From the NCBI GenBank assembly GCA_965228855.1, contig CBDDIJ010000003.1:1440001-1504000 (forward strand): DNA of 64,000 nucleotides, written 5' to 3'. The stretch's first letter is position 1. Every line of letters begins with the position of its first letter. The translations under genes were made by a program, and so were the position numbers. Of this stretch, positions 1-64,000 are shown piece by piece. The DNA comes from Candidatus Obscuribacterales bacterium. GTDB taxonomy: Bacteria; Cyanobacteriota; Vampirovibrionia; Obscuribacterales; Obscuribacteraceae. A model generated the notes under the pieces. That model had not been told where the DNA came from and did no database searches. It saw only the letters and a program-made list of their open reading frames with translations.

Positions 1-294
1 ATTCAATGCCAGAAGTCTGTCTTTCGCGGTCTCAGATTTTGACTTTTTGACATCAGAAACCGCATACAATACCTGACGCTGTAGATTGCTCAAATCCACG
101 CTGTCGAAATCGATTAAACCTAGCCTTCCAACGCCGGCTGCAGCAAGATAAAGAGCGACAGGCGATCCTAAGCCTCCGGCTCCGACAATCGCAACGCGGG
201 CGTTCTTCAGTTTGAGTTGCCCTTTCTCTCCAACTTCCGGGAGAATCAAGTGGCGTAGATAGCGTTGTTTCTCTGTGTTGCTGAGTTCTGTCAT
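1..294 (-). CDS. moeB: MoeB/ThiF-family adenylyltransferase (5' part; runs off the window start)
   Basis: Not in the ORF track. My translation from ATG at 294: MTELSNTEKQRYLRHLILPEVGEKGQLKLKNARVAIVGAGGLGSPVALYLAAAGVGRLGLIDFDSVDLSNLQRQVLY, with the RY-RH, GAGGLG and SNLQRQ signatures. Confidence 0.92.
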   Translation of the reverse strand, partial: MTELSNTEKQRYLRHLILPEVGEKGQLKLKNARVAIVGAGGLGSPVALYLAAAGVGRLGLIDFDSVDLSNLQRQVLYAVSDVKKSKSETAKDRLLALN

Positions 295-318
295 GCGACT
301 GTTATCGGTGAATCGCGC

Positions 319-798
319 CTAAGAAAAATGTTTGATCAAACGGTCGTAGGTCTGTCCGAGGTCTTCGGGAAGAACTCTGGATTCGCCGATCGAAGTCATA
401 AAGTTGGCATCGCCAATCCAACGCGGTACGAGATGCATGTGCAAATGATCTTTCACACCGGCGCCGGCGGCCCGACCGAGATTCCATCCTATATTGAAGC
501 CATCGGGATTGTACTCTCTGGCCAGGACAACCTCGGCCATTTTTGCAAGTGACATCATTTCACTTGTTGATTCGTCGTCGAACTTGGCCAATGAAGATTC
601 GTGCTGGTAGGGGACTACCATTAAATGACCGCTCGTATACGGATAGAGATTGAGGATAATGAAATTGAGTTTGCCCCGGAATAGAATCAAGTTCGTTCTA
701 TCATCACCTGATTCCAGTAGATTGCAGAACACGCAGCCAGGCGTGCGATCGACGTTTGTTATGTAGGTGTATCGCCAGGGTGTCCAGATGTGTTCCAT
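319..798 (-). CDS. HIT-family nucleotide hydrolase (Ap4A phosphorylase/FHIT-like)
   Basis: Histidine triad HLHMHLVPRW, CVFC, NLYPYTSGHLMV, N-terminal WTPWR. Confidence 0.9.
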   Translation of the reverse strand: MEHIWTPWRYTYITNVDRTPGCVFCNLLESGDDRTNLILFRGKLNFIILNLYPYTSGHLMVVPYQHESSLAKFDDESTSEMMSLAKMAEVVLAREYNPDGFNIGWNLGRAAGAGVKDHLHMHLVPRWIGDANFMTSIGESRVLPEDLGQTYDRLIKHFS

Positions 799-950
799 TA
801 GCTCGAATCTATATAAGTAATAATTCAGGTCAAAAATTTTCGGTGGAGGCAGGCACCGTATCTGGTGAATTCTCGGAAGTCTTGAGTTGTCAAGCGCTTC
901 TGATTGCTTGCCTCTGAGAAAATTCCGGACGGAAAATTAAGTTTACCAGG

Positions 951-984
951 TATAACTTCGGACATTTGTATATTCGAAGTTACA
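951..984. promoter_or_regulatory. Imperfect palindrome (operator or recombinase-site-like) in the divergent HIT/pckG intergenic region
   Basis: TATAACTTCGGACA-TTTGTA-TATTCGAAGTTACA; TAACTTCG and CGAAGTTA are perfect inverted arms. Confidence 0.45.
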
Positions 985-1029
985 CTGATTGAACCGCAGC
1001 AGACTCTGTATTCCAAAAGGGGCTAAGTT

Positions 1030-2877
1030 ATGCAATCGACGACTTCGACGGGTTCGGTAGTACCTACAATTTGCAGCTACGATTTGAAACATGATCGACT
1101 GCTGAAGTGGGTGAAAGAGGTCGCGGCGCTTACAAAGCCTGATTCCATCTATATCTGCGATGGCAGCCAGCAAGAGTATGACCGACTTTGTTCCGAAATG
1201 GTCGCTCAAGGCAAACTCATAAAGTTGAATCCGGAGAAGCGGCCCAATAGCTATTTGACTCGTTCGGACGCATCCGATGTCGCACGTGTCGAAGACAAGA
1301 CTTTCGTCTGCACCACTAACAGAGATGATGCAGGTGCGACCAATAACTGGATGGCGCCTTCGGAAATGAAAGCCACCCTGAGCAAACTTTTCGATGGTTC
1401 TATGCGCGGAAGAACCATGTACGTTATTCCGTTCAGCATGGGACCGGTTGGTTCGCCTCTGTCACACATCGGCGTGGAAATAACCGATTCACCATATGTG
1501 GTGGTGAGCATGCGCATCATGACCAGAATGGGCAAAGCCGCGGCGGAAGCGCTCGGCAAGGATGGCGACTTCGTTCCGTGCTTGCACACTGTAGGCGCGC
1601 CATTGTCTCCCGGCGAAAAGGATGCGCTCTGGCCATGCAATCCGGATACGAAGTACATTTGTCATTTCCCGGAAACGCGCGAAATCTGGTCCTACGGATC
1701 CGGTTATGGTGGCAACGCTCTCCTCGGCAAAAAATGTTTCGCTCTTCGGATCGCGTCAACGATGGCACGCGAAGAAGGCTGGTTGGCCGAGCACATGCTC
1801 ATTCTCGGCATGCAGTCACCAGCCGGTGAGAAAGCGTACGTCGCGGCGGCATTCCCTTCGGCATGTGGCAAAACCAACCTTGCAATGTTGATTCCACCAA
1901 AGACATTTGACGGATGGAAGGTCACCACAGTTGGTGACGATATCGCCTGGATTAAACCGCGAGATGGCAAGTTCTATGCGATCAATCCGGAAGCTGGCTA
2001 TTTTGGCGTAGCTCCCGGCACCTCCGAGAAAACCAATCCGAATGCAATCGCTACGTTGAAGGAGAATTGCTTGTTCACCAACGTCGCACTGACCCCCGAT
2101 GGTGATGTTTGGTGGGAAGGTCTGACCGAGGAAAAACCGGCGAGTTTGATCGACTGGACCGGTCAAGAATGGACACCGGACTGTGGTCGTCCAGCGGCAC
2201 ATCCAAACGCGCGCTTCACGGTCGCGGCGTCTCAATGCCCGTCTCTGGACGAGAAGTGGGATGACCCTCAGGGCGTGCCGATCAGCGCATTTATCTTTGG
2301 CGGCAGACGCTGTTCTACAATTCCGTTGGTCACCGAAGCATACACGTGGACCGATGGCGTCTACATGGCGGCGACTATGGGATCGGAAACCACGGCAGCG
2401 GCATTCGGAAAAATCGGTCAGGTTCGTCGTGACCCGATGGCGATGCTCCCATTCTGCGGTTACAACATGGCTGACTACTTTGCGCACTGGCTTGAGATGG
2501 GCAAGCGCGTGCAGAGTGCACCGAAAATTTTCTGCACCAATTGGTTCCTGACTAACGAGAACGGCAAATTCATCTGGCCGGGATTCGGTGAAAACATGCG
2601 CGTTCTTCAGTGGATTTTCGAGCGTGCCCACGACCGTGGAACAGCCAATGAGACCGAATTGGGCTTCATGCCAGCATTCGATGATATCGACTGGAGAGGG
2701 TTGGACACGATCGAAAAATCTGTATGGACACAGTTGATGAAGATCGACCCTGAGCAGTGGCGCGACGAAGTCGTTCTTCACGATGAGCTCTTCGAGAGGC
2801 TCGGCGAGCGTGTACCGCGTCCGTTGCTGTTAAAGCGCAATCGACTGCATTCGGCGTTCAACAAAAAAACAAACTAG
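1030..2877 (+). CDS. pckG: Phosphoenolpyruvate carboxykinase (GTP)
   Basis: 615 aa with [60 protein letters not shown] and [14 protein letters not shown]. Confidence 0.97.
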
Positions 2878-2887
2878 TTTCCAGCTC

Positions 2888-4501
2888 CTAAGGAATTAGA
2901 CGGCGAAGCACTTCGACGAGAGTCTTGTGCAGCGATTCGCCATCGCAAGGGTGAGCAGGCAAAGCCTCGATATCGTTTGTGACCGGTTTACGCAGACCCG
3001 GATACATAATCGAGGAGTAAATAATTTCACTCGCGTTTTCAACACCGCGAATCTGCTGTTTAAACTGCAAGATTTCGTTGACATCAGTCTGGAGCGGGTC
3101 AAGTGCCGAACGCTTTCTGTTGTACTCGTCGGCGATCGTCCGTTTCGTTTTACGCTTCACCGGCTTGGCTGTACTTTCTGGTAGCGGTTTTGCATCAACC
3201 CAATATTTTGGATCAAACAGCATCGCTTTACCGATTTGCCCAGGCGCCTCGAGAAAGATCGCTACACCGGTCGGTGGGTGTGGTGCGCCTAATGCGGCTG
3301 CGCCCAATGGACTCCATGGCACATAGCTGACCAGAAGACCGGCTCGATCGGACCAGAGTTGGACAGCTGGGCGCCCGTCATTCAATACCTGAATTGTTGT
3401 GTTCTTATTGAAGCTCCGCACCCAATGGTGATTAGTACAGCGATAGCCTTTCTCCGAGCAGACCTGAAGGAGCGCGTTGAGAAGTTTAAAACCGGCCCAG
3501 CGCTGATATAAATATGGAAAATTATTCAGAGGTGCTGCGAGTGCGGGCTCCTCGATGTTGACAGCTGCTTGTTGGCTGAGACCGAGATACCCCTGAAGAA
3601 CCGCTCGGTAAGCCGGATTCTTTAAGAGCACCATAGTAATACGAACGGATGTAATTGATGCGTTGCGAATCGATCGCAAAAATGTCGCGCGCATGTATGC
3701 CAGGTGAAATTCGTTGGCGAGATTGTCAACTTCGGTTGTCATTGCCGGCGGTGGCGTCATAGCTTTGAGTCTGGCTTGCAATCTCGAGAGACGGCTTCTT
3801 AACGCCAGCGCATATGCTTTGACAAGCCTGTTTTCATAAGCTTCAAACGACTGGTCTACCGTGGTGTCATACATTTGATAGAGTCGGCTGCTTGAAAGAA
3901 CGTTTCCAGGCATGGACATAGCTTGCGGCAAGCGCGAGATGTCCGGTCTTCGCACTTTCTCCACACTGCGCACTTCCAACTTTGGTATCAAAATTTTCAC
4001 GCAGTCGCGTTGCAGGATTGCAAGAATCTGCATCATGCCGAGCCGCTCTTTTGTTCCCATAATAGCGTCGCGCAGTTTTACAAATTCCTCTTCTTCGATG
4101 GACATCTGATCGCGCGCCGGCGGCGGGCTTATCTGTGCGCCGCATGCAATCAGGCGATTAGTGAGCATTGCCGGTAGTACGTCAGTCAACTCCTGAAACA
4201 CAAGATTGAAATCTTCTTCCTCGAAGTGCGTCGGCAAAACCGTAACTGTCCTGCTCTCGCTGATTCCATTGCAGGCCAGAAACAGCTCATAGTGACCTGG
4301 ACCACACGGAGGCCACTGGGAGTACGCAAGCGATTCGTTATCGAAAAGTGGAAGGTAAACACCGGCAAGTGTCAGCGAAATCGACGGACGAAGTTCTTTC
4401 GGAACATTAATCGCAATTCCGCACTTACGCCCTTCGATTGGACTCGGAATTACCGAACCCGAGTCGTAAAAGCTGAGTCGTGACGAACGTGGCGATTCCA
4501 T
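2888..4501 (-). CDS. DUF2357/McrC-like protein with a degenerate PD-(D/E)xK-type domain
   Basis: YENRLVK, LLKNPAYR, LYQRW, FDPKY and IMYPG follow the DUF2357/PDDEXK_7 layout; lies 27 bp downstream of an McrB-like gene. Confidence 0.75.
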   Translation of the reverse strand: MESPRSSRLSFYDSGSVIPSPIEGRKCGIAINVPKELRPSISLTLAGVYLPLFDNESLAYSQWPPCGPGHYELFLACNGISESRTVTVLPTHFEEEDFNLVFQELTDVLPAMLTNRLIACGAQISPPPARDQMSIEEEEFVKLRDAIMGTKERLGMMQILAILQRDCVKILIPKLEVRSVEKVRRPDISRLPQAMSMPGNVLSSSRLYQMYDTTVDQSFEAYENRLVKAYALALRSRLSRLQARLKAMTPPPAMTTEVDNLANEFHLAYMRATFLRSIRNASITSVRITMVLLKNPAYRAVLQGYLGLSQQAAVNIEEPALAAPLNNFPYLYQRWAGFKLLNALLQVCSEKGYRCTNHHWVRSFNKNTTIQVLNDGRPAVQLWSDRAGLLVSYVPWSPLGAAALGAPHPPTGVAIFLEAPGQIGKAMLFDPKYWVDAKPLPESTAKPVKRKTKRTIADEYNRKRSALDPLQTDVNEILQFKQQIRGVENASEIIYSSIMYPGLRKPVTNDIEALPAHPCDGESLHKTLVEVLRRLIP

Positions 4502-4528
4502 TTCTGCGATTTGATGAGGTGCCGAGAC

Positions 4529-5491
4529 CTAGAAGAATGAGGCAATACCATTTGTCTGGTAACCGTAGTTTAGCTGCTGAATCTTGTGATGACTGCGAGG
4601 GAATCTGTTTGCAGTGAGTTCTGTAAGCCTGTGCAACATGGCACCAATTCTGATATCAGTACCTTTGATGCGCGGAAGAATTTTCTGGATAATTTGATCG
4701 TCCAATGCCTCTTCCCACGGCACTCCGATGCGAACAGCTTCGTCGACATAGCGGTTGACTTCATCGACAATACGAATCGAGAACGGATTAACCTCAGCCA
4801 CGGCATCAAAAACGGCCATCAGCCAATCTCGAAGTTCTGGGCGCTGAATGCGTGAGGCGACCTCTTCTCGCAAGTGAGTCACTTCGATCACCTGCGCACG
4901 GTCGTAGATTTTGTCTGCGAAGTTTTGAGTTGTTTCATCGACGTTGACGGTTCCGATAAAGAACAAATTCGGCGTAAGGTCGACTACGTCAGGACCCGAC
5001 ATAGTGACCTGCGCGCGGCCGGCGGCGGTGAGGACTTCCATCGCGGACAAGAATTTCGCGAAGTAATATTCGACGCGTGCCAGGTTCATTTCGTCTAAAA
5101 CGAGGTGGAAAGGCTCGGGCGGTTTACCCACGCTAATCGCAGAGTGATAGGCGCGGGCGGCTTGTCGCAGGAACAAGCTAAAGTCGGTGTCATAGTATTG
5201 TTTGCTCAGGGGATTGTAATATCCCAAGAGATCTTCGTTAGTCGTCCAGTTTGGCGCGACGGCAACGAGGCAATACTTGGCATCGACGGCGTCTGCGTAC
5301 ATTCTGGTAAGCAAGGTTTTACCGCTTCCGCTCACGCCGCAGAGAATCACGAAGCGACGAGTTTTAAGCGAAAGATGATAACGCCTGAGCAGGTCTGAAT
5401 TGTAGACGGCTCCGGAAGCGTCGATTGTTCGACGAATGTAATCAAAATCAGGTTCAAAATAAGACATGACGATGTCATCCCTTTCTGCCAC
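4529..5491 (-). CDS. McrB-like AAA+ GTPase without an N-terminal DNA-recognition domain
   Basis: Walker A GVSGSGKT, Walker B LVLDEMNLARVEYYF, McrB signature GTVNVDETT (NxxD-like), DKIYDRA, QKILPRI; only 320 aa. Confidence 0.88.
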   Translation of the reverse strand: MAERDDIVMSYFEPDFDYIRRTIDASGAVYNSDLLRRYHLSLKTRRFVILCGVSGSGKTLLTRMYADAVDAKYCLVAVAPNWTTNEDLLGYYNPLSKQYYDTDFSLFLRQAARAYHSAISVGKPPEPFHLVLDEMNLARVEYYFAKFLSAMEVLTAAGRAQVTMSGPDVVDLTPNLFFIGTVNVDETTQNFADKIYDRAQVIEVTHLREEVASRIQRPELRDWLMAVFDAVAEVNPFSIRIVDEVNRYVDEAVRIGVPWEEALDDQIIQKILPRIKGTDIRIGAMLHRLTELTANRFPRSHHKIQQLNYGYQTNGIASFF

Positions 5492-5540
5492 GCAGGAAAA
5501 CAGAAGGCACCACGCCAGTCTAGGATATCATACGAGCCGC

Positions 5541-6542
5541 TTAGAGGTCCTTGGAGAAAGTTTGTCCGATAAGGTCTTTGCCGAAACTATGGTGCGGCGA
5601 TTCTTCGATGAGTTCGAATCCGGCTCTGTCGTAGATTCTGCGCGCATCGGTCAAAACGCTATTGGTCCACAAGATCACTTTCTTGTAGCCAATCAGCCTG
5701 GCGAATCGCAAGCACTCCTCGACCAGTCGTGTGCCGATGCCCAAGCCGCGAGCGGCTGGATCGACGTATAGCATTCGAAGTTTCGCAATCCCTTCTCCAT
5801 GGCGGACAACAAAGACTGAGCCGACAATCTGATGGTCTTTTTCCGCGATCCAGCAACGCTCGAATTTTGGATCGAAGTCGCGAATAAACTTGGCGCAAAT
5901 TTCGGCGGCAAGCGCCTCGAATTCTCCACTCCAGCCGTATTCTTGAGCATAGAGAACGGTTTGGCGATGCACGATAAACGCCATGTCGCCTGGATGCGGG
6001 TCACGCAGAATGTAGCTCGCTCTCTGATCTAAACTCCTGGATTCGTTCAACAACTCCTGGATCTGCGTCATTGCTCCGAGCAGTTGCGTCTGTTCAGGCT
6101 CTGAAAGCTGGTTCAGCATTGCCACCACCTCAGACTGCGACGCTCTGTTCAGGTTGTCGAAAGTTTGTCGCCCCGCATCGGTAAGTTCCAGTTGTAATGC
6201 TCGCGCGTCTGAGGAGGAACGGTTCTTGTTCAATAGACCTTTCTTCTGGAACTTAGAGATTACTCTGCTCAAATAACCGGCATTCAGTCCCAGTTCTCGA
6301 CAGAGATCGGTGCTTGTCATGTTGTCGCGATTGGCAAGCTCATACAGGATGCGACTTTCGGTCAACGAAAAATCGCTGTTTAACAAATGTTCCTGAAGCA
6401 CCCCAATCTGACGGGTGTAGAAACGGTTAAAACTTCGGACGCTCTCCGCATTTGCATGAAGCTGCGTTTTCGGCACTGTTGTGACTCCGTGACAATAATT
6501 GCTTAAGGCAACTAGTTTACTTGCCTCAGGCAATTGAGTCAA
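5541..6542 (-). CDS. MarR-type HTH / GNAT acetyltransferase fusion
   Basis: N-terminal VRSFNRFYTRQIG...LNAGYLSR...DAR wHTH; C-terminal GNAT LRMLYVDPAARGLGIG, LWTNSVL..ARRIY. The true start may lie downstream. Confidence 0.9.
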   Translation of the reverse strand: MTQLPEASKLVALSNYCHGVTTVPKTQLHANAESVRSFNRFYTRQIGVLQEHLLNSDFSLTESRILYELANRDNMTSTDLCRELGLNAGYLSRVISKFQKKGLLNKNRSSSDARALQLELTDAGRQTFDNLNRASQSEVVAMLNQLSEPEQTQLLGAMTQIQELLNESRSLDQRASYILRDPHPGDMAFIVHRQTVLYAQEYGWSGEFEALAAEICAKFIRDFDPKFERCWIAEKDHQIVGSVFVVRHGEGIAKLRMLYVDPAARGLGIGTRLVEECLRFARLIGYKKVILWTNSVLTDARRIYDRAGFELIEESPHHSFGKDLIGQTFSKDL

Positions 6543-6693
6543 TTCACAACAGGCTCTTGTCGCTCCAAATGTTTAGCAGAGAAGCGTCGGCAGATACTTA
6601 CATCGGTGTTGGAATCTTGGGCCGTGATTAGATAAGTCACTGGGTTGAGCCCTATCACGCTACAAGTTGATTGCGGTAAAGGGAGTTCGACGG

Positions 6694-7173
6694 ATGTCAG
6701 AGGAAATTCATCCACCAAAGCAAATTCGACCAGGTGCGGCCGTCTACCGTATTCTGGCGCTGGATACGATCGAACACATCGAGCTCCTTCAGCTAGCAGC
6801 GCAAGAGGCAGGTCATGAAGTCGTGGCCGTGACACGCATAGCTGAAGCAATGAACTTTCTGGACACTAAAGATCACGTCGACGTCGTGGTTTCAGCGGTT
6901 CACCTCGAGCAAGAAAGTGTTTTCGATTTTCTTCGACAGATGAAGAAGTCGCTAATCCACAAGGACGTTCCTTTTATGATGCTTTGCAGTGATCCGGGAG
7001 AGTTTGCGATGGCAGTCGATCACTCAGTTCAAACCGCGGCGACTGTCATGGGTGTCGACAAATACGTCACGATGCCGAAGTACGATGTCGGCAGATTGAT
7101 GAAAGAGATCGCCGCGATGATTCCGGATTGCCCACCCAGCAAAGACCTCGACGACACAGAACAATCAACGTAG
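6694..7173 (+). CDS. Stand-alone atypical receiver (CheY-like) domain protein
   Basis: Receiver pattern RILALD...GHEV...EAMNFL...VDVVVSAVHL...VPFMML; ATG at 6694 has GGGAG upstream; the phospho-acceptor Asp is absent. Confidence 0.7.
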   Translation: MSEEIHPPKQIRPGAAVYRILALDTIEHIELLQLAAQEAGHEVVAVTRIAEAMNFLDTKDHVDVVVSAVHLEQESVFDFLRQMKKSLIHKDVPFMMLCSDPGEFAMAVDHSVQTAATVMGVDKYVTMPKYDVGRLMKEIAAMIPDCPPSKDLDDTEQST

Positions 7174-7276
7174 AGTCAAATACTGCATCTCGGCACCGCG
7201 GAAGGCTGTGATCAGTAGTAGAAACGCGAATGACGAACCCGGCGAAAATTAGGTACAGTGGTAAAACGCTCCCTGA

Positions 7277-9892
7277 TTGGTACTGCTAGTGGTTGAACGT
7301 TCCAAGGTAAAAACCAAAACAGCCAACACCTGCTTGCGTTGCGATCGACGGAAGATGACTCCGCACGCAGGTGCGACTGGATGGATTTTAAACCTGGGCA
7401 GCTGTAAGTGCGAAGACGGCATAGCGAGTCATTCATCGCTGGACGGAAACTCGGATATTAGCCAAACCGATGGAAACCAGGATGCTGCCACCGCGACCGG
7501 TGCCGGCGATCCAAACAAGGAACAAGGCGATTCGGTTGAAATCGAAATTCCAAAATGTATAGACGACCGCTTTGATGTTCTCGAAGTCCTCGGCAAGGGC
7601 GGCATGGGAACGGTCTATAAAGTCCGCGATAGAGAAGTTGGTTCCATATTTGCGTTGAAGCTCTTGCACCAAAACCTGCAAAGCGACCCTGCTGTTTTAA
7701 AGCGTTTCGAACAGGAAGCAAAAGCTGCGGAGCAACTCGATCATCCGAATTTGGTGCCAACCTATTCTCACGGTGTCACCAGTAGTGGTGAGCCCTATCT
7801 CTTAATCGAGTACGTTGAGGGGGAGACGTTAGCAAAGATTATTGAACGCGAAGGCGCTCTCGATGCAGATCGCGCGATTGCGCTCTTTGAGCAGATTTGC
7901 TCAGCGTTGTCTTATGCCCACGACAAGAAAATTATTCACCGGGACATCAAACCGGCGAACATCATCATATCGAAAACTCCAGGCGGTGATGATGTAATCC
8001 GTGTTGTTGACTTCGGAATTGCAAAAACGATCACTGAAGTGGATCGCTCTACTCGCAACTTGACACAAACCGGTGAGGTCTTCGGAAGTCCGCACTACAT
8101 GAGCCCTGAGCAGTGCCTGGGTTTAATGCTCGATGAGAAGTCAGATATTTATTCTCTCGGGTGCGTAATGTTTGAGGCGATGAGCGGTAAACCTCCGTTC
8201 GCAGGAAGCAACCCAATCCAGCTTGTCGTTAAGCATATCAACGATAAACCGAAACCATATCTGCCGAAATTCTCTGCGTCGAAAAGGGAGCAGAGCCTTC
8301 AGTCGATAGCACTTAAGTGTTTGGAAAAAGAGGCGGTGGATCGATTCCAAGACGTCGGTGAAATCGAGCATGCGCTGGAGCGTATCAAGTATGGAAAGAG
8401 CGTCAATTTCGATCAAAATTCGAAATTCAAAACATCAGTCTTTCAGAAGCAGTTGCATTTAATAGCATTCATAACTCCATTAGTCCTTATCGCTTTGAGC
8501 GCATCCATCTTTTTTTCCTCAAGTTCGCCCGCACCGCTGGAACATACGAAAAGTAACCCAATTATTTCTTTTGTTGTTTTTATTCTGATGTACACTGCAA
8601 TTCCTGGCATTTTCATGATGCTTTTCGGGTCTTACGCCAAAGCGTGTTTAAGAGTTGCTAGGGATAACATCGCCACGAAGCGGCATTGGTGGACAACCCT
8701 CTCGTTGTGGTGCTCAGCTGCTATGTGTTTCGGCTCCGTGCCTACGTTTGTGTATTGGGGCTACTCGGGATATTGGTTCAAGAATGGGGACGAGTGGAGT
8801 CCGCTTTCAAACCTAGACCTAGCTATATTACCTGGTGCGATTCTCTCCTTCGTTTGCGGAGTAGGAGTGCTCGTGTGCTCACTTGGATTTCTAATAGACA
8901 GTGGTCCTAAAAAAATTTCGTTGGAGAAGATGTTGCTTCGAGCTTCTAAATCGCTGCTCGGTTCATTGTTGATAGTGGCGCTATTGCTTGGAGCCTACTT
9001 CCCAAAGGTAGTTCAAAAGTTGTCGTCTGTTTATACATCAATGAATTTTTCGCTTTGCTCAGACCTTCGAACAAAGGTTGTTTATTTAGCTCGACAAATT
9101 GCACCGGACAGCAGCGAAATGGTCAACAACAGCTATGTCGTCTCAGAGGAGACGAAGAATATCCCGCAAGCCGTGCTTGACCTTACGGAACTCATTAATC
9201 GTGAAACAGACAAAAATTCATTTAACTTCAGTGATAACTTGAACGAGCGCGCGCGTATCTATACGACTGCACTCCAATGGGATAAAGCAATCGCCGACTG
9301 GACCGAACTAGCCAAGATTAATCCCGACTCGAATTACTACTATCGAATGTTGGGTAACTGCCAGTCGGCGCAAGGCAACTATCAACTCGCGATTCAAAGC
9401 TATGACGAATCAATTAAGCGGGATCTCACAGAATCGATGAACTATTACAAGAAAGCGATTACCCAGGCTCAACTCAAGGACTATGGTGGAGCGTTGCAAA
9501 CCTTGGAACTGCGCTCAAAACTTCACAAAGGTTTGAGACCGACTATGTATCTCATCCGAGGTTACACTCTTGGTTTGCAGGGGGATGAGTCAGGTGCGAT
9601 TGCGGCGTATGGGCTGGCTGCTGCTGCAAAAACTCCTGATAGCTCCCGTTGGGATGAGGTCGCTCGAGCCTCAGCGTATCTTCAGCTCGGAGATAAGACA
9701 GCTGCCCTCAACTGTATGAAGGAGGCGACTAGACTTGACCTTTCATTCGACGAATTCATGACCTCGGAGACTGCTTTGCCAGGCGAACAGCGCAAGAAGC
9801 TTGTTCAGCTTGTTTTGAAAAATAAAGTGTTTCCTTCTGCGCGTTTTCAGGACGTTCGATTCGGGCGCATTGCACGGGTCTCTGCTCACTAA
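7277..9892 (+). CDS. Membrane Ser/Thr protein kinase with multi-TM region and C-terminal TPRs
   Basis: GKGGMGTVY, ALK, HRDIKPAN, DFG, GSPHYMSPEQ; about 5 hydrophobic segments; TPR-like helices; N-terminal Cys motif. Confidence 0.93.
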   Translation: MVLLVVERSKVKTKTANTCLRCDRRKMTPHAGATGWILNLGSCKCEDGIASHSSLDGNSDISQTDGNQDAATATGAGDPNKEQGDSVEIEIPKCIDDRFDVLEVLGKGGMGTVYKVRDREVGSIFALKLLHQNLQSDPAVLKRFEQEAKAAEQLDHPNLVPTYSHGVTSSGEPYLLIEYVEGETLAKIIEREGALDADRAIALFEQICSALSYAHDKKIIHRDIKPANIIISKTPGGDDVIRVVDFGIAKTITEVDRSTRNLTQTGEVFGSPHYMSPEQCLGLMLDEKSDIYSLGCVMFEAMSGKPPFAGSNPIQLVVKHINDKPKPYLPKFSASKREQSLQSIALKCLEKEAVDRFQDVGEIEHALERIKYGKSVNFDQNSKFKTSVFQKQLHLIAFITPLVLIALSASIFFSSSSPAPLEHTKSNPIISFVVFILMYTAIPGIFMMLFGSYAKACLRVARDNIATKRHWWTTLSLWCSAAMCFGSVPTFVYWGYSGYWFKNGDEWSPLSNLDLAILPGAILSFVCGVGVLVCSLGFLIDSGPKKISLEKMLLRASKSLLGSLLIVALLLGAYFPKVVQKLSSVYTSMNFSLCSDLRTKVVYLARQIAPDSSEMVNNSYVVSEETKNIPQAVLDLTELINRETDKNSFNFSDNLNERARIYTTALQWDKAIADWTELAKINPDSNYYYRMLGNCQSAQGNYQLAIQSYDESIKRDLTESMNYYKKAITQAQLKDYGGALQTLELRSKLHKGLRPTMYLIRGYTLGLQGDESGAIAAYGLAAAAKTPDSSRWDEVARASAYLQLGDKTAALNCMKEATRLDLSFDEFMTSETALPGEQRKKLVQLVLKNKVFPSARFQDVRFGRIARVSAH

Positions 9893-9952
9893 TGAAAACG
9901 CGTATGCCATAAGGGTTCGAGAAAAAGTACTGGAGAAAAAATAAAAAGCCGG

Positions 9953-12508
9953 GTGAAGCTTGTCGTGATTGATAATAGAAAGTGTACAACCGAGACTCAA
10001 AGCGTTTGCCTGCGCTGCAAGCGTCGAAGCCACTTGGCACAAGCTAAGGGCGCTACTGGCTGGATTTTGAACCTTGGTCGGTGTAAGTGTGGTGACGCTG
10101 ATGTATCGGATCTCGGTCAGGACGCTCAAGGTTGTGCTACCGCTGATGGTGACACAACGAAGGGCGTCTCCCAAGATTTTCCGGAAGTTGCTGCCGGAGA
10201 AATTTCAAAGGAGCAGCTTCCTGAATGCATCGACGAGCGTTTCGACGTGATTGAGATTCTCGGAAAAGGCGGGATGGGAACGGTCTATAAAGTGCGCGAT
10301 CGAGAGACGAACTCTGTGTTTGCGCTGAAACTTCTGCATCAAAATCTTCAGAGCGATCCGTCGGTTTTAAAACGATTTGAGCAAGAAGCGAAAGCCGCCG
10401 AAGAATTAGACCATCCGAATCTTGTTCCGACTTACGCGCACGGTGTCACCAATGGCGGTGAGCCGTATTTACTACTAGAATACGTGGAAGGGGAAACTCT
10501 TGCACAAGTCATCGAGAGGGAAGGAGCGCTTGAAGAGGATCGCGCGATATCGATCTTCGAACAGATTTGCGCCGCGCTGTCACATGCCCATGAGATGAAA
10601 ATCGTTCACAGGGACATCAAACCTGCCAACATAATCTTATGTAAGTCAGCAGGTGGAGACGAAGTGGCGCGAGTTGTGGATTTCGGGATCGCGAAAACCC
10701 TCACCGAGGTGGATCGCTCAACACGCAATCTCACGCAAACTGGCGAGGTCTTCGGCAGTCCTCACTATATGAGCCCTGAGCAGTGTCTGGGTTTGATGCT
10801 TGACGAGAAATCGGATATCTATTCTTTGGGTTGTGTGATCTTCGAGGCGATGAGCGGAAAGCCGCCTTTCGCGGGTTCGAATCCTATTCAGCTAGTGGTC
10901 AAACATATTAATGACAAACCGGTTCCGTATCTTCCTAAGTTTGGAGCCTCACGCAAAGCTATAGGCTTGCAGTCGGTCGCGCTCAAATGTTTAAACAAGG
11001 AGCCAAATTTTCGGTTCGACAGCATGGAGGTACTCGGCCAGGCTCTAACGGATATTAAGCATGGTGCAAAAATTTCGTTCGATCATAACCTAGCAATTCA
11101 ATCAACCAAGCTTGAGCGAAACCTTCATCAACTAGCTCTATACTTGCCACTGCTTTTGGTGTCTGCTGTGGCAGTAGTAGCTGGAACTGCGCTGCTTCCA
11201 AATCTGCTCGGCCCTCTAGATGACCGTCTGGGTTTTTCGCTACTGTTCGGTTTATACTCTCTGCTCTGTTTCATCATCAGTTTCTTTTGTATCGCAGTAT
11301 CGCGTACATGTCTTGTGCTTGCACAAACTGGAAAGCTGAGTCGCAAGAACGCTTGGTCATCCTTGTCACTTGTTTGTTGTTCGGCTATGGTGTTGGGGAC
11401 CCTGCCTGCATCATTGTTTGTAATTTCAAGCAGGAGGTGGAACCCGCCGGCTCCATTTGCGTTACCAGTCTGGGATTGGCTGACGTTAGCTGGTCTACTG
11501 ATCTCGTTTCTCTCCGGTCTTGCCGTAGTCATAACGTGCTTATTTTTGATTCTGGATCGCGGACCGACGAAAGTAGGTTTGGCGCAGTGCGCTCGGAAGG
11601 CTCTGCTGTACGTGAGTTGTATCGTTGTGATGATTGCTGGCTTCGGACAAAGCCCGCTAGGGTATGTATTCGGGCGTATGGGCTACTGGTTCACGAGAGT
11701 TCCCGCTCAGCTAACATCTGGCGCTGATCTTTATTTGACAGAATTTGCGAGACACCTGGCACCAAAAGATCTAAAAGTGATTGATGATAGCGCGGAGGTT
11801 GCCTACAGGGAAAGAAGGTACGACGACGCAGCAAAATTCTTTCAAAATTATGCTGATCTCCACAGGCGAAAATATCCCGAGTCCGATGGTTGGATGCATG
11901 CGGTTTATCGCATCGGTCAGATTTATCAAAAACGCGGCGAGATAAAAAAGGCAATTCAGTTTTACTCAAAGATCATTGACGAACCCGCATACGGCGTTTG
12001 GCACATGTATGCTACCGACTATAGGGTATCCTGTTGGATGGCACTCAACCAGCCCCGGTTGGCGATTAAAGACTGTGATGCACTTATCTCCACATTAGGT
12101 GCCGATACAAATTTATACCTGAAGAAGGCTGTATCGCAAGAAGAATTAGGCGATCTTAAGGGCGCTCGCACAACCATTCAGCTTGTTGATGATCGTTTTG
12201 CGCTTACCGATCCACAAATTGAGGTCAACCTGGCCTACCTATCCGCCATTGAGGGGAATGAGACTCTTGCAAAAACTGAGTATAGAAAGGCGCTCGATAT
12301 GGTTGCGGATCCTTCAAACTGGAGCGACCTTGCAAAAGTCATAGCGGCGATTCAACTTGGCGAAGAGAGAGTAGCAGTAGAAAAGTTCAATAAGCTGAAA
12401 GATAATCGGTATTTCACGAGGGAGAATCTACCCGACATTTTGTTCTCGTATCCGCGGGCTTTGCGGGAAAAGCTTATGCGCTTTGTCGAGAAGCACAAGC
12501 TTATGTAG
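9953..12508 (+). CDS. Membrane Ser/Thr protein kinase with multi-TM region and TPRs (tandem paralogue)
   Basis: Kinase domain nearly identical to the upstream gene (e.g. VDRSTRNLTQTGEVFGSPHYMSPEQCLGLMLDEKSDIYSLGCV); the TM/TPR half is divergent. Confidence 0.93.
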   Translation: MKLVVIDNRKCTTETQSVCLRCKRRSHLAQAKGATGWILNLGRCKCGDADVSDLGQDAQGCATADGDTTKGVSQDFPEVAAGEISKEQLPECIDERFDVIEILGKGGMGTVYKVRDRETNSVFALKLLHQNLQSDPSVLKRFEQEAKAAEELDHPNLVPTYAHGVTNGGEPYLLLEYVEGETLAQVIEREGALEEDRAISIFEQICAALSHAHEMKIVHRDIKPANIILCKSAGGDEVARVVDFGIAKTLTEVDRSTRNLTQTGEVFGSPHYMSPEQCLGLMLDEKSDIYSLGCVIFEAMSGKPPFAGSNPIQLVVKHINDKPVPYLPKFGASRKAIGLQSVALKCLNKEPNFRFDSMEVLGQALTDIKHGAKISFDHNLAIQSTKLERNLHQLALYLPLLLVSAVAVVAGTALLPNLLGPLDDRLGFSLLFGLYSLLCFIISFFCIAVSRTCLVLAQTGKLSRKNAWSSLSLVCCSAMVLGTLPASLFVISSRRWNPPAPFALPVWDWLTLAGLLISFLSGLAVVITCLFLILDRGPTKVGLAQCARKALLYVSCIVVMIAGFGQSPLGYVFGRMGYWFTRVPAQLTSGADLYLTEFARHLAPKDLKVIDDSAEVAYRERRYDDAAKFFQNYADLHRRKYPESDGWMHAVYRIGQIYQKRGEIKKAIQFYSKIIDEPAYGVWHMYATDYRVSCWMALNQPRLAIKDCDALISTLGADTNLYLKKAVSQEELGDLKGARTTIQLVDDRFALTDPQIEVNLAYLSAIEGNETLAKTEYRKALDMVADPSNWSDLAKVIAAIQLGEERVAVEKFNKLKDNRYFTRENLPDILFSYPRALREKLMRFVEKHKLM

Positions 12509-12603
12509 TTCGCCCTATTTTTTTTGTCTGAGTGGTGGTATTTATATCGCTCCGTTCGGGAGTGCGAAGGCAGAGATCGAATTGGGTTTGTTTACCAGCA
12601 GAT

Positions 12604-13593
12604 ATGAAAATTCCCGCAACTTTACTTCTGAGTTTTTCAGTGTTTCTTTTTGCCAATGCGAAACCGGCTCATGGAGCGAGGTTTGAGCAGTGGCTGCCGT
12701 TCAAGTTTTCGGAGGGCGTGGTGGCATGTCCGAAAATTTCGCCGGAGCGGAAGGTTGGTTTCATTGATCGGGACGGCAAGACTGTTATTGATGCGAAATT
12801 TGATGCTGCGCGTCCGTTCAATCAAGGGCTCGCTGCAGTGCGCGTAAAGGGCAAATGGGGCTACATTGGGCATGATGGGAAGTATGCGATCGAGCCGCAG
12901 TTCGACGCGGTTGGCGTGCTTGATTATCCCGGTGATGATCCGATGGACTTCTCTGAAGACTGTGCGGCTGTGCGCTCGGAAGACCTTGTTGGTTTCATTG
13001 ATAAGACCGGCAAGTTTGTGATTCCACCGAAATTCACTAGCGCCTGGGCATTTAACGAAGGGCTGGCGGCGGCACAGGATCGCTTCTCCGGCAAGTGGGG
13101 TTTCATCGACAAACAAGGCAAGTGGGCGATCAAGCCGACATTCGCTGATGCCCTGAGCTTTTCCGAAGGTGTTGCAGCTGTTTCAAACAAACCGCGTGGC
13201 GCAGATGCAGGCTGGGGGTACATTAACAAGTCCGGTTCTTTCGTCGTGAAACCGCAATATGCTCTTGCGCTGGCTCACCATGACGGTCTCGCACTGGTTT
13301 TGACCCTCGACAATGGGACATATAAAGGCAAGTACATTGATAAGAAAGGCGATGCCGCTTTCACTAACATCAATTGCCACGGTAGCAGCGCCTACGGCGA
13401 AGGTCTGGCGCCGTTTCTCTCCGGAGACCGCAAAGCCGGCTTTATCGACAAGTCTGGAAAAACTGTCATCGAGCCACAATTTCAAGAGGCTCGTACATTC
13501 TCAGAAGGTTTAGCTGTTGTGCGAATCGATGATGGTCAGTGGGGTTTAATCGACAAGAAGGGCAAGCTTGTTCTTAGTCGCTCAATCAGATAG
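12604..13593 (+). CDS. Secreted WG-repeat (KWG) protein
   Basis: Signal peptide MKIPATLLLSFSVFLFANA; repeated FSEGLAAV...KWGFIDKxGKxVIxPxF units. Confidence 0.9.
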   Translation: MKIPATLLLSFSVFLFANAKPAHGARFEQWLPFKFSEGVVACPKISPERKVGFIDRDGKTVIDAKFDAARPFNQGLAAVRVKGKWGYIGHDGKYAIEPQFDAVGVLDYPGDDPMDFSEDCAAVRSEDLVGFIDKTGKFVIPPKFTSAWAFNEGLAAAQDRFSGKWGFIDKQGKWAIKPTFADALSFSEGVAAVSNKPRGADAGWGYINKSGSFVVKPQYALALAHHDGLALVLTLDNGTYKGKYIDKKGDAAFTNINCHGSSAYGEGLAPFLSGDRKAGFIDKSGKTVIEPQFQEARTFSEGLAVVRIDDGQWGLIDKKGKLVLSRSIR

Positions 13594-13756
13594 TGAGAGT
13601 GTTTTAATCGAACGACCGAATTAACGCTGTCGTGACGATATCCAATCGATAAGTTAACGGACCCATTACCCAAGGTGGAACCTGGTTTTGCCCACATCGT
13701 CCCTGGGCTGATGTGCTAGATATCACTTGGGCAATTGGTATACAGAAAGCTAAATT

Positions 13757-16162
13757 ATGAGCAAACCTTCTCATCCGGAGTTCGACGAAACCCGTCCTGA
13801 GCAAAATGAAGCGCGTCAGTTCAATCCTGCTCACGACGATCACAGCGCAATCCGCCACGAGTTGAGTGCGGTCAATCGCGATGTTTACGACCATCCTTCT
13901 GACTTTGTCGAAACACAACCGGAATTTAACACTGCCAGCGATGCCACCGGCGGCAATAGCAGTACTCGAAAAGGCGCATTGGGTCAGGCTTCGGCCGCGC
14001 TGGAAGACTTGGTGAAGGACAGTTTCGTGATTTGGAATGGTTTAGTCCAAAGAGTTAAACTTGATTTCGGTGCGAAAAATGGCAATGGTGTTTTTTCACT
14101 GAATCATATGAGCAAAAATCAAAAAGTACGCAAAGTTCTCTTCCTTTCTGCGATCGCAGCGGGATCTATCATCGCGGTCGTGACGTTGAAAACGGCCGCC
14201 CATATTTCATTTGTAAAACTGCCTACGCTCAAAGCGCAAAAGGCAGGCGTCGAAATTTACGATCGTCACGACAAGCTCGTTACTGTGGTGCAGAAAGATG
14301 AAGATAGAGAGCCGGTTGCGCTCGATGCGACTTCTCCTTTCATGAGACAGGCAGTTATTGGAATTGAAGATCGCAGTTTCTACCATCACATGGGTGTCGA
14401 CCCGCTTGGTATCACTCGAGCGATTTACACAAACGCAAAAGCGCATGAGATGGTGCAGGGTGGAAGTACAATCACCCAGCAGTTGATGAAGACTATGTAC
14501 TTTGGATTTGACGATCGCACAGCGCGACGAAAAATTCTCGAGATGTTTATGGCGCTAGATGTAGAGACTTGCTACTCCAAAGACAAGATCATGGAGACGT
14601 ATCTGAACACCGTGTATTTCGGACGCGGTGCTTACGGAATCCAACGCGCGGCGATTACATACTTCAACAAGCCCGCGAAGAAGCTGAGCCTGGAAGAGTC
14701 TGCGTTTCTCGCCGGCTTAATTAAAGCGCCTTCCGACCTCAGTAAACCTTCTAACTTGAAACGCGCGAAGATGCGCCAGCAAGATGTCTTAGATGGAATG
14801 GTCGAGTGCGGTTTCATCAGTAAAGAGCGCGCACAATCAGCCAAGGCTGCGAAACTCACCTTCAAAGCCGGTCCGCATCCAAAGCAACATCCTTATTACG
14901 TCAATCAAGTAGTCGCTCTTGTCAAAGAGGAAATCGGCGAAGATCGTCTGTTTGATAAACCGATCAAGATTTACACCAACCTAGACGTAACTGCGCAGAA
15001 AGCCGCAGAGATAGCGCTTTCCAAAGGTGTAGTGAAGGCGCCCAACGGAATCGATCAGGGGGCGCTCGTTTCAATAGATATCGAAACTGGTGGCGTCATA
15101 GCCATGGTTGGAGGCGTAGGACAGTTCGAAGCCAATCAATGGAACCGCGCCGTAAACCCTCACACCGCCGGCTCATCATTCAAACCGTTTGTTTACCTGG
15201 CAGGCTTGATCAACGGAACCATCGGACCGGACTCTGTTCTCAACGATTCACCAATAGCGATACCACTCTCCGATGGTACCGCATACACGCCGCAGAATTT
15301 TGACGGCAAGTTCAAAGGCATTATGACTGTGCGGGACGCGATCGCACTTTCGCGAAACGTCTGCGCAGTTCAAGTAGGCCAGGACACCGGCATCAACAAT
15401 GTCGTCTCGGTTGCCCGTAAGGCAGGTCTGAACGCGGACATGGAACCGACACCAGCTCTCGCTCTTGGAACATGCGCGGTGTCGCCACTGGAGATGGCGA
15501 CTGCCTATGGGACGCTGGCTCGCGGAGGCGAATACGTACAACCCCTGTTTGTCAGGCACATTAATGAACGCGATGGCAAGCTAATTAAAGAGTATGTTTC
15601 CAAACGCGAGAAGCGCTTTGAGCCGGAACCGGTTTTGGAACTGGTCGATTGCTTGCAAGACGTAGTCAAAGTCGGCACTGGAACTCGCGCCAAAATTCCT
15701 GGCGTTGCTGTCGCTGGAAAGACCGGAACTGCAGATGATTCTAAAGATGTCTGGTTTGTGGGCTTCACACCGGATGTGGTGACAGCTGTTTGGGCAGGCA
15801 ACGATGAAAATCATGCGCTCAAAGGCCGCGGCATTACTGGCGGTGTCATTGCCGCTGGAATCTGGTCCGGATACATGAGTGGGTTCTACAAAGCCCATCC
15901 CAAACCGACCGTCGCTTTCGTGGCTCCCGAGCACCCATTGACCCACAGCGCGCCGTACTACGCGATGATTCCGGCGACGTTCGCCGAGGCGACAGACGAC
16001 GTGGTCGATGGGGTGCAGGCGATCACTGAGCCGATCGTTGAAGCGATCGTGCCCGGAGGTTCGTCTGAGTCGACGCATACTACAACGGTTTCGCACCATA
16101 AAGAGAAGAAACACGGCGGTTTCTTCCGCAAGCTGTCGCAAGGATTCAAGAAGATTTTCTAG
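13757..16162 (+). CDS. Class A penicillin-binding protein (PBP1A family, transglycosylase/transpeptidase)
   Basis: EDRSFYHHMG, QGGSTITQQL, YLNTVYFG; transpeptidase motifs SSFK, SRN, KTGT. Confidence 0.95.
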   Translation: MSKPSHPEFDETRPEQNEARQFNPAHDDHSAIRHELSAVNRDVYDHPSDFVETQPEFNTASDATGGNSSTRKGALGQASAALEDLVKDSFVIWNGLVQRVKLDFGAKNGNGVFSLNHMSKNQKVRKVLFLSAIAAGSIIAVVTLKTAAHISFVKLPTLKAQKAGVEIYDRHDKLVTVVQKDEDREPVALDATSPFMRQAVIGIEDRSFYHHMGVDPLGITRAIYTNAKAHEMVQGGSTITQQLMKTMYFGFDDRTARRKILEMFMALDVETCYSKDKIMETYLNTVYFGRGAYGIQRAAITYFNKPAKKLSLEESAFLAGLIKAPSDLSKPSNLKRAKMRQQDVLDGMVECGFISKERAQSAKAAKLTFKAGPHPKQHPYYVNQVVALVKEEIGEDRLFDKPIKIYTNLDVTAQKAAEIALSKGVVKAPNGIDQGALVSIDIETGGVIAMVGGVGQFEANQWNRAVNPHTAGSSFKPFVYLAGLINGTIGPDSVLNDSPIAIPLSDGTAYTPQNFDGKFKGIMTVRDAIALSRNVCAVQVGQDTGINNVVSVARKAGLNADMEPTPALALGTCAVSPLEMATAYGTLARGGEYVQPLFVRHINERDGKLIKEYVSKREKRFEPEPVLELVDCLQDVVKVGTGTRAKIPGVAVAGKTGTADDSKDVWFVGFTPDVVTAVWAGNDENHALKGRGITGGVIAAGIWSGYMSGFYKAHPKPTVAFVAPEHPLTHSAPYYAMIPATFAEATDDVVDGVQAITEPIVEAIVPGGSSESTHTTTVSHHKEKKHGGFFRKLSQGFKKIF

Positions 16163-16291
16163 GAGATCTTAGAATCCGCTAACCCTGAACCGGTGCTTAT
16201 TGCAACGTTTCTGTGAAATTCAGGGGCTGCGCTGTTGCAGCTTGGTGAGGTTTCAAGTACAGTTCCGGTTTGGAAACCGGCGCGTGCAACC

Positions 16292-18055
16292 ATGCTCAGA
16301 CTTGATCGAATAAGTAAGATTTATCCCAACGGCGAGCCACTCATAGATGCGAGCTGGGAGGTAAAAACATCGGAACGCGTTGGCCTCGTGGGCGCCAACG
16401 GTGCCGGTAAGACAACGCAGTTTCGCATCATTATGGGCGAAGTCGAGCCGAGTTCGGGCGATGTGTTCAAGCCGAAAGATTGCCGGATCGCTTACCTGAC
16501 CCAAGAGTTCGAGCTGAATCAGGAGAACACCATTCGTGAAGAGCTGTTGAGCGCCTTCACCGAAGTCGCTGCTGTGCAGCGCCAACTCAACCAGGTGCAC
16601 AAAGATCTTGAAACCGCCGAGGGCGACGTGCTGGACAAGTTGCTGCGCAGAATGGACAACCTGCAGCGCGAATTTGAAGGTCTGGATGGCTACGGGCTCG
16701 AGAAGCGCGTGGACAAGGTTATGCCGGAGATCGGTTTTAGTCCGGAAGACGCGGACAAACTTGTATCATCGCTTTCCGGTGGTTGGCAGATGCGGGTCGG
16801 CTTCGGCAAGATGATGCTGAGAGAGCCTGATTTGCTGCTACTCGACGAACCTACCAACCATATTGATTTGGAAACGATCGAATGGTTCGAGTCATACCTG
16901 ACAAAACAGACGGTACCGATGGTGGTGGTATCGCACGACAGGCAGTTTTTAGACAAGATTTGCACGAAGATCGTCGAGATTGAAAAGGGCGTATCGACCT
17001 GCTACTCGGGCAATTATTCTGCTTACATAACTCAGAAGGAAGAGGCGATTGCCGCTCAGCAATCCGCTTTTGAGCGCCAGCAAGCCGAGATTGAGAAACA
17101 AGAAGTGTTTATCGAGCGGTTTCGCGCTAGCGCAAATCGCAGTACACAAGCTAAAAGCCGTGAGAAGCAGCTGGAGAAATGGGACATTATCGACGCTCCG
17201 GAAAATGGACCGCGAGTGTTGGAATTTCGCTTCCCGCCTTCTCCTCGCTCAGGCAAAGAAGTGGTCGAGGTGCGCAATCTCTGCCATGCTTACGGCGATA
17301 ACATTCTGTTTCTTGACGCCAGCCTTGAAGTCGAGCGGGGCGATCGCATCGCATTGCTCGGTCCGAACGGCTGTGGGAAATCGACGTTACTGAGACTCAT
17401 AGCCGGGCATGAGAAGCCGCTTGACGGCGTGGTGCGTATGGGTGAGCACAACATTCTGCCTGCGTATTTCGAGCAGAATCAAGCGGAAGCACTCGACGTC
17501 GAGAAGACTGTTCTTGCCACTATTGCTGATGAAGTCACCACTTGGAAAGACTCGGAAATTCGCGGTCTGCTTGGTCGGTTTTTGTTTAGCGATGACACGG
17601 TTTTCAAAAAAGTTTCGGATCTGAGCGGTGGCGAGAAGGCGCGTCTGGCACTGGCTAAGATGCTTACCAGACCAGCAAATTTCCTGATCCTGGACGAGCC
17701 GACTAATCACCTTGATATCCCCGCAAAGGAAACTTTAGAGGCGGCGCTAAATGGTTTCGACGGTACGATAATTCTCGTCAGCCACGACCGTTACTTTATC
17801 TCGAAGATCGCCAACAAGATCGTAGAGATTAAAGGTTCGGAAATGCGTGCATTTGCCGGTGGTTATGAGTATTATCAGGAGAGAATTGCCCTGGAGAAGG
17901 AACGGGCGCTGCACGCCAAAGCTGAAAGAGTAAGACAAACAGAGTTGGACGCAAAGCGCGAGAAGCAGCGAGCCAAGGATAAAGTGAAGGAAGACGCCCG
18001 ACGCGACGCCAAGAAAGCCGCAAAAGAACTCAAACGAGTACAGAGCGACGGATAG
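16292..18055 (+). CDS. ABC-F family ribosome-associated ATPase
   Basis: Two ABC domains (GANGAGKT/LSGGW/LLLDEPTNH and GPNGCGKS/LSGGE/LILDEPTNH), inter-domain linker, no TM segments; ATG at 16292 chosen as start. Confidence 0.95.
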   Translation: MLRLDRISKIYPNGEPLIDASWEVKTSERVGLVGANGAGKTTQFRIIMGEVEPSSGDVFKPKDCRIAYLTQEFELNQENTIREELLSAFTEVAAVQRQLNQVHKDLETAEGDVLDKLLRRMDNLQREFEGLDGYGLEKRVDKVMPEIGFSPEDADKLVSSLSGGWQMRVGFGKMMLREPDLLLLDEPTNHIDLETIEWFESYLTKQTVPMVVVSHDRQFLDKICTKIVEIEKGVSTCYSGNYSAYITQKEEAIAAQQSAFERQQAEIEKQEVFIERFRASANRSTQAKSREKQLEKWDIIDAPENGPRVLEFRFPPSPRSGKEVVEVRNLCHAYGDNILFLDASLEVERGDRIALLGPNGCGKSTLLRLIAGHEKPLDGVVRMGEHNILPAYFEQNQAEALDVEKTVLATIADEVTTWKDSEIRGLLGRFLFSDDTVFKKVSDLSGGEKARLALAKMLTRPANFLILDEPTNHLDIPAKETLEAALNGFDGTIILVSHDRYFISKIANKIVEIKGSEMRAFAGGYEYYQERIALEKERALHAKAERVRQTELDAKREKQRAKDKVKEDARRDAKKAAKELKRVQSDG

Positions 18056-18069
18056 ACGAGGAACCCAAA

Positions 18070-19182
18070 ATGTACTCTCCTGCACAGTCACCACAAGCTG
18101 ATGAAACTGGGCAGTCGTCGCCATTGTCGATGCTTATGTCCGATCCGATTCTGCACGGATTTATCAACTATCTGACCGAGAAGAAGATAGAACAAGAACG
18201 GCATCCGGACAAGAATTTCACCATTGAGGTTTCGCGCGATGATCTGGCTTCGATGCGCGAATCCTTCAAGAAAACAATTTTGGATGGCGAGTGGCATCTT
18301 CACTCTCTCGGTCATTTGCTCGCGACAATATTGCTGGATGGAACATTCGAGTTGCATTCCAACGTTATCGGAGCCTTGCCGGGAGACGATTCCCGCCCAT
18401 TTTTGATACGCGAGCGTATCACGCGCGAGACGTTGTTCTCAGTCACAGACGTTGATCTGGGTAACCATCTGGTGCATAACTTTCGCTATCAACAAAAAGG
18501 TGAATGGTTGCCGCTTACATTGAGCGCGAATTTTGTTGAGTATGTTCCGCTTTCTCGCCCGCTCAGCGGCGTAAACCGGCTTACAAGCAGGGTTAAGGCG
18601 GAGGAGGAGTTGTGGAACAAAGTGATCGATGAGATCTTTGTTCTCGACGAAATGTTGACGCGCGACAAACACTTGCGTCAATACAGCAAGTTTATCAAAG
18701 ACATTTTTGGAATTAAGATCATTTGCGAAGACGAAGCGACCTGCATGCGTGTGCACGAACAGCTAGAGCGAATGAGCGTTTGCGAGTCTGACATTTCGCG
18801 GATGCAAGAACTTTGCGACATCAATATGCCGATTAAGCGAGTGGGTAAAGAACGCTTGCTCGAGTTTCTCGAAACCAAAGACTACCTGACCTGCGATCAA
18901 TCGAAGATGAAAAAGACCGGCTGGAGAGCGCTTAAAAGCGTTGCTCGCTGGCGCGATCGATTGTTTGAAATTCAAATTCAGCCTCTGGCTAATTATTATT
19001 TGGAACTCGATCATATGTCTGGTCCTTCGCACAAATCGTTTAAAACGCAACGTGACGCGCTACGTGATGAAGTCTCGAAAGTCGTTCCACTGTACGGTTT
19101 TTACCGTGATATCTTGAAGAACCTCTTCATGAATACCGATAAGTCGTTCGAGTATGAGAACGCGAAGGTTGTTCTGACCTAA
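18070..19182 (+). CDS. Divergent RelA/SpoT-synthetase-like nucleotidyltransferase domain protein
   Basis: Motifs SRVK, DIFGIKI, KDYL, KKTGWRALKS and EIQIQP occur in the order of the RSH SYNTH motifs RxK, DxxGxR, DY..K..GY.S.H, EIQIRT. Confidence 0.65.
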   Translation: MYSPAQSPQADETGQSSPLSMLMSDPILHGFINYLTEKKIEQERHPDKNFTIEVSRDDLASMRESFKKTILDGEWHLHSLGHLLATILLDGTFELHSNVIGALPGDDSRPFLIRERITRETLFSVTDVDLGNHLVHNFRYQQKGEWLPLTLSANFVEYVPLSRPLSGVNRLTSRVKAEEELWNKVIDEIFVLDEMLTRDKHLRQYSKFIKDIFGIKIICEDEATCMRVHEQLERMSVCESDISRMQELCDINMPIKRVGKERLLEFLETKDYLTCDQSKMKKTGWRALKSVARWRDRLFEIQIQPLANYYLELDHMSGPSHKSFKTQRDALRDEVSKVVPLYGFYRDILKNLFMNTDKSFEYENAKVVLT

Positions 19183-19205
19183 CTCTCAATCAGAGAGCTC
19201 GCGGT

Positions 19206-20177
19206 TTAGTTGAACGGATTATCGCCTTTTGTTTTCGTATGTTCTTCCGCGTCGACAGCGGGTTTTGACTTGACTTTAGACGCTCGAACGGTTTGATCCG
19301 ACTTTGTCGCGGAGCCCGCTTTGACGGTATCTTCTTTCGACGAAGCTGCGCCATTAGACGCTTCGTAATTGCGAATGTACAGATTAGTACCTTCTGGTTT
19401 TAGCTTCGGTCCCGGCTTTGAGATCTTTTGTTCCATGAGCAGGTTTTCCAGATTCGTCGCGCTCCTCTGCAATTCGTCACCGCGCGTATCCATGTTTTTC
19501 TTTCTCGCGGCCAGCTCGCTATCAAATTGATTTTTCAAATCGTCAAGCATTTTCTTCGATTCATTCGACATCGGAACTTGCGTGGCGCGCCCTTTTCGAC
19601 TGTATCTAACGCTATTGCGTTCAGCTTCCTGCTTTGCACGCTGCAATCGTTCCTCGTTGCGCTTTTGCACTTCACGTGATGTAATTTCGTTCATTCTCGC
19701 TTCGTTATCTTTAGCGAAGAAGGTTTGCTTCCTCAAGCTCTTAATTGCTTGATCCAAAGCTGGATTGGTTTTTGGCGCCGTTTTCGTCTTTGCGGAAGCC
19801 CCTGCCGGATCGTCAGCAGCTGAACCACTGGCATCACTATCGATACCAAACACTTTGAGCGCTTCCTTTGAATATTGTCCGACCTCGGCATCAGGTGCGA
19901 TGGCATAGGCGATTCGAAACTCTCTGATAGCTGATTCCGGCTGGTTTAGCTTGATAAAGCAATTGCCGAGATAATAGTGTACGACAGCATTATTGAACTC
20001 GGTATTCAGTGCGCTGGAAAAACTGATTACTGCGGACTTGTAGTCTGCTTTGTTGTATGCAGAAATACCCTCGCGCACCTCAGGGGCAAGTGTTGCTGCC
20101 TTAGCCGCATGGAAAGGGACTGCCGACAATATTGCCGCAATCGCTCCAATGCTAAAAAGTCTACTTAAGCTGCTCAC
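19206..20177 (-). CDS. Secreted TPR / coiled-coil protein
   Basis: Signal peptide ending AAKA; TPR VHYYLGNCFIKLNQPESAIREFRIA; charged helical middle region. Confidence 0.75.
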   Translation of the reverse strand: MSSLSRLFSIGAIAAILSAVPFHAAKAATLAPEVREGISAYNKADYKSAVISFSSALNTEFNNAVVHYYLGNCFIKLNQPESAIREFRIAYAIAPDAEVGQYSKEALKVFGIDSDASGSAADDPAGASAKTKTAPKTNPALDQAIKSLRKQTFFAKDNEARMNEITSREVQKRNEERLQRAKQEAERNSVRYSRKGRATQVPMSNESKKMLDDLKNQFDSELAARKKNMDTRGDELQRSATNLENLLMEQKISKPGPKLKPEGTNLYIRNYEASNGAASSKEDTVKAGSATKSDQTVRASKVKSKPAVDAEEHTKTKGDNPFN

Positions 20178-20244
20178 TGTGATACCAGTTTTATAGTTCT
20201 AATGAGGAACGACGATCGTTTGCTTGTCTCGTTGTGTCTACTCT

Positions 20245-21780
20245 CTAAGGTCCTTCGGTACCTGGTTTGTATTTTACAGTAGTGAGACGATTGACGTAGA
20301 GCGTGCCGAGGCACTGGGTTGCGCCTGTTCCCGGGCGCCAGTTCCAGGTGCCTGTGATTTCCAGCCACTTTGGACAATCTGGGCTGCCACCAACTATGTA
20401 GACGAAGGTATTTTCATCGTCGCGATAGACCGCCTCTTTTACGACCTCTTTAAACGCTCCTTCAGCTGTAGCCTGGTTAGCCAACCAGCCTGGCAATTCA
20501 TCTGCCGCGGAGCCCATATCGAGTACGGGGTCGGTTCTGTCCGGAGAGCTATAGCGAGGGAAAAGGTAGTAGCTGTTCACGTTAGGGTCCGGTCTCTGTT
20601 TGTTCAAAAGATTTTGCAATTGTCCCATTGAAAAACTTGGGTCGATCTCCTGACCTCGCTGAACGAGTCGTTGAAGCGCCGCCTCCTTGTCTCCGGGAAT
20701 AGCTGTGAGCACGGACATCAAAGTTGGCTTGCGTAACTCGGTTCCAAGATTTGCCCAACCGGTCAAACTTCGTTGACCGCCCTTGAGTTTGTAGTCTTTA
20801 ATTCCAGTGACCTTACCCGAATTGGCAGTGTACGGAATGGTCTTTATCAGCTTATCGTCGATTGTCCACTTTGAGATCGCGGAGAAGGTTATGCGAATGA
20901 ATGCGTGTGGAATCGTCATTTGATACTGTTGCATCGGGTTCACGACTGCGCTTGCAGCAGCTGCCAGTGTCGTGCCGGAACCAAATGCGGTGCCTGTACC
21001 CTGAAATGCGTTTGGTATCGGTGTCGCGAAGTCGCCCAAAGGATGGCTGTCCGAGCGGTTCTGGCTGAAATTACTGTCTGCGATCAAATGTGGTGTTTCG
21101 CCGATTCGAAAAGGTGTGAAACAGAATTTGCGGTTGTTGGCGGTAAATGTTTGATATCCGGGAAGGTAATTCTTCTCGCCAAAACAAAGTTTTGGAGGGT
21201 TCGCACCGCGGGGAAGACCTCCAGGATTGAAACTTAGATTGCTCTCTGCTCCTCTGTCTACCAGGGCGTTCGGGTACATGGCTTCTGCGCTTGTCTTAAT
21301 TCCCTGAGCTCCAAGAAGCGGTGCACCACGCTTATCGCCGAGATGCTTGAATAACACATCGAGCGTATGTTTGTTTGTGATGCTGGCGCGCAACTCATCG
21401 TTAACTGCCTGAGCATCATCATATGCACTGGCTGCGGCACCTACAGCTTCACCGGTTGATATGCCCTCCATCGTCATTTCGTCGACGTTGGCGCTTATTA
21501 AATACGCTTTGCCCCAGACCCGATTGATGTTCGAAACTCCTACCAGACCGCTTGTGTCGGCGCAATCAACATAAGAACTAGGGGGGACCTTCACGTCGCA
21601 TATGCGCTTGGAAAGGTTCAGAACCGCGGCGTCTACACCGTTGCGCACCTCGCGAGAACCACCAGTAAGAAGCGCGTACTGAAATCCCAGATAAATCAAT
21701 CCAGCCAGAAGGAAGGCTGCGCCTGCGATTAAGAAGATTGACGCGCCTTTTCTGTTTCTTCGATTGTGTCGTCTTCGCAT
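20245..21780 (-). CDS. TadG-like large pseudopilin
   Basis: Basic leader RRRHNRRNRKG followed by a hydrophobic helix and EVRNGVDAAVL (Tad-type); ATG at 21780, 4 bp from the upstream gene. Confidence 0.65.
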   Translation of the reverse strand: MRRRHNRRNRKGASIFLIAGAAFLLAGLIYLGFQYALLTGGSREVRNGVDAAVLNLSKRICDVKVPPSSYVDCADTSGLVGVSNINRVWGKAYLISANVDEMTMEGISTGEAVGAAASAYDDAQAVNDELRASITNKHTLDVLFKHLGDKRGAPLLGAQGIKTSAEAMYPNALVDRGAESNLSFNPGGLPRGANPPKLCFGEKNYLPGYQTFTANNRKFCFTPFRIGETPHLIADSNFSQNRSDSHPLGDFATPIPNAFQGTGTAFGSGTTLAAAASAVVNPMQQYQMTIPHAFIRITFSAISKWTIDDKLIKTIPYTANSGKVTGIKDYKLKGGQRSLTGWANLGTELRKPTLMSVLTAIPGDKEAALQRLVQRGQEIDPSFSMGQLQNLLNKQRPDPNVNSYYLFPRYSSPDRTDPVLDMGSAADELPGWLANQATAEGAFKEVVKEAVYRDDENTFVYIVGGSPDCPKWLEITGTWNWRPGTGATQCLGTLYVNRLTTVKYKPGTEGP

Positions 21781-21784
21781 CTGC

Positions 21785-22210
21785 TTACCGTGAGGCTGGG
21801 GTGGAAACAATGGGCTGTATTGACGTCGCCGTGCACGTAACAACCGAGAATCCGGGAATCGGCACAGGCAGTTTTACATCCATGGCGGTGGAAACCGTCA
21901 CATGTCCAGTGCCGAGGTTGAAATCCAGGTTGGTCATCTGAATATTCTGAACAATGGAATTGTGCTCGCAGTCGGATAGAGCGTCAGATGCAGCTTTGGT
22001 AGCGCTGGATTTGTCGATTCGCAACGCGGCAGCTCGTGCCGCGGTCTCCGCCCATTGCTCGTTGTTCTGGCTGGTTGAGATCAAGCAGACAACATTTACT
22101 GCGGCAAGACCGATTGGTATCAATACCATGAAACCGACCAGCGCCTCGATGAGACTCTGGCCGCGACTTCGGCGTCTTCGCTTTTTAGATCGGTCTTTCA
22201 CTGAAGTCAC
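21785..22210 (-). CDS. TadE-like pseudopilin
   Basis: Prepilin site RSRG|QSLIE with E+5, hydrophobic helix, AARAAA. Confidence 0.78.
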   Translation of the reverse strand: MTSVKDRSKKRRRRSRGQSLIEALVGFMVLIPIGLAAVNVVCLISTSQNNEQWAETAARAAALRIDKSSATKAASDALSDCEHNSIVQNIQMTNLDFNLGTGHVTVSTAMDVKLPVPIPGFSVVTCTATSIQPIVSTPASR

Positions 22211-22776
22211 CGCAGGTAGTTCAATGGGGTTTCCATTACGCGCTTGTTCGAAATCTTCGTGATAAGCGGCGCTCCGATGCCTGGAACGCCGAAGAAGAAT
22301 GGAATTTTGAGAAATGGATTAATTTCGCAGGTCGTAGAAACCGTTACGTAGCAGGTTCCATGCTTTGCCGAATAGCTCACAACCGTTTCCGGCAACTGAG
22401 AAGTTCCTGAAAAACCGCCTATGATGGAGCTCGCCCATCGCTGAGGGATGGTCAATTTCACCGGACCGTTTGCGGCGTCGGCCTGGGAGCGCGGAAGTTT
22501 AGAGGCCTCGCGCAATTGAAGATCGTTGAGAGCGACGCACGAACAGTAGTTATAGCCGGCAACGATCATGTCCAGCACAGGAAAGATCGCGAAGAAGAAC
22601 AGGAGAAACAATGCAGGAGCAAATTCACTGATCGCGGCCCCTAGATTTCCGCGTTTTCTTGTCTTCCGAAGGTTCAGGCGTCCTGCCCATGCGCCAAAAC
22701 TCCCACGCCTGGAGCTCAGACGCCTTGTTGCTTTTAAACCGTTTCCGCAGCGGACGATCATTTTTCTGGCTCTCAC
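22207..22776 (-). CDS. TadE-like pseudopilin
   Basis: Arg-rich leader, GAAISEFAPALFLLFFF, LREAS; 4-bp overlap with the next gene. Start uncertain. Confidence 0.7.
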   Translation of the reverse strand: MRARKMIVRCGNGLKATRRLSSRRGSFGAWAGRLNLRKTRKRGNLGAAISEFAPALFLLFFFAIFPVLDMIVAGYNYCSCVALNDLQLREASKLPRSQADAANGPVKLTIPQRWASSIIGGFSGTSQLPETVVSYSAKHGTCYVTVSTTCEINPFLKIPFFFGVPGIGAPLITKISNKRVMETPLNYLR

Positions 22777-22879
22777 TTCCAGTAGATCTAATATACCAAT
22801 TTACATGAGATTCTACCCTTTGTGAGAACGCCAGCCTGTGGGGGTTTTAGGCTGTGATGTAATGGATTTCTAAACGGAA

Positions 22880-22895
22880 GGGCGCTTTCGCGCCC
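22880..22895 (-). terminator. GC hairpin downstream of the Zn-ribbon gene
   Basis: GGGCGC-GAAA-GCGCCC on the minus strand, followed by TTCCGTTT. Confidence 0.4.
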
Positions 22896-22979
22896 CTCAA
22901 CGTATAGTGTTCCCTCGACGACGCAGAACTTGCGAGCATCTGTTTTGTGGGTCCGGCATAGCGGCCTGTTCCTTTTCCG

Positions 22980-23195
22980 TTAATCGCCTGCCATGATATC
23001 CGCACGCGTGAGCATCTCGTCGCGCTCCGGATCGTCTTCCATGTGCAATACGATAATGCTGCTGCGCTCACGCGATAGGCAGTTAGGGCAGCAATAAAGG
23101 TCAACGGTCAGAGAAAAGACTTCATCACAGCTCTCACACTGATAAATGACTGGTCGTCTAGTCGACTTGCGATAATATGATAGTTCAGCGACCAT
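22980..23195 (-). CDS. Small zinc-ribbon protein (71 aa)
   Basis: YQCESC...CPNC, acidic tail, strong GGAGG RBS upstream. Confidence 0.7.
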   Translation of the reverse strand: MVAELSYYRKSTRRPVIYQCESCDEVFSLTVDLYCCPNCLSRERSSIIVLHMEDDPERDEMLTRADIMAGD

Positions 23196-23436
23196 GGGAT
23201 GTTTCCTCCATCGTTGAATAAGATCAACTGTTCGTACATTGCGATAAACAGTTTCAGTGGTTCGGTCAAACAGTTACGTTGTGCCAAGGACCTCCTAGCA
23301 TGCTGTCAAGCAGGTGATGCCAATGCATATGTTTCATGAATGAAACTTTGCGCAATTTTGAGCCTCCTGGTGCAATTTTTTCCGACTTTGCTATGATTTC
23401 GGAACGTCTACTTCGCTCCCAGCGGTTGGGATTGGA

Positions 23437-24702
23437 TTGATGATTTCGAGATTCGTACTCTGTTTTTTCTCAGTTATCCTTTGGCTCTCGACACAAATCT
23501 ATGTCGCTCCTGAGGCTGCTTTCGCTGGAAATCGCCTGAAGCGTGTATATGAGGGTGAGAGTAACATTTCCCTGCCAGTCTACTTCGCGACAGATCGCGC
23601 ACAAGTAGTGACCTCGAGGAAAGATCTCGATTACGGAAAGCAGATAATTTTTCCGCTCGACGCCATGTCGTATGGATTTAAGCGGATGGACTCTACATGT
23701 ACTTTGCCGGACAATATGGAAAGTCTCGCGAAATGTGGGTGGCTGGTTTATCCCAAGGATCTTGGTAAGTCGAAGGAAAAACGGGCCGCATTTATCCTCG
23801 AGAGCAACGCTGAAGTCTCTCACGTGCTGTCGAGCTTCGACGAGATGGTCGCGAAGATTAAAAGCAATCTGGATGTTTTGCCTAAACGAGAGATCGTTAT
23901 ATACGTGCACGGATGTTGTCTGAGTTACACCGAATCGATGCAGCAAGCGGCGGACCTGGCGAGTAGCGTTCAAGCTCCTGTCATCGCTTACTCATGGGGG
24001 TGCTCGCTCGGTTACGCCGGCTCTACCATGGCATTCCCTCGGACCCAGGAGCGGTTCAACAAGTTTTTGATTGGAATGCTGAAATCATTTCCGGATGCGA
24101 AAATCTCGGTGGTTAGCAGCAGTATCGGAACTCAGCTTGTTCACAACTTCTGCTTGCAGCGCCGACCGGAAGATTATGGCAATCGAAAAGGTATCGACGA
24201 ACTTATTTTTTCGAGAGCGGACCTTGATGATGTCGCGTTCAGAAGCCAGTTAGAATCAGTAATGCGGCATTCGAAGAAGTTGATTGTTTATGTTTCTAGA
24301 AACGATTTTCAGATCAACGTGTCTGGTACTTTGCGCTGGTTCTTCTTCCCATCACAACATGGAGAACGTGCAGGTCACGTACGTTCCGGCTTGCAGATGG
24401 AGCAGGCGTTGACCGTGTTGGATGTATCGCCGCTGAAGATGGGGCACGTAATTCCTTACGAGTCTGTCGCGGATATCCTCGCCAACAATGGCGATGTGCC
24501 GACCGACTCGCGCCTGTACAAGTATCAGCACATGGAAGACAATTTGTACCGGGTGGTGCCTCAGCAGTCAATTTTTGCACATGCGACGAAAAAACAGCTT
24601 CGCGTCAAAGGTCGCGCCTGCGATGGCTGCTCCAGCCATACTCATAATTGGAATACGTTAGGAACGTCGGTGCTGATGGGCTCCGATGGGGATAGCGACT
24701 AA
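23437..24702 (+). CDS. Secreted alpha/beta hydrolase (DUF900-like)
   Basis: Signal peptide, VYFATDR, IYVHG, AYSW, nucleophile elbow SSSIG, YVSRND, GH. Confidence 0.8.
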   Translation: MMISRFVLCFFSVILWLSTQIYVAPEAAFAGNRLKRVYEGESNISLPVYFATDRAQVVTSRKDLDYGKQIIFPLDAMSYGFKRMDSTCTLPDNMESLAKCGWLVYPKDLGKSKEKRAAFILESNAEVSHVLSSFDEMVAKIKSNLDVLPKREIVIYVHGCCLSYTESMQQAADLASSVQAPVIAYSWGCSLGYAGSTMAFPRTQERFNKFLIGMLKSFPDAKISVVSSSIGTQLVHNFCLQRRPEDYGNRKGIDELIFSRADLDDVAFRSQLESVMRHSKKLIVYVSRNDFQINVSGTLRWFFFPSQHGERAGHVRSGLQMEQALTVLDVSPLKMGHVIPYESVADILANNGDVPTDSRLYKYQHMEDNLYRVVPQQSIFAHATKKQLRVKGRACDGCSSHTHNWNTLGTSVLMGSDGDSD

Positions 24703-24715
24703 CTAGCTCTTTGAC

Positions 24716-25624
24716 TTACTTCTGGAAAACAAACACGTCCTGGAAGAACATTCCCGGAATTTCTTTCCAGTTGCCTTGATAATACGCGATTCGTTTTAAA
24801 CCGGCTTGTTGTTCCATTTTTGCCCAGCCACCGGGGGTGATACCAATTGCATGCTCGGGAACTTCACCCGGGCAGAAATAATATTTGGAACCATAAGCGG
24901 CATTTTTGAATATCCAGTAGTTTTGATCGGTCATGTGGAAGCGTCCCTTTTCGCCTGGGCTACGCTTCGAAAGGCTCTGTTCGTACAGCTCATCAAGATA
25001 GAACGTGGTGACGATTGCTTTGCCGCCTGGTTTGAGGACGCGTCCGATCTCATTGAAGTAATAGAAACCGGTTTCTTCATTCATGTGTGTCCAGACAGAA
25101 AGGGCAGTTACGAGGTCGTAGGTGTTATCCGGTTGCTCCCACGGTTTAAACTTCTTCGCCTGGTCAGGCGCATACATCGTGTTTGCGACATCGAGATGCT
25201 GGAATGTGAAACGGTCCGAAGGATAGTGCGCGCGGCAATATTCGACGTCCTCCGTCATGACGTCGATGCCGACATACTGTCCATTGGGCTGAATGTATGG
25301 CTCTGATGCAATAGCTAACAAGCCAGTTCCACAACCCACGTCCAAAATCTTGTTGTCTTGTTTTTTGTCCAAGTGCATGAAGATTGTTGCCTGGAAGATG
25401 CCGATTACATGAGCCCATTCAGCATATGAATATTTCCCACCGCGGCGATTGTCTTCATTAGGAATCAAGCGAATGTTTCTTGTCCGAAGTATCTGATCGC
25501 GGTCCATCGGTAGAAATTGACTGTCTAGTGACGCGTACTTCTTCTGAACCTCTTCCGGCGATGCGTTTTCCGGAGCGATTTCATCGGCGTTGGATTTCGA
25601 AAGGAATTTGTTCAGGAGCTTCAT
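24716..25624 (-). CDS. Class I SAM-dependent methyltransferase
   Basis: ILDVGCGTG, YDLVTALSVWTH, RVLKPGG. Confidence 0.9.
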   Translation of the reverse strand: MKLLNKFLSKSNADEIAPENASPEEVQKKYASLDSQFLPMDRDQILRTRNIRLIPNEDNRRGGKYSYAEWAHVIGIFQATIFMHLDKKQDNKILDVGCGTGLLAIASEPYIQPNGQYVGIDVMTEDVEYCRAHYPSDRFTFQHLDVANTMYAPDQAKKFKPWEQPDNTYDLVTALSVWTHMNEETGFYYFNEIGRVLKPGGKAIVTTFYLDELYEQSLSKRSPGEKGRFHMTDQNYWIFKNAAYGSKYYFCPGEVPEHAIGITPGGWAKMEQQAGLKRIAYYQGNWKEIPGMFFQDVFVFQK

Positions 25625-25757
25625 GTTTTAGTCGTCTCGCTTGAAATTGGGACTGGTTGCAGAGCTGGGTGTTTTCGCAAGATCTGGCAGCTTGGCAAAA
25701 CTGCCCGCGAACCCAACAAAGGGCGTATTCTAGCCTAAAGCCAAGAGGCACAGGCTA

Positions 25758-27743
25758 ATGCGCGTTAATGAACGCCGCCCAGCGCCTCAAATTGTAACTT
25801 TCGGGCGGTCAGGCTATGATCTCCCCTTGGCAGGGGCGGGGTATCGTTCAGGTTCGTTTGCAATGCAATTCACTCACCAGCGTGCAGGCAAGGACTTCCC
25901 AGAAATTGGGCATCCGTCCGTTTGGCTGCGCGATTGCAAGCTGCTTTTCGTCGGCGCCTATCGCGACGCGAAGGTACGCGAAGCAAAATTTTTCGGCAGC
26001 TGGGGCGAGGGTGAGTTGCTCTACCTGGGCATCAGCGATGTTTCCGACCGTTTGAAAACCGACGAACGCATTCGGAAACTCAAACCGGGTGTTTATATCG
26101 AAATTCCTGAACAGCCTCGCTTTGCACTTAAGGGGACTCCCACCAGGGGCGAACCTCTTGGTGCGACCAGTCCGGGTTCTACAATCCAACCCTTGAAAGG
26201 TTTCCTTCGGTCTATTCAAACGAAAAATGTTCGCGAGAACGACCCCGAAATGTGGCGCTTCCGGGCGAACGTGCTTCGCAAGATAGAAGAGAATAAGGAC
26301 GCTTTTAGTTTTGGCTTGAATCGAATTATTGCAATCAGCGGAGATAAGCCAGCACCGACTGCGATACCATCTGTTGAAAACCTCGGGACTGATGGTGTCA
26401 CTGAGGAGCAGGCGAAACAATTTGAAGAACTTCTGGCTCCCCACTTTGCCCAAATTTCTCGAACGAAGCCAATCGATAAATCTCGCATTGAAGAGATTGT
26501 AGCTAAATACTATGCGACATTGGATTTGGTGGCACCGCAGGTGGTGGTGCTACCAAACCCACTTTCTACTGCCATCGCAGGCGCTTTTGCGACTGCGCTT
26601 TTGTTCGCTGAAAAGAATACTATCGATCCATCACTAGTTAAAATATCAAGTCCCGTAACGCACGGGTTGCTATCTCGGCAGGTTTCAGATGAACTTGTAG
26701 AGCGCACCATGAATGTCGCACAGGACAGTCTGGACGAGGATACTCGCAGGGATCTTTTTTCGATTCTTAGATCCAAATCTTTCGTTAATCGTTTCCGAAA
26801 TGATGCGTTGAGGTTTTTAGATTACCTGGAAACAGTCGAAACTGTGAATCGACACGAAAACCCTTCCGTCCGCCGGAGTGCCGGCGCAACCCAACTTGCC
26901 GAACTGGCGAAGTTTGCCGGCAGCGATATTTATCCTGCTTGGAATATAGATTTTAAACCAATTTGCGATGCTATCAATAAAGTCGTCTACGACCCTATCG
27001 ATCTTTCTTCGCATGAAGTAGTTCAATCGGTAAAAGATGGTTTGGAAGAGATCGCCTTCACCATCTCCGGTGGCAACATCTATTTGAACGATTTGCTCCT
27101 CTGGTCGCTACACTCAAAGTCAAAACTTCTCCTTGATGTTGCAATCAAAGGTGCCGCCCTTTACGTCACGGATGTTCTAGGCTTAGAAAACCCGCTATTC
27201 AAGCAGTTCTCGAATTGGTCTAAATTCGCTCTCGAAGGCGCCGCGTTTGTTTTGCACGAAGAGTTTTGCTTTATCTCAGATTTCCCGGAGAGCATCATCA
27301 CTGATGATTCCGGCAGATTGCACAACTCGGATGGACCGGCAATGACTTGGAGCGATGGCTGGAGCTGTTATTACTGGCGCAACCTGCCGATACCGCGCTG
27401 GATGATCGAAGAGAAGGAACGTATTACAGTCGAAATGATTAATGCGATGGAAAACATCGAGATACGGCGAGTGATGCTCGAAATCTACGGAACAGGAAAG
27501 TACATTATCGACAGTGGAACAAAAGAGGTTCAGCGCGACGAGTACGGAGTTCTTTACTGGCAAGAAATGGCAAACGATGAGCCACTGCGAATGGTGCGCG
27601 TAAGAAACTCGACGGCAGAGCCTGACGGTACGTTTAAAGACTACTGGCTGCGCGTCCCGCCCGAAATCAGAACCGCCAAACAGGGCGTAGCCTGGACCTT
27701 TGACCTGGACGAAGACGAGTACGCCCCAATCATCGAAACCTGA
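25758..27743 (+). CDS. DUF6745-like domain protein
   Basis: C-terminal GRLHNSDGPAMTWSDG, EIRRVMLE, VRNSTAEPDG..KDYWLRVPP, VAWTF. Start may be ATG 25863. Confidence 0.75.
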   Translation: MRVNERRPAPQIVTFGRSGYDLPLAGAGYRSGSFAMQFTHQRAGKDFPEIGHPSVWLRDCKLLFVGAYRDAKVREAKFFGSWGEGELLYLGISDVSDRLKTDERIRKLKPGVYIEIPEQPRFALKGTPTRGEPLGATSPGSTIQPLKGFLRSIQTKNVRENDPEMWRFRANVLRKIEENKDAFSFGLNRIIAISGDKPAPTAIPSVENLGTDGVTEEQAKQFEELLAPHFAQISRTKPIDKSRIEEIVAKYYATLDLVAPQVVVLPNPLSTAIAGAFATALLFAEKNTIDPSLVKISSPVTHGLLSRQVSDELVERTMNVAQDSLDEDTRRDLFSILRSKSFVNRFRNDALRFLDYLETVETVNRHENPSVRRSAGATQLAELAKFAGSDIYPAWNIDFKPICDAINKVVYDPIDLSSHEVVQSVKDGLEEIAFTISGGNIYLNDLLLWSLHSKSKLLLDVAIKGAALYVTDVLGLENPLFKQFSNWSKFALEGAAFVLHEEFCFISDFPESIITDDSGRLHNSDGPAMTWSDGWSCYYWRNLPIPRWMIEEKERITVEMINAMENIEIRRVMLEIYGTGKYIIDSGTKEVQRDEYGVLYWQEMANDEPLRMVRVRNSTAEPDGTFKDYWLRVPPEIRTAKQGVAWTFDLDEDEYAPIIET

Positions 27744-27950
27744 AGTCGCTACTATCCCTGCAGCTCCCTACTATAGCACCTCGCGGATGCCTGTCCTCTG
27801 AGAGCCCAAGCCGTACTTGTTTCGGGCATTCGTTTATTCGAGAGGGCGAGTTTGTCTATCCTGCGTTGACGGATTTACAGAAAAGTGTCTACGCACGATA
27901 GCCAACCATAGGCCTGTTGAAGAATTCTCCCAATTTTGCACATCAAGATA

Positions 27951-27973
27951 ATTCTGTGAACGAGATCCACCAA
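27951..27973. repeat. 23-bp direct repeat, copy 1 (copy 2 at 34188-34210)
   Basis: ATTCTGTGAACGAGATCCACCAA versus ATTCTGTGAACGAGATTCACAAA: 21/23 identical, first 16 exact. Confidence 0.75.
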
Positions 27974-27977
27974 TTTC

Positions 27978-28685
27978 CTATGGGCGCTTAACAACAGAGC
28001 ATGTGTTCGAGTTGCCGCTGACGTTGACGCTGGGCTGTTTCTGACCGTTCAAACCTTTGAGCCAGAAGATGGTATTGTGATTACCTGGGACAGAAATGGC
28101 GCCAACATTTTCGCATCGCACGGTATTGAAATTTCCGGACACGGACAACACTCTGCAGTCTCCAATGATCGACAAGCTACAATGACTGCCCTGTACCACG
28201 ACACCATTATTGGTGCAGGTCAGGGTCTGATTGATGTTGTTATCGTACAAAATTATGTCGTCAACGCTAACATCAATTACCTTCGGGAGGGGCTTTCGCG
28301 ATTTTCCGACCGATGCTCCAGATAACATCATCAGCGCCTGAACTTTTGCTGGAAGTTGCGCGGAATTGTTCGCCGAGCCTTTCGGAGCGGTCCGATTTGC
28401 CGCAGTGCCTTGACCAAGAGCCTTACCTGCCGCGGATTTCTGACCGGCAGCTTTGCCTACAGTTGAGGAGTTGACTGAACCGCTTCCAGTGACAGGACTT
28501 CCACTCTTGGCTCGGCCACTCGCCGGTCCTTTCACATCGACTTTCTTTCCGTATCGCGTCTGAATCGAAACTCCGCCTGGACCCAACTGAACGGTGTCGC
28601 CACTTTCCGTAGTCACATCAATCTGGGCTCCGGCAGGAAACTGTATAAAAGCTAGTATCACTACTAAACCGATTATGTTCCGCAC
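27978..28685 (-). CDS. Secreted DUF3060-like protein
   Basis: Signal peptide, low-complexity G/S/A/K linker, C-terminal TLTC...VVVQG...GDC..LSVSGNFNTV...GNHNTI beta-repeats. Confidence 0.65.
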   Translation of the reverse strand: MRNIIGLVVILAFIQFPAGAQIDVTTESGDTVQLGPGGVSIQTRYGKKVDVKGPASGRAKSGSPVTGSGSVNSSTVGKAAGQKSAAGKALGQGTAANRTAPKGSANNSAQLPAKVQALMMLSGASVGKSRKPLPKVIDVSVDDIILYDNNINQTLTCTNNGVVVQGSHCSLSIIGDCRVLSVSGNFNTVRCENVGAISVPGNHNTIFWLKGLNGQKQPSVNVSGNSNTCSVVKRP

Positions 28686-28819
28686 ATTAGTTCCACTTGA
28701 TCTAATCCCCAGCTATCCACTCTACCATCATTATGGTTTTTAGTGATGCAACTGACATGTTTGCCCATGTCGCAAGGATGCGGCGGAGCTTGGAGTGCAC
28801 ATGTTTTACATATTTATGG

Positions 28820-28849
28820 CAATGACTGCGACCGGAGTCGCAGTCATTG
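28820..28849. terminator. 13-bp perfect hairpin downstream of the fasciclin gene
   Basis: CAATGACTGCGAC-CGGA-GTCGCAGTCATTG, 18 bp past the fasciclin stop codon. Confidence 0.65.
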
Positions 28850-28867
28850 TTCTCTGTGTCCTGTGCG

Positions 28868-29416
28868 CTATAGCGACGGGGGAAGAATAACAGTATCGAT
28901 CACATGAACCACCCCATTGCTGCAGATGATGTCAGTCGAGGTGACTTTTGCGCCTTCGACCGTCACCCCGTCAGGTGATACGGAGATGGCTATTGGTGAA
29001 CCTTCAACCGACTTGGCGGTCTTCAATTTCACGACGTCTTCTGCCTTCACAGATCCAGGGACGACGTGGAAGGTCAAAACTTTTGTCAATTTCGCCTTGT
29101 CCTTGAGGAGCGCGGACAGTTGATCCGCCGGAAGTTTTTTGAACGCTTCATCAGTTGGTGCGAACACGGTAAAAGGTCCTTCCCCTTTAAGTGTCTCCAC
29201 CAGTCCTGCCTCCTTCAGTGCGGTGACTAGCGTGCCGAATGAGCCGGCTGATTGAGCGGTATCCACAATATCTTTCGTAAGCGTTTTTTCCATTTGTTTT
29301 TCTCCTGATTTAGATTTTGAACAGTCTGCGCTCACTGGCGCAATACTCAAAGTTGAACAACTGATCAGTGCTGTTGCTGCAGCGGCAATTCTCGTGAATC
29401 TGATGAGCGACGCCAT
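28868..29416 (-). CDS. Secreted fasciclin (FAS1) domain protein
   Basis: [39 protein letters not shown] at 29416 with GGAGG RBS and a signal peptide. Confidence 0.95.
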
Positions 29417-29462
29417 TTCGATGCCTCCTCTCTCTGCGTACTCGGTCATCGTATTTGTCTTC

Positions 29463-29481
29463 TGTGAACGCATTGTGAACG
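29463..29481 (-). promoter_or_regulatory. Tandem 11-bp-period direct repeat (OmpR-type operator candidate)
   Basis: CGTTCACA-ATG-CGTTCACA on the minus strand, about 45 bp upstream of the fasciclin ATG. Confidence 0.55.
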
Positions 29482-29631
29482 GAGTGCGCGATCTGAAATT
29501 CATTTTTTTCGTGTTCACAGAGCAGTCATTTGAACTTAATAAGATAGGTATGCGTGAAAACCTAGCTTGTCGTTCATCAATGCTTGCCATAAGCGACCGT
29601 GACCGATTGGTATAGCTGGAGGTAAAGTTCA

Positions 29632-30663
29632 ATGTCCACTGCATCCACTAGTGAAGAGTTCTTTAGTTTTCAACGAAATCTTGACTCCTTTGACGAACAA
29701 ATGGACTGGGGAGCGCACCGCCTGCGATGGCGCAGCCGTTGGGGCCACGAAGAGGTGATTCGTCGAGAATCTGAGTTTCAAGAGTGGCGAAATCCATACA
29801 ACGGAAGCGCAAAGGAACTATCGCTAGCGCATTATATGAAGTACGCATCACAGTTCCGACTGCTCACGCATCAGGAGGAATTGCAACTAGCAGAGCGCGC
29901 CTTGAATGGCGACGAGCGCGCTCGCGAAAAGTTGGTACTTTCGAACTTGCGTCTAGTAGTTAAATTTGCCAAAAGATACAAAGATCGTGGGATTGATTTT
30001 GAGGACCTTGTTCAAGAAGGCAACTTGGGATTGATACGCGCCTCTCAGTCATTCGATCCGTCAAAAGGCACCAGGTTCTCGACCTATGCGTGCATGTGGA
30101 TTATTCAGTTTATCTCTCGCATGGTCGACAACAAATCGCGTTCAATAAGGTTGCCGATCCGAGTTCACAAAGACATTAGAACAGTAAAGCAAATAATTGA
30201 AAGAGTAAAACTCACTAGAGGAACAGAGCCATCAATTGAAGAGATCGTTAAAATTTCAGAGTTGAGCGAGTCTAGAGTAAAAGCTGCATTCAAGAATATG
30301 ATCAGTCCCATATCTCTGAATCAAGAAACCGGTTTTGAGAACACCATCGAGCTCGGCGACCAAATAGTCTACAACGATGGCGATGATGTTGAGTCACCAG
30401 TAGAGCAACAGCTTTCCGAAGAGTTTGTCCGCACTTTGATTGGAATCCTAACACCCGAGGAAAGTAAGGTGATTTCAGAGCGGTATGGATTGACAGGCAA
30501 TAGCGAAATCGGCTTTAAAGAACTTTCGGAGCGCACAGGAATACCGCTGGGCAAAGTTAAACGAATTCATGCGATTGCCCTGAAGAAGATGAAGAGAAAA
30601 GCAAATCTGCTCTCCGAAACGAGGGGCGTGACAAAGGTTGGCTATTTCGCTTTACCGGGTTGA
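29632..30663 (+). CDS. Alternative sigma-70 factor (RpoD/RpoS-like architecture, divergent)
   Basis: Region 1.2 (LLTHQEE), region 2 ([33 protein letters not shown]), region 3 (PISLN), region 4 HTH. Confidence 0.9.
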
Positions 30664-30678
30664 GCCCGGATTGTGAGT

Positions 30679-30695
30679 ATTCACTCGACGTTCAT
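30679..30695 (+). promoter_or_regulatory. Degenerate 11-bp-period repeat upstream of the response regulator
   Basis: ATTCAC-TCGAC-GTTCAT. Confidence 0.35.
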
Positions 30696-30774
30696 CTCCT
30701 GGAGTTAAATTAAACTGTAGGGAACGATAACTCGTTTCAATTGCGGTCAACCTGCGACGATAGTTCGATTCAAA

Positions 30775-31485
30775 ATGTCAAAACTTCTTTTAGTCGAGGA
30801 CGAGCTTGACCTACTTGAGCTTACCAGCATAGCTTTGAGTTCGAGAGGATACAGCGTACAGAAGTGCAGCAGCGGCGACGAAGCGCTCGGTATGCTGCGT
30901 GTCTACAAATTTGACCTGGTTATCTTAGACTGGATGATGCCGGATATCACCGGTATCGAAGTTTTGAAACAGTATCGCGAAATGGGCGGCAATCTTCCTG
31001 TCTTAATGCTCACCGCTAAAGCGTCCGCTGACGATAAAGAGTTCGGACTTGATTCTGGCGCTGATGATTATTTGACTAAACCGTTCGAAATTAAAGAACT
31101 TTGTGCGCGGGTGAGAGCGCTCTTGCGGCGTCCGGCAAATGTCTCCAGCCCCGTGCTGGAAGCGGGCAGTATCCGGGTCGACCCAGCGGCTTGTCTGGTC
31201 GAGAAAGCTGGCATCGAAATTCATTTGAGACCAAAAGTTTATGACCTGTTACTGTTTTTTATGCGGCATCCGGATCAAGTCTTTACGGCCGAAGCCCTTA
31301 TGGAAAGGGTATGGATGGATGACAGCACCGCATCACCAGATACGGTGCGGACGCACATCAAATTGCTTCGGCAATCTATTAGCACGAAGGGCTCAGAAGA
31401 TTTGATTGAGACAATTAGAGGAAAGGGCTACATTCTCAGATCGAATAGAGATGATGCCCAAACTGATCCAGGTTCAAGACTCTGA
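30775..31485 (+). CDS. OmpR/PhoB-family response regulator
   Basis: LLVEDE, LDWMMP, MLTA, KPF; wHTH VRTHIKLLR...IETIRGKGY. Confidence 0.95.
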   Translation: MSKLLLVEDELDLLELTSIALSSRGYSVQKCSSGDEALGMLRVYKFDLVILDWMMPDITGIEVLKQYREMGGNLPVLMLTAKASADDKEFGLDSGADDYLTKPFEIKELCARVRALLRRPANVSSPVLEAGSIRVDPAACLVEKAGIEIHLRPKVYDLLLFFMRHPDQVFTAEALMERVWMDDSTASPDTVRTHIKLLRQSISTKGSEDLIETIRGKGYILRSNRDDAQTDPGSRL

Positions 31486-32655
31486 TGTATTGACTGTGCT
31501 GTTTTCAATTGGAATTTCAAACCAAAAGGTTGAACCTCTTCCGACTTTGCTATCCACGCCGATCTGTCCTCCATGTATTTCGACAAGTGATTTCGAAATC
31601 GACAAGCCGAGACCTGTTCCACCGGGTACTCTTTTGTCGGACGAATCAATCTGTTGAAATTTTTGGAATAGTTTTCCGAAGTCCTTTTGGGCGATTCCCG
31701 GGCCTCTGTCGATAACTCTGAAGCAGATGAAACCGTCTCGATTTTTGACAGTTTGAATTCTGATCTTGCTGTTGTTGGGCGAAAACTTTATGGCATTAGC
31801 AGTTAAATTACTCAGAACCTGAGCTAGCCTATCTCGATCAACATTCATTACGTCGTCGCAATTTATGTTTACTTCAAAGTTGATATTGCGTTCCGCTGCA
31901 GTCGCCTCAAGTTCGCCAAGAACCTGTTCAATCAAGTCTTGAGGCAACGTTCGCTCAAGTCTGAGCTCCATCTTTCCAGCTTCTATTTTTCGAAAATCAA
32001 GGATATCGTTTACCAGCTTGAGTAAGCGACTGGTGTTTCGACCTGCCATTTCCACTAGTTTGGATGAGTCCGCCGTGAGCGGGCCTCCGGTTCCCTCCGC
32101 CAACAAAGCCAGGGCTGTTCGCACCGAGGATAGTGGCGTTCTGAGCTCATGGGAAATCTTCGAATAGAACTCGGAGATTGCCTTCTCAGCTTCCTTTCTA
32201 GCCGTTATGTCGTTCTGAACACCAATAAAATTGATCAAGCCGCCTGACTCGTCATGCACCGGTGAGACCGTGAGTTCATTCCAGAAAAGGGTATGGTTCT
32301 TTCTGTAGTTTCTCAAAACAACCGTGATGGACTCTTGTTTCTGGATTGCTTCCCTCAACTGTTGCAGACCTTCTTGATCGCGATCATCACCTTGCAAGAA
32401 TCGGCAGTTGTGACCGATTACTTCTTCGCGGGTGTAGCCTGACATATCAAGGAAGCTTGGGTTCACATAAATGATTGGGTTATCGACTTGATGTGGATCG
32501 GTTATCACTATGCCGTTTCTCGCGCATGATATTGCGCGCTCCAGAATCATCATTTTGTCTCGAGAATTTTTTACATCTTCCAAGATTGGTGCACAGGTCG
32601 ATTCAGAGCCTTTGGTCCCGCTGCGTATGCGTCCTCTGCGTTTTTCTTCGGTCAT
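31474..32655 (-). CDS. Soluble LOV-domain (blue-light) sensor histidine kinase
   Basis: LOV signature GHNCRFLQG with NYRK, FWN and GVQ; H-box SHELRTPL; N box, G1 DRGPGI, G2 GTGLGL; no TM segments. Confidence 0.93.
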   Translation of the reverse strand: MTEEKRRGRIRSGTKGSESTCAPILEDVKNSRDKMMILERAISCARNGIVITDPHQVDNPIIYVNPSFLDMSGYTREEVIGHNCRFLQGDDRDQEGLQQLREAIQKQESITVVLRNYRKNHTLFWNELTVSPVHDESGGLINFIGVQNDITARKEAEKAISEFYSKISHELRTPLSSVRTALALLAEGTGGPLTADSSKLVEMAGRNTSRLLKLVNDILDFRKIEAGKMELRLERTLPQDLIEQVLGELEATAAERNINFEVNINCDDVMNVDRDRLAQVLSNLTANAIKFSPNNSKIRIQTVKNRDGFICFRVIDRGPGIAQKDFGKLFQKFQQIDSSDKRVPGGTGLGLSISKSLVEIHGGQIGVDSKVGRGSTFWFEIPIENSTVNTSES

Positions 32656-32686
32656 TAGCAATGCACTCGTACGAAATTCTGCCGTG

Positions 32687-33466
32687 TCACTTGGATGCAA
32701 CTCGTGGGCGCAAGTTCGAAAGACCGCCATCGATTCTGAATATTTGGCCGGTGACCCAAGAATTTTCTTCGGACAGCAGCCATGTTATTGCTGAGGCGAC
32801 ATACTCAGGTGTGCCCACGCGTCCGAGTGCGTGCATATCATCAGAAGATCGCCTTGCCGACTCGGCCGAGAGCAAGTGTCGTGTCAACTTTGTCTCAATC
32901 AAGCCCGGCGCGACACAATTAACGCGGATGTTTCGCCGCGCATAAGACGCAGCCGCCGCGACTGCGAGCCCTTCGATACCTGCTTTAGCTGCCGAGATAG
33001 CCTCATGTGAAGCCAGTCCGACCGTTGCCGCAGCCGATGACAGAAGAACTATTGAACCACCTCCTCGCATCATAGCTCCTGCTGCCGCTCTCACTATCTT
33101 AAAGCTCGAGGTCAAATTCACGTCGATGACGGACTGCCACTCTTGATCGGTAATAAGATGCGCAGGTTTCAACAACAATGAGCCAATGCAGTTGACGACG
33201 CCGTCGACGCGTCCGTATTTTTCGAACGTCTGACTGATGCACGCATCTATGGAACCTTGCTCAGCAACATCGACCTGGTGTCCGTCCACACTCATGTCCC
33301 TGATGCACTGATCGAGAGAGGCTTTGTTCCTCCCGGTGACAACTACTGTGCAGCCGACGCTGACTAGATTCTTCGAGACCGCAGACCCGATACCGCCTGT
33401 GCCACCAAAAACGATAAATACCTTCTCTTTGGACCGCGACTGTTCATCCAGTGCCATCTGTTTCAC
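32687..33466 (-). CDS. Atypical short-chain dehydrogenase/reductase
   Basis: GGTGGIG, VNCIG, DVNL, IRVNCVAPG, VTGQ..IDGG; YxxxK replaced by ISAAK. Confidence 0.9.
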   Translation of the reverse strand: MKQMALDEQSRSKEKVFIVFGGTGGIGSAVSKNLVSVGCTVVVTGRNKASLDQCIRDMSVDGHQVDVAEQGSIDACISQTFEKYGRVDGVVNCIGSLLLKPAHLITDQEWQSVIDVNLTSSFKIVRAAAGAMMRGGGSIVLLSSAAATVGLASHEAISAAKAGIEGLAVAAAASYARRNIRVNCVAPGLIETKLTRHLLSAESARRSSDDMHALGRVGTPEYVASAITWLLSEENSWVTGQIFRIDGGLSNLRPRVASK

Positions 33467-33505
33467 CCCCAGATTCCTTCTAATCTTATATCAGCTCGTC
33501 GACGC

Positions 33506-34138
33506 CTAGCTAAATGCGTCTTTCAGCGCGGCTCTAGCGGCCAGATGCTTTCTGGTTTCGTTTAACAGCCTGTATTCATTTTGCAGACGCTCAATCGTCG
33601 TCTCCACTTCCAGAAGGCGTTGTTGCTCAGCCGGTGAACCATATAGTCTTGCCGGCACCCAGTAGGATAGCTCAGTCGGATCATCGGGGCAGTCACTAAC
33701 CACATCAATCGGAACCCCTTGCAGCTTAGATGAAAGGCGTGCGATGTCATCCAGGGCGGTACGGACTTCACGAGCGACCTCGAAGCAATCAATATTTGGC
33801 TCGCAATCGGTGATTCGATGGACGCGAGCCTGCCTGTAAGGTCTGCCGTCTACCAGACTCAATAAGGAAAACCGATCGCATCCTCGAACAATTATGTTCA
33901 TGCGCCCGTCAGGGAGCTTCGTCAGGTCCACTATCCTGGCAAGGCAGCCCATACCCGATATCGTAGCGCCCTCCTCGATTCGTATGACACCGAAGGTGCC
34001 GCCGGATTTCAAAACATCATGAATCATTTCCCGATATCGGTTCTCAAAAATGTGCAGAGGCAAATCTATAAACGGGAAAAGAACCACAGGTAGTGGAAAG
34101 ATCGGAACCACAAGCGACCGATTTATTGACTTGTTCAT
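33506..34138 (-). CDS. Stand-alone LON peptidase substrate-binding (N-terminal) domain protein
   Basis: PIFPLPVVLFP..LPLHIFE.RY, PDGR.NI...G..RF, QQRLLE...ERL; ATG at 34138 with GAGG upstream. Confidence 0.88.
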   Translation of the reverse strand: MNKSINRSLVVPIFPLPVVLFPFIDLPLHIFENRYREMIHDVLKSGGTFGVIRIEEGATISGMGCLARIVDLTKLPDGRMNIIVRGCDRFSLLSLVDGRPYRQARVHRITDCEPNIDCFEVAREVRTALDDIARLSSKLQGVPIDVVSDCPDDPTELSYWVPARLYGSPAEQQRLLEVETTIERLQNEYRLLNETRKHLAARAALKDAFS

Positions 34139-34181
34139 TGCTACTTCCTCAGGGCACCCTCTTCTATCATGAATCTTTCCG

Positions 34182-34210
34182 CTGAACATTCTGTGAACGA
34201 GATTCACAAA
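34182..34210 (-). promoter_or_regulatory. Operator-like motif / 23-bp repeat copy 2, upstream of LON-N-SDR-LOV-HK
   Basis: Minus strand GTTCAC-AGAAT-GTTCAG (11-bp period), overlapping the palindrome TGTGAA-N5-TTCACA. Confidence 0.55.
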
Positions 34211-34214
34211 ACTT

Positions 34215-34246
34215 TCGGAGCACCATCGATATCGACGGTGCTCCGA
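34215..34246 (-). terminator. Rho-independent terminator of the giant gene
   Basis: TCGGAGCACCGTCGA-TA-TCGATGGTGCTCCGA followed by AAGTTTTG, 27 bp after the stop codon. Confidence 0.7.
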
Positions 34247-34273
34247 GAAGGTTTTGGTTTTTAGATGATTAGC

Positions 34274-37200
34274 TTACTTGGCCATTGCGGTCATCGCCGG
34301 CTTGAAGTAGTGCTGGAACTCACCTTTTCCGCCCATGTGGAGGAGGATTGCGGTGGTCTTCATCATCTTGTTAGCGACTTGTTTCGCTTGCGGGTGCTTC
34401 GAGCACATTACGAGTTGGAGCGGTTTGATGCTGCTGATTGCAGATGCTACCGAGAACTCGGAGGTGTGAGCTTTGACACCAGCTTTGATTGTCTTGGTTG
34501 CAACGTTGCGGTGCGGGATTGCTTCGATTGCGTTGACTTGAGCAAACTCACCGGCTGTTGCGTGAGCAACGGTAACGTGGTTACCAGGTGCGAGGGTGAT
34601 GGTCTGACCGTGTGCGTTGACCGATACCGAACCCTTGTGGCTGTCTTCGATGTCATAGACGGCGAGCTTATCGTTGCTGATTGAAACGAGAGCTACCGAC
34701 TTGGCTTCGATGGTGACGTTGCCGTGTGGGGTTTCGACAACAGTGTCTTGGAACGGAACGAAGAGAACGTTGCCTTTCTTCAGTACGACACGGTTGCTGT
34801 GTGCGGTCTTCGCTACTTCGTTGCCGCTGACGCCGAGTTCGACGTCGGAGCAGATTGAAGCGTCAGCTTGAGCTGTCGGTCCGTAGCCGCCGACCATGTA
34901 GGAGTTGTCTTCACCAGTGGTGGCGACTCCGCCGACGAGGGTCGTGTCTGCAGCGGTCACGGTGGAACCGGCTCCGTTGCCGACACCAGCCGCGGTGGCT
35001 GTAGCGTTGAGGTCAGTACCGATAGCAGTGTTGGCCATCACGCCAGCATTGCTGTTGAACATGGTGTTGAGCATGGTGTTAGCGAAGGTAGCTTCCGTGC
35101 TCGATGCGGTGTTGGTGGTGAGACCATCATTCGCTTTGTTCGCAACTGTCTCGAAGCTGCCGCCGTTAGGGAGGTAAGCATTCGTGGTTGCTGCTTCACC
35201 GGCTACGCTCGGCGGGTCAGCCTGGATCAGCACGTTGCCTTCGAGAATGATGTTTTTGTTCTTGAGGGTGTTGCTGATGAAGACAGTTGCGTTGTCTGCG
35301 GTGATGGTGTTAGCCGGGTCGCCATTTCTACCTGCGTAGAACGGTTTAGCCGATTTACCACCCTGAATAACTCCACCGTTGATTGCGTTATAGGTAACGT
35401 TTCTCGGTGGGTTGGTGAGGGTTCTCACTCTGGTGGTCAATTCGCCCATCTGGATGGTCACGTTGCCGCCTGGTTTGACTGCTGCGTTACCGATGATTTG
35501 AGCGCCGTCACCGAAGGTGATGAATGTACTTTGCTTCGAGCCACCGTTGATAGCGTTGCCGATGAAGACATTGCCGTTGGAACCGGGGCTGTTGGCTTGA
35601 ACCGTTACGCCGTCGTTGATTCTCAGTGTGCCGGATCCACCAGTGATGTTGATGTTGCCGTCTACGTTGGTCACGTTGCCGATAACGGTGAGCGGACCAT
35701 TAGCCGAGAAGAACAGGTCGTTCGTCGCAGTCGAAGCTCCGAGGTTGACTCCGCCGGTTGCGAGGCTGGTTACGAAAGCCGAGTCTCCACCGTTGGTTGC
35801 GGTATCGATTCTGATTTCGCCCACTCCAGCGCCGACCTGGAATGCGGTACCGGTCGAACCGATATCAGCATTGTTGGAAGTGCGGAGGGTGAGGAGAGGA
35901 GTTACGAGGTTAGCTGCTGCGACCTGTGTATTGGTCAGGTCGGTTCCGCTGGTCAAACCGATTGAGGTCGAACCGTTGAGCACGCCGGTGACGTTGAAGG
36001 CACCGTCAGTTCTGAGTTCGATGACGCCAGCGGTTTGTGCACCGGTAGCCAGGTCGCCAGTGAAGTAGGCGTCGATGGTTCCACCAGTTGCCACCGTGAT
36101 TGCTCCGAGGGTCGAAGCTGCGGTGTTGGTGTTGCGGATGAAGGCATCACCGACTGCGGTACCGGTCACGGTGTTGGCGTTGACGGTGAAGCGGTTAGCT
36201 GCGTCCACACCGATGTCGCTGCTCGAGGTGAGGGTGACGACATCACCGGTTACGGTTCCTGCGGTTCCGGTATTGAGGTTAGCCACGAGGGTCACGTCTC
36301 CACCGTTGTTGGTGTCGATTGAATCGAATGTGACGCTTCCGCCGAGGTTAGCTCCTGCCGTGAAGGTTCCGGTGACAATTCCGTTGAACACGGTGATGCC
36401 GGCGCCGTTCGAAGGAGTAGCCGTCGAGATGGTTGCATTACCACCAGCGATGGTTCCGTTCAGGTTGACTGCGCCGAGGTCGATAGCGCCTTCAGCAATC
36501 ACCTGGAGATTACCGCCGTTGTCACCATTCGAAGTGATATCACCGATGGTGATGTTGCCGGCTGCTGAGCCGCCTCCGTTGGCCACTGCGACTACGTTGC
36601 CACCACTGCTGCCTGCGCTGCCGTTGGTGATGACGTTGAGTCCGCCGAGGTTGATGTTGCCGCCCGAGGCGCTGTAACCAGAGATGGTGTATTCAACGTT
36701 GCCGTTGGTGACTTGACCCGGTGTAGCCGGTGTGAAGTCGTAGCCTGCCATCAAGGTGAGGTTGCCGCCGTTGCCGGATGAGTTGGTCAGGTTGATGACC
36801 GTAGCACCTGCAGCGTTGATCGAGCCCGAAGCGAGAATCGCGAGGTCTTGACCGTTATATATGATGTCTCCGAGGAGGTTGACGTCACCGGTGCTGTTAG
36901 CGATGGTGCCGTTGCCGCATGGGTTGTTCCAGACGAGTGGGTTGCCCACGAGGATGCCCTGGAGAATCAGGTTGCAGGTGTTGACGGTGAGCTGTTGCTG
37001 ACCGATTACGTTCGCTCCGGTGCTGATGACAATCATGTCGGTTCCGTTGAGAGCCGAGAGTTCAGCAATCGAGGTGAAGGTCGTGTTGCCGTTCAGTACC
37101 AGGTTGTCCAGGGTGGCGTTGAAGAACACACCGTTGGTCGCGCCGTACTGAGCGACGTTGACGCCCGCGCCGCCATTGACTGTCAGACCCTGACCAGCTT

Positions 37201-40200
37201 CGCTCGAAACCGTGATCATGTTTGCATTGACTGCAAATCCGGAGTTGGTGAGAGTGTTGGTGGTCAACTGGAGGTCGCCGGTGGTGGTGAGGTCAGCACC
37301 GATGGTGATGCCGCCAGCGCCGTTTGTGATGGTCAAGCTCTGTGCTGCGCCTACCGTTCCGATTGTCAGTGCGTTTGCACCGTTATCGAGGAAGACGTTA
37401 CCTGCGCCAGAAGCGTTCAACGTCGAGACGTTATTGGCTACCTGGTCGAGGTCCGCGGTTGCATCTACGTCGAGGTTCAACGTGGTTGCGGTGATCGAGC
37501 TGGTTGCGTTCTGAGTCACGTTGCCGCCAGCAGCGGTGAGGTTCAAGGTGGTTGCGCTTACGGCTCCACCGTTGAGGTTGATGTCGTTAGAACCACCGGC
37601 TGTGAGGCTCAAGGTGTTGAGTCCGGTGAGTGCTGCAGCCGTTGTGATGTCACCGTTAAGTGCAGTCACCGACAGGCTCGCTACGTCTTGTCCGTTGAGA
37701 ACGATGTCACCGGTGTTGATGATGGTGAGGTCGCCACCGGCATTGTTGGTGGTGAGGCTCGCCACGTTGGTTCCTAGGACTGTCGGTCCGAGGTTGCCGA
37801 AGTTGAGGGTGAGTGCTCCACCGTTGATGACTGTTCCGATTGCAGGAACGATTGCATCGTTTGCAGTCAGGACGATCGTGGTGGAACCGGTCACATCAGC
37901 TCCGAGGTTCAGGTCGCTTCCGAGTCCGCCTGCGTTGAGATTCAAGTTGGCGAAGCTGAGCGGAACGGTCGTATCGATAGAACCGTTGGTCGTATTGACC
38001 GTCAGGTCGGTACCGAGGTTAGCGCCGAGGGTGATGGCGTTAGCTTCGTTGACCGTCAGGCTGGTGCCGTTGACGATGCTGTCGAGGCTAGCGACATCGG
38101 TGGTGAGAGTCGCTGCTCCGGTGTTGAACGCCACTCCGAGGTCTCCACCGAAGATGGTGCCAGCCACTTGAGTGAGTCCGCCGTCCGAGACGAGGTCTAC
38201 AGAGGTTGTACCGGTGACATCAGCGCTCAAGAAGATCAAACCGCCCGAGCCGATTCCGGTGGAAATATCAGTGACATCACCCGAGACAGCCGCGTTGACG
38301 ATTACGTCACCGGCGTCAGATGTGAGGGTCGCGTTACCGGTAGCGGTTACCGACGAGGTGATGGTGAGATCACCAGCCGTAGCCGTGAGGGTCGCGTTGG
38401 TCGCATTTACTGTGTTGTCTACATCGAGAGTTGCACCCGAGAGAACTACGTCATTAGCAACGATTGCCGAAGCGAGGTCCAGAGTGCCGGTGGTCGAGAC
38501 GTTGAGGTCTTGAGCCGCGTTGCTCGTAGCTGTCAGAGTCAGAGCTACGCTGTCAACGAAGGTTACCGATGCAGCGCCAGCAGCGTTCACATTGAGCGCA
38601 TCAACGCTGTTGAGTGCGTTGCTCAAGTTGACCGTGCCACCGTTGGTGAGGTTGAGGTTCAAGATGTCAGCATCAACGTTTGCGGTTTGAGAGACACCGC
38701 CACCGTTGGTGGTGATGGTGATAGCTCCACCGATTGCGTTCGCTGTTACGACGCCATCTATAAAGATGTTGCCGAACGACGAGTTGGTTGCGAGGTTGAC
38801 GCTTGCGCCAGTCACAGGTCCGCTGATAACAACGTTGCCCATGATGGTGGCAGCTAGCGACACAGTCGCATCACTGATGATTGAACCGTTGACCGCTACT
38901 CCGGCTGCGCCGTTAGCAGTGACGTTGCTTGAAGCATCGATGTCGCCGTTGACGGTGACGAGCGAGCCATTCAGGTCGAGCAAGCCGTAGGTATGGGCGC
39001 CAGCTCCGACCGCAATGTTCGCGTTGTTGGTGATGCTCACGCTGACATCGTTGCTACCTGCGTTTGAGGTGAGGGTGATGCTGGCATGGTTATCGGTTAG
39101 TTCGACGTAGCCTGATCCGCTGCCGTACGAGGTTACGTTGAGGTTGCTGATCGCGCTGGTGTCGACTATCGCTGAGCCATCACCCACAGTGAACGAAACA
39201 GAGTTCGCTGTCAGGTCGGCGATGGAGGTTGTGTCAAATCCGCCACTGGAGCTGGTGATGGCGACGTTACCGTTGCCAGCGTTGATGGTTCCAGCCAGGA
39301 GTTCCCCGAGTGATGCCGCGCCGACTGCGAATCCACCTTGAAGTAGTTCGCCGTTGCCGACTTGAGTCGAAGGACCAGGAGCGAGAAACGCTTGAGCAAC
39401 TGCGAGCGTGACGTCACCGCCGGTTCCGTTGGTTCCGGTCGTGTTGACAGTGCCATTCAGGTGGATGTCGCTTTCGCCGATGATGGTCACAGCACCGCCG
39501 TTGTTGTCACCAGTTGTGGTGATGGCTTCAGTGGTGATGGTTCCGGCGTTGGTCAGACCACCGTTTGCCACGAGGGTGACACTACCACCGTTGCCGCCTG
39601 CGAAGGTCGAGCCGGTGTTGATGGTGAGTCCGGTGAAGTCGATGTTACCGCCTGAGGTCGAAGTACCAGTGATGGTGAACAGCGTGGGCGAGAAGTTGAC
39701 TTGACCACCGGTTGCCGGGGTGAAGTCGAAGCCTGCAACGACCAGGAGGTCGCCACCGTCGCCGGTGCTGCTGCTCAGATTGATAGAAGTGTTGGTTCCA
39801 GCGAGGACGTTGCCTTGAGCGAGGATCGCGAGGTCAAGTCCGCTGAAGTTGAGGGCTCCAACTCCGGTCAGGTCAACATTGCCGATCGAGTTGGCGATGG
39901 TGCCGGCGCCGAGTGGGCAGTTGAAGTTGATGATCGGAGCCGTGAGAGATCCGAGAAGAACCAGGTTGCAAGTGTTGAGATCGAGCGTTCCGGTTACAGT
40001 CACGTCTGCACCGAGTCCGATTACAACTGCGAAGTTGGTTGCGGAGGTGAATGCCGTGTCAGGAGCGTCGAAGGTTTGTTCACCGAGGAAGGTGGCGTCG
40101 CCGCCAGTACCTGTGACTTCGATTACTCCGGTCGCGGTGATCAATCCGCCAGGACCAGCCGAGCCATCCACGGTCACGCCGTTACCAGCGAAGCTCTGGA

Positions 40201-43200
40201 TGTAAACGTTGGCACCGGTGATCGAGTTGGTGTTCTCAAGCACATTGGTGGTGATGAAGATATCGCCGAGCGATGTGATGTCACCATTGGTGGTGAACGG
40301 ACTCGATTTGACACCGATACTGATTCCGGCGTCAGCGGAGATATTTCCGTTTGCCGTTACCGATTCACCTGTGAGGACCAAACCGCCTGTCAGGTCAATA
40401 GGAGCATTGATGGTCAAGTTGTTGAGCGCATTTAAGCTCAGGCTCTGAGCTCCGGTTGCGGAGATGTCGGTGCCTGCCGTGAGGATGACATCGAAGCCAT
40501 CGATTTGAGTGTCGACGCCGTTCAAGGAGATGGAACCGTTGGTCGCTTCGACAGATACGTTACCGAGCGTGCCAATTGCGTTGATTCCAGGATTGAAGAC
40601 GACGTTGGTTACTGCCAGAACGTTGATGTCGCTCAAACCGCTGAGAGCGTCATTGAGGACAACTTCGCCGGTAGTAGCGGTGATGTTCATGACACCGGTA
40701 CTGATGACGTCGCCACCGGTTGTGACGTTGCCACCCGAGATGTCAGTCGTGCCACCAGAGGTGACATTGTTGGTTCCGAACACTACATCGCCAGCGAGTG
40801 AAACGATCGACATGTTACTGCCGCTGCTCACAGCGCCTGCTCCACCGATTAGGATCGAGCCCACTGCGAAGAGGTCGAGTGTGCCAGCAGAGTTTATGCT
40901 CGTACCAGCGAGGGTCGAGATCACATCAGCTGAGTCGATGTCGATGTTGCCACCAGTTGTGGTGAGGCTAGCGTTGATGAGTACGTCAGCTCCACCGACA
41001 CCGTTTTGCGCGATGGTGATATTGCCGCCGGCATTGAGGGCTCCGCCGACTGTGATCGAGTTGGTGCCTGCGTTGGTCAACGAGATGCCACTCGACGTGG
41101 TGACTGCTGCACTGATTGAGATGCCTTCAGCACCGATGCTGTTCTGGATGAGGGTCAACGCACCTATCGACATTGCCGAGTTGACGTCAATTGTGCCGTT
41201 GTTAACCACGAACAGATTTTGGTTTGCTCCGGTTACGGTACCGATCGCAAGGTCACCCGTGTTGTTTTGGATCGCAACTGCACCGTTTGATGTCGAGTTG
41301 AGATTGAGAACGTTGGAGCTGACCACAGTGGTGTTGCCGTCGCCAGCGTTTACGTTCAATGTGTCAGCGGTGAGCGTGCCATTTACATTGATGGTGTCAA
41401 CTGCGGTGAGCGCGCCGAGCAGGGTTGCCGTCGCATCGCCAGCATTGAGGTCGCCGGATACGAGGATGCTGCCTGCCGTTGCGGTTCCGAAGTCGATAGA
41501 GCCGGTTCCAAACATCTCGCCGTTACCGATGAGCACTTGTCCGTTCACTACCGAAGTTCCGACTGCGAGGCTTACATTGCCAGAGCCGATGGCGCTGGAG
41601 TTGATGTTGCCATTAACAGTGATTCCGTTTTCACCGGTCACAGTGACGTTGCCGCCTGCTCCGAGTGCTGCGCTGGTGTCGACATTGTTGAGTTCGACCG
41701 ATCCGCCGCTAGCAGCTGCGAATACATTGCCGCCGTCTCCTAATATTCCGGTTGAGGCAGTCGTGATGTTGGTGGTGCCGAGTTGAATCGAGCCGCCAGT
41801 GCCTGAGTTACCAGTGATTGTGTAGAGGACGCTGTCAGGTCCAACTTGACCCAAGGTTGCGGGTGTGAAGTCGAAGCCTGCGAGGAGCGTGAGTGAACCG
41901 CCGTCGCCGCCTGCATTAGAGAGGTCGATTACGGTGATGCCGTTTTCAATGATGCTGCCGCTCGCGATGATTGCGAGGTCTAGACCAGTGAAGATGAGGT
42001 CGCTTGTGAGCAGAACGTCGCCGTTGCTGTTCGCGATGGTGCCAGCACCGAGCGGGCAGTTGAAGTAGATCGGGTTACCGATCAAGATGCCTGCGAGGTT
42101 CAGGTTGCAGGTGTTCAAGGTGATTGAACCGGTTGCTTCAACGTCAGCCGTTGCAAGAACGTTGATTGCGAAACCGACACCGCTGCTGAATGTCGCATTA
42201 CCAGTGATGTCTTGAATTCCATCGAGGTTGAGGTTCTGGAATGCAGAGAAGTTGGTGCCACCAGCGAATGCGACCCAGTTGCCGCCAGCTCCACCGTCGA
42301 CGGTGAGGTCACCGGTCAACGATTGGATGGTGATGGTCGTTGCAGTCTGAGTGTTCTCGTTGAGAACGTTATCAGCGGTCACTGTGAGGTTGGTTGCTGC
42401 AGCCGAGTCGCCGCCGAATACAAACTGACTGGAGTCAGCAGCGTCGATGACGAGCGAGTTGCCGGTTGAAGCCTGGAGGGTCACGATTCCGGTTTCGTTA
42501 GATGTGATTGAAGCATCCTTGAGACCGACAACAGTGATTGATTGGTCAGCACCGTTATTGGTGGTATCACTGATGGTGACGGTTCCGCCAGCGAGACCGA
42601 TGTAGCCGACGGTCAGGTCAGGAGTCGTGATGGTTCCGCCTGTTTGAAGAATATCGCCGGAAGCGAGGAACGAAGCACTCGTACCAGCAGAGATGTTGAC
42701 GTTCATTCCGATGTTGCCATCAGTTGAGAGCGTTAGCGTATCCAGGTTGAGTGCCTGCGCTACATCGATATCGCCTGCGGTGACTTGACCAGCGCTTACC
42801 GTGAGGTCAGCGATGTTGGTGATGGTACCGATGGTGATTCCGGTTTGTTCGTTGATCGTGAGTGCTCCTCCGACCGAACCGGCCGCAGTCACTGTGTCGA
42901 TTGCAGTCGTGAGAGTCACGTCACCGGTCTGCCACGTGAGATTCAATGTACCTTCGCCACCGAAGACGTTGGCCGCGCCCTGGGTGATCGTGTTGTCAGC
43001 TACGAGATTCGCGACATTTGTCACGTTCACGTTGCTATTGAGGTTGATTGAACCGCCAGTGGCCGTCAGGTTCAGGTTGGTGACGGTGAAGTCGACAGAT
43101 GTTTCGATATCACTTGCAGCCGTGACTGTAAGCGAGTTGAGAACGATTCCGCCGAGAACAATGTCGCCGGTCTGATCGATTGTGAGGCTATTGCCAGCCG

Positions 43201-46200
43201 ATGTTGCGACCAGGTAGTCAACACTCGTGTCGAGCGTGACAGCGCCTGTACCCCATGTGAGGATCAAGCTACCCGTCTCGATGACGCCTGCGGTCTGGGT
43301 CAGGGTTCCGGATGCTGTGAGTTCTGCGGACAACGAGGTGATGCCAGCGTTGAGGATGATATCGCCAGCTGCATTGTTGAGAACAAGCGGACCTGGAACT
43401 GTGAGCGGATTGACCACGATGAGGTCACCAGCGGTGGTGAGACCAGCGTTAACGGTCAATGCGTTGAGGTTGATGTTGAGGATATTGATTCCGCCAGCAT
43501 TGTTGATGGTCAGGTCCTGACCGGCAGCGTTGGCATTGAGGTTATTTGCTGCAGTGTCTAACTCGACTGCTCCGGTGACCCAGGTCAGATCGAGAGTATT
43601 TGCAGAAACGGTTCCCGTGTTCTGGGTGATTGTTCCACCAGCATTCAAGATGGCTGTGGCGACGGCGGATACATCACTACCGAGAATGATGTCGCCAGTA
43701 GCGTTGAGAGCGAGATTGCCGGTAAGCGCCGAGATTGCATTCGGGAATGATGCGCTCGTCGAGATGTTTCCACCAGCATTGATGGTCGCTGCGCCTACGA
43801 GCAGGTTAACGATGTCGATGCTGGTTGCTTCATTGATGGTGAGCGAGTTGGTTCCGCCATTGGCACTGAGTGAATTGACTTCGGTCGCGAGTGTGACGTT
43901 TCCTGTGCCCCAGAGGAGGTTCAGTTGGTCAGCGGTCACGACACCAGCGTTCTGGGTGATCGTTCCGGATGCATCGAACGAGGTATTACCTGTGGTGGTC
44001 GTGCTCGCATTGAGGACGACGTCGCCGTTCAAGTCAACGAGTGACAAAGCATCTAGATTGAGTGCGTTTTGGACGAAGATGTTGCCTGCCGAGACGATGC
44101 CTGCAGTCACGTTAAGCGTGCCGAGGTTTTGTCCGAGCAAGGTGATCTCATTATTTTCGTTGATAGTCAGGGTTTGACCAGCAGCGTTGGAGGTCAGTGA
44201 CGTTACTGCAGTATTCAAAGTCACAGGACCGTTCACGAAGGTAACGGATAATGCACCACCCGCGACGGAGTTCGCCACGCCTTGGGTGATGGTGTCGCCT
44301 GCATTCAAAGATACAGAAGTAAGACCAAGTACATTGCCGTTGAGGTTTATGTTGTTGGTCGCGTCGAAGGAGACGATTGCTCCGTTAACAGCGGCCGTCG
44401 TGTTGATGTCGTCGCCGGCATCGACTGAGACAGTATTCACCGCTGATGTCAATGCATTGATGTTGACGTCACCACTTGTGGTGGTCAAGGCAATGTCGTT
44501 TGCTGCCACAGCAGCATTGATGTCGATGTTATTTCCAGCATTGACGGTGAAGCTGTTCGTAGCGCCCGACGCTGCGTCGATGGTCACGTTACCGGTGTTA
44601 GCGGTGAGGGAAACCACAGGAGCGCCGATGGTGGCATTGACGTCGATGTTGTCACCAGCGACAGCGGTTAGGCTGGTAGTGCCGAGGACGCTCGCGTTGA
44701 AGTTGATGTCACCGGTTGCGTCAAAGGCGAGAACTGTTCCGGCTATCGGCGCGTTGACATTGATGTCATCTCCGGCAGTGACGGTGACGTTCGTCGTCGA
44801 AGTCGTGGGACCGTTGAGGTTTACGTCGCCGAGTGTGGAGGTAAACACAATGTTGTTGCCTGCTACCAGACCTGACGTGCTGAGATCGTTGTTGGCGAGG
44901 ATGTCGATGGTGCCACTAGCGGTAGCTCCGGAGACGTTCACCGTGTTGGGGTCTTGATAGAAGACAGAGCCAGCTGCGTTGAAGCTAATGCTAGCCGCGT
45001 CGAGTACCAGACGGTTGAATGTACCGGTACCGATGCTGCCACCTGTCGAGGTCAGGTTGATTTGCGGAGAAACCAACGCGGCGACGATGTTGGCATTGGT
45101 CATGGTCAGCGCTTGCGTCAGCGAGATGCTGTTGCCACCTGTGATGAGAGCGTTGATGAAGAGAGAGCCAGTACTTGCCGTCAAGACAACGTCCGCAGCG
45201 GTGATGGTTCCGGTGGTCGAGAGGTTCGAACCAGCGGTGACGCTGAAGGTGTTTAGTGCGTTTGATGTACCACCGCCGATGGTGATGTTGTTTGCATCGT
45301 TAACGAATACGTTGCCGTTAAATGCGTTAGCGGTGAGGTTGAGAGCATCGATGTTGAGCGGATTGACGCTCGTACCGATGTTGCCGTTGTCGGAGGTCAA
45401 GTTGATCTGATCCGAAACAACGTTAACCACTGCAGCATCAGTGATGTCGCCACCAGAACGGAGGCTTACGCTGGTCGTACCGTTGATCAAAGCACCGAGG
45501 GTCAGCGTTCCGGCGGTTGCTCTGAGGCTAACGTTGTTGGCAGAAACTATTCCATCATTAGTGATGTTCTGAGCAGCCACTAAGTCGAAGTTGTTGGCTG
45601 CGCTCGATGAACCAGCTCCGAGGTTAACGGAATCGGTATCCAAGATGTAGACCGAGCCGTTAGCTGCGTTGGCCGTCAGGTTGTCGGCGTCGAGTGTGAG
45701 TCTCGAGGTCGGGCTCGTACCGATATCACCATTGTCGGAGATCAAATTGATAGTTCCACCAGCACCAGTGGTGATGGTTGTGAAGTTGAGATTAGTCATT
45801 CCGTTGAAGGAACGGAGGGTTACAGAGGTCGTGCCGTTTACGTTAGCGCCGAGTCCGAGTGAACCGGTTTGAGCACGGAGAACGACGTTGTTACCGGTGA
45901 TAGAACCAGTTGAGGTTAAGTTGTTGGTTGCGAGCACATCGAAGATGCCGCCGGCAACACCACTAGTGATGTTGACCGAGTTGCTGTCAGTGACGAAAAC
46001 GTCATTCGCTGCTGTGACGCTAAGGTTAACGGCATCAACATTAAGTCTGTCGCCCACTGAACCGATGTTGTCACCGGAGATCAATGTGATTAATGGTGCG
46101 CTCAAACCACCAACGATTGTCGCATTGGTGATGTCATCGGCAGAATTTACGAGAACACTGGTCGTACCGGTCGCTTGTGCGTTGAGTTGAACGCCAGCAT

Positions 46201-49200
46201 TATCAGAGATGAGCTGTACGACACCGCCGTTAACTGCGGCATTAACAGTTACTGCTTGGTCGGCCGCGATCTGAAGTAATCCGGTCGAAGTAATCACGCC
46301 TCCAATTGTCGCGCTACCGACGTCGCTGGTGAGGATCACGTTAGCAGCAGTGATACTGCCGGAAGTCGTGAGGTTACCCACTGAAGCGACAACATCGAAT
46401 GTGCCGCCCGCAGATGAAGAACCAGCGCCGATGTTGACACCGCCCGAATTGTCTTCGACGAAGACACTGCCGGCTGCGTTAGCTGTCAGATTGGTCGCAT
46501 CAATGATGAGACGGCTACCTGCGTTTGTTCCGATGTTGCCATTGTCTGAGATGAGGTTGACTTGCGCTGCGGTCACATTAGCTGGTCCACCAAGGCTACC
46601 AGGTGCTATGTCGCCGGCAGCACGGAGAGTGGCGGAGGTCGTGCCGCTTACGGCTCCGTTGAGTGTGAGTACCCCGGTCGCTCCACCTGCACGAAGAACG
46701 ACGTCATTGGCAGATATCGAAGTGGCTCCATCGACAGTAAGATTGCCGTTGGCGTAAACATCGAAGGTCTGTCCGGCGAGGCTGAGACCAGTGATGTTAG
46801 CGATGGTGACGGCATTTGCATCTGCAATCCAGACGTTGCCGTTAGGCGCGGTCGCTTGCAGGAGGTTCGCATCGACAACGAAAGGCGACAATGCGCTGGT
46901 TCCGATGTCTCCGTTGTTGGAATTGAGGTTAATGCTGCCACCGTTCGAGACAGAAGCCCCGATTCCAGTTGTGAGGTCACCATCGGCCGACATTGCGATC
47001 GCAGCGGTCGCGGTAACGTTCGCGCTGATAGCAATTTGCCCGCCAGCACCATTAGCGGTGAAGGAAAGCAATCCATTCGCGGCGACCTGGTTGTTGATGA
47101 GGATATCGCTGCCAGCGCCGGTCGCGGCGAGGGTTAGCGATCCGGTGTTGAGCGTTCCACTATTGCTGATGTCGCCGTTTGCGGTGACGTCGAATGCTCC
47201 ACCCGAGGTGTTTGCGCCGCTGAAGTTGACGCCACCGGCTGTGTCATTGATGAACACTCCACCAGTAGCGTTTACCGTCAAATTGGTTGCGTTGAGGTCG
47301 AGCCTCGTAGCAGCGTTCACACCGACGTCGTTGTTGGTCACGAGGGTGATTTGCGGAGCGGTGAGACCGCCGCTGATGCTTGCATTAACGATGCTGTCAT
47401 TGGAAGTGATCGAGATGCTGGTCGTGCCGGTGGTGGCTCCACCGAGCGTCACGCCGCCAGCGGTTGCGATATAAGCGACATTATTGCCACTGACTGCTGC
47501 GTTTGTGGCTATGTCGTTAGCGGCAGTAAGAGTAGCATCACCAGTTGCAGTAACCGCAGCGTTCGTCGTGAGGTTGTTAGCAGCTGTGAGGTTCACGGTG
47601 GTGGCAGAGATCGCACCGGATGTGGTGAGGTCTGCAGCGCCAGTCGTCAGAACATCAAATGTGTTTAGAGCCGACGAAGTTCCTGCTCCTAAATTTACGG
47701 TTGATGCAGTAGTGAGGAATACGGAACCGGCAGCAGCGTTCGCAGTGACGTTTGCAACACCGAGACCGATGTCGAAACGGGAGGCTGTGCTAGCACCGAT
47801 GTTGCCGTTGTCGGAGATGAGGTTGAGAGTAGGTGTCGTGAAGGTGCCACCAACTTGTCCGTTGAGGAGCGACTGACCAGCGCGGAGCGTGACGCTCTGA
47901 CCGGCAGTGTTAGCGGTGATTGCCCCAGCAGTGTTGATCGAACCAGCGGTCGCTCTGAGAAGAACTGAACCAGTGGTCGATGTGATCGTGCTGCCAGCTG
48001 CAGTGCTCAAGTTGTTGGCTGCAGCGATATCGAAGTTTCCATTGCTGGCGTTGGTGGCGCCAACGATAGTCACGTCATTAGCATCAGTGATCCAAACGCT
48101 GCCGTTTGTAGCCACAGCATTGAGGTTGTTGGCATCAATGTTGAGTCTCGAAACAGAGCTAGAACCGATGCTGCCGTTGTCCACGTTGAGATTGAGTCTT
48201 GGAGTGGTGAGCGTTGCGCCACCGAGATTCGCGTTGGTGATCGAGTTGTTCGAACGCAGTGAGATCGAGGTGTTGCCGACGATCGTGCTGTTCAAGAAGA
48301 AGGAGCCGAAGGTGCGCAAGGAAACGTCTTGAGCTGTGATCGTCCCACTCGATGAGATATCGCCACTTGCGGTCAAATCGTAGGCAGCAACTACTACGGA
48401 CGAACCAGGTCCGATGTTCACGTTGTTCACATCATTAAGGTATGCGTCACCAGCGGTCGCGTTTACAACGAGGTTGTTGGCGTCAACTTGGAAGCGGCTT
48501 GCAGCGCTGGTTCCAACACTTGCAGCGTCCGAAGTGAGGTTGACGGTTCCACCGTTGACTTGACCAGCACCAGCAGTGGTGATGGCGCCATTACCGCGGA
48601 TGGTCGCTGTCGCAGTGCCGGTGACGAGGTCATTGAGCGTGACCGTGGACCCGGTTGAACGAAGAACGACGTCATTAGCAGTGACGGTTGCTCCAGCATT
48701 GTTGCTGACTGCACCGTTAGCCTGGAGGTCGAAGGTGTTTGCGGCACCCGAGTTTGCCGAGATGGCGACGCCACCTGCGGAGTCATTAATGAATGCAGAA
48801 CCAGCTTGTGCATTTGCAACCAAGTTAGTCGCATTTACATTGAGTCTCGAAGCCGAGCTGTTTCCGATGTTTCCGCCAGCGCTATACAACGCGACGTTAG
48901 TACCGACTAGTGAACCGCTACCGTTGATACTGCCATTCGCAGTCGCGGTGATTTGATTGGTTGCGGTTACGGCATTGTTCACCGCGATTGCATCAGCTGA
49001 ATTGAGGGTTACTTGATCTGCGGAGTTAATTGTTCCGTTGATGGTCAGGTCGCTTCCAGCCAAAGTGGTGGAAAGTTGAACTACGTCAGCAGTCAGGTTG
49101 CTCGTATTAGCAACAGTGAGATTGCCACCTACGCTTACATCGAGATCGCTGCCCGTTCCACTCATTGAAATTGAAAGTTGTCCTGCGCCGGTTCCGAGAG

Positions 49201-52200
49201 TGAGATCAGATGAACCGGTGCCGATTATCGAAACAGTTCCTCCAGCTCCACCTACTCCAGCGAGTGATTGAAGGGTGGCTGCTCCTCCGCCGGTGACGAG
49301 ATAACCTGCCGCGGTGAGACTGATGTCACCAGCCGCATTGCCTGCGCCGGCGCCGTTGACGGAGTATGTTCCTGATGCAAGGCTTATAGTGCCTTGATCT
49401 GCATTGAGGCTAAGTGATCCGCCCGCACCAGCAGTGGTGGTGATGGACAGTCCAGCAACGGTTCTGATGCCGGTTGAACCGAGGTTGGTTACGTTGATCG
49501 TGCCACCAGGTCCCGTGGTCCCACCGTTCGCCAATAAGCCTTGAGCGAAGTTTGAACCGGCGAGGACACCGATATCGAACACGTCGCTGCCACTGGCCGA
49601 GATATTGATTGAGCCAGCGTTCGTTGTAGCTGTACCGCTGACATTGACGATTCCGAGTCCTACGTTTGCAAGGCTGTTGACCTGCACTGCGCCACCACGG
49701 TTCGTCATGTTGCCGATTCTTATGTCAGCCGCGGTAAGTGCGCCGCCTTCGAACTGACCAGAGTACGACGCGTCGTTGGCAATTACTTGTCCAGATTGAG
49801 GAGTAGCTGATTGGATGATAGTCGAAGCTCCAGCTGCGCCATTTGTCGCAGTGGATTGTGTGATTGAGCCGATTTGAACGGCTTGACCGGAGACGGCACC
49901 TGCTACGACGAATACGTCGCCGCTGGCATTAGCGGCACTGCCGGTTGATACGATTCCCGAGGTTACAGGCAGAAGTACTTGACCGCCGCTGAAGCCATTC
50001 GAGAATGCTGAAAGTGTGATATCGCCACCGGTGCCATTTGCACCGTTGGCGGTAATGTTGCCGAAACCGGCTACGGCAGTTAAGAGGATAGAACCGCCAG
50101 TGACGGAGGCACCATTAATGGTGACGCTCGTTGCAGGAACTTCAGTAAAGTCGGCACCGGCAACCATGGTGATGTTGCCGCCATCAGTAACGCCATTGCC
50201 GTTGATGGTGATTCCACCAACTGTGTTCTGGATGTTTTGTCCTGCTACGACGGTAATGCCGTCATCAGCAACGAGGCTGCCGCCGAGGTTGACGTTGATT
50301 GCGGCGGTCATGACGATTGGGTCAGCTGTCAGCGTTCCGAGAACGTTGATGTTAGCTCCCGAGTACAAGAAGATGTCGCCAAGAGTGGTCGTCGTTCCGA
50401 TGTTTATGTCGTTGTCGGAAACGATGATTACGTCGTCACCTATATTGATGGTGCCGATGGTGGTTTGTCCGCCCGAGTTTACGTTGAGCATTCCGCCAGT
50501 AGTGGTGACTGTGGTGATCGTAGTGTCATTGCCGGAATCGATGTCGATGTTTCCGGTCGTGGTCGTGATCGTGGTGACCGTGGTGTTATTGCCCGATTGG
50601 ATGTCGACACCACCGGCAGTGGTCTGAAGATTGCTAGCACTTGTGTTGTTGCCAGCGACGATAACTAGCGTGCCAGTTGTGAGGTTCGCGTTCTGGAGCG
50701 TTACATCGCCTGTGGTTCCTTGTATAAGGATGTTGCCAGTCCCACCATCGATGTCGCCAGTCAATGTCGTGCTGTTGCCGGAGACAACTGAAACCTGGAA
50801 AGGACCAGGGTAAACAGGGCTACCAGCAGCATTGTTGATACCGGCGATTGTTGCGTTCGTTCCGGAATTAACTGCAATGGTACCGGTGTTGGCGAGAACT
50901 CCGAGGTTGCTTGTGGTTCCTGCATCTACATTAATGTTTCCTGCTCCTGCGGTGACAGTTCCGAGTTGAACGCTCGTAACGGCATCGACGTCGACTGAGC
51001 CGCCGCTTGTTTGGAGGTTAGCAATGGTTACTGTAGAACCACCGGCATTTGCGGTGATGCCGCCGCTCGTGGTTGTGATGTTTCCGGTCACATTGATGAA
51101 ACCAGCAGTACCCGTCAATGTTGCGCCGAGATCTGCGTTGATTGCACCTGGAACAACTATGTTAGTTCCAGCAAGAATATTGAGAGCACCAGTCGTCGTG
51201 GCAGCAGCGATGTTAGCCTGACCTGCAGTATCAATGTCGATACCGGCGGCGCCGGCTGTGAGATTTGAAGTCTGAACCGATGTTGTGGTCGCGCCACCAA
51301 CATCAATTAATCCAGCACTGTTGATAGTGCCGGTTGAAATTGCTCCGCTCGTGGAATTAATAACTACAGAGGAGGCTGGACCGCCGATGTTCAATGTAGT
51401 TACACCAGTGTTGCCATCGATGGTTACTGCACCAGTAGTGGTGACATCACCCAAGTTCACTGTGGTCGTAGCATCAACATCGACACTGCCGTCAGCTGCG
51501 TCGATTGTGCTTGCTACAACGCTGCCGCCGGTTGCCGTGAGCACTACCGAACCACCAGCGGTCGTAGTGACGGTTCCAACTGAAATTGAAGCCGCATCGG
51601 CATCTACGCTTAAACCAGCCAAGTTGCCTGTAGTGATTGATGTGGTGGCATCTAAATTAATTCCGCCGACCGATGTAATCGTGCCGCCGTTAACTTGACC
51701 GCCAGTTGCGTTCAGCAAGACCGAACTCGTCGGTCCCCCGATAGTTAAGTAAGAGATACTGGCGCCGTTTGCTGCGACTGAACCAGTGGTTGTAATCGCT
51801 CCGGTTACGCCGATTGCCGCACTACCATCAAGAGTTATTGCTCCAGCATTGGCAGAAAGCGCACCAGCTACCGTTATAGATGTAGTTCCGGCGTTACCAA
51901 GATCGATATCACCATTTGTGGTGATTCCTGCGGTGTTGATGGAACCGGCTGTATTGCCGATAGTCAGGCTGGCTGCGTTACCAGTGACTGCGCCAACCAA
52001 GGTTACGTTCGTGCCGGCGTCGATGGTGTATGCGCCGCCATTGAGTGCATTGATACTGGCGATTTGAACTGCAGTACCGGCGTCAATGTCGATATTTCCA
52101 CCGTTTGTTTGCAATGCACCTGTGGTGATTGTTGTGCCACCAGGAGCAGTGTTGAGATCTATTGTTCCGCCAACCGTTGTGACCGCTCCTACGTTGATGG

Positions 52201-55200
52201 AGGAATTTACGGAGTCGATAGCGACACCAGTATTGCCGGAAGTGGCACCGCTAACGGTGACAGCTTGACCAGCATCGATATCGACAGCACCAGTTGTTGT
52301 GATGCTGGTCGCTTGAACAGTTCCGGTTGTATCGAGGTCTACGAGACCGGCTCCGGAGTCGACTGCACCGACTGAGATGGACGTTGTTCCAGCTCCGCCT
52401 AAATCTACAAGACCGTTGGTAGTGATGTTACCGGCCTGAATTAGTCCATTTGTATTGTTTACTACCAGACTCGTGGCAGAACCAGTGATGTTGTTGGTCA
52501 CAGTAACGCTCGTGCCTGCGTCAAGAGTGACTGTGCCGCCTGCTGTTGCAGCAATACTATCAATCAATAGGGCTGTACCGGCATCAATGTTGATGTTTCC
52601 ACCTGCCGTTTGAAGTGCGCCGGTAGTGATCGTCGTACCAGTTCCGTTGCCGAGATCAATTAGACCACCGGTCGTTGTGATTGAACCGGTTTGAATTAAA
52701 CCTGAGGTGTTCGTGTAGGTGACGCTACCGCCAGCATTCGAACTGGTCGCTCCAGTGACGGTGACGCTGGTACCGTCTACGGTGATGGCGCCTGCTCCAG
52801 TCTTTGTGATTGCTGCGACCGTTGCAGTTCCGCCAGCATCTACATCGACAACGCCAGCGACTGTTGTGATGGTCCCGACGTTAACAGTTCCTGATGCGTC
52901 TACATCAATAGTTCCGTCTGCGTTGGTGAGGTCGCCGAGAGTCAGGTTACCCGAATTCGCTGAAATATCGATCTGAGCGGTACCAGTACCACCAGTGATG
53001 TTGCCCAAAGTGACGGCACCATTTGCGGTGGCGGTGAAATTCTGTCCGCCCAGTGTGTAGTTACCACCACCGAGAATGTCGGCGTTACTCGTGAGTACGA
53101 GGTCATAAGCGCCTGCTGTTGTTCCAGGCGTACCGGATAGGTCCTGAGATCCTGCGTTAGTGATAGTTCCTGAACCACCAACTCCAGATGTGCCGATATT
53201 TAGCGCTGTCGCGATGATGTCACCCAATTCGGTGGCATCTATGTTTAGAACTCCAGCGCCGCCGTTCAAACCGATAGTCGTTCCTGCGGTTCTAGTGGTG
53301 ATCGTCAATGCGTTGCTGCCAACGCTGAATGTGCCAACAGTTGTTGAATAGGCATCAGTTGTGATGCTTACGTTACCGACACCTGTTTTTGTGAAATTGC
53401 CGGTGCCCAGGTTGACTGTGAATGAACCACTGGTGAAGGCTGTTGCCGTGGTTGAGAAACCGCCGTTTCCTGTTGATGTATTTACATTGAATGAACCGCT
53501 ACCAGCATCGACAGATGAGGCTGTGAGTGATACATCGCCACCAGCGTCAACGGTCACGTTGCCACTCGCTGTGGTGAGGGTTCCAGCGCCAAGGTTGATA
53601 GTGACATCGTTTTGCGAGTCAACATCGACAGCGCCACCGGCAGTGCTGATGCTGCCTGCCGTGATATAGGCGTCTGCTGCGACATTGGCCGAGTTAACGG
53701 TCAATGCACCACCACCTGTGCTTATCGCACCGGTGCTGGCGATTCCGCTCGTTCCGTTATTACCGCTGACAGTCACTGAACCGTTGGTAGTTGTGACACT
53801 AGCGGCTGAAAGTGTAGCGGCCAATCCATTTGAATCAATATTGATCAGACCATTACCAGTCGAGAGTGCTCCAGTCAGGGTCACGGCGACTGTGCCGGTT
53901 TCACCGAGGATGGAGACGTCACCACCGGTTGTGGTGATTGCTGCGCCTGTGACGGTCGTGTTTACAGCATTTGCTCCACCGCCGATCAATATGTCACCGG
54001 TCGCGCTGGTGGTCGTCATGGAACCTACGCCCATTGTGACGGTGGTATTACTGGTGTTGGAAGTGATTGTTATTGCGCCTGTTCCGCTGTTAATGCCAGC
54101 AGCACCGTCTGTTGTAACGGCAACAGCTCCGGCGCCGATGATGTCCAGGTCTCCGTTAGCGGTATCTATGCTACCAGCAAAGACAGTGGTCGTTGATGTG
54201 GTGCTCTGGATAGTGAGAGCGCCAGTAGTGGTAGTGATTGCCCCAGCGCCGGCGTCGACATCGACGGCGCCATCGCCTGTGATGTTGAGAGCGCCACTGG
54301 TTGCAATGCTGTTTGCATTTACGTCAACAGTCGAACCGGTGCTCGTGATCGAGAGAGCGCCAGTGCTCGTGAGTCCTGCAGCGCTCGAGATCGCAATCGC
54401 ACCATCGGCTGAATGCGTTCCGTTGATCGTGAGACCACCGGTGCCGGCATCGATCGTTTCAGTGCCAGAAGTTGTGACAGCTCCGATTGCGGTGCTTCCA
54501 GCGGTGACGGGATTTACAAGAATATCGTATGAACCGGTCGCTGTTCCGTTTACCGCGTAGGTGACACCTGCACCGGCATCTGCATTCGTATTTCTGACTA
54601 GCACATTGCCGGAGGCCGCGCTACCCGTGGCAAGGACCGAGCCAAGCTGTATGTCGCCACCAGCGGAAACATTGATTGATCCGGCAGCGGCGGAGGTGTC
54701 ACCAGCGCTGCTGTTGATTGTGGAGCCGGTTGCGAGGGTGATGTCTCCTGCGACTCCGCCTACGGCGAAAGCAATCAGGTTAATTTCTCCACCAGCATTG
54801 CTACCAGTTCCGCTTGAACCGATAAGTAATGTCGGGGCACCGCCGGTGATGCTGCCGCCAGTGCCGGATGGACCGGTGACTAGGACGGAGCCCAGAGTAA
54901 TGGGAGTTCCTGGAGGCAGAGTGGTTGAAGTTCCACCAGTGGCACCAGAGGCATCTATCTGAGCACCCGCAACAAGGTTGATCTGCTGACCGACACCGCC
55001 ACCATCTTGTGCAGTGATTGATGTTACGGTGTTGTCAATGATGATGTCTCTTGACGCAATGATTGAAAGTGCTTCCGACGAAGTTATGTTGCCAGTGATC
55101 GTGATGTCACCATTTACGGCGTCGTTGTAGAAGGTCGGGTCGCCGGTCATGCAGATTTCGCCGAGCTTCAAATTCGCCGTAGACGCAGTGACGTGCGTTC

Positions 55201-56806
55201 CCCAACCTTCGGCCTTAACAACACCGGTCAGGTCGTTGACATCGACTGTCGTGAGACCCTGACCGGCATTAATATTTAAATTTTTGCTGAGAAGATCGCC
55301 GCCGATGACATTGGCGTCTAGTCCGTCTACGTTTCCAGGAGCTCTGACGTTAATGTCGCCTTTAAGTGCCTGAAGTTTTCCGCCGTCGTTGTTCACGTTC
55401 ATAACGGTGCCGACAGGTGAGTCGACTGTAATGTTGCCCTTCGTCGCAGATGCAACTCCGGTGTTCGTGATGTCAGAAGAGTTGAGAGAGAGGTTATCTT
55501 TCGCTGTCGTGTTGCCAGAGTTTTTGATGGCACCACCGGCGGTGATATTCAAGTCGCCGGACGATTTGATTTCGCCAAGGTTTGTGAAGTTCTGCTCAGC
55601 ATTGAGAGAGAGGTCGATCGCGTCGGCGCGGTTGCCATGCTTGTTGCCAGCGTCGGACGAGATTAACGCGCCTTCATTGTTCGTGATGTTGACGGCGCTG
55701 ATTTCGCCGGAAAAGCGACCCTTCTCTGAAGCGACTGCGTAAATCGAGCCATTGTTAACCAGATCGCCTGTGAGTCTGAATGAAGAATTTTTCGTAAGGT
55801 TGCCGACAGCAGTAACGCCAGAAGCGACGGTCAAGCCATCTGCCTTCATTGTGTTTCTCGTAGCGGAAACTTGGCTCAGATCTACCGTGCCACCAGTTGC
55901 GATACCACTACCATTGACGACTAATTCTTGTTTGCCGCCAGTCAAAACTTGCTTGACTGCTACGTACTCAGCTGCGCTTACGGATGAACCAGCGTAGATG
56001 TTTTTCTTCTCGCCACCGACTTCGATGGTGACGAAAGCACCATCAGCAATCAATCTGTCGCCGATGGTGATGTTGCGCGTTGAAGCTGTAAGGTCGAGGT
56101 TGGCGCCGTTGTCGAGTTTAATCAGAGCGCCTGCGTTTTCTTGGACAACGAAACGCGAGAGCTTGTCGTTTTTGTGTTCCTGAATTCTTGCAGTTCTGTC
56201 TTCTTTGGTCTCGCGAATGCGTTGGACGGAAACCGGTTGCGTGACCATGCGTGATTCACGGGGACCACGGTCTGCTCTTCTGTCTTCACGAGCTTGTTGG
56301 CGGTCTTCTCTACGTGCTTCCCGGTTCGCTTGGCGTATAGAGCCCTTCGTCGCGCCCTTGAGGTCTCCAATTGGGTTAGTAGACGCCTGGATCTGAACGA
56401 TGTTGCCGGCGCTCGCGTTGATCTGACCCGATGTCGTGGTAGTAGCGAACCCATTGCCCCCTACGATGTTGATGTTTCCACCCGTGTTGACGCCTCCACC
56501 GGGTAACGGCATGGCGTTTATGGTGGCACTAGTGTCTACCTGCGGCACCTGGATAGGCTGCGTGGTGAAGACTGGGTTCGGCAGTCCTCTACCCGGAATG
56601 CCGGCAGCGCGGTTCTCCTGGCGGAATTGTCGCCATTCTTGTCGGGTCATCTCGCCACGCATCGCCTGGTCCAGGGCTGCTGCCTGGGCGGGGAGGGCTA
56701 GGTTCGACGATACAAGGAATAAGCTTGCGGTAAACAGAGCCATCACTCTGGTGAATCTCGTGAACTGAGACACCGAGTAGGTTTCATTTTGCTTTTGCTT
56801 AGACAT
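34274..56806 (-). CDS. Giant (7,510 aa) exported beta-helix/haemagglutinin-like surface protein with FecR-like C-terminal domain
   Basis: Uninterrupted 22.5 kb ORF; signal peptide ending LPAQA; G/A/T/N/S/V/I-rich beta-strand repeats; several internal repeat classes. ATG 56806 preferred over TTG 56887. Confidence 0.85.
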   Translation of the reverse strand: MSKQKQNETYSVSQFTRFTRVMALFTASLFLVSSNLALPAQAAALDQAMRGEMTRQEWRQFRQENRAAGIPGRGLPNPVFTTQPIQVPQVDTSATINAMPLPGGGVNTGGNINIVGGNGFATTTTSGQINASAGNIVQIQASTNPIGDLKGATKGSIRQANREARREDRQQAREDRRADRGPRESRMVTQPVSVQRIRETKEDRTARIQEHKNDKLSRFVVQENAGALIKLDNGANLDLTASTRNITIGDRLIADGAFVTIEVGGEKKNIYAGSSVSAAEYVAVKQVLTGGKQELVVNGSGIATGGTVDLSQVSATRNTMKADGLTVASGVTAVGNLTKNSSFRLTGDLVNNGSIYAVASEKGRFSGEISAVNITNNEGALISSDAGNKHGNRADAIDLSLNAEQNFTNLGEIKSSGDLNITAGGAIKNSGNTTAKDNLSLNSSDITNTGVASATKGNITVDSPVGTVMNVNNDGGKLQALKGDINVRAPGNVDGLDANVIGGDLLSKNLNINAGQGLTTVDVNDLTGVVKAEGWGTHVTASTANLKLGEICMTGDPTFYNDAVNGDITITGNITSSEALSIIASRDIIIDNTVTSITAQDGGGVGQQINLVAGAQIDASGATGGTSTTLPPGTPITLGSVLVTGPSGTGGSITGGAPTLLIGSSGTGSNAGGEINLIAFAVGGVAGDITLATGSTINSSAGDTSAAAGSINVSAGGDIQLGSVLATGSAASGNVLVRNTNADAGAGVTYAVNGTATGSYDILVNPVTAGSTAIGAVTTSGTETIDAGTGGLTINGTHSADGAIAISSAAGLTSTGALSITSTGSTVDVNANSIATSGALNITGDGAVDVDAGAGAITTTTGALTIQSTTSTTTVFAGSIDTANGDLDIIGAGAVAVTTDGAAGINSGTGAITITSNTSNTTVTMGVGSMTTTSATGDILIGGGANAVNTTVTGAAITTTGGDVSILGETGTVAVTLTGALSTGNGLINIDSNGLAATLSAASVTTTNGSVTVSGNNGTSGIASTGAISTGGGALTVNSANVAADAYITAGSISTAGGAVDVDSQNDVTINLGAGTLTTASGNVTVDAGGDVSLTASSVDAGSGSFNVNTSTGNGGFSTTATAFTSGSFTVNLGTGNFTKTGVGNVSITTDAYSTTVGTFSVGSNALTITTRTAGTTIGLNGGAGVLNIDATELGDIIATALNIGTSGVGGSGTITNAGSQDLSGTPGTTAGAYDLVLTSNADILGGGNYTLGGQNFTATANGAVTLGNITGGTGTAQIDISANSGNLTLGDLTNADGTIDVDASGTVNVGTITTVAGVVDVDAGGTATVAAITKTGAGAITVDGTSVTVTGATSSNAGGSVTYTNTSGLIQTGSITTTGGLIDLGNGTGTTITTGALQTAGGNINIDAGTALLIDSIAATAGGTVTLDAGTSVTVTNNITGSATSLVVNNTNGLIQAGNITTNGLVDLGGAGTTSISVGAVDSGAGLVDLDTTGTVQATSITTTGAVDIDAGQAVTVSGATSGNTGVAIDSVNSSINVGAVTTVGGTIDLNTAPGGTTITTGALQTNGGNIDIDAGTAVQIASINALNGGAYTIDAGTNVTLVGAVTGNAASLTIGNTAGSINTAGITTNGDIDLGNAGTTSITVAGALSANAGAITLDGSAAIGVTGAITTTGSVAANGASISYLTIGGPTSSVLLNATGGQVNGGTITSVGGINLDATTSITTGNLAGLSVDADAASISVGTVTTTAGGSVVLTATGGSVVASTIDAADGSVDVDATTTVNLGDVTTTGAVTIDGNTGVTTLNIGGPASSVVINSTSGAISTGTINSAGLIDVGGATTTSVQTSNLTAGAAGIDIDTAGQANIAAATTTGALNILAGTNIVVPGAINADLGATLTGTAGFINVTGNITTTSGGITANAGGSTVTIANLQTSGGSVDVDAVTSVQLGTVTAGAGNINVDAGTTSNLGVLANTGTIAVNSGTNATIAGINNAAGSPVYPGPFQVSVVSGNSTTLTGDIDGGTGNILIQGTTGDVTLQNANLTTGTLVIVAGNNTSASNLQTTAGGVDIQSGNNTTVTTITTTTGNIDIDSGNDTTITTVTTTGGMLNVNSGGQTTIGTINIGDDVIIVSDNDINIGTTTTLGDIFLYSGANINVLGTLTADPIVMTAAINVNLGGSLVADDGITVVAGQNIQNTVGGITINGNGVTDGGNITMVAGADFTEVPATSVTINGASVTGGSILLTAVAGFGNITANGANGTGGDITLSAFSNGFSGGQVLLPVTSGIVSTGSAANASGDVFVVAGAVSGQAVQIGSITQSTATNGAAGASTIIQSATPQSGQVIANDASYSGQFEGGALTAADIRIGNMTNRGGAVQVNSLANVGLGIVNVSGTATTNAGSINISASGSDVFDIGVLAGSNFAQGLLANGGTTGPGGTINVTNLGSTGIRTVAGLSITTTAGAGGSLSLNADQGTISLASGTYSVNGAGAGNAAGDISLTAAGYLVTGGGAATLQSLAGVGGAGGTVSIIGTGSSDLTLGTGAGQLSISMSGTGSDLDVSVGGNLTVANTSNLTADVVQLSTTLAGSDLTINGTINSADQVTLNSADAIAVNNAVTATNQITATANGSINGSGSLVGTNVALYSAGGNIGNSSASRLNVNATNLVANAQAGSAFINDSAGGVAISANSGAANTFDLQANGAVSNNAGATVTANDVVLRSTGSTVTLNDLVTGTATATIRGNGAITTAGAGQVNGGTVNLTSDAASVGTSAASRFQVDANNLVVNATAGDAYLNDVNNVNIGPGSSVVVAAYDLTASGDISSSGTITAQDVSLRTFGSFFLNSTIVGNTSISLRSNNSITNANLGGATLTTPRLNLNVDNGSIGSSSVSRLNIDANNLNAVATNGSVWITDANDVTIVGATNASNGNFDIAAANNLSTAAGSTITSTTGSVLLRATAGSINTAGAITANTAGQSVTLRAGQSLLNGQVGGTFTTPTLNLISDNGNIGASTASRFDIGLGVANVTANAAAGSVFLTTASTVNLGAGTSSALNTFDVLTTGAADLTTSGAISATTVNLTAANNLTTNAAVTATGDATLTAANDIATNAAVSGNNVAYIATAGGVTLGGATTGTTSISITSNDSIVNASISGGLTAPQITLVTNNDVGVNAATRLDLNATNLTVNATGGVFINDTAGGVNFSGANTSGGAFDVTANGDISNSGTLNTGSLTLAATGAGSDILINNQVAANGLLSFTANGAGGQIAISANVTATAAIAMSADGDLTTGIGASVSNGGSINLNSNNGDIGTSALSPFVVDANLLQATAPNGNVWIADANAVTIANITGLSLAGQTFDVYANGNLTVDGATSISANDVVLRAGGATGVLTLNGAVSGTTSATLRAAGDIAPGSLGGPANVTAAQVNLISDNGNIGTNAGSRLIIDATNLTANAAGSVFVEDNSGGVNIGAGSSSAGGTFDVVASVGNLTTSGSITAANVILTSDVGSATIGGVITSTGLLQIAADQAVTVNAAVNGGVVQLISDNAGVQLNAQATGTTSVLVNSADDITNATIVGGLSAPLITLISGDNIGSVGDRLNVDAVNLSVTAANDVFVTDSNSVNITSGVAGGIFDVLATNNLTSTGSITGNNVVLRAQTGSLGLGANVNGTTSVTLRSFNGMTNLNFTTITTGAGGTINLISDNGDIGTSPTSRLTLDADNLTANAANGSVYILDTDSVNLGAGSSSAANNFDLVAAQNITNDGIVSANNVSLRATAGTLTLGALINGTTSVSLRSGGDITDAAVVNVVSDQINLTSDNGNIGTSVNPLNIDALNLTANAFNGNVFVNDANNITIGGGTSNALNTFSVTAGSNLSTTGTITAADVVLTASTGSLFINALITGGNSISLTQALTMTNANIVAALVSPQINLTSTGGSIGTGTFNRLVLDAASISFNAAGSVFYQDPNTVNVSGATASGTIDILANNDLSTSGLVAGNNIVFTSTLGDVNLNGPTTSTTNVTVTAGDDINVNAPIAGTVLAFDATGDINFNASVLGTTSLTAVAGDNIDVNATIGAPVVSLTANTGNVTIDAASGATNSFTVNAGNNIDINAAVAANDIALTTTSGDVNINALTSAVNTVSVDAGDDINTTAAVNGAIVSFDATNNINLNGNVLGLTSVSLNAGDTITQGVANSVAGGALSVTFVNGPVTLNTAVTSLTSNAAGQTLTINENNEITLLGQNLGTLNVTAGIVSAGNIFVQNALNLDALSLVDLNGDVVLNASTTTTGNTSFDASGTITQNAGVVTADQLNLLWGTGNVTLATEVNSLSANGGTNSLTINEATSIDIVNLLVGAATINAGGNISTSASFPNAISALTGNLALNATGDIILGSDVSAVATAILNAGGTITQNTGTVSANTLDLTWVTGAVELDTAANNLNANAAGQDLTINNAGGINILNINLNALTVNAGLTTAGDLIVVNPLTVPGPLVLNNAAGDIILNAGITSLSAELTASGTLTQTAGVIETGSLILTWGTGAVTLDTSVDYLVATSAGNSLTIDQTGDIVLGGIVLNSLTVTAASDIETSVDFTVTNLNLTATGGSINLNSNVNVTNVANLVADNTITQGAANVFGGEGTLNLTWQTGDVTLTTAIDTVTAAGSVGGALTINEQTGITIGTITNIADLTVSAGQVTAGDIDVAQALNLDTLTLSTDGNIGMNVNISAGTSASFLASGDILQTGGTITTPDLTVGYIGLAGGTVTISDTTNNGADQSITVVGLKDASITSNETGIVTLQASTGNSLVIDAADSSQFVFGGDSAAATNLTVTADNVLNENTQTATTITIQSLTGDLTVDGGAGGNWVAFAGGTNFSAFQNLNLDGIQDITGNATFSSGVGFAINVLATADVEATGSITLNTCNLNLAGILIGNPIYFNCPLGAGTIANSNGDVLLTSDLIFTGLDLAIIASGSIIENGITVIDLSNAGGDGGSLTLLAGFDFTPATLGQVGPDSVLYTITGNSGTGGSIQLGTTNITTASTGILGDGGNVFAAASGGSVELNNVDTSAALGAGGNVTVTGENGITVNGNINSSAIGSGNVSLAVGTSVVNGQVLIGNGEMFGTGSIDFGTATAGSILVSGDLNAGDATATLLGALTAVDTINVNGTLTADTLNVNAGDGNTTVVSSNVLNLNSTSNGAVAIQNNTGDLAIGTVTGANQNLFVVNNGTIDVNSAMSIGALTLIQNSIGAEGISISAAVTTSSGISLTNAGTNSITVGGALNAGGNITIAQNGVGGADVLINASLTTTGGNIDIDSADVISTLAGTSINSAGTLDLFAVGSILIGGAGAVSSGSNMSIVSLAGDVVFGTNNVTSGGTTDISGGNVTTGGDVISTGVMNITATTGEVVLNDALSGLSDINVLAVTNVVFNPGINAIGTLGNVSVEATNGSISLNGVDTQIDGFDVILTAGTDISATGAQSLSLNALNNLTINAPIDLTGGLVLTGESVTANGNISADAGISIGVKSSPFTTNGDITSLGDIFITTNVLENTNSITGANVYIQSFAGNGVTVDGSAGPGGLITATGVIEVTGTGGDATFLGEQTFDAPDTAFTSATNFAVVIGLGADVTVTGTLDLNTCNLVLLGSLTAPIINFNCPLGAGTIANSIGNVDLTGVGALNFSGLDLAILAQGNVLAGTNTSINLSSSTGDGGDLLVVAGFDFTPATGGQVNFSPTLFTITGTSTSGGNIDFTGLTINTGSTFAGGNGGSVTLVANGGLTNAGTITTEAITTTGDNNGGAVTIIGESDIHLNGTVNTTGTNGTGGDVTLAVAQAFLAPGPSTQVGNGELLQGGFAVGAASLGELLAGTINAGNGNVAITSSSGGFDTTSIADLTANSVSFTVGDGSAIVDTSAISNLNVTSYGSGSGYVELTDNHASITLTSNAGSNDVSVSITNNANIAVGAGAHTYGLLDLNGSLVTVNGDIDASSNVTANGAAGVAVNGSIISDATVSLAATIMGNVVISGPVTGASVNLATNSSFGNIFIDGVVTANAIGGAITITTNGGGVSQTANVDADILNLNLTNGGTVNLSNALNSVDALNVNAAGAASVTFVDSVALTLTATSNAAQDLNVSTTGTLDLASAIVANDVVLSGATLDVDNTVNATNATLTATAGDLTITSSVTATGNATLTSDAGDVIVNAAVSGDVTDISTGIGSGGLIFLSADVTGTTSVDLVSDGGLTQVAGTIFGGDLGVAFNTGAATLTTDVASLDSIVNGTSLTVNEANAITLGANLGTDLTVNTTNGSIDTTVPLSFANLNLNAGGLGSDLNLGADVTGSTTIVLTANDAIVPAIGTVINGGALTLNFGNLGPTVLGTNVASLTTNNAGGDLTIINTGDIVLNGQDVASLSVTALNGDITTAAALTGLNTLSLTAGGSNDINLNGGAVSATTLNLTAAGGNVTQNATSSITATTLNLDVDATADLDQVANNVSTLNASGAGNVFLDNGANALTIGTVGAAQSLTITNGAGGITIGADLTTTGDLQLTTNTLTNSGFAVNANMITVSSEAGQGLTVNGGAGVNVAQYGATNGVFFNATLDNLVLNGNTTFTSIAELSALNGTDMIVISTGANVIGQQQLTVNTCNLILQGILVGNPLVWNNPCGNGTIANSTGDVNLLGDIIYNGQDLAILASGSINAAGATVINLTNSSGNGGNLTLMAGYDFTPATPGQVTNGNVEYTISGYSASGGNINLGGLNVITNGSAGSSGGNVVAVANGGGSAAGNITIGDITSNGDNGGNLQVIAEGAIDLGAVNLNGTIAGGNATISTATPSNGAGITVFNGIVTGTFTAGANLGGSVTFDSIDTNNGGDVTLVANLNTGTAGTVTGDVVTLTSSSDIGVDAANRFTVNANTVTGTAVGDAFIRNTNTAASTLGAITVATGGTIDAYFTGDLATGAQTAGVIELRTDGAFNVTGVLNGSTSIGLTSGTDLTNTQVAAANLVTPLLTLRTSNNADIGSTGTAFQVGAGVGEIRIDTATNGGDSAFVTSLATGGVNLGASTATNDLFFSANGPLTVIGNVTNVDGNINITGGSGTLRINDGVTVQANSPGSNGNVFIGNAINGGSKQSTFITFGDGAQIIGNAAVKPGGNVTIQMGELTTRVRTLTNPPRNVTYNAINGGVIQGGKSAKPFYAGRNGDPANTITADNATVFISNTLKNKNIILEGNVLIQADPPSVAGEAATTNAYLPNGGSFETVANKANDGLTTNTASSTEATFANTMLNTMFNSNAGVMANTAIGTDLNATATAAGVGNGAGSTVTAADTTLVGGVATTGEDNSYMVGGYGPTAQADASICSDVELGVSGNEVAKTAHSNRVVLKKGNVLFVPFQDTVVETPHGNVTIEAKSVALVSISNDKLAVYDIEDSHKGSVSVNAHGQTITLAPGNHVTVAHATAGEFAQVNAIEAIPHRNVATKTIKAGVKAHTSEFSVASAISSIKPLQLVMCSKHPQAKQVANKMMKTTAILLHMGGKGEFQHYFKPAMTAMAK
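44950..48900 (-). repeat. Eleven degenerate ~115-160 aa protein repeats inside the giant protein
   Basis: Recurrent G(N/D/S)IGxxxxxRLxxDAxNLxANA (e.g. GNIGNSSASRLNVNATNL, GNIGTNAGSRLIIDATNL, GDIGTSPTSRLTLDADNL). Confidence 0.75.
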
Positions 56807-57435
56807 GTTTTTCACCGACATGGAAAATACGTGCATAGTGACGAAGCCCAGAAGACTACGTCTTCTAAGCCTGAATTGGGATTCCAAGTAACTTGAACTC
56901 GCACCAGTGATGGTTTCGCGAGCGGGATGCCGTTCAGTCCGCCCCGAACTGGCTGTCGACTGAAGTGGTTAGGACTCTAACATGGGTTTCTGAAGGAAAG
57001 ATATCACCCGGTTCGTTAAGTTTATTTTGCCATTTACTTTCGGGTTACCCCTTTTAAAACCGCAGACCATACTCCCGTTTGCGAATGGATAAAAATGCGA
57101 GCTTCTTTCGGGTTCCAAAAAACTTTGTAACAGATTGTAATTCGATGGGAACAAGCATGTTAGAAATACGTAGAAGAAAGATCTTTCCCTTCCCCTATAT
57201 ATAGGGTGTAAATACTAAAATTGCCGAGGAGGGCTACGTAGAAACCGCATCTATGAGGGTTCCAGGGGTTGTCTCAGATTAGAGGGAAGTAATTCCATGG
57301 AATTTTTGCAGGGCTTCATTTCACTTCGTTTAAGAGAAGTCGGATGGAGTGAGCACTGGATATGGTGGCATGATGATTCAAAGCCGTTGGAGTTAAGACT
57401 GTTCATATCCTCCGATCAGATTCGATAAAAATGCC

Positions 57436-57461
57436 TTTCGTACTTATATTTCGTACTTATA
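57436..57461. repeat. Perfect 13-bp tandem duplication
   Basis: TTTCGTACTTATA x2. Confidence 0.85.
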
Positions 57462-58089
57462 TATGGATATAGCGAATTTGCCTTTGAGCTCATTGCCTTT
57501 CTTGTAGTCTTTCTCGGAGAGTTATCACCCAGTCAGACTGACCGTAAACTTTTGTGATGCAGTGGACGCGAAAAGTTACCGCGCAAAAGTGGGGGAACGC
57601 GAAGCGGGCTTAAGTCCTCCGTCCGCGCGTTTCAGTCTAATGACAAGTCACCCAAAATTCTCTCGGAATGCCAGAGATAGTTGCCACTATATTTGATACC
57701 AAACCAGCAGTGACTTTTGGGCGAACCAACCAGGACTCTTCTACTCGAAATTTTTTCAGGCTTTCTGGCTACAGGTGTTTACCGCTGTGCGATTTCGCGA
57801 ATCGCACAGCGATTGGATTTATGGTGAAGAGCGTAGTCGGTTTCACTTAAAAACGGCAGGCAATGCGCAATCGGAATAGCGCGCGAAATGGTCGAGTTAT
57901 TTATCAGAGAAGACTCTCCGCGTTGTTCATGATGCGCAGCGTCTCGTTGCTTATCTCAGCGCGCATAACATCCTTAGATGTTAGGAGTTTAAAAAAGGAC
58001 GTTGGGAAGAACGCAAGATCGCTGATATATAATCTGTACTCTCTCTATATCCTATTTATATTTTCGACGGTGGAGGATTTCAGATCACT

Positions 58090-58653
58090 ATGCGCAATTC
58101 CATTTTAGGTAGTTCACTCCTGGCGGCCCTTATCGCAGTTTCTCTAACCGGTGCAGCAAATGCTCAAGGCAAATCAGCTACATCTACGACCGTAAAGATC
58201 GGTTATTTCAATCTCGCGTTGGTCAAGGCCACCACACCCGCAGGTGATTCTGAAGGTCTGAAAGCTCAAGCTGAGAAAAACCTCCGCGCCGATATCGAAA
58301 CCGGACAAAAGGCAATCGAGAAAGCGAAAGCCGATAAGAAGACCGAAGAAGAAATCAAGACAATGGTCAAGCAAGTTCAAACCGAACTCGCGGCCAAGCA
58401 ACAAGCTCTTGCACAACTCGTTCAAGCAGCTACCCTGCAAGACACTCAACGTCTTGTAGGCGCAGTCAACAACGTAGCAAAGAAGAAAGGTCTCGACCTG
58501 ATCGTTGATGCTAACGCTGTTTACGCCGGTGGTAAAGAAGTGCTCGACAAGGGCGTCGACGTAACCTCCGAGGTAGTCGAAGCTATGGGCGGCAAAGCAC
58601 CTGAAAAAGCTGCTGACAAAACGGCTGAAGCTGCTGGCAAAAAGACCGAGTAG
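58090..58653 (+). CDS. skp: OmpH/Skp periplasmic chaperone
   Basis: Signal peptide, KIGYFNL, coiled coil, VAKKKGLDLIVD, VDVTSEVV. Confidence 0.85.
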   Translation: MRNSILGSSLLAALIAVSLTGAANAQGKSATSTTVKIGYFNLALVKATTPAGDSEGLKAQAEKNLRADIETGQKAIEKAKADKKTEEEIKTMVKQVQTELAAKQQALAQLVQAATLQDTQRLVGAVNNVAKKKGLDLIVDANAVYAGGKEVLDKGVDVTSEVVEAMGGKAPEKAADKTAEAAGKKTE

Positions 58654-58701
58654 TTCTGCCATTTGTGCGTGAAAAACACGCATGAGTGAATCCAAAAATT
58701 T

Positions 58702-58732
58702 GAAAGCAACGGGTATTGTGCCTGTTGCTTTC
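58702..58732 (+). terminator. Rho-independent terminator after skp
   Basis: GAAAGCAACGGGTA-TTG-TGCCTGTTGCTTTC followed by TTGTTTGTT. Confidence 0.7.
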
Positions 58733-59040
58733 TTGTTTGTTGGCTCGTTTCACTCGGTCAGCTGAGATCGATTGTCCAAATTCGCGGGTTTGGACTATAT
58801 GCGTTGCATATCTAATGAATATTCAAAGTAGTACTTTTGAGTATTCAAAGTGCTCATACAGAATATTCGCCTTGTTGTATTTGTTCAGCACTTGAAGATG
58901 CAAGTCTAGTTCCTGGTATATGCAAAATATATGCAATTAATATCTAATGGACCCCTAAAGCATAGCGGGCAGGATGGAATTCGCTGATCGTAAACCGATA
59001 TCGGTATACGATCTCACAATGGCTCTAAAGCACCGCGGGC

Positions 59041-61767
59041 TTAGACTTTCAGCTTCTTCAGAGCTTTTCGGGCGATCTGGTGTTGCTTGCGTTCGTTAGG
59101 ACCTAATTCCGATTCGCCGACTAAATCAATGATAGCCAAACCGTTCCTATATAGAGGAACGGCTCCAGGCTTACCAGAAGATTCCAGAGCTTTTGCTTCG
59201 ACGATCATAAGCGCGCCGATCATGGGATCGTCCGAGCCTATTTCACGTGAGAATTTTGTGCGGAGCTCGCGTGCGAGCTGGATGGTCTTGTCGAAGCGAC
59301 CGACATCAAGACACGCCACCGTCCAGGAATATTCGTTCTCGCGGTGCTCTTTAGAACTTGCCCCCTTCAGCTGTTCGCTGAGTTTGAGAAGTCGCTCCTG
59401 TTGTTTGTCCGCGGCGTCAAAATCCTTAAGATGAAGAAGCGTCAGCGTATACATCTTCAGTGTATTTAGTTCACCGTTTTTGTCTTTCATTGCTCGATAA
59501 TCGGAAAGCAGCTTCCGTTGAAGCTCTTCGGCTCCTTTGAACTGGTTGAGTTTGTACAAACAGAAACTCATCCCTGTTTCTACAGCGCGGGTATTTTGTT
59601 TCTCGCTTGGTCTGGCTTTGCAGGCCGCGTATGCTTTTTCGTAGATCTTCAGAGCTTCTGCATAGCGATGCTCGATGAATTCCTTCTCTGCATTTACGCT
59701 CCATGTCTCGACTAGTGGCGAACCGGTAGTCTTGAAAGTCATGGTTGGAAACTGCTCTTGCAAAGCGCGAATCTGCTCTTCGCTAGCTGAGACAAGCACT
59801 GTTTGAATATTTAGATTCGATTTTGCAATGGTCTCGGCGTCTTTTGCCTTACAGTAAGTGACGCGAAGATCGATCGAAAGAAGGTTTGGGAGTTTTGCGG
59901 CGACAGCTATCGCACCTGGTCCAATGTCATTTCTGGACAGAAGAAGATTCTCGAGAGTCGGCAGGGCTGCAAGAGCGTCGAGACCTTTGTCGGTTATGCG
60001 CGTTTCGATCAGTGACAGGTCTTTTAGCCGCAATCCTTTCAGGTTTTTAAGAGAGTCGTCGTCAACCTCAGTCTGATCGAGCCTCAACAATTTCAGCTTT
60101 TCGAGTCTTGCGATATCCTTCAGAGTTTTGACTTTTGTGTTTGTCAGTATCAGCGTTTCAAGATTCGGAACGTTGCTCAGATGCTCGATTCCGCGATCCG
60201 AAACATCACTGTCAGATGCATTGATCTCTTTCAAACTCGTTTTCCCTGACAGCACGAGCAAATCGTCATCTTGGCACGCGTGACGCAGATCCATTCTAAT
60301 TAGACCGGACTTTTTCATGTGCTGAATTAGTTTTGCGCGCTGACTTTTTGCCAAAGCTTTCTTAGAGTCGAGGTCCAAATTTTGCTCGAAGGTTGACGGT
60401 GTCGACGAAGATCTGACCTGAGGTCTCTCTGAGAGAATCGAATATACGACTGTGCACAAACCGATCAATGCGATTAAAACAACGACGGCGAGTAGCTTCC
60501 CAAAGTTTGCGGACTTGCGTTCTTTCGGAAGGTCGACACCAAAGCTTTGCGCAGGGATTTCGATACGGTAGTCGTGAGACTCAGGCAGGGGCTCGCGAGA
60601 AACATCGGTCAAACCTCTTTCAAAGTTTGCAAGCGCTTCGGAAACTTCAGCTGCTGTTTGATATCTTTCGTCCGGATTTTTGCTCAAACACTTTTCGATT
60701 ATCGCGCACAGCTCGGGCGAAACGTCCGGAGCCAATTCCTGCAGCGGTAAGACGTCAGATCGCATGTGTTTATTGAGAACTTCCAGCGACGACTCACCGG
60801 AAAACGGAGGCTGACCGGCTAGCGATTCGTACATGATGCAACCGAGCGAATAAATTTCAGATCGAGCATCGTATTCTAAACCCGAAGCCTGGTCGGGGCT
60901 CATGTAGCCTGGTGTTCCGACTACGGTGCGTCCCTGGACATTTGTTCTTGCTTGAACATCTTGAGTGGTTTTTGAAAGTCCGAAATCGATCAATCGCAGA
61001 TCAAATTCGCCTGTTTCTGTTTCAAGCATCAAAATATTCGATGGCTTCAAGTCTCGATGAAAAATTCCATGCTCGTGAAGATGGCTCAGGGCCTCGCAGA
61101 TAGACTGAAACATTACACAGCTATCATACTGTTCGAGAAAACCGTGATCGCGGATCACTTCTTCGAGACTTCGACCGGGGAAGTATTCCATAACCATGTA
61201 AGGACGTCCGCTTGCGGAGGTTCCGAAATCGAACACCTTGATCACTTTCTCGTGACTTAGTTTTGATGCGGTTTTTGCTTCTTGCTGAAACGAGACGACT
61301 CGATCGTCAGTCAAGGCGAACAAACTTTTCAGTGCGACCTTTTTGCGCAGATGCAGGTCACGGCACAAGTAAACTTGACCGAGTGCGCCTTGTCCAAGGA
61401 GCCGGAGCGGTTTATAACGGCTGGTTGGGAACAAGGTTTCATCAATGTCTAAGGGCTGTTCGCTTGGATCGTCATCTTGATCATCGAAGGCTTTGCTTTT
61501 AAAAGTGGTGCCGGAAGTTTTTACTTTTACAGGTTGAGGATTTTCGCATTTGCAAAGATGCTCGGCGAAAATCCATTGGGTTACGCTTCCGCTTCGCCCT
61601 TCCTTCATACGTTTTCCGCAAGCTCGGCAAACAGTTATGAGTTCGCTTTCAGGTGCTCCGGTCAAATTGCATTGGCAGCAGTTTATCCACTGAGTGAGAG
61701 AACCGGACCCGCTGACATTCTTTGGCTTCTGGCAGGTTTGGCAGATGTCGCTGTTGCTCTCAGTCAT
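59041..61767 (-). CDS. Membrane Ser/Thr kinase with doubled N-terminal Cys motif, one TM, LRR and TPR ectodomain
   Basis: GQGALGQVY, HRDLKPSN, DFG, GTPGYMSP; TM LLAVVVLIALIGLCTVVYSIL; LxxLxLxxTxV repeats; TPR-like helices. Confidence 0.92.
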   Translation of the reverse strand: MTESNSDICQTCQKPKNVSGSGSLTQWINCCQCNLTGAPESELITVCRACGKRMKEGRSGSVTQWIFAEHLCKCENPQPVKVKTSGTTFKSKAFDDQDDDPSEQPLDIDETLFPTSRYKPLRLLGQGALGQVYLCRDLHLRKKVALKSLFALTDDRVVSFQQEAKTASKLSHEKVIKVFDFGTSASGRPYMVMEYFPGRSLEEVIRDHGFLEQYDSCVMFQSICEALSHLHEHGIFHRDLKPSNILMLETETGEFDLRLIDFGLSKTTQDVQARTNVQGRTVVGTPGYMSPDQASGLEYDARSEIYSLGCIMYESLAGQPPFSGESSLEVLNKHMRSDVLPLQELAPDVSPELCAIIEKCLSKNPDERYQTAAEVSEALANFERGLTDVSREPLPESHDYRIEIPAQSFGVDLPKERKSANFGKLLAVVVLIALIGLCTVVYSILSERPQVRSSSTPSTFEQNLDLDSKKALAKSQRAKLIQHMKKSGLIRMDLRHACQDDDLLVLSGKTSLKEINASDSDVSDRGIEHLSNVPNLETLILTNTKVKTLKDIARLEKLKLLRLDQTEVDDDSLKNLKGLRLKDLSLIETRITDKGLDALAALPTLENLLLSRNDIGPGAIAVAAKLPNLLSIDLRVTYCKAKDAETIAKSNLNIQTVLVSASEEQIRALQEQFPTMTFKTTGSPLVETWSVNAEKEFIEHRYAEALKIYEKAYAACKARPSEKQNTRAVETGMSFCLYKLNQFKGAEELQRKLLSDYRAMKDKNGELNTLKMYTLTLLHLKDFDAADKQQERLLKLSEQLKGASSKEHRENEYSWTVACLDVGRFDKTIQLARELRTKFSREIGSDDPMIGALMIVEAKALESSGKPGAVPLYRNGLAIIDLVGESELGPNERKQHQIARKALKKLKV

Positions 61768-64000
61768 TTCTTTCGCACTTCCTCGCGAGCATCTGGATTG
61801 TCGCCTTCTCTAATTTTCGAGCGAGCCGCCTGGCGTTTCTCTCGTTTTGATTCGCTGCGCTTGTTTCGAAGATCTATCAATACAGACGCTTTTCTTTTGA
61901 ACTCGGCACTTTCGCGAACAAAGCCGTTTTCCTCAAGTAGTATTCCGTGTTGCGTCGTAAGAGCGATCCTGTCAAGCAATGGTAACTTTGCGGTTTTCAT
62001 GCGTTCCATAGCAAGATTGCTTAGTTCCAGGGCGTGTTTTTTGTTGCCTCGAATCACTTCCAATTGGCAAAGAGCGTTATAGGTAGTAACAGCTTGTGCA
62101 TTTGGAACGCCGTCCTTCCACAATTGAGGGTCGGCTTTAATTCTTGAGGCTACGAAACTGAACTTTTTGTCGGCGAGATCAAATTTCTTCAGGCGCAGGT
62201 AGCAGTCACCTACCTGGAGCAGGGTGGAGGAATATTCCAGGGAATTCAGACCCTTCTTACGTTTATAAACCGAGGCCAGTTTGTCAAAGGTTGTGATCGC
62301 GCGCTCGACCTGACCGGCTTCGCGTAAGGCTCCGCCGAGAGACAAAGTTTGACTGAGTGCCCAATCCGTCTCTAGACCGTTGGCGATTTCCTCGCATTTT
62401 ATTGCTTGTTCGAGGGCTTGCGCGCTCTCCGCATAGCGCTTCAATCTAGCCAGGCTTGTAGCTTTCAAAGAATAGACATCTCGCAACCACACGGGATTAT
62501 TCATGTGCTTCGCAATCGCGATCGCTTTGTTCACATAAGTCAGCGCATTTTCTTCTTCTCTGATTTGCGAGTAAAGCGACGCAACGCTTGCGTACAGGGT
62601 TGAAACCCTTTCGTCATCGACTTCTCCGAAGCGTTTCCTCATGAGCTCAAGCAACTGTTTGGTCTTCGCCATTTGGAGAGGGATATCGCCACTCGCCTGT
62701 GCTTTATCGATCTCCTGTTTAAATGTGGTCTCAAGACTGGGTGTGTCTCCAAATCCCACGCTCGGAAATTCGACTCTCAGTCGTTCAACATCAGATGGGC
62801 TGATCTTGGGGCAGTTTTTAAACTCGGCAGCGAACATCAGTGGACCGCGCAAGATTTTCTTCGCCGCAGCTAGATCGATTTCAGTACCATTTAGAATCAT
62901 CCGTCCGCGCCATTGCAATTCAGCGAGATAATCTGCGGCTTTAGACGTTATCGGCGTGCGGGTCAGATCCAGGTCGTTGAGTTTCGGCTGGATCTTCACG
63001 AGCCTCGCGACGCCCTTATCGGTAATTTTGGTATCGTTTAGTTTCAGGGTACGCAGTTCGGTAAGTGGTCGAAGTTGCTCGAGCGAACTATCTGTAATTT
63101 GTGTAGCTTTGAGATCGAGAATTGTCAGTTTCTTACACGATCCTACGTCTGTTAGTTTTGAAACTTCGGTCGCGCTCAGATCGACGGCCTCAAGATTTGG
63201 AATTTTCGCAAGCAAAGGGAAAACGCGATCGTCAAAGTCGGTCTCGATCAGTTCCAGCTTCTTGAGAAATTGATTGTTCGCGAGTTGTCTCAAGTGCTCG
63301 TCCGTGCAATTACCGCTGAGGTGGAGAGTTGTCCTTTCCTTATCCGCCAGCTGTTTGTCTGTATGGTTTAGCGCGAAATCATCGACAGTTTCTATAAACC
63401 AGCGGTCTGGCAAGTGTCCTGGAACAGGCGCCAGCTGTTCTTGACTAGAGATATGATGCATGGCAGCGGCGATTGCCAGACCGGCAAAAATCAAAATAAT
63501 CACCGATGAGAAGATAAGCGCCCTGCGGTCGAAGCGCGGACTCTTACTCTTCTTGGGCTCATCGTCTTGCGTTTTTGCTGGGTCACTTTGCGCTGTCTCT
63601 TCAACTTTTCGATCCAACGAATCTTGCAGTTCGACAAGAGCAGGTACGACGGTAGTTTCGATATCAGGGCGTTGCAGAGGATCCTTTGACAACAGACCTT
63701 CCATAATGGCGGCGAAATTTGCCGTGATAGGGTGATTGCTATCCACGTTCAATTTCGGCGGGGGAGATTGGATGTGTTGAGTGATTGTTTCTAGAACTGT
63801 TTCTGACTGAAACGGCGGTTCGCCTGTCAAGCAGTGCCACATAACGCAGCCCAGGGCGTAGTTGTCCGATCTTGTCGTCACTTCGAGCCCCTGACCTTGT
63901 TCTGGGCTCATGTAGAACGGGCTGCCAACGAGATTTCCGGTCGGCGTTAATTTACCGGCTTCGTCGGGCCGCTCGTCCAATAACTTAGCGATGCCGAAAT
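61764..64000 (-). CDS. Membrane Ser/Thr kinase with LRR and TPR ectodomain (5' end outside the window)
   Basis: Frame is open to the window end (FGIAKLLDER); GSPFYMSPEQ; single TM; LRRs (LTILDLKATQITDSSL); TPRs; 4-bp overlap with the downstream kinase. Confidence 0.92.
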   Translation of the reverse strand, partial: FGIAKLLDERPDEAGKLTPTGNLVGSPFYMSPEQGQGLEVTTRSDNYALGCVMWHCLTGEPPFQSETVLETITQHIQSPPPKLNVDSNHPITANFAAIMEGLLSKDPLQRPDIETTVVPALVELQDSLDRKVEETAQSDPAKTQDDEPKKSKSPRFDRRALIFSSVIILIFAGLAIAAAMHHISSQEQLAPVPGHLPDRWFIETVDDFALNHTDKQLADKERTTLHLSGNCTDEHLRQLANNQFLKKLELIETDFDDRVFPLLAKIPNLEAVDLSATEVSKLTDVGSCKKLTILDLKATQITDSSLEQLRPLTELRTLKLNDTKITDKGVARLVKIQPKLNDLDLTRTPITSKAADYLAELQWRGRMILNGTEIDLAAAKKILRGPLMFAAEFKNCPKISPSDVERLRVEFPSVGFGDTPSLETTFKQEIDKAQASGDIPLQMAKTKQLLELMRKRFGEVDDERVSTLYASVASLYSQIREEENALTYVNKAIAIAKHMNNPVWLRDVYSLKATSLARLKRYAESAQALEQAIKCEEIANGLETDWALSQTLSLGGALREAGQVERAITTFDKLASVYKRKKGLNSLEYSSTLLQVGDCYLRLKKFDLADKKFSFVASRIKADPQLWKDGVPNAQAVTTYNALCQLEVIRGNKKHALELSNLAMERMKTAKLPLLDRIALTTQHGILLEENGFVRESAEFKRKASVLIDLRNKRSESKREKRQAARSKIREGDNPDAREEVRKK

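Follow-up and report, generated by a model that had tools for sequence, protein, structure and literature searches.

The architecture closest to the kinase described here is that of YF1, an engineered fusion of the YtvA LOV domain with the FixL kinase that is paired with FixJ, has the same minimal soluble LOV-coiled coil-HisKA-HATPase arrangement and is light-repressed. Alphaproteobacterial HWE/HisKA2 LOV kinases (LovK, EL346 and RT-HK) likewise connect a LOV kinase to a stress programme and an alternative sigma factor, through PhyR-NepR-sigmaEcfG partner switching. In Rhodobacter sphaeroides, the RpoE/ChrR outputs given in Table 1 of PMC7074977 include the fasciclin RSP_1409, cfaS, RSP_1090/91, photolyase, a folE-type cyclohydrolase, an SDR and RpoHII. 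A LOV protein of Pseudomonas controls the light induction of phrB, ufaM, folE, cryB, SDR and FAD oxidoreductase genes, according to the available part of PMC9758184, and the available parts of both papers describe the same output genes as induced by light or singlet oxygen in the two organisms. In cyanobacteria, CcaS/CcaR and UirS/UirR are natural pairs of a light-sensing kinase and a transcription-activating regulator, as far as the accessible sources describe them. CreB/BlrA, in the available text of PMC3660660, recognize the cre/blr tag TTCAC-N6-TTCAC, a repeat with an 11-bp period.

The locus analysed here lies in a 64,000-nucleotide window of a Candidatus Obscuribacterales genome, to which all positions below refer. 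Its kinase is natural, has a linker 16 residues shorter than that of YF1 and is predicted to work with a regulator of the OmpR/PhoB type that has a direct-repeat site. In contrast to the alphaproteobacterial systems, the kinase is a classical HisKA protein with a DNA-binding regulator instead of partner switching, and the sigma factor is group-2-like, optional and apparently downstream. The predicted regulon shares output genes, including a second-tier sigma factor, with the tabulated RpoE/ChrR regulon; however, control would be by direct photoreception rather than by ROS-triggered loss of an anti-sigma factor. Whereas the short-LOV/class II LitR system of Pseudomonas, in the source available, uses a MerR repressor released by protein contact, a phosphorelay to a predicted activator is proposed here. 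The cyanobacterial pairs differ in their bilin-binding cyanobacteriochrome sensors and, in the sources at hand, in their outputs. The repeat resembles the cre/blr tag, but sensor and targets differ from those of CreB/BlrA and PhoB. The outputs agree with the photo-oxidative regulons already described for RpoE/ChrR and LitR; wiring by a LOV-HisKA kinase, an OmpR regulator and a box was not found in the literature searched.

Gene content of the locus

Two near-identical assemblies cover the whole window in one piece, and a third contig represents a 90-99% relative. All six ORFs named in the original prediction exist, and their Pfam domains agree with the names given. They encode a fasciclin (FAS1) protein of 182 aa (28868..29416, minus strand; Fasciclin), which is a predicted regulon member; a group-2-like sigma70 factor (29632..30663, plus strand; regions 1.2, 2, 3 and 4, region 1.1 absent); an OmpR/PhoB-family response regulator with Asp52 (30775..31485, plus strand; REC and Trans_reg_C); a soluble LOV-HisKA-HATPase_c sensor kinase (31474..32658, minus strand; PAS_9, HisKA and HATPase_c); an SDR oxidoreductase (32687..33466, minus strand; adh_short); and a stand-alone LON-N (LON substrate-binding) protein (33506..34138, minus strand; LON_substr_bdg), which heads a LON-N/SDR/kinase unit. 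The first-start ORFs are overlong. Because of promoter position and orthologue lengths, the likely starts were placed near 29416 for fasciclin (182 aa), 34138 for LON-N (210 aa) and 32658 for the kinase (about 394 aa), although the open kinase frame reaches 32730; kinase residues are numbered below in its 418-aa ORF. The convergent regulator gene and kinase frame (31474-32730) overlap by 12 bp, as noted before. The sigma gene is divergent from the fasciclin gene, as had been stated, and from that gene only, besides being divergent in sequence; sigma and regulator genes, in contrast, stand in tandem on the plus strand.

A 14-bp hairpin (34215..34246, minus strand), taken from its stem length and position as the likely terminator of a giant gene upstream, likely insulates the LON-N/SDR/kinase unit from that gene, in a terminator scan that as a whole gave no more matches than shuffled sequence. 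A DUF3060 gene (27978-28685) inside the same interval was rejected as a member, having no box and adjoining the kinase only here and in the near-twin G007.

The view of a self-contained six-gene module was not supported by comparison with relatives. All six genes occur together only in this genome and a 95-97% identical twin; among 81 kinase loci, fasciclin is present at 4, LON-N at 6-7 and the SDR next to the kinase at 17, in 6 genera. The SDR itself is atypical as predicted, its motif HEAISAAK (HEAxxAAK) having His for the catalytic Tyr of YxxxK. The same replacement is seen in 16/16 kinase-linked SDRs with a printed motif (17 rows, one mis-anchored and left out). Its nearest solved structures are FabG-like only, and we take a role like that of FolM, which it may have, as a lead.

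The closest relatives of the 8.2-Mb genome are Obscuribacterales, and no Photo_RC match was found in this 95%-complete assembly, in keeping with a non-photosynthetic relative of cyanobacteria.

A conserved LOV kinase and OmpR regulator pair

The kinase carries the motif GHNCRFLQG with C109, the residues N141, N151 and Q172, and the phospho-His H194, so the intact LOV motif and flavin-contacting N, N and Q were as described. Across the family, the LOV Cys, Arg, both Asn, both Gln and the phospho-His are invariant (81/81 kinases); this covers N, C, R and Q of GxNCRFLQ and N141, N151 and Q172, together with D174 of the terminal DIT. The kinase boxes are kept in 81 (H) and 78 (each of N, D and G) of these proteins. 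Since its highest 19-residue hydropathy is 0.8, the kinase is soluble, as predicted. Its best solved-structure match is YF1 (4GCZ, E 2e-54). Pfam reports HisKA only, with no HWE or HisKA_2, and the score falls below the NF052306 cut-off. No PhyR, NepR or ECF sigma partner was found at the locus, where the neighbours are the OmpR regulator and the group-2-like sigma factor.

The conserved core in Obscuribacterales is this LOV-HisKA kinase plus one OmpR regulator clade, found together at 70/81 loci, whether arranged in tandem, convergently or divergently. The kinase occurs in 69/96 family genomes. Regulators beside LOV kinases fall into one clade in 70 of 71 cases (support 96), a clade that holds none of this genome's 41 other OmpR paralogues, and all 71 keep the phospho-Asp. 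Kinase and regulator identities correlate (Spearman 0.77, 70 loci), tracking paralogue subfamily rather than genome. Synteny, clade and co-divergence therefore back the proposed cognate pairing at the sequence level. PhoB is nearest to the regulator's effector domain among solved structures; the NCBIfam CreB model gives 165 bits (cut-off 273), and the PhoB cut-off is missed too. The genome contains a second LOV kinase/regulator pair, and hence the share of the regulon belonging to each pair is not separable.

A direct-repeat box at the predicted locus promoters

A candidate operator, GTTCAC-N5-RTTCAC, lies exactly 10 bp upstream of a TANNNT -10 element; the pho box likewise sits 10 bp before the -10. 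Each of the four predicted promoters of the 6.3-kb locus, one per transcription unit, carries it. The copy before the fasciclin gene (29448..29480, minus strand; GTTCAC-N5-GTTCAC, -10 TACGAT) is the top site of the genome, with a score of 30.0. Those before the regulator gene (30679..30711, plus strand; ATTCAC-N5-GTTCAT, -10 TAAATT) and the LON-N/SDR/kinase unit (34166..34198, minus strand; GTTCAC-N5-GTTCAG, -10 CATGAT) score 22.4 and 21.3, and the regulator gene is accordingly predicted to be autoregulated. The sigma gene has a copy with a degenerate second half (29513..29545, plus strand; GTTCAC-N5-AGTCAT, -10 TAAGAT; score 17.3), and G002 and G006 have exact-pattern copies at the corresponding position. 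The locus thus holds 4 of the genome's 26 sites scoring at least 17. Scores reach at most 1.7 before the other 12 sigma genes and 3.5 before the other 42 OmpR genes, and the remaining paralogues of sigma, fasciclin and LON-N in the genome all lack a box upstream. A motif seen earlier by eye before the sigma and regulator genes was abandoned when the direct repeat emerged.

By sequence statistics the box is a tandem direct repeat with a 10-11 bp period, as in OmpR/PhoB regulators. The dyad TTCAY-N6-TTCAY gave 93 matches in upstream sets, against 0-5 for spacers of 2-5 and 7-11. Among 58 dereplicated training sites, collected with a search pattern that did not contain the -10, its T, A and T positions were matched in 40, 51 and 49. 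In this genome, held out of a training set that did include same-genus orthologous fasciclin and regulator sites, 13 sites scored at least 20 and 11 were promoter-like; 12 permuted matrices gave 0-4 and 0-1, and shifted -10 controls gave 4-7 and 0-3. A consensus sigma70 promoter scan found 8 sites where 6.0 were expected.

The exact pattern was present in 69/69 kinase-bearing family genomes and in 10/27 others (reversed-pattern control, 0-1 per genome), counts that come from related and hence non-independent genomes. Six of those ten have at least two copies and sit in kinase-bearing genera, and several are incomplete. At 72/81 kinase loci a box lies within 4 kb.

Predicted regulon

Further top targets in this genome are the second LOV kinase, ferrochelatase, a DPRP (PhrB-like) photolyase-like protein, DUF2867, SOUL and a desaturase-amine oxidase-DUF1365-CFA synthase operon. 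Genome-wide and in relatives, the box also precedes a TIGR01777-type epimerase and UvdE, and in several genomes it lies upstream of a xanthorhodopsin-type pump with crtI. Among 60 more sites taken from relatives, 41 stand before genes of these families, UvdE or a rhodopsin; of the other 19, three lie before ABC ATPases, 14 before unassigned or TPR ORFs and two before no ORF at all. Fasciclin orthologues (181-182 aa) keep the box where they have moved off the kinase (G001, G003), and LON-N copies with a box occur at a distance from the kinase in G101, G041 and G002. The second LON-N paralogue of this genome is box-free, and the CPD photolyase near the second LOV pair has no box (score 3.6). This gene set, here and in relatives, fits the photo-oxidative-stress output that had been proposed. 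Neither phytoene synthase nor rhodopsin was found in this genome, nor was a ChrR cupin, BLUF or LitR-type B12 domain (95% complete); its only B12-binding match lies within a 1250-aa frame that is not LitR-sized, and just 10/104 family genomes have any Cupin_7 match.

The linked sigma factor

With regions 1.2-4, no region 1.1 and a separate dnaG-adjacent sigma gene elsewhere (C5:1482734), the locus sigma is group-2-like rather than the primary factor; it scores below every NCBIfam cut-off shown. Its region 2.4 is altered, and its region 4.2 helix is degenerate, reading PLGKVKRI against TRERIRQI in the dnaG-adjacent sigma, at positions which we take to be those of the -35-reading helix; in this it departs from group 2 factors, whose helix resembles that of the primary sigma. 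All 25 LOV-linked sigmas share this degeneracy and form one branch in a quick tree (SH-aLRT 95, long branches). The regulator-type box before the gene fits the predicted action of the regulator on sigma, but a linear kinase-regulator-sigma-output cascade is unsupported, because the box directly precedes output genes and the sigma clade occurs in only 28/104 genomes (by a profile built from positive genera, which could miss distant orthologues) against 69/96 for the kinase. From these sequence comparisons, sigma is best regarded as an optional box-bearing target, not an obligatory relay.

Proposed mechanism and alternatives

Since kinase and regulator travel with a box before the predicted locus promoters and, across many genomes, before light-damage genes, the two probably form a two-component switch that responds to blue light. 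Once phosphorylated, the regulator would bind the box and directly activate a photo-oxidative-stress regulon. Blue light would form a Cys109-flavin adduct, the short coiled coil would shift the kinase/phosphatase balance at His194, and the phosphoryl group would pass from His194 to Asp52 of the regulator. A tandem dimer of the regulator would then occupy GTTCAC-N5-RTTCAC, which takes the place of a -35 element 10 bp before the TANNNT -10, and recruit RNA polymerase in the manner of PhoB. Among other targets it would drive its own genes, in positive feedback, along with fasciclin, LON-N and the SDR; the sigma gene would form a second, optional tier.

The light-on direction is the less secure part, because the linker register differs from that of YF1: DIT to phospho-His spans 18 residues in 76/76 matched kinases and 34 in YF1, a difference of 16, and YF1 variants in a register 16 residues off are reportedly light-repressed. 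The same parts and box could thus run with inverted or non-light logic, through a dark-active (YF1-like) or flavin-redox kinase and a regulator that represses or activates otherwise. The available part of PMC12148442 describes one natural LOV kinase that is active in the dark. The box also overlaps the -35 region, a possible repressor seat; yet its fixed 10-bp distance to the -10 suits activator contact better, and outside the box the matrix shows neither a conserved -35 nor an extended -10. Moreover, the YF1 rule may not transfer, since Xanthomonas LOV kinases share YF1's own register (27) and are nevertheless said to be light-activated. Among the targets, photolyase-like proteins, UvdE and rhodopsin are of use to a cell in light. 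We consider the inverted reading unlikely.

Two other arrangements would keep the box and move control elsewhere. The regulator might mainly switch on the private sigma, which would transcribe the stress genes itself: a box precedes the sigma gene in this genome as well as in G002, G006 and G012, or heads the operon that contains it, the single branch of the linked sigmas and the RpoE-to-RpoHII precedent point the same way, and promoters with a regulator in place of the -35 could be served by a sigma whose region 4.2 is degenerate. However, the output genes bear the box themselves, and the same box and -10 occur in genera that lack the sigma clade (g34, g16, g13, g36 and g3), which, with the clade's limited distribution, leaves a strict cascade quite improbable. 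Alternatively, the box might belong to a factor of another kind or to one of the roughly 40 remaining OmpR proteins, the LOV pair being just one of its targets. Full-length OmpR-type genes number 43 in this genome, and two unlinked paralogues have similar recognition helices, and the match to the cre/blr tag in the available text of PMC3660660 means that the repeat is not unique to one protein. Against such ownership, the box tracks the kinase across genomes and lies nearby at most kinase loci; the kinase-negative G011 and G023 have their best regulators outside the clade and no exact pattern, and three divergent LOV kinases without a nearby clade regulator are box-free. We give this reading very little credence and retain the direct switch by the LOV kinase/OmpR pair as the probable arrangement.

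Implications for Obscuribacterales

A wider reading, which we hold tentatively and at slightly less than an even chance, is that the pair is the master light switch of the whole order, with one direct-repeat box running photoprotection and a dedicated sigma that has lost its -35 helix. In several lineages this box would also run a xanthorhodopsin-type proton pump together with carotenoid genes, so that a 'non-photosynthetic' sister group of cyanobacteria would have retinal phototrophy induced by light. The direct switch itself would be another wiring of a widespread photo-oxidative gene set, by direct blue-light phosphorelay, beside RpoE/ChrR, LitR/CarH and MerR, and the box would assign LON-N, the His-type SDR, the TIGR01777-type epimerase and DUF2867 to light stress. 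The natural two-gene pair and a 33-bp promoter element are a candidate tool for expression under blue light, perhaps one that light switches on with no inverter. The little-cultured Obscuribacterales, sister to cyanobacteria, would then be light-sensing bacteria, some of which may harvest light as well.

A LOV kinase/regulator pair as the conserved unit

The positions and Pfam/NCBIfam domains of the six genes (fasciclin, group-2-like sigma factor, OmpR-type regulator, LOV-HisKA kinase, SDR and LON-N) agreed with the original prediction, as did the convergence of kinase and regulator genes with a 12-bp overlap; the sigma and regulator genes lay in tandem. The kinase was soluble, with the full LOV residue set and intact kinase boxes, and its best match among solved structures was the engineered YF1. 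The reading of the host as a non-photosynthetic relative of cyanobacteria was likewise supported: its closest titled relatives were Obscuribacterales MAGs, and the 8.2-Mb genome, 95% complete, yielded no match to a photosynthetic reaction centre. The window also encoded a DUF3060 protein (27978-28685, -), a DUF6745 protein (25758-27743, +), two small ORFs (21785-22776, -) and a 7537-aa Gly/Asn/Thr-rich giant protein (34274-56887, -). The small ORFs, which we take to resemble TadE-type pilin-like proteins, gave no Pfam match for the one scanned. Giant genes similar to the window's flanked three LOV loci (L023, L031 and L040).

Chance adjacency had to be ruled out because the genome contained 43 full-length OmpR-type genes and gave 99 kinase and 13 sigma hits; about ten sigma factors were group-1/2-like. 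The LOV motif occurred in two ORFs only, the window kinase and a 52% identical paralogue on contig C2, whose neighbour was the best paralogue of the window regulator. A LOV-plus-H-box query matched 69 of the 96 other Obscuribacteraceae genomes and all three of the sister family; none of the 98 genomes of the small-genome family f6 matched. In all, 82 loci were mapped (the window, its own paralogue and 80 from relatives), 81 of them with a LOV kinase ORF; hits in G228, G295, G249, G302:C1317, G007:C2, G232:C13 and those outside the order were left out. Within 7 kb of the kinase, the regulator was found at 70 of the 81 loci, an Epimerase + DUF1731 gene (presumably TIGR01777-type) at 56, sigma at 25, amine oxidase at 24, SDR at 17, CPD photolyase at 10, DUF2867 at 8, LON-N at 6 (7 by tblastn) and fasciclin at 4. 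Synteny of all six genes was confined to the window genome and the near-identical G007 (95-97% identical), with five of six in genomes G002 and G006, and the part of the proposed module that relatives kept was the kinase/regulator pair. In the regulator tree, 70 of 71 kinase-neighbouring regulators formed one clade (support 96) without the 41 other paralogues; the sister family's unlinked regulators grouped inside it, and those of kinase-negative G011 and G023 fell outside. Kinase and regulator identities co-varied by paralogue subfamily. Together, the locus counts, the single regulator clade and this co-variation show that the pair is the conserved unit, accompanied by a shifting retinue of neighbours.

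Several other arrangements were observed. Two sister-family loci (L034:8590-10785 and L163) carried a hemH-LOV kinase operon with a degenerate copy of the operator described below and the clade regulator elsewhere (L252-L254). A divergent kinase subfamily (L159, L160, L162; 41-48% identity over the query) had no clade regulator or operator nearby. Genome G029, from a different family, had a related LOV kinase gene (L043:310-2617) followed by LytTR regulator and CbiX chelatase genes.

A predicted operator shared across the family

A direct repeat, GTTCAC-N5-RTTCAC (the box), was first spotted by eye in upstream regions. The dyad TTCAY-N6-TTCAY gave 93 matches there versus 0-5 for nine other spacers. 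A TANNNT hexamer, which was not part of the search pattern, lay exactly 10 bp 3' of the dyad in 58 dereplicated sites (T 40, A 51, T 49). The box would take the place of a -35 element, 10 bp from the -10, as the pho box does in PhoB promoters. A scoring matrix was built from the 58 sites, with the window genome and G007 kept out. Two points count against the model: kin genomes do not provide independent samples, and training drew on orthologous sites of the same genus. The window genome contained 26 sites scoring at least 17, four of them in the locus and all correctly oriented, before the fasciclin (30.0, the genome maximum), regulator (22.4), LON-N/SDR/kinase (21.3) and sigma (17.3) units. 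At a score of at least 20, 13 sites were found (11 promoter-like), and controls at this score gave 0-4 (0-1 promoter-like) with 12 permuted matrices, 0-4 (0-1) with altered half-site spacing and 4-7 (0-3) with a shifted -10. Among 13 sigma, 4 fasciclin, 2 LON-N and 43 regulator genes, the window copy alone had a box directly upstream. The exact 33-letter pattern occurred in all 69 kinase-bearing family genomes (median 3) versus 10 of 27 others (median 0), and its reversed control gave 0-1 matches. A box scoring at least 17 lay within 4 kb at 72 of 81 kinase loci; of the others, two scored near the threshold, three lay on short contigs, one was a sister-family locus whose site scored 15.9, and three held divergent kinases with no clade regulator.

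The window sigma lacked region 1.1, was about 31-37% identical to group-1/2-like paralogues, and formed one group with the other 24 linked sigmas in a quick tree (SH-aLRT 95, long branches). In all 25, region 4.2 no longer had its RERxRQ helix, which reads the -35 element, and region 2.4 was also altered in the window sigma's subclade. The sigma clade stood out in 28 of 104 family genomes (at least 370 bits; next 329), and these 28 belonged to six genera; wherever its position was checked, the gene lay at or adjoined a kinase locus. Genera lacking the clade used the same box and -10, which argues that the sigma is a putative box target and forms an optional second tier, as RpoHII does under RpoE; the private six-gene cascade had been overstated. 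The sigma's own promoters were not found.

Mechanism and light polarity

LOV adduct chemistry and coiled-coil signalling are established (excerpts of PMC6798134). OmpR-family regulators bind tandem repeats, and the box repeat is identical to the cre/blr tag described in excerpts of PMC3660660. From the observed parts, linkage, clades, box and targets, we infer that light would drive phosphorylation of the window regulator, that the regulator would activate box promoters, and that the kinase and regulator genes would be positively autoregulated. Light polarity is the weakest step. All 76 kinases that could be matched had a DIT-to-phospho-His distance of 18 (5 others gave no match), 16 less than in YF1; in natural Xanthomonas LOV kinases it was 27. 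YF1 variants of class 7n+5 are reported to be light-repressed. The rule in excerpts of PMC6798134 makes 7n linkers light-repressed and 7n+1 linkers light-activated, and a single natural dark-active LOV kinase is named in part of PMC12148442.

Predicted regulon and rhodopsins

Other top box targets in the window genome were the second LOV kinase, ferrochelatase, a DPRP photolyase-like protein, DUF2867, SOUL, an FGE-sulfatase/methyltransferase protein and several ORFs without known family. The second kinase/regulator pair (L040, G000:C2:2431870-2433742) was transcribed divergently from a TIGR01777-type gene, with a box leading in each direction. Counting against the regulon model, the CPD photolyase 7-8 kb from this pair had no box. 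A box-led operon (L170, G000:C3:253886-259305) encoded desaturase, amine oxidase, DUF1365, CFA synthase, DUF1475 and DUF1295, a set similar to the furan-fatty-acid genes in the RpoE and LitR regulons. Sixty family sites outside the mapped loci were fetched from the 150 pattern matches listed of 298, some within-genus duplicates being skipped; of these 60, 36 headed the same target families, 3 rhodopsin, 2 UvdE, 3 ABC ATPases and 14 unassigned/TPR ORFs, and 2 had no ORF. Four box-led ORF families without a Pfam match (L193/L194/L234, L122:461-820, L178 and L198; about 405, 119, 71 and 84 aa) are candidates for new light-stress proteins.

Microbial rhodopsins occurred in 12 of 104 family genomes; the window genome had none. 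In eight genomes, the rhodopsin was nearest to xanthorhodopsin and Gloeobacter rhodopsin (L195:1129-1917 in G220, L237-L244, L248), with a DTE motif in seven and DTD in one, and mostly with a gene labelled crtI-like by sequence resemblance on its 3' side. The box before it scored 19-28 in seven and a weak 10.3 in one. A second type (L239, L245, L246, L247, L249) was 26-29% identical to the first, with a box in L246 only; it adjoined genes resembling crtB, crtY or blh. Judged from the xanthorhodopsin-like type and its crtI-like neighbour, retinal phototrophy is possible in Obscuribacteraceae.

Comparison with known light-stress responses

Among the papers listed by full-text searches of main articles, mostly open-access, none described a LOV-HisKA/OmpR system, this regulon or rhodopsins in Obscuribacterales; these proteins may already appear in the supplements of LOV or rhodopsin surveys. 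The lineage names were absent from term searches of parts of the cyanorhodopsin papers PMC7541481 and PMC11528372. Outputs matching the predicted ones are controlled by RpoE/ChrR in Rhodobacter (PMC7074977), by ChrR/MerR in Vibrio (PMC5241685) and by short-LOV/LitR in Pseudomonas (PMC9758184), as described in excerpts of these papers. The light-stress reading of the original prediction holds. The regulators of those responses were looked for in the window genome and none was found; Cupin_7 matched in 10 of 104 family genomes. On genomic evidence, the LOV kinase/OmpR system is real and order-wide, with a well-supported predicted operator and regulon, and it would wire a known stress programme in a new way.
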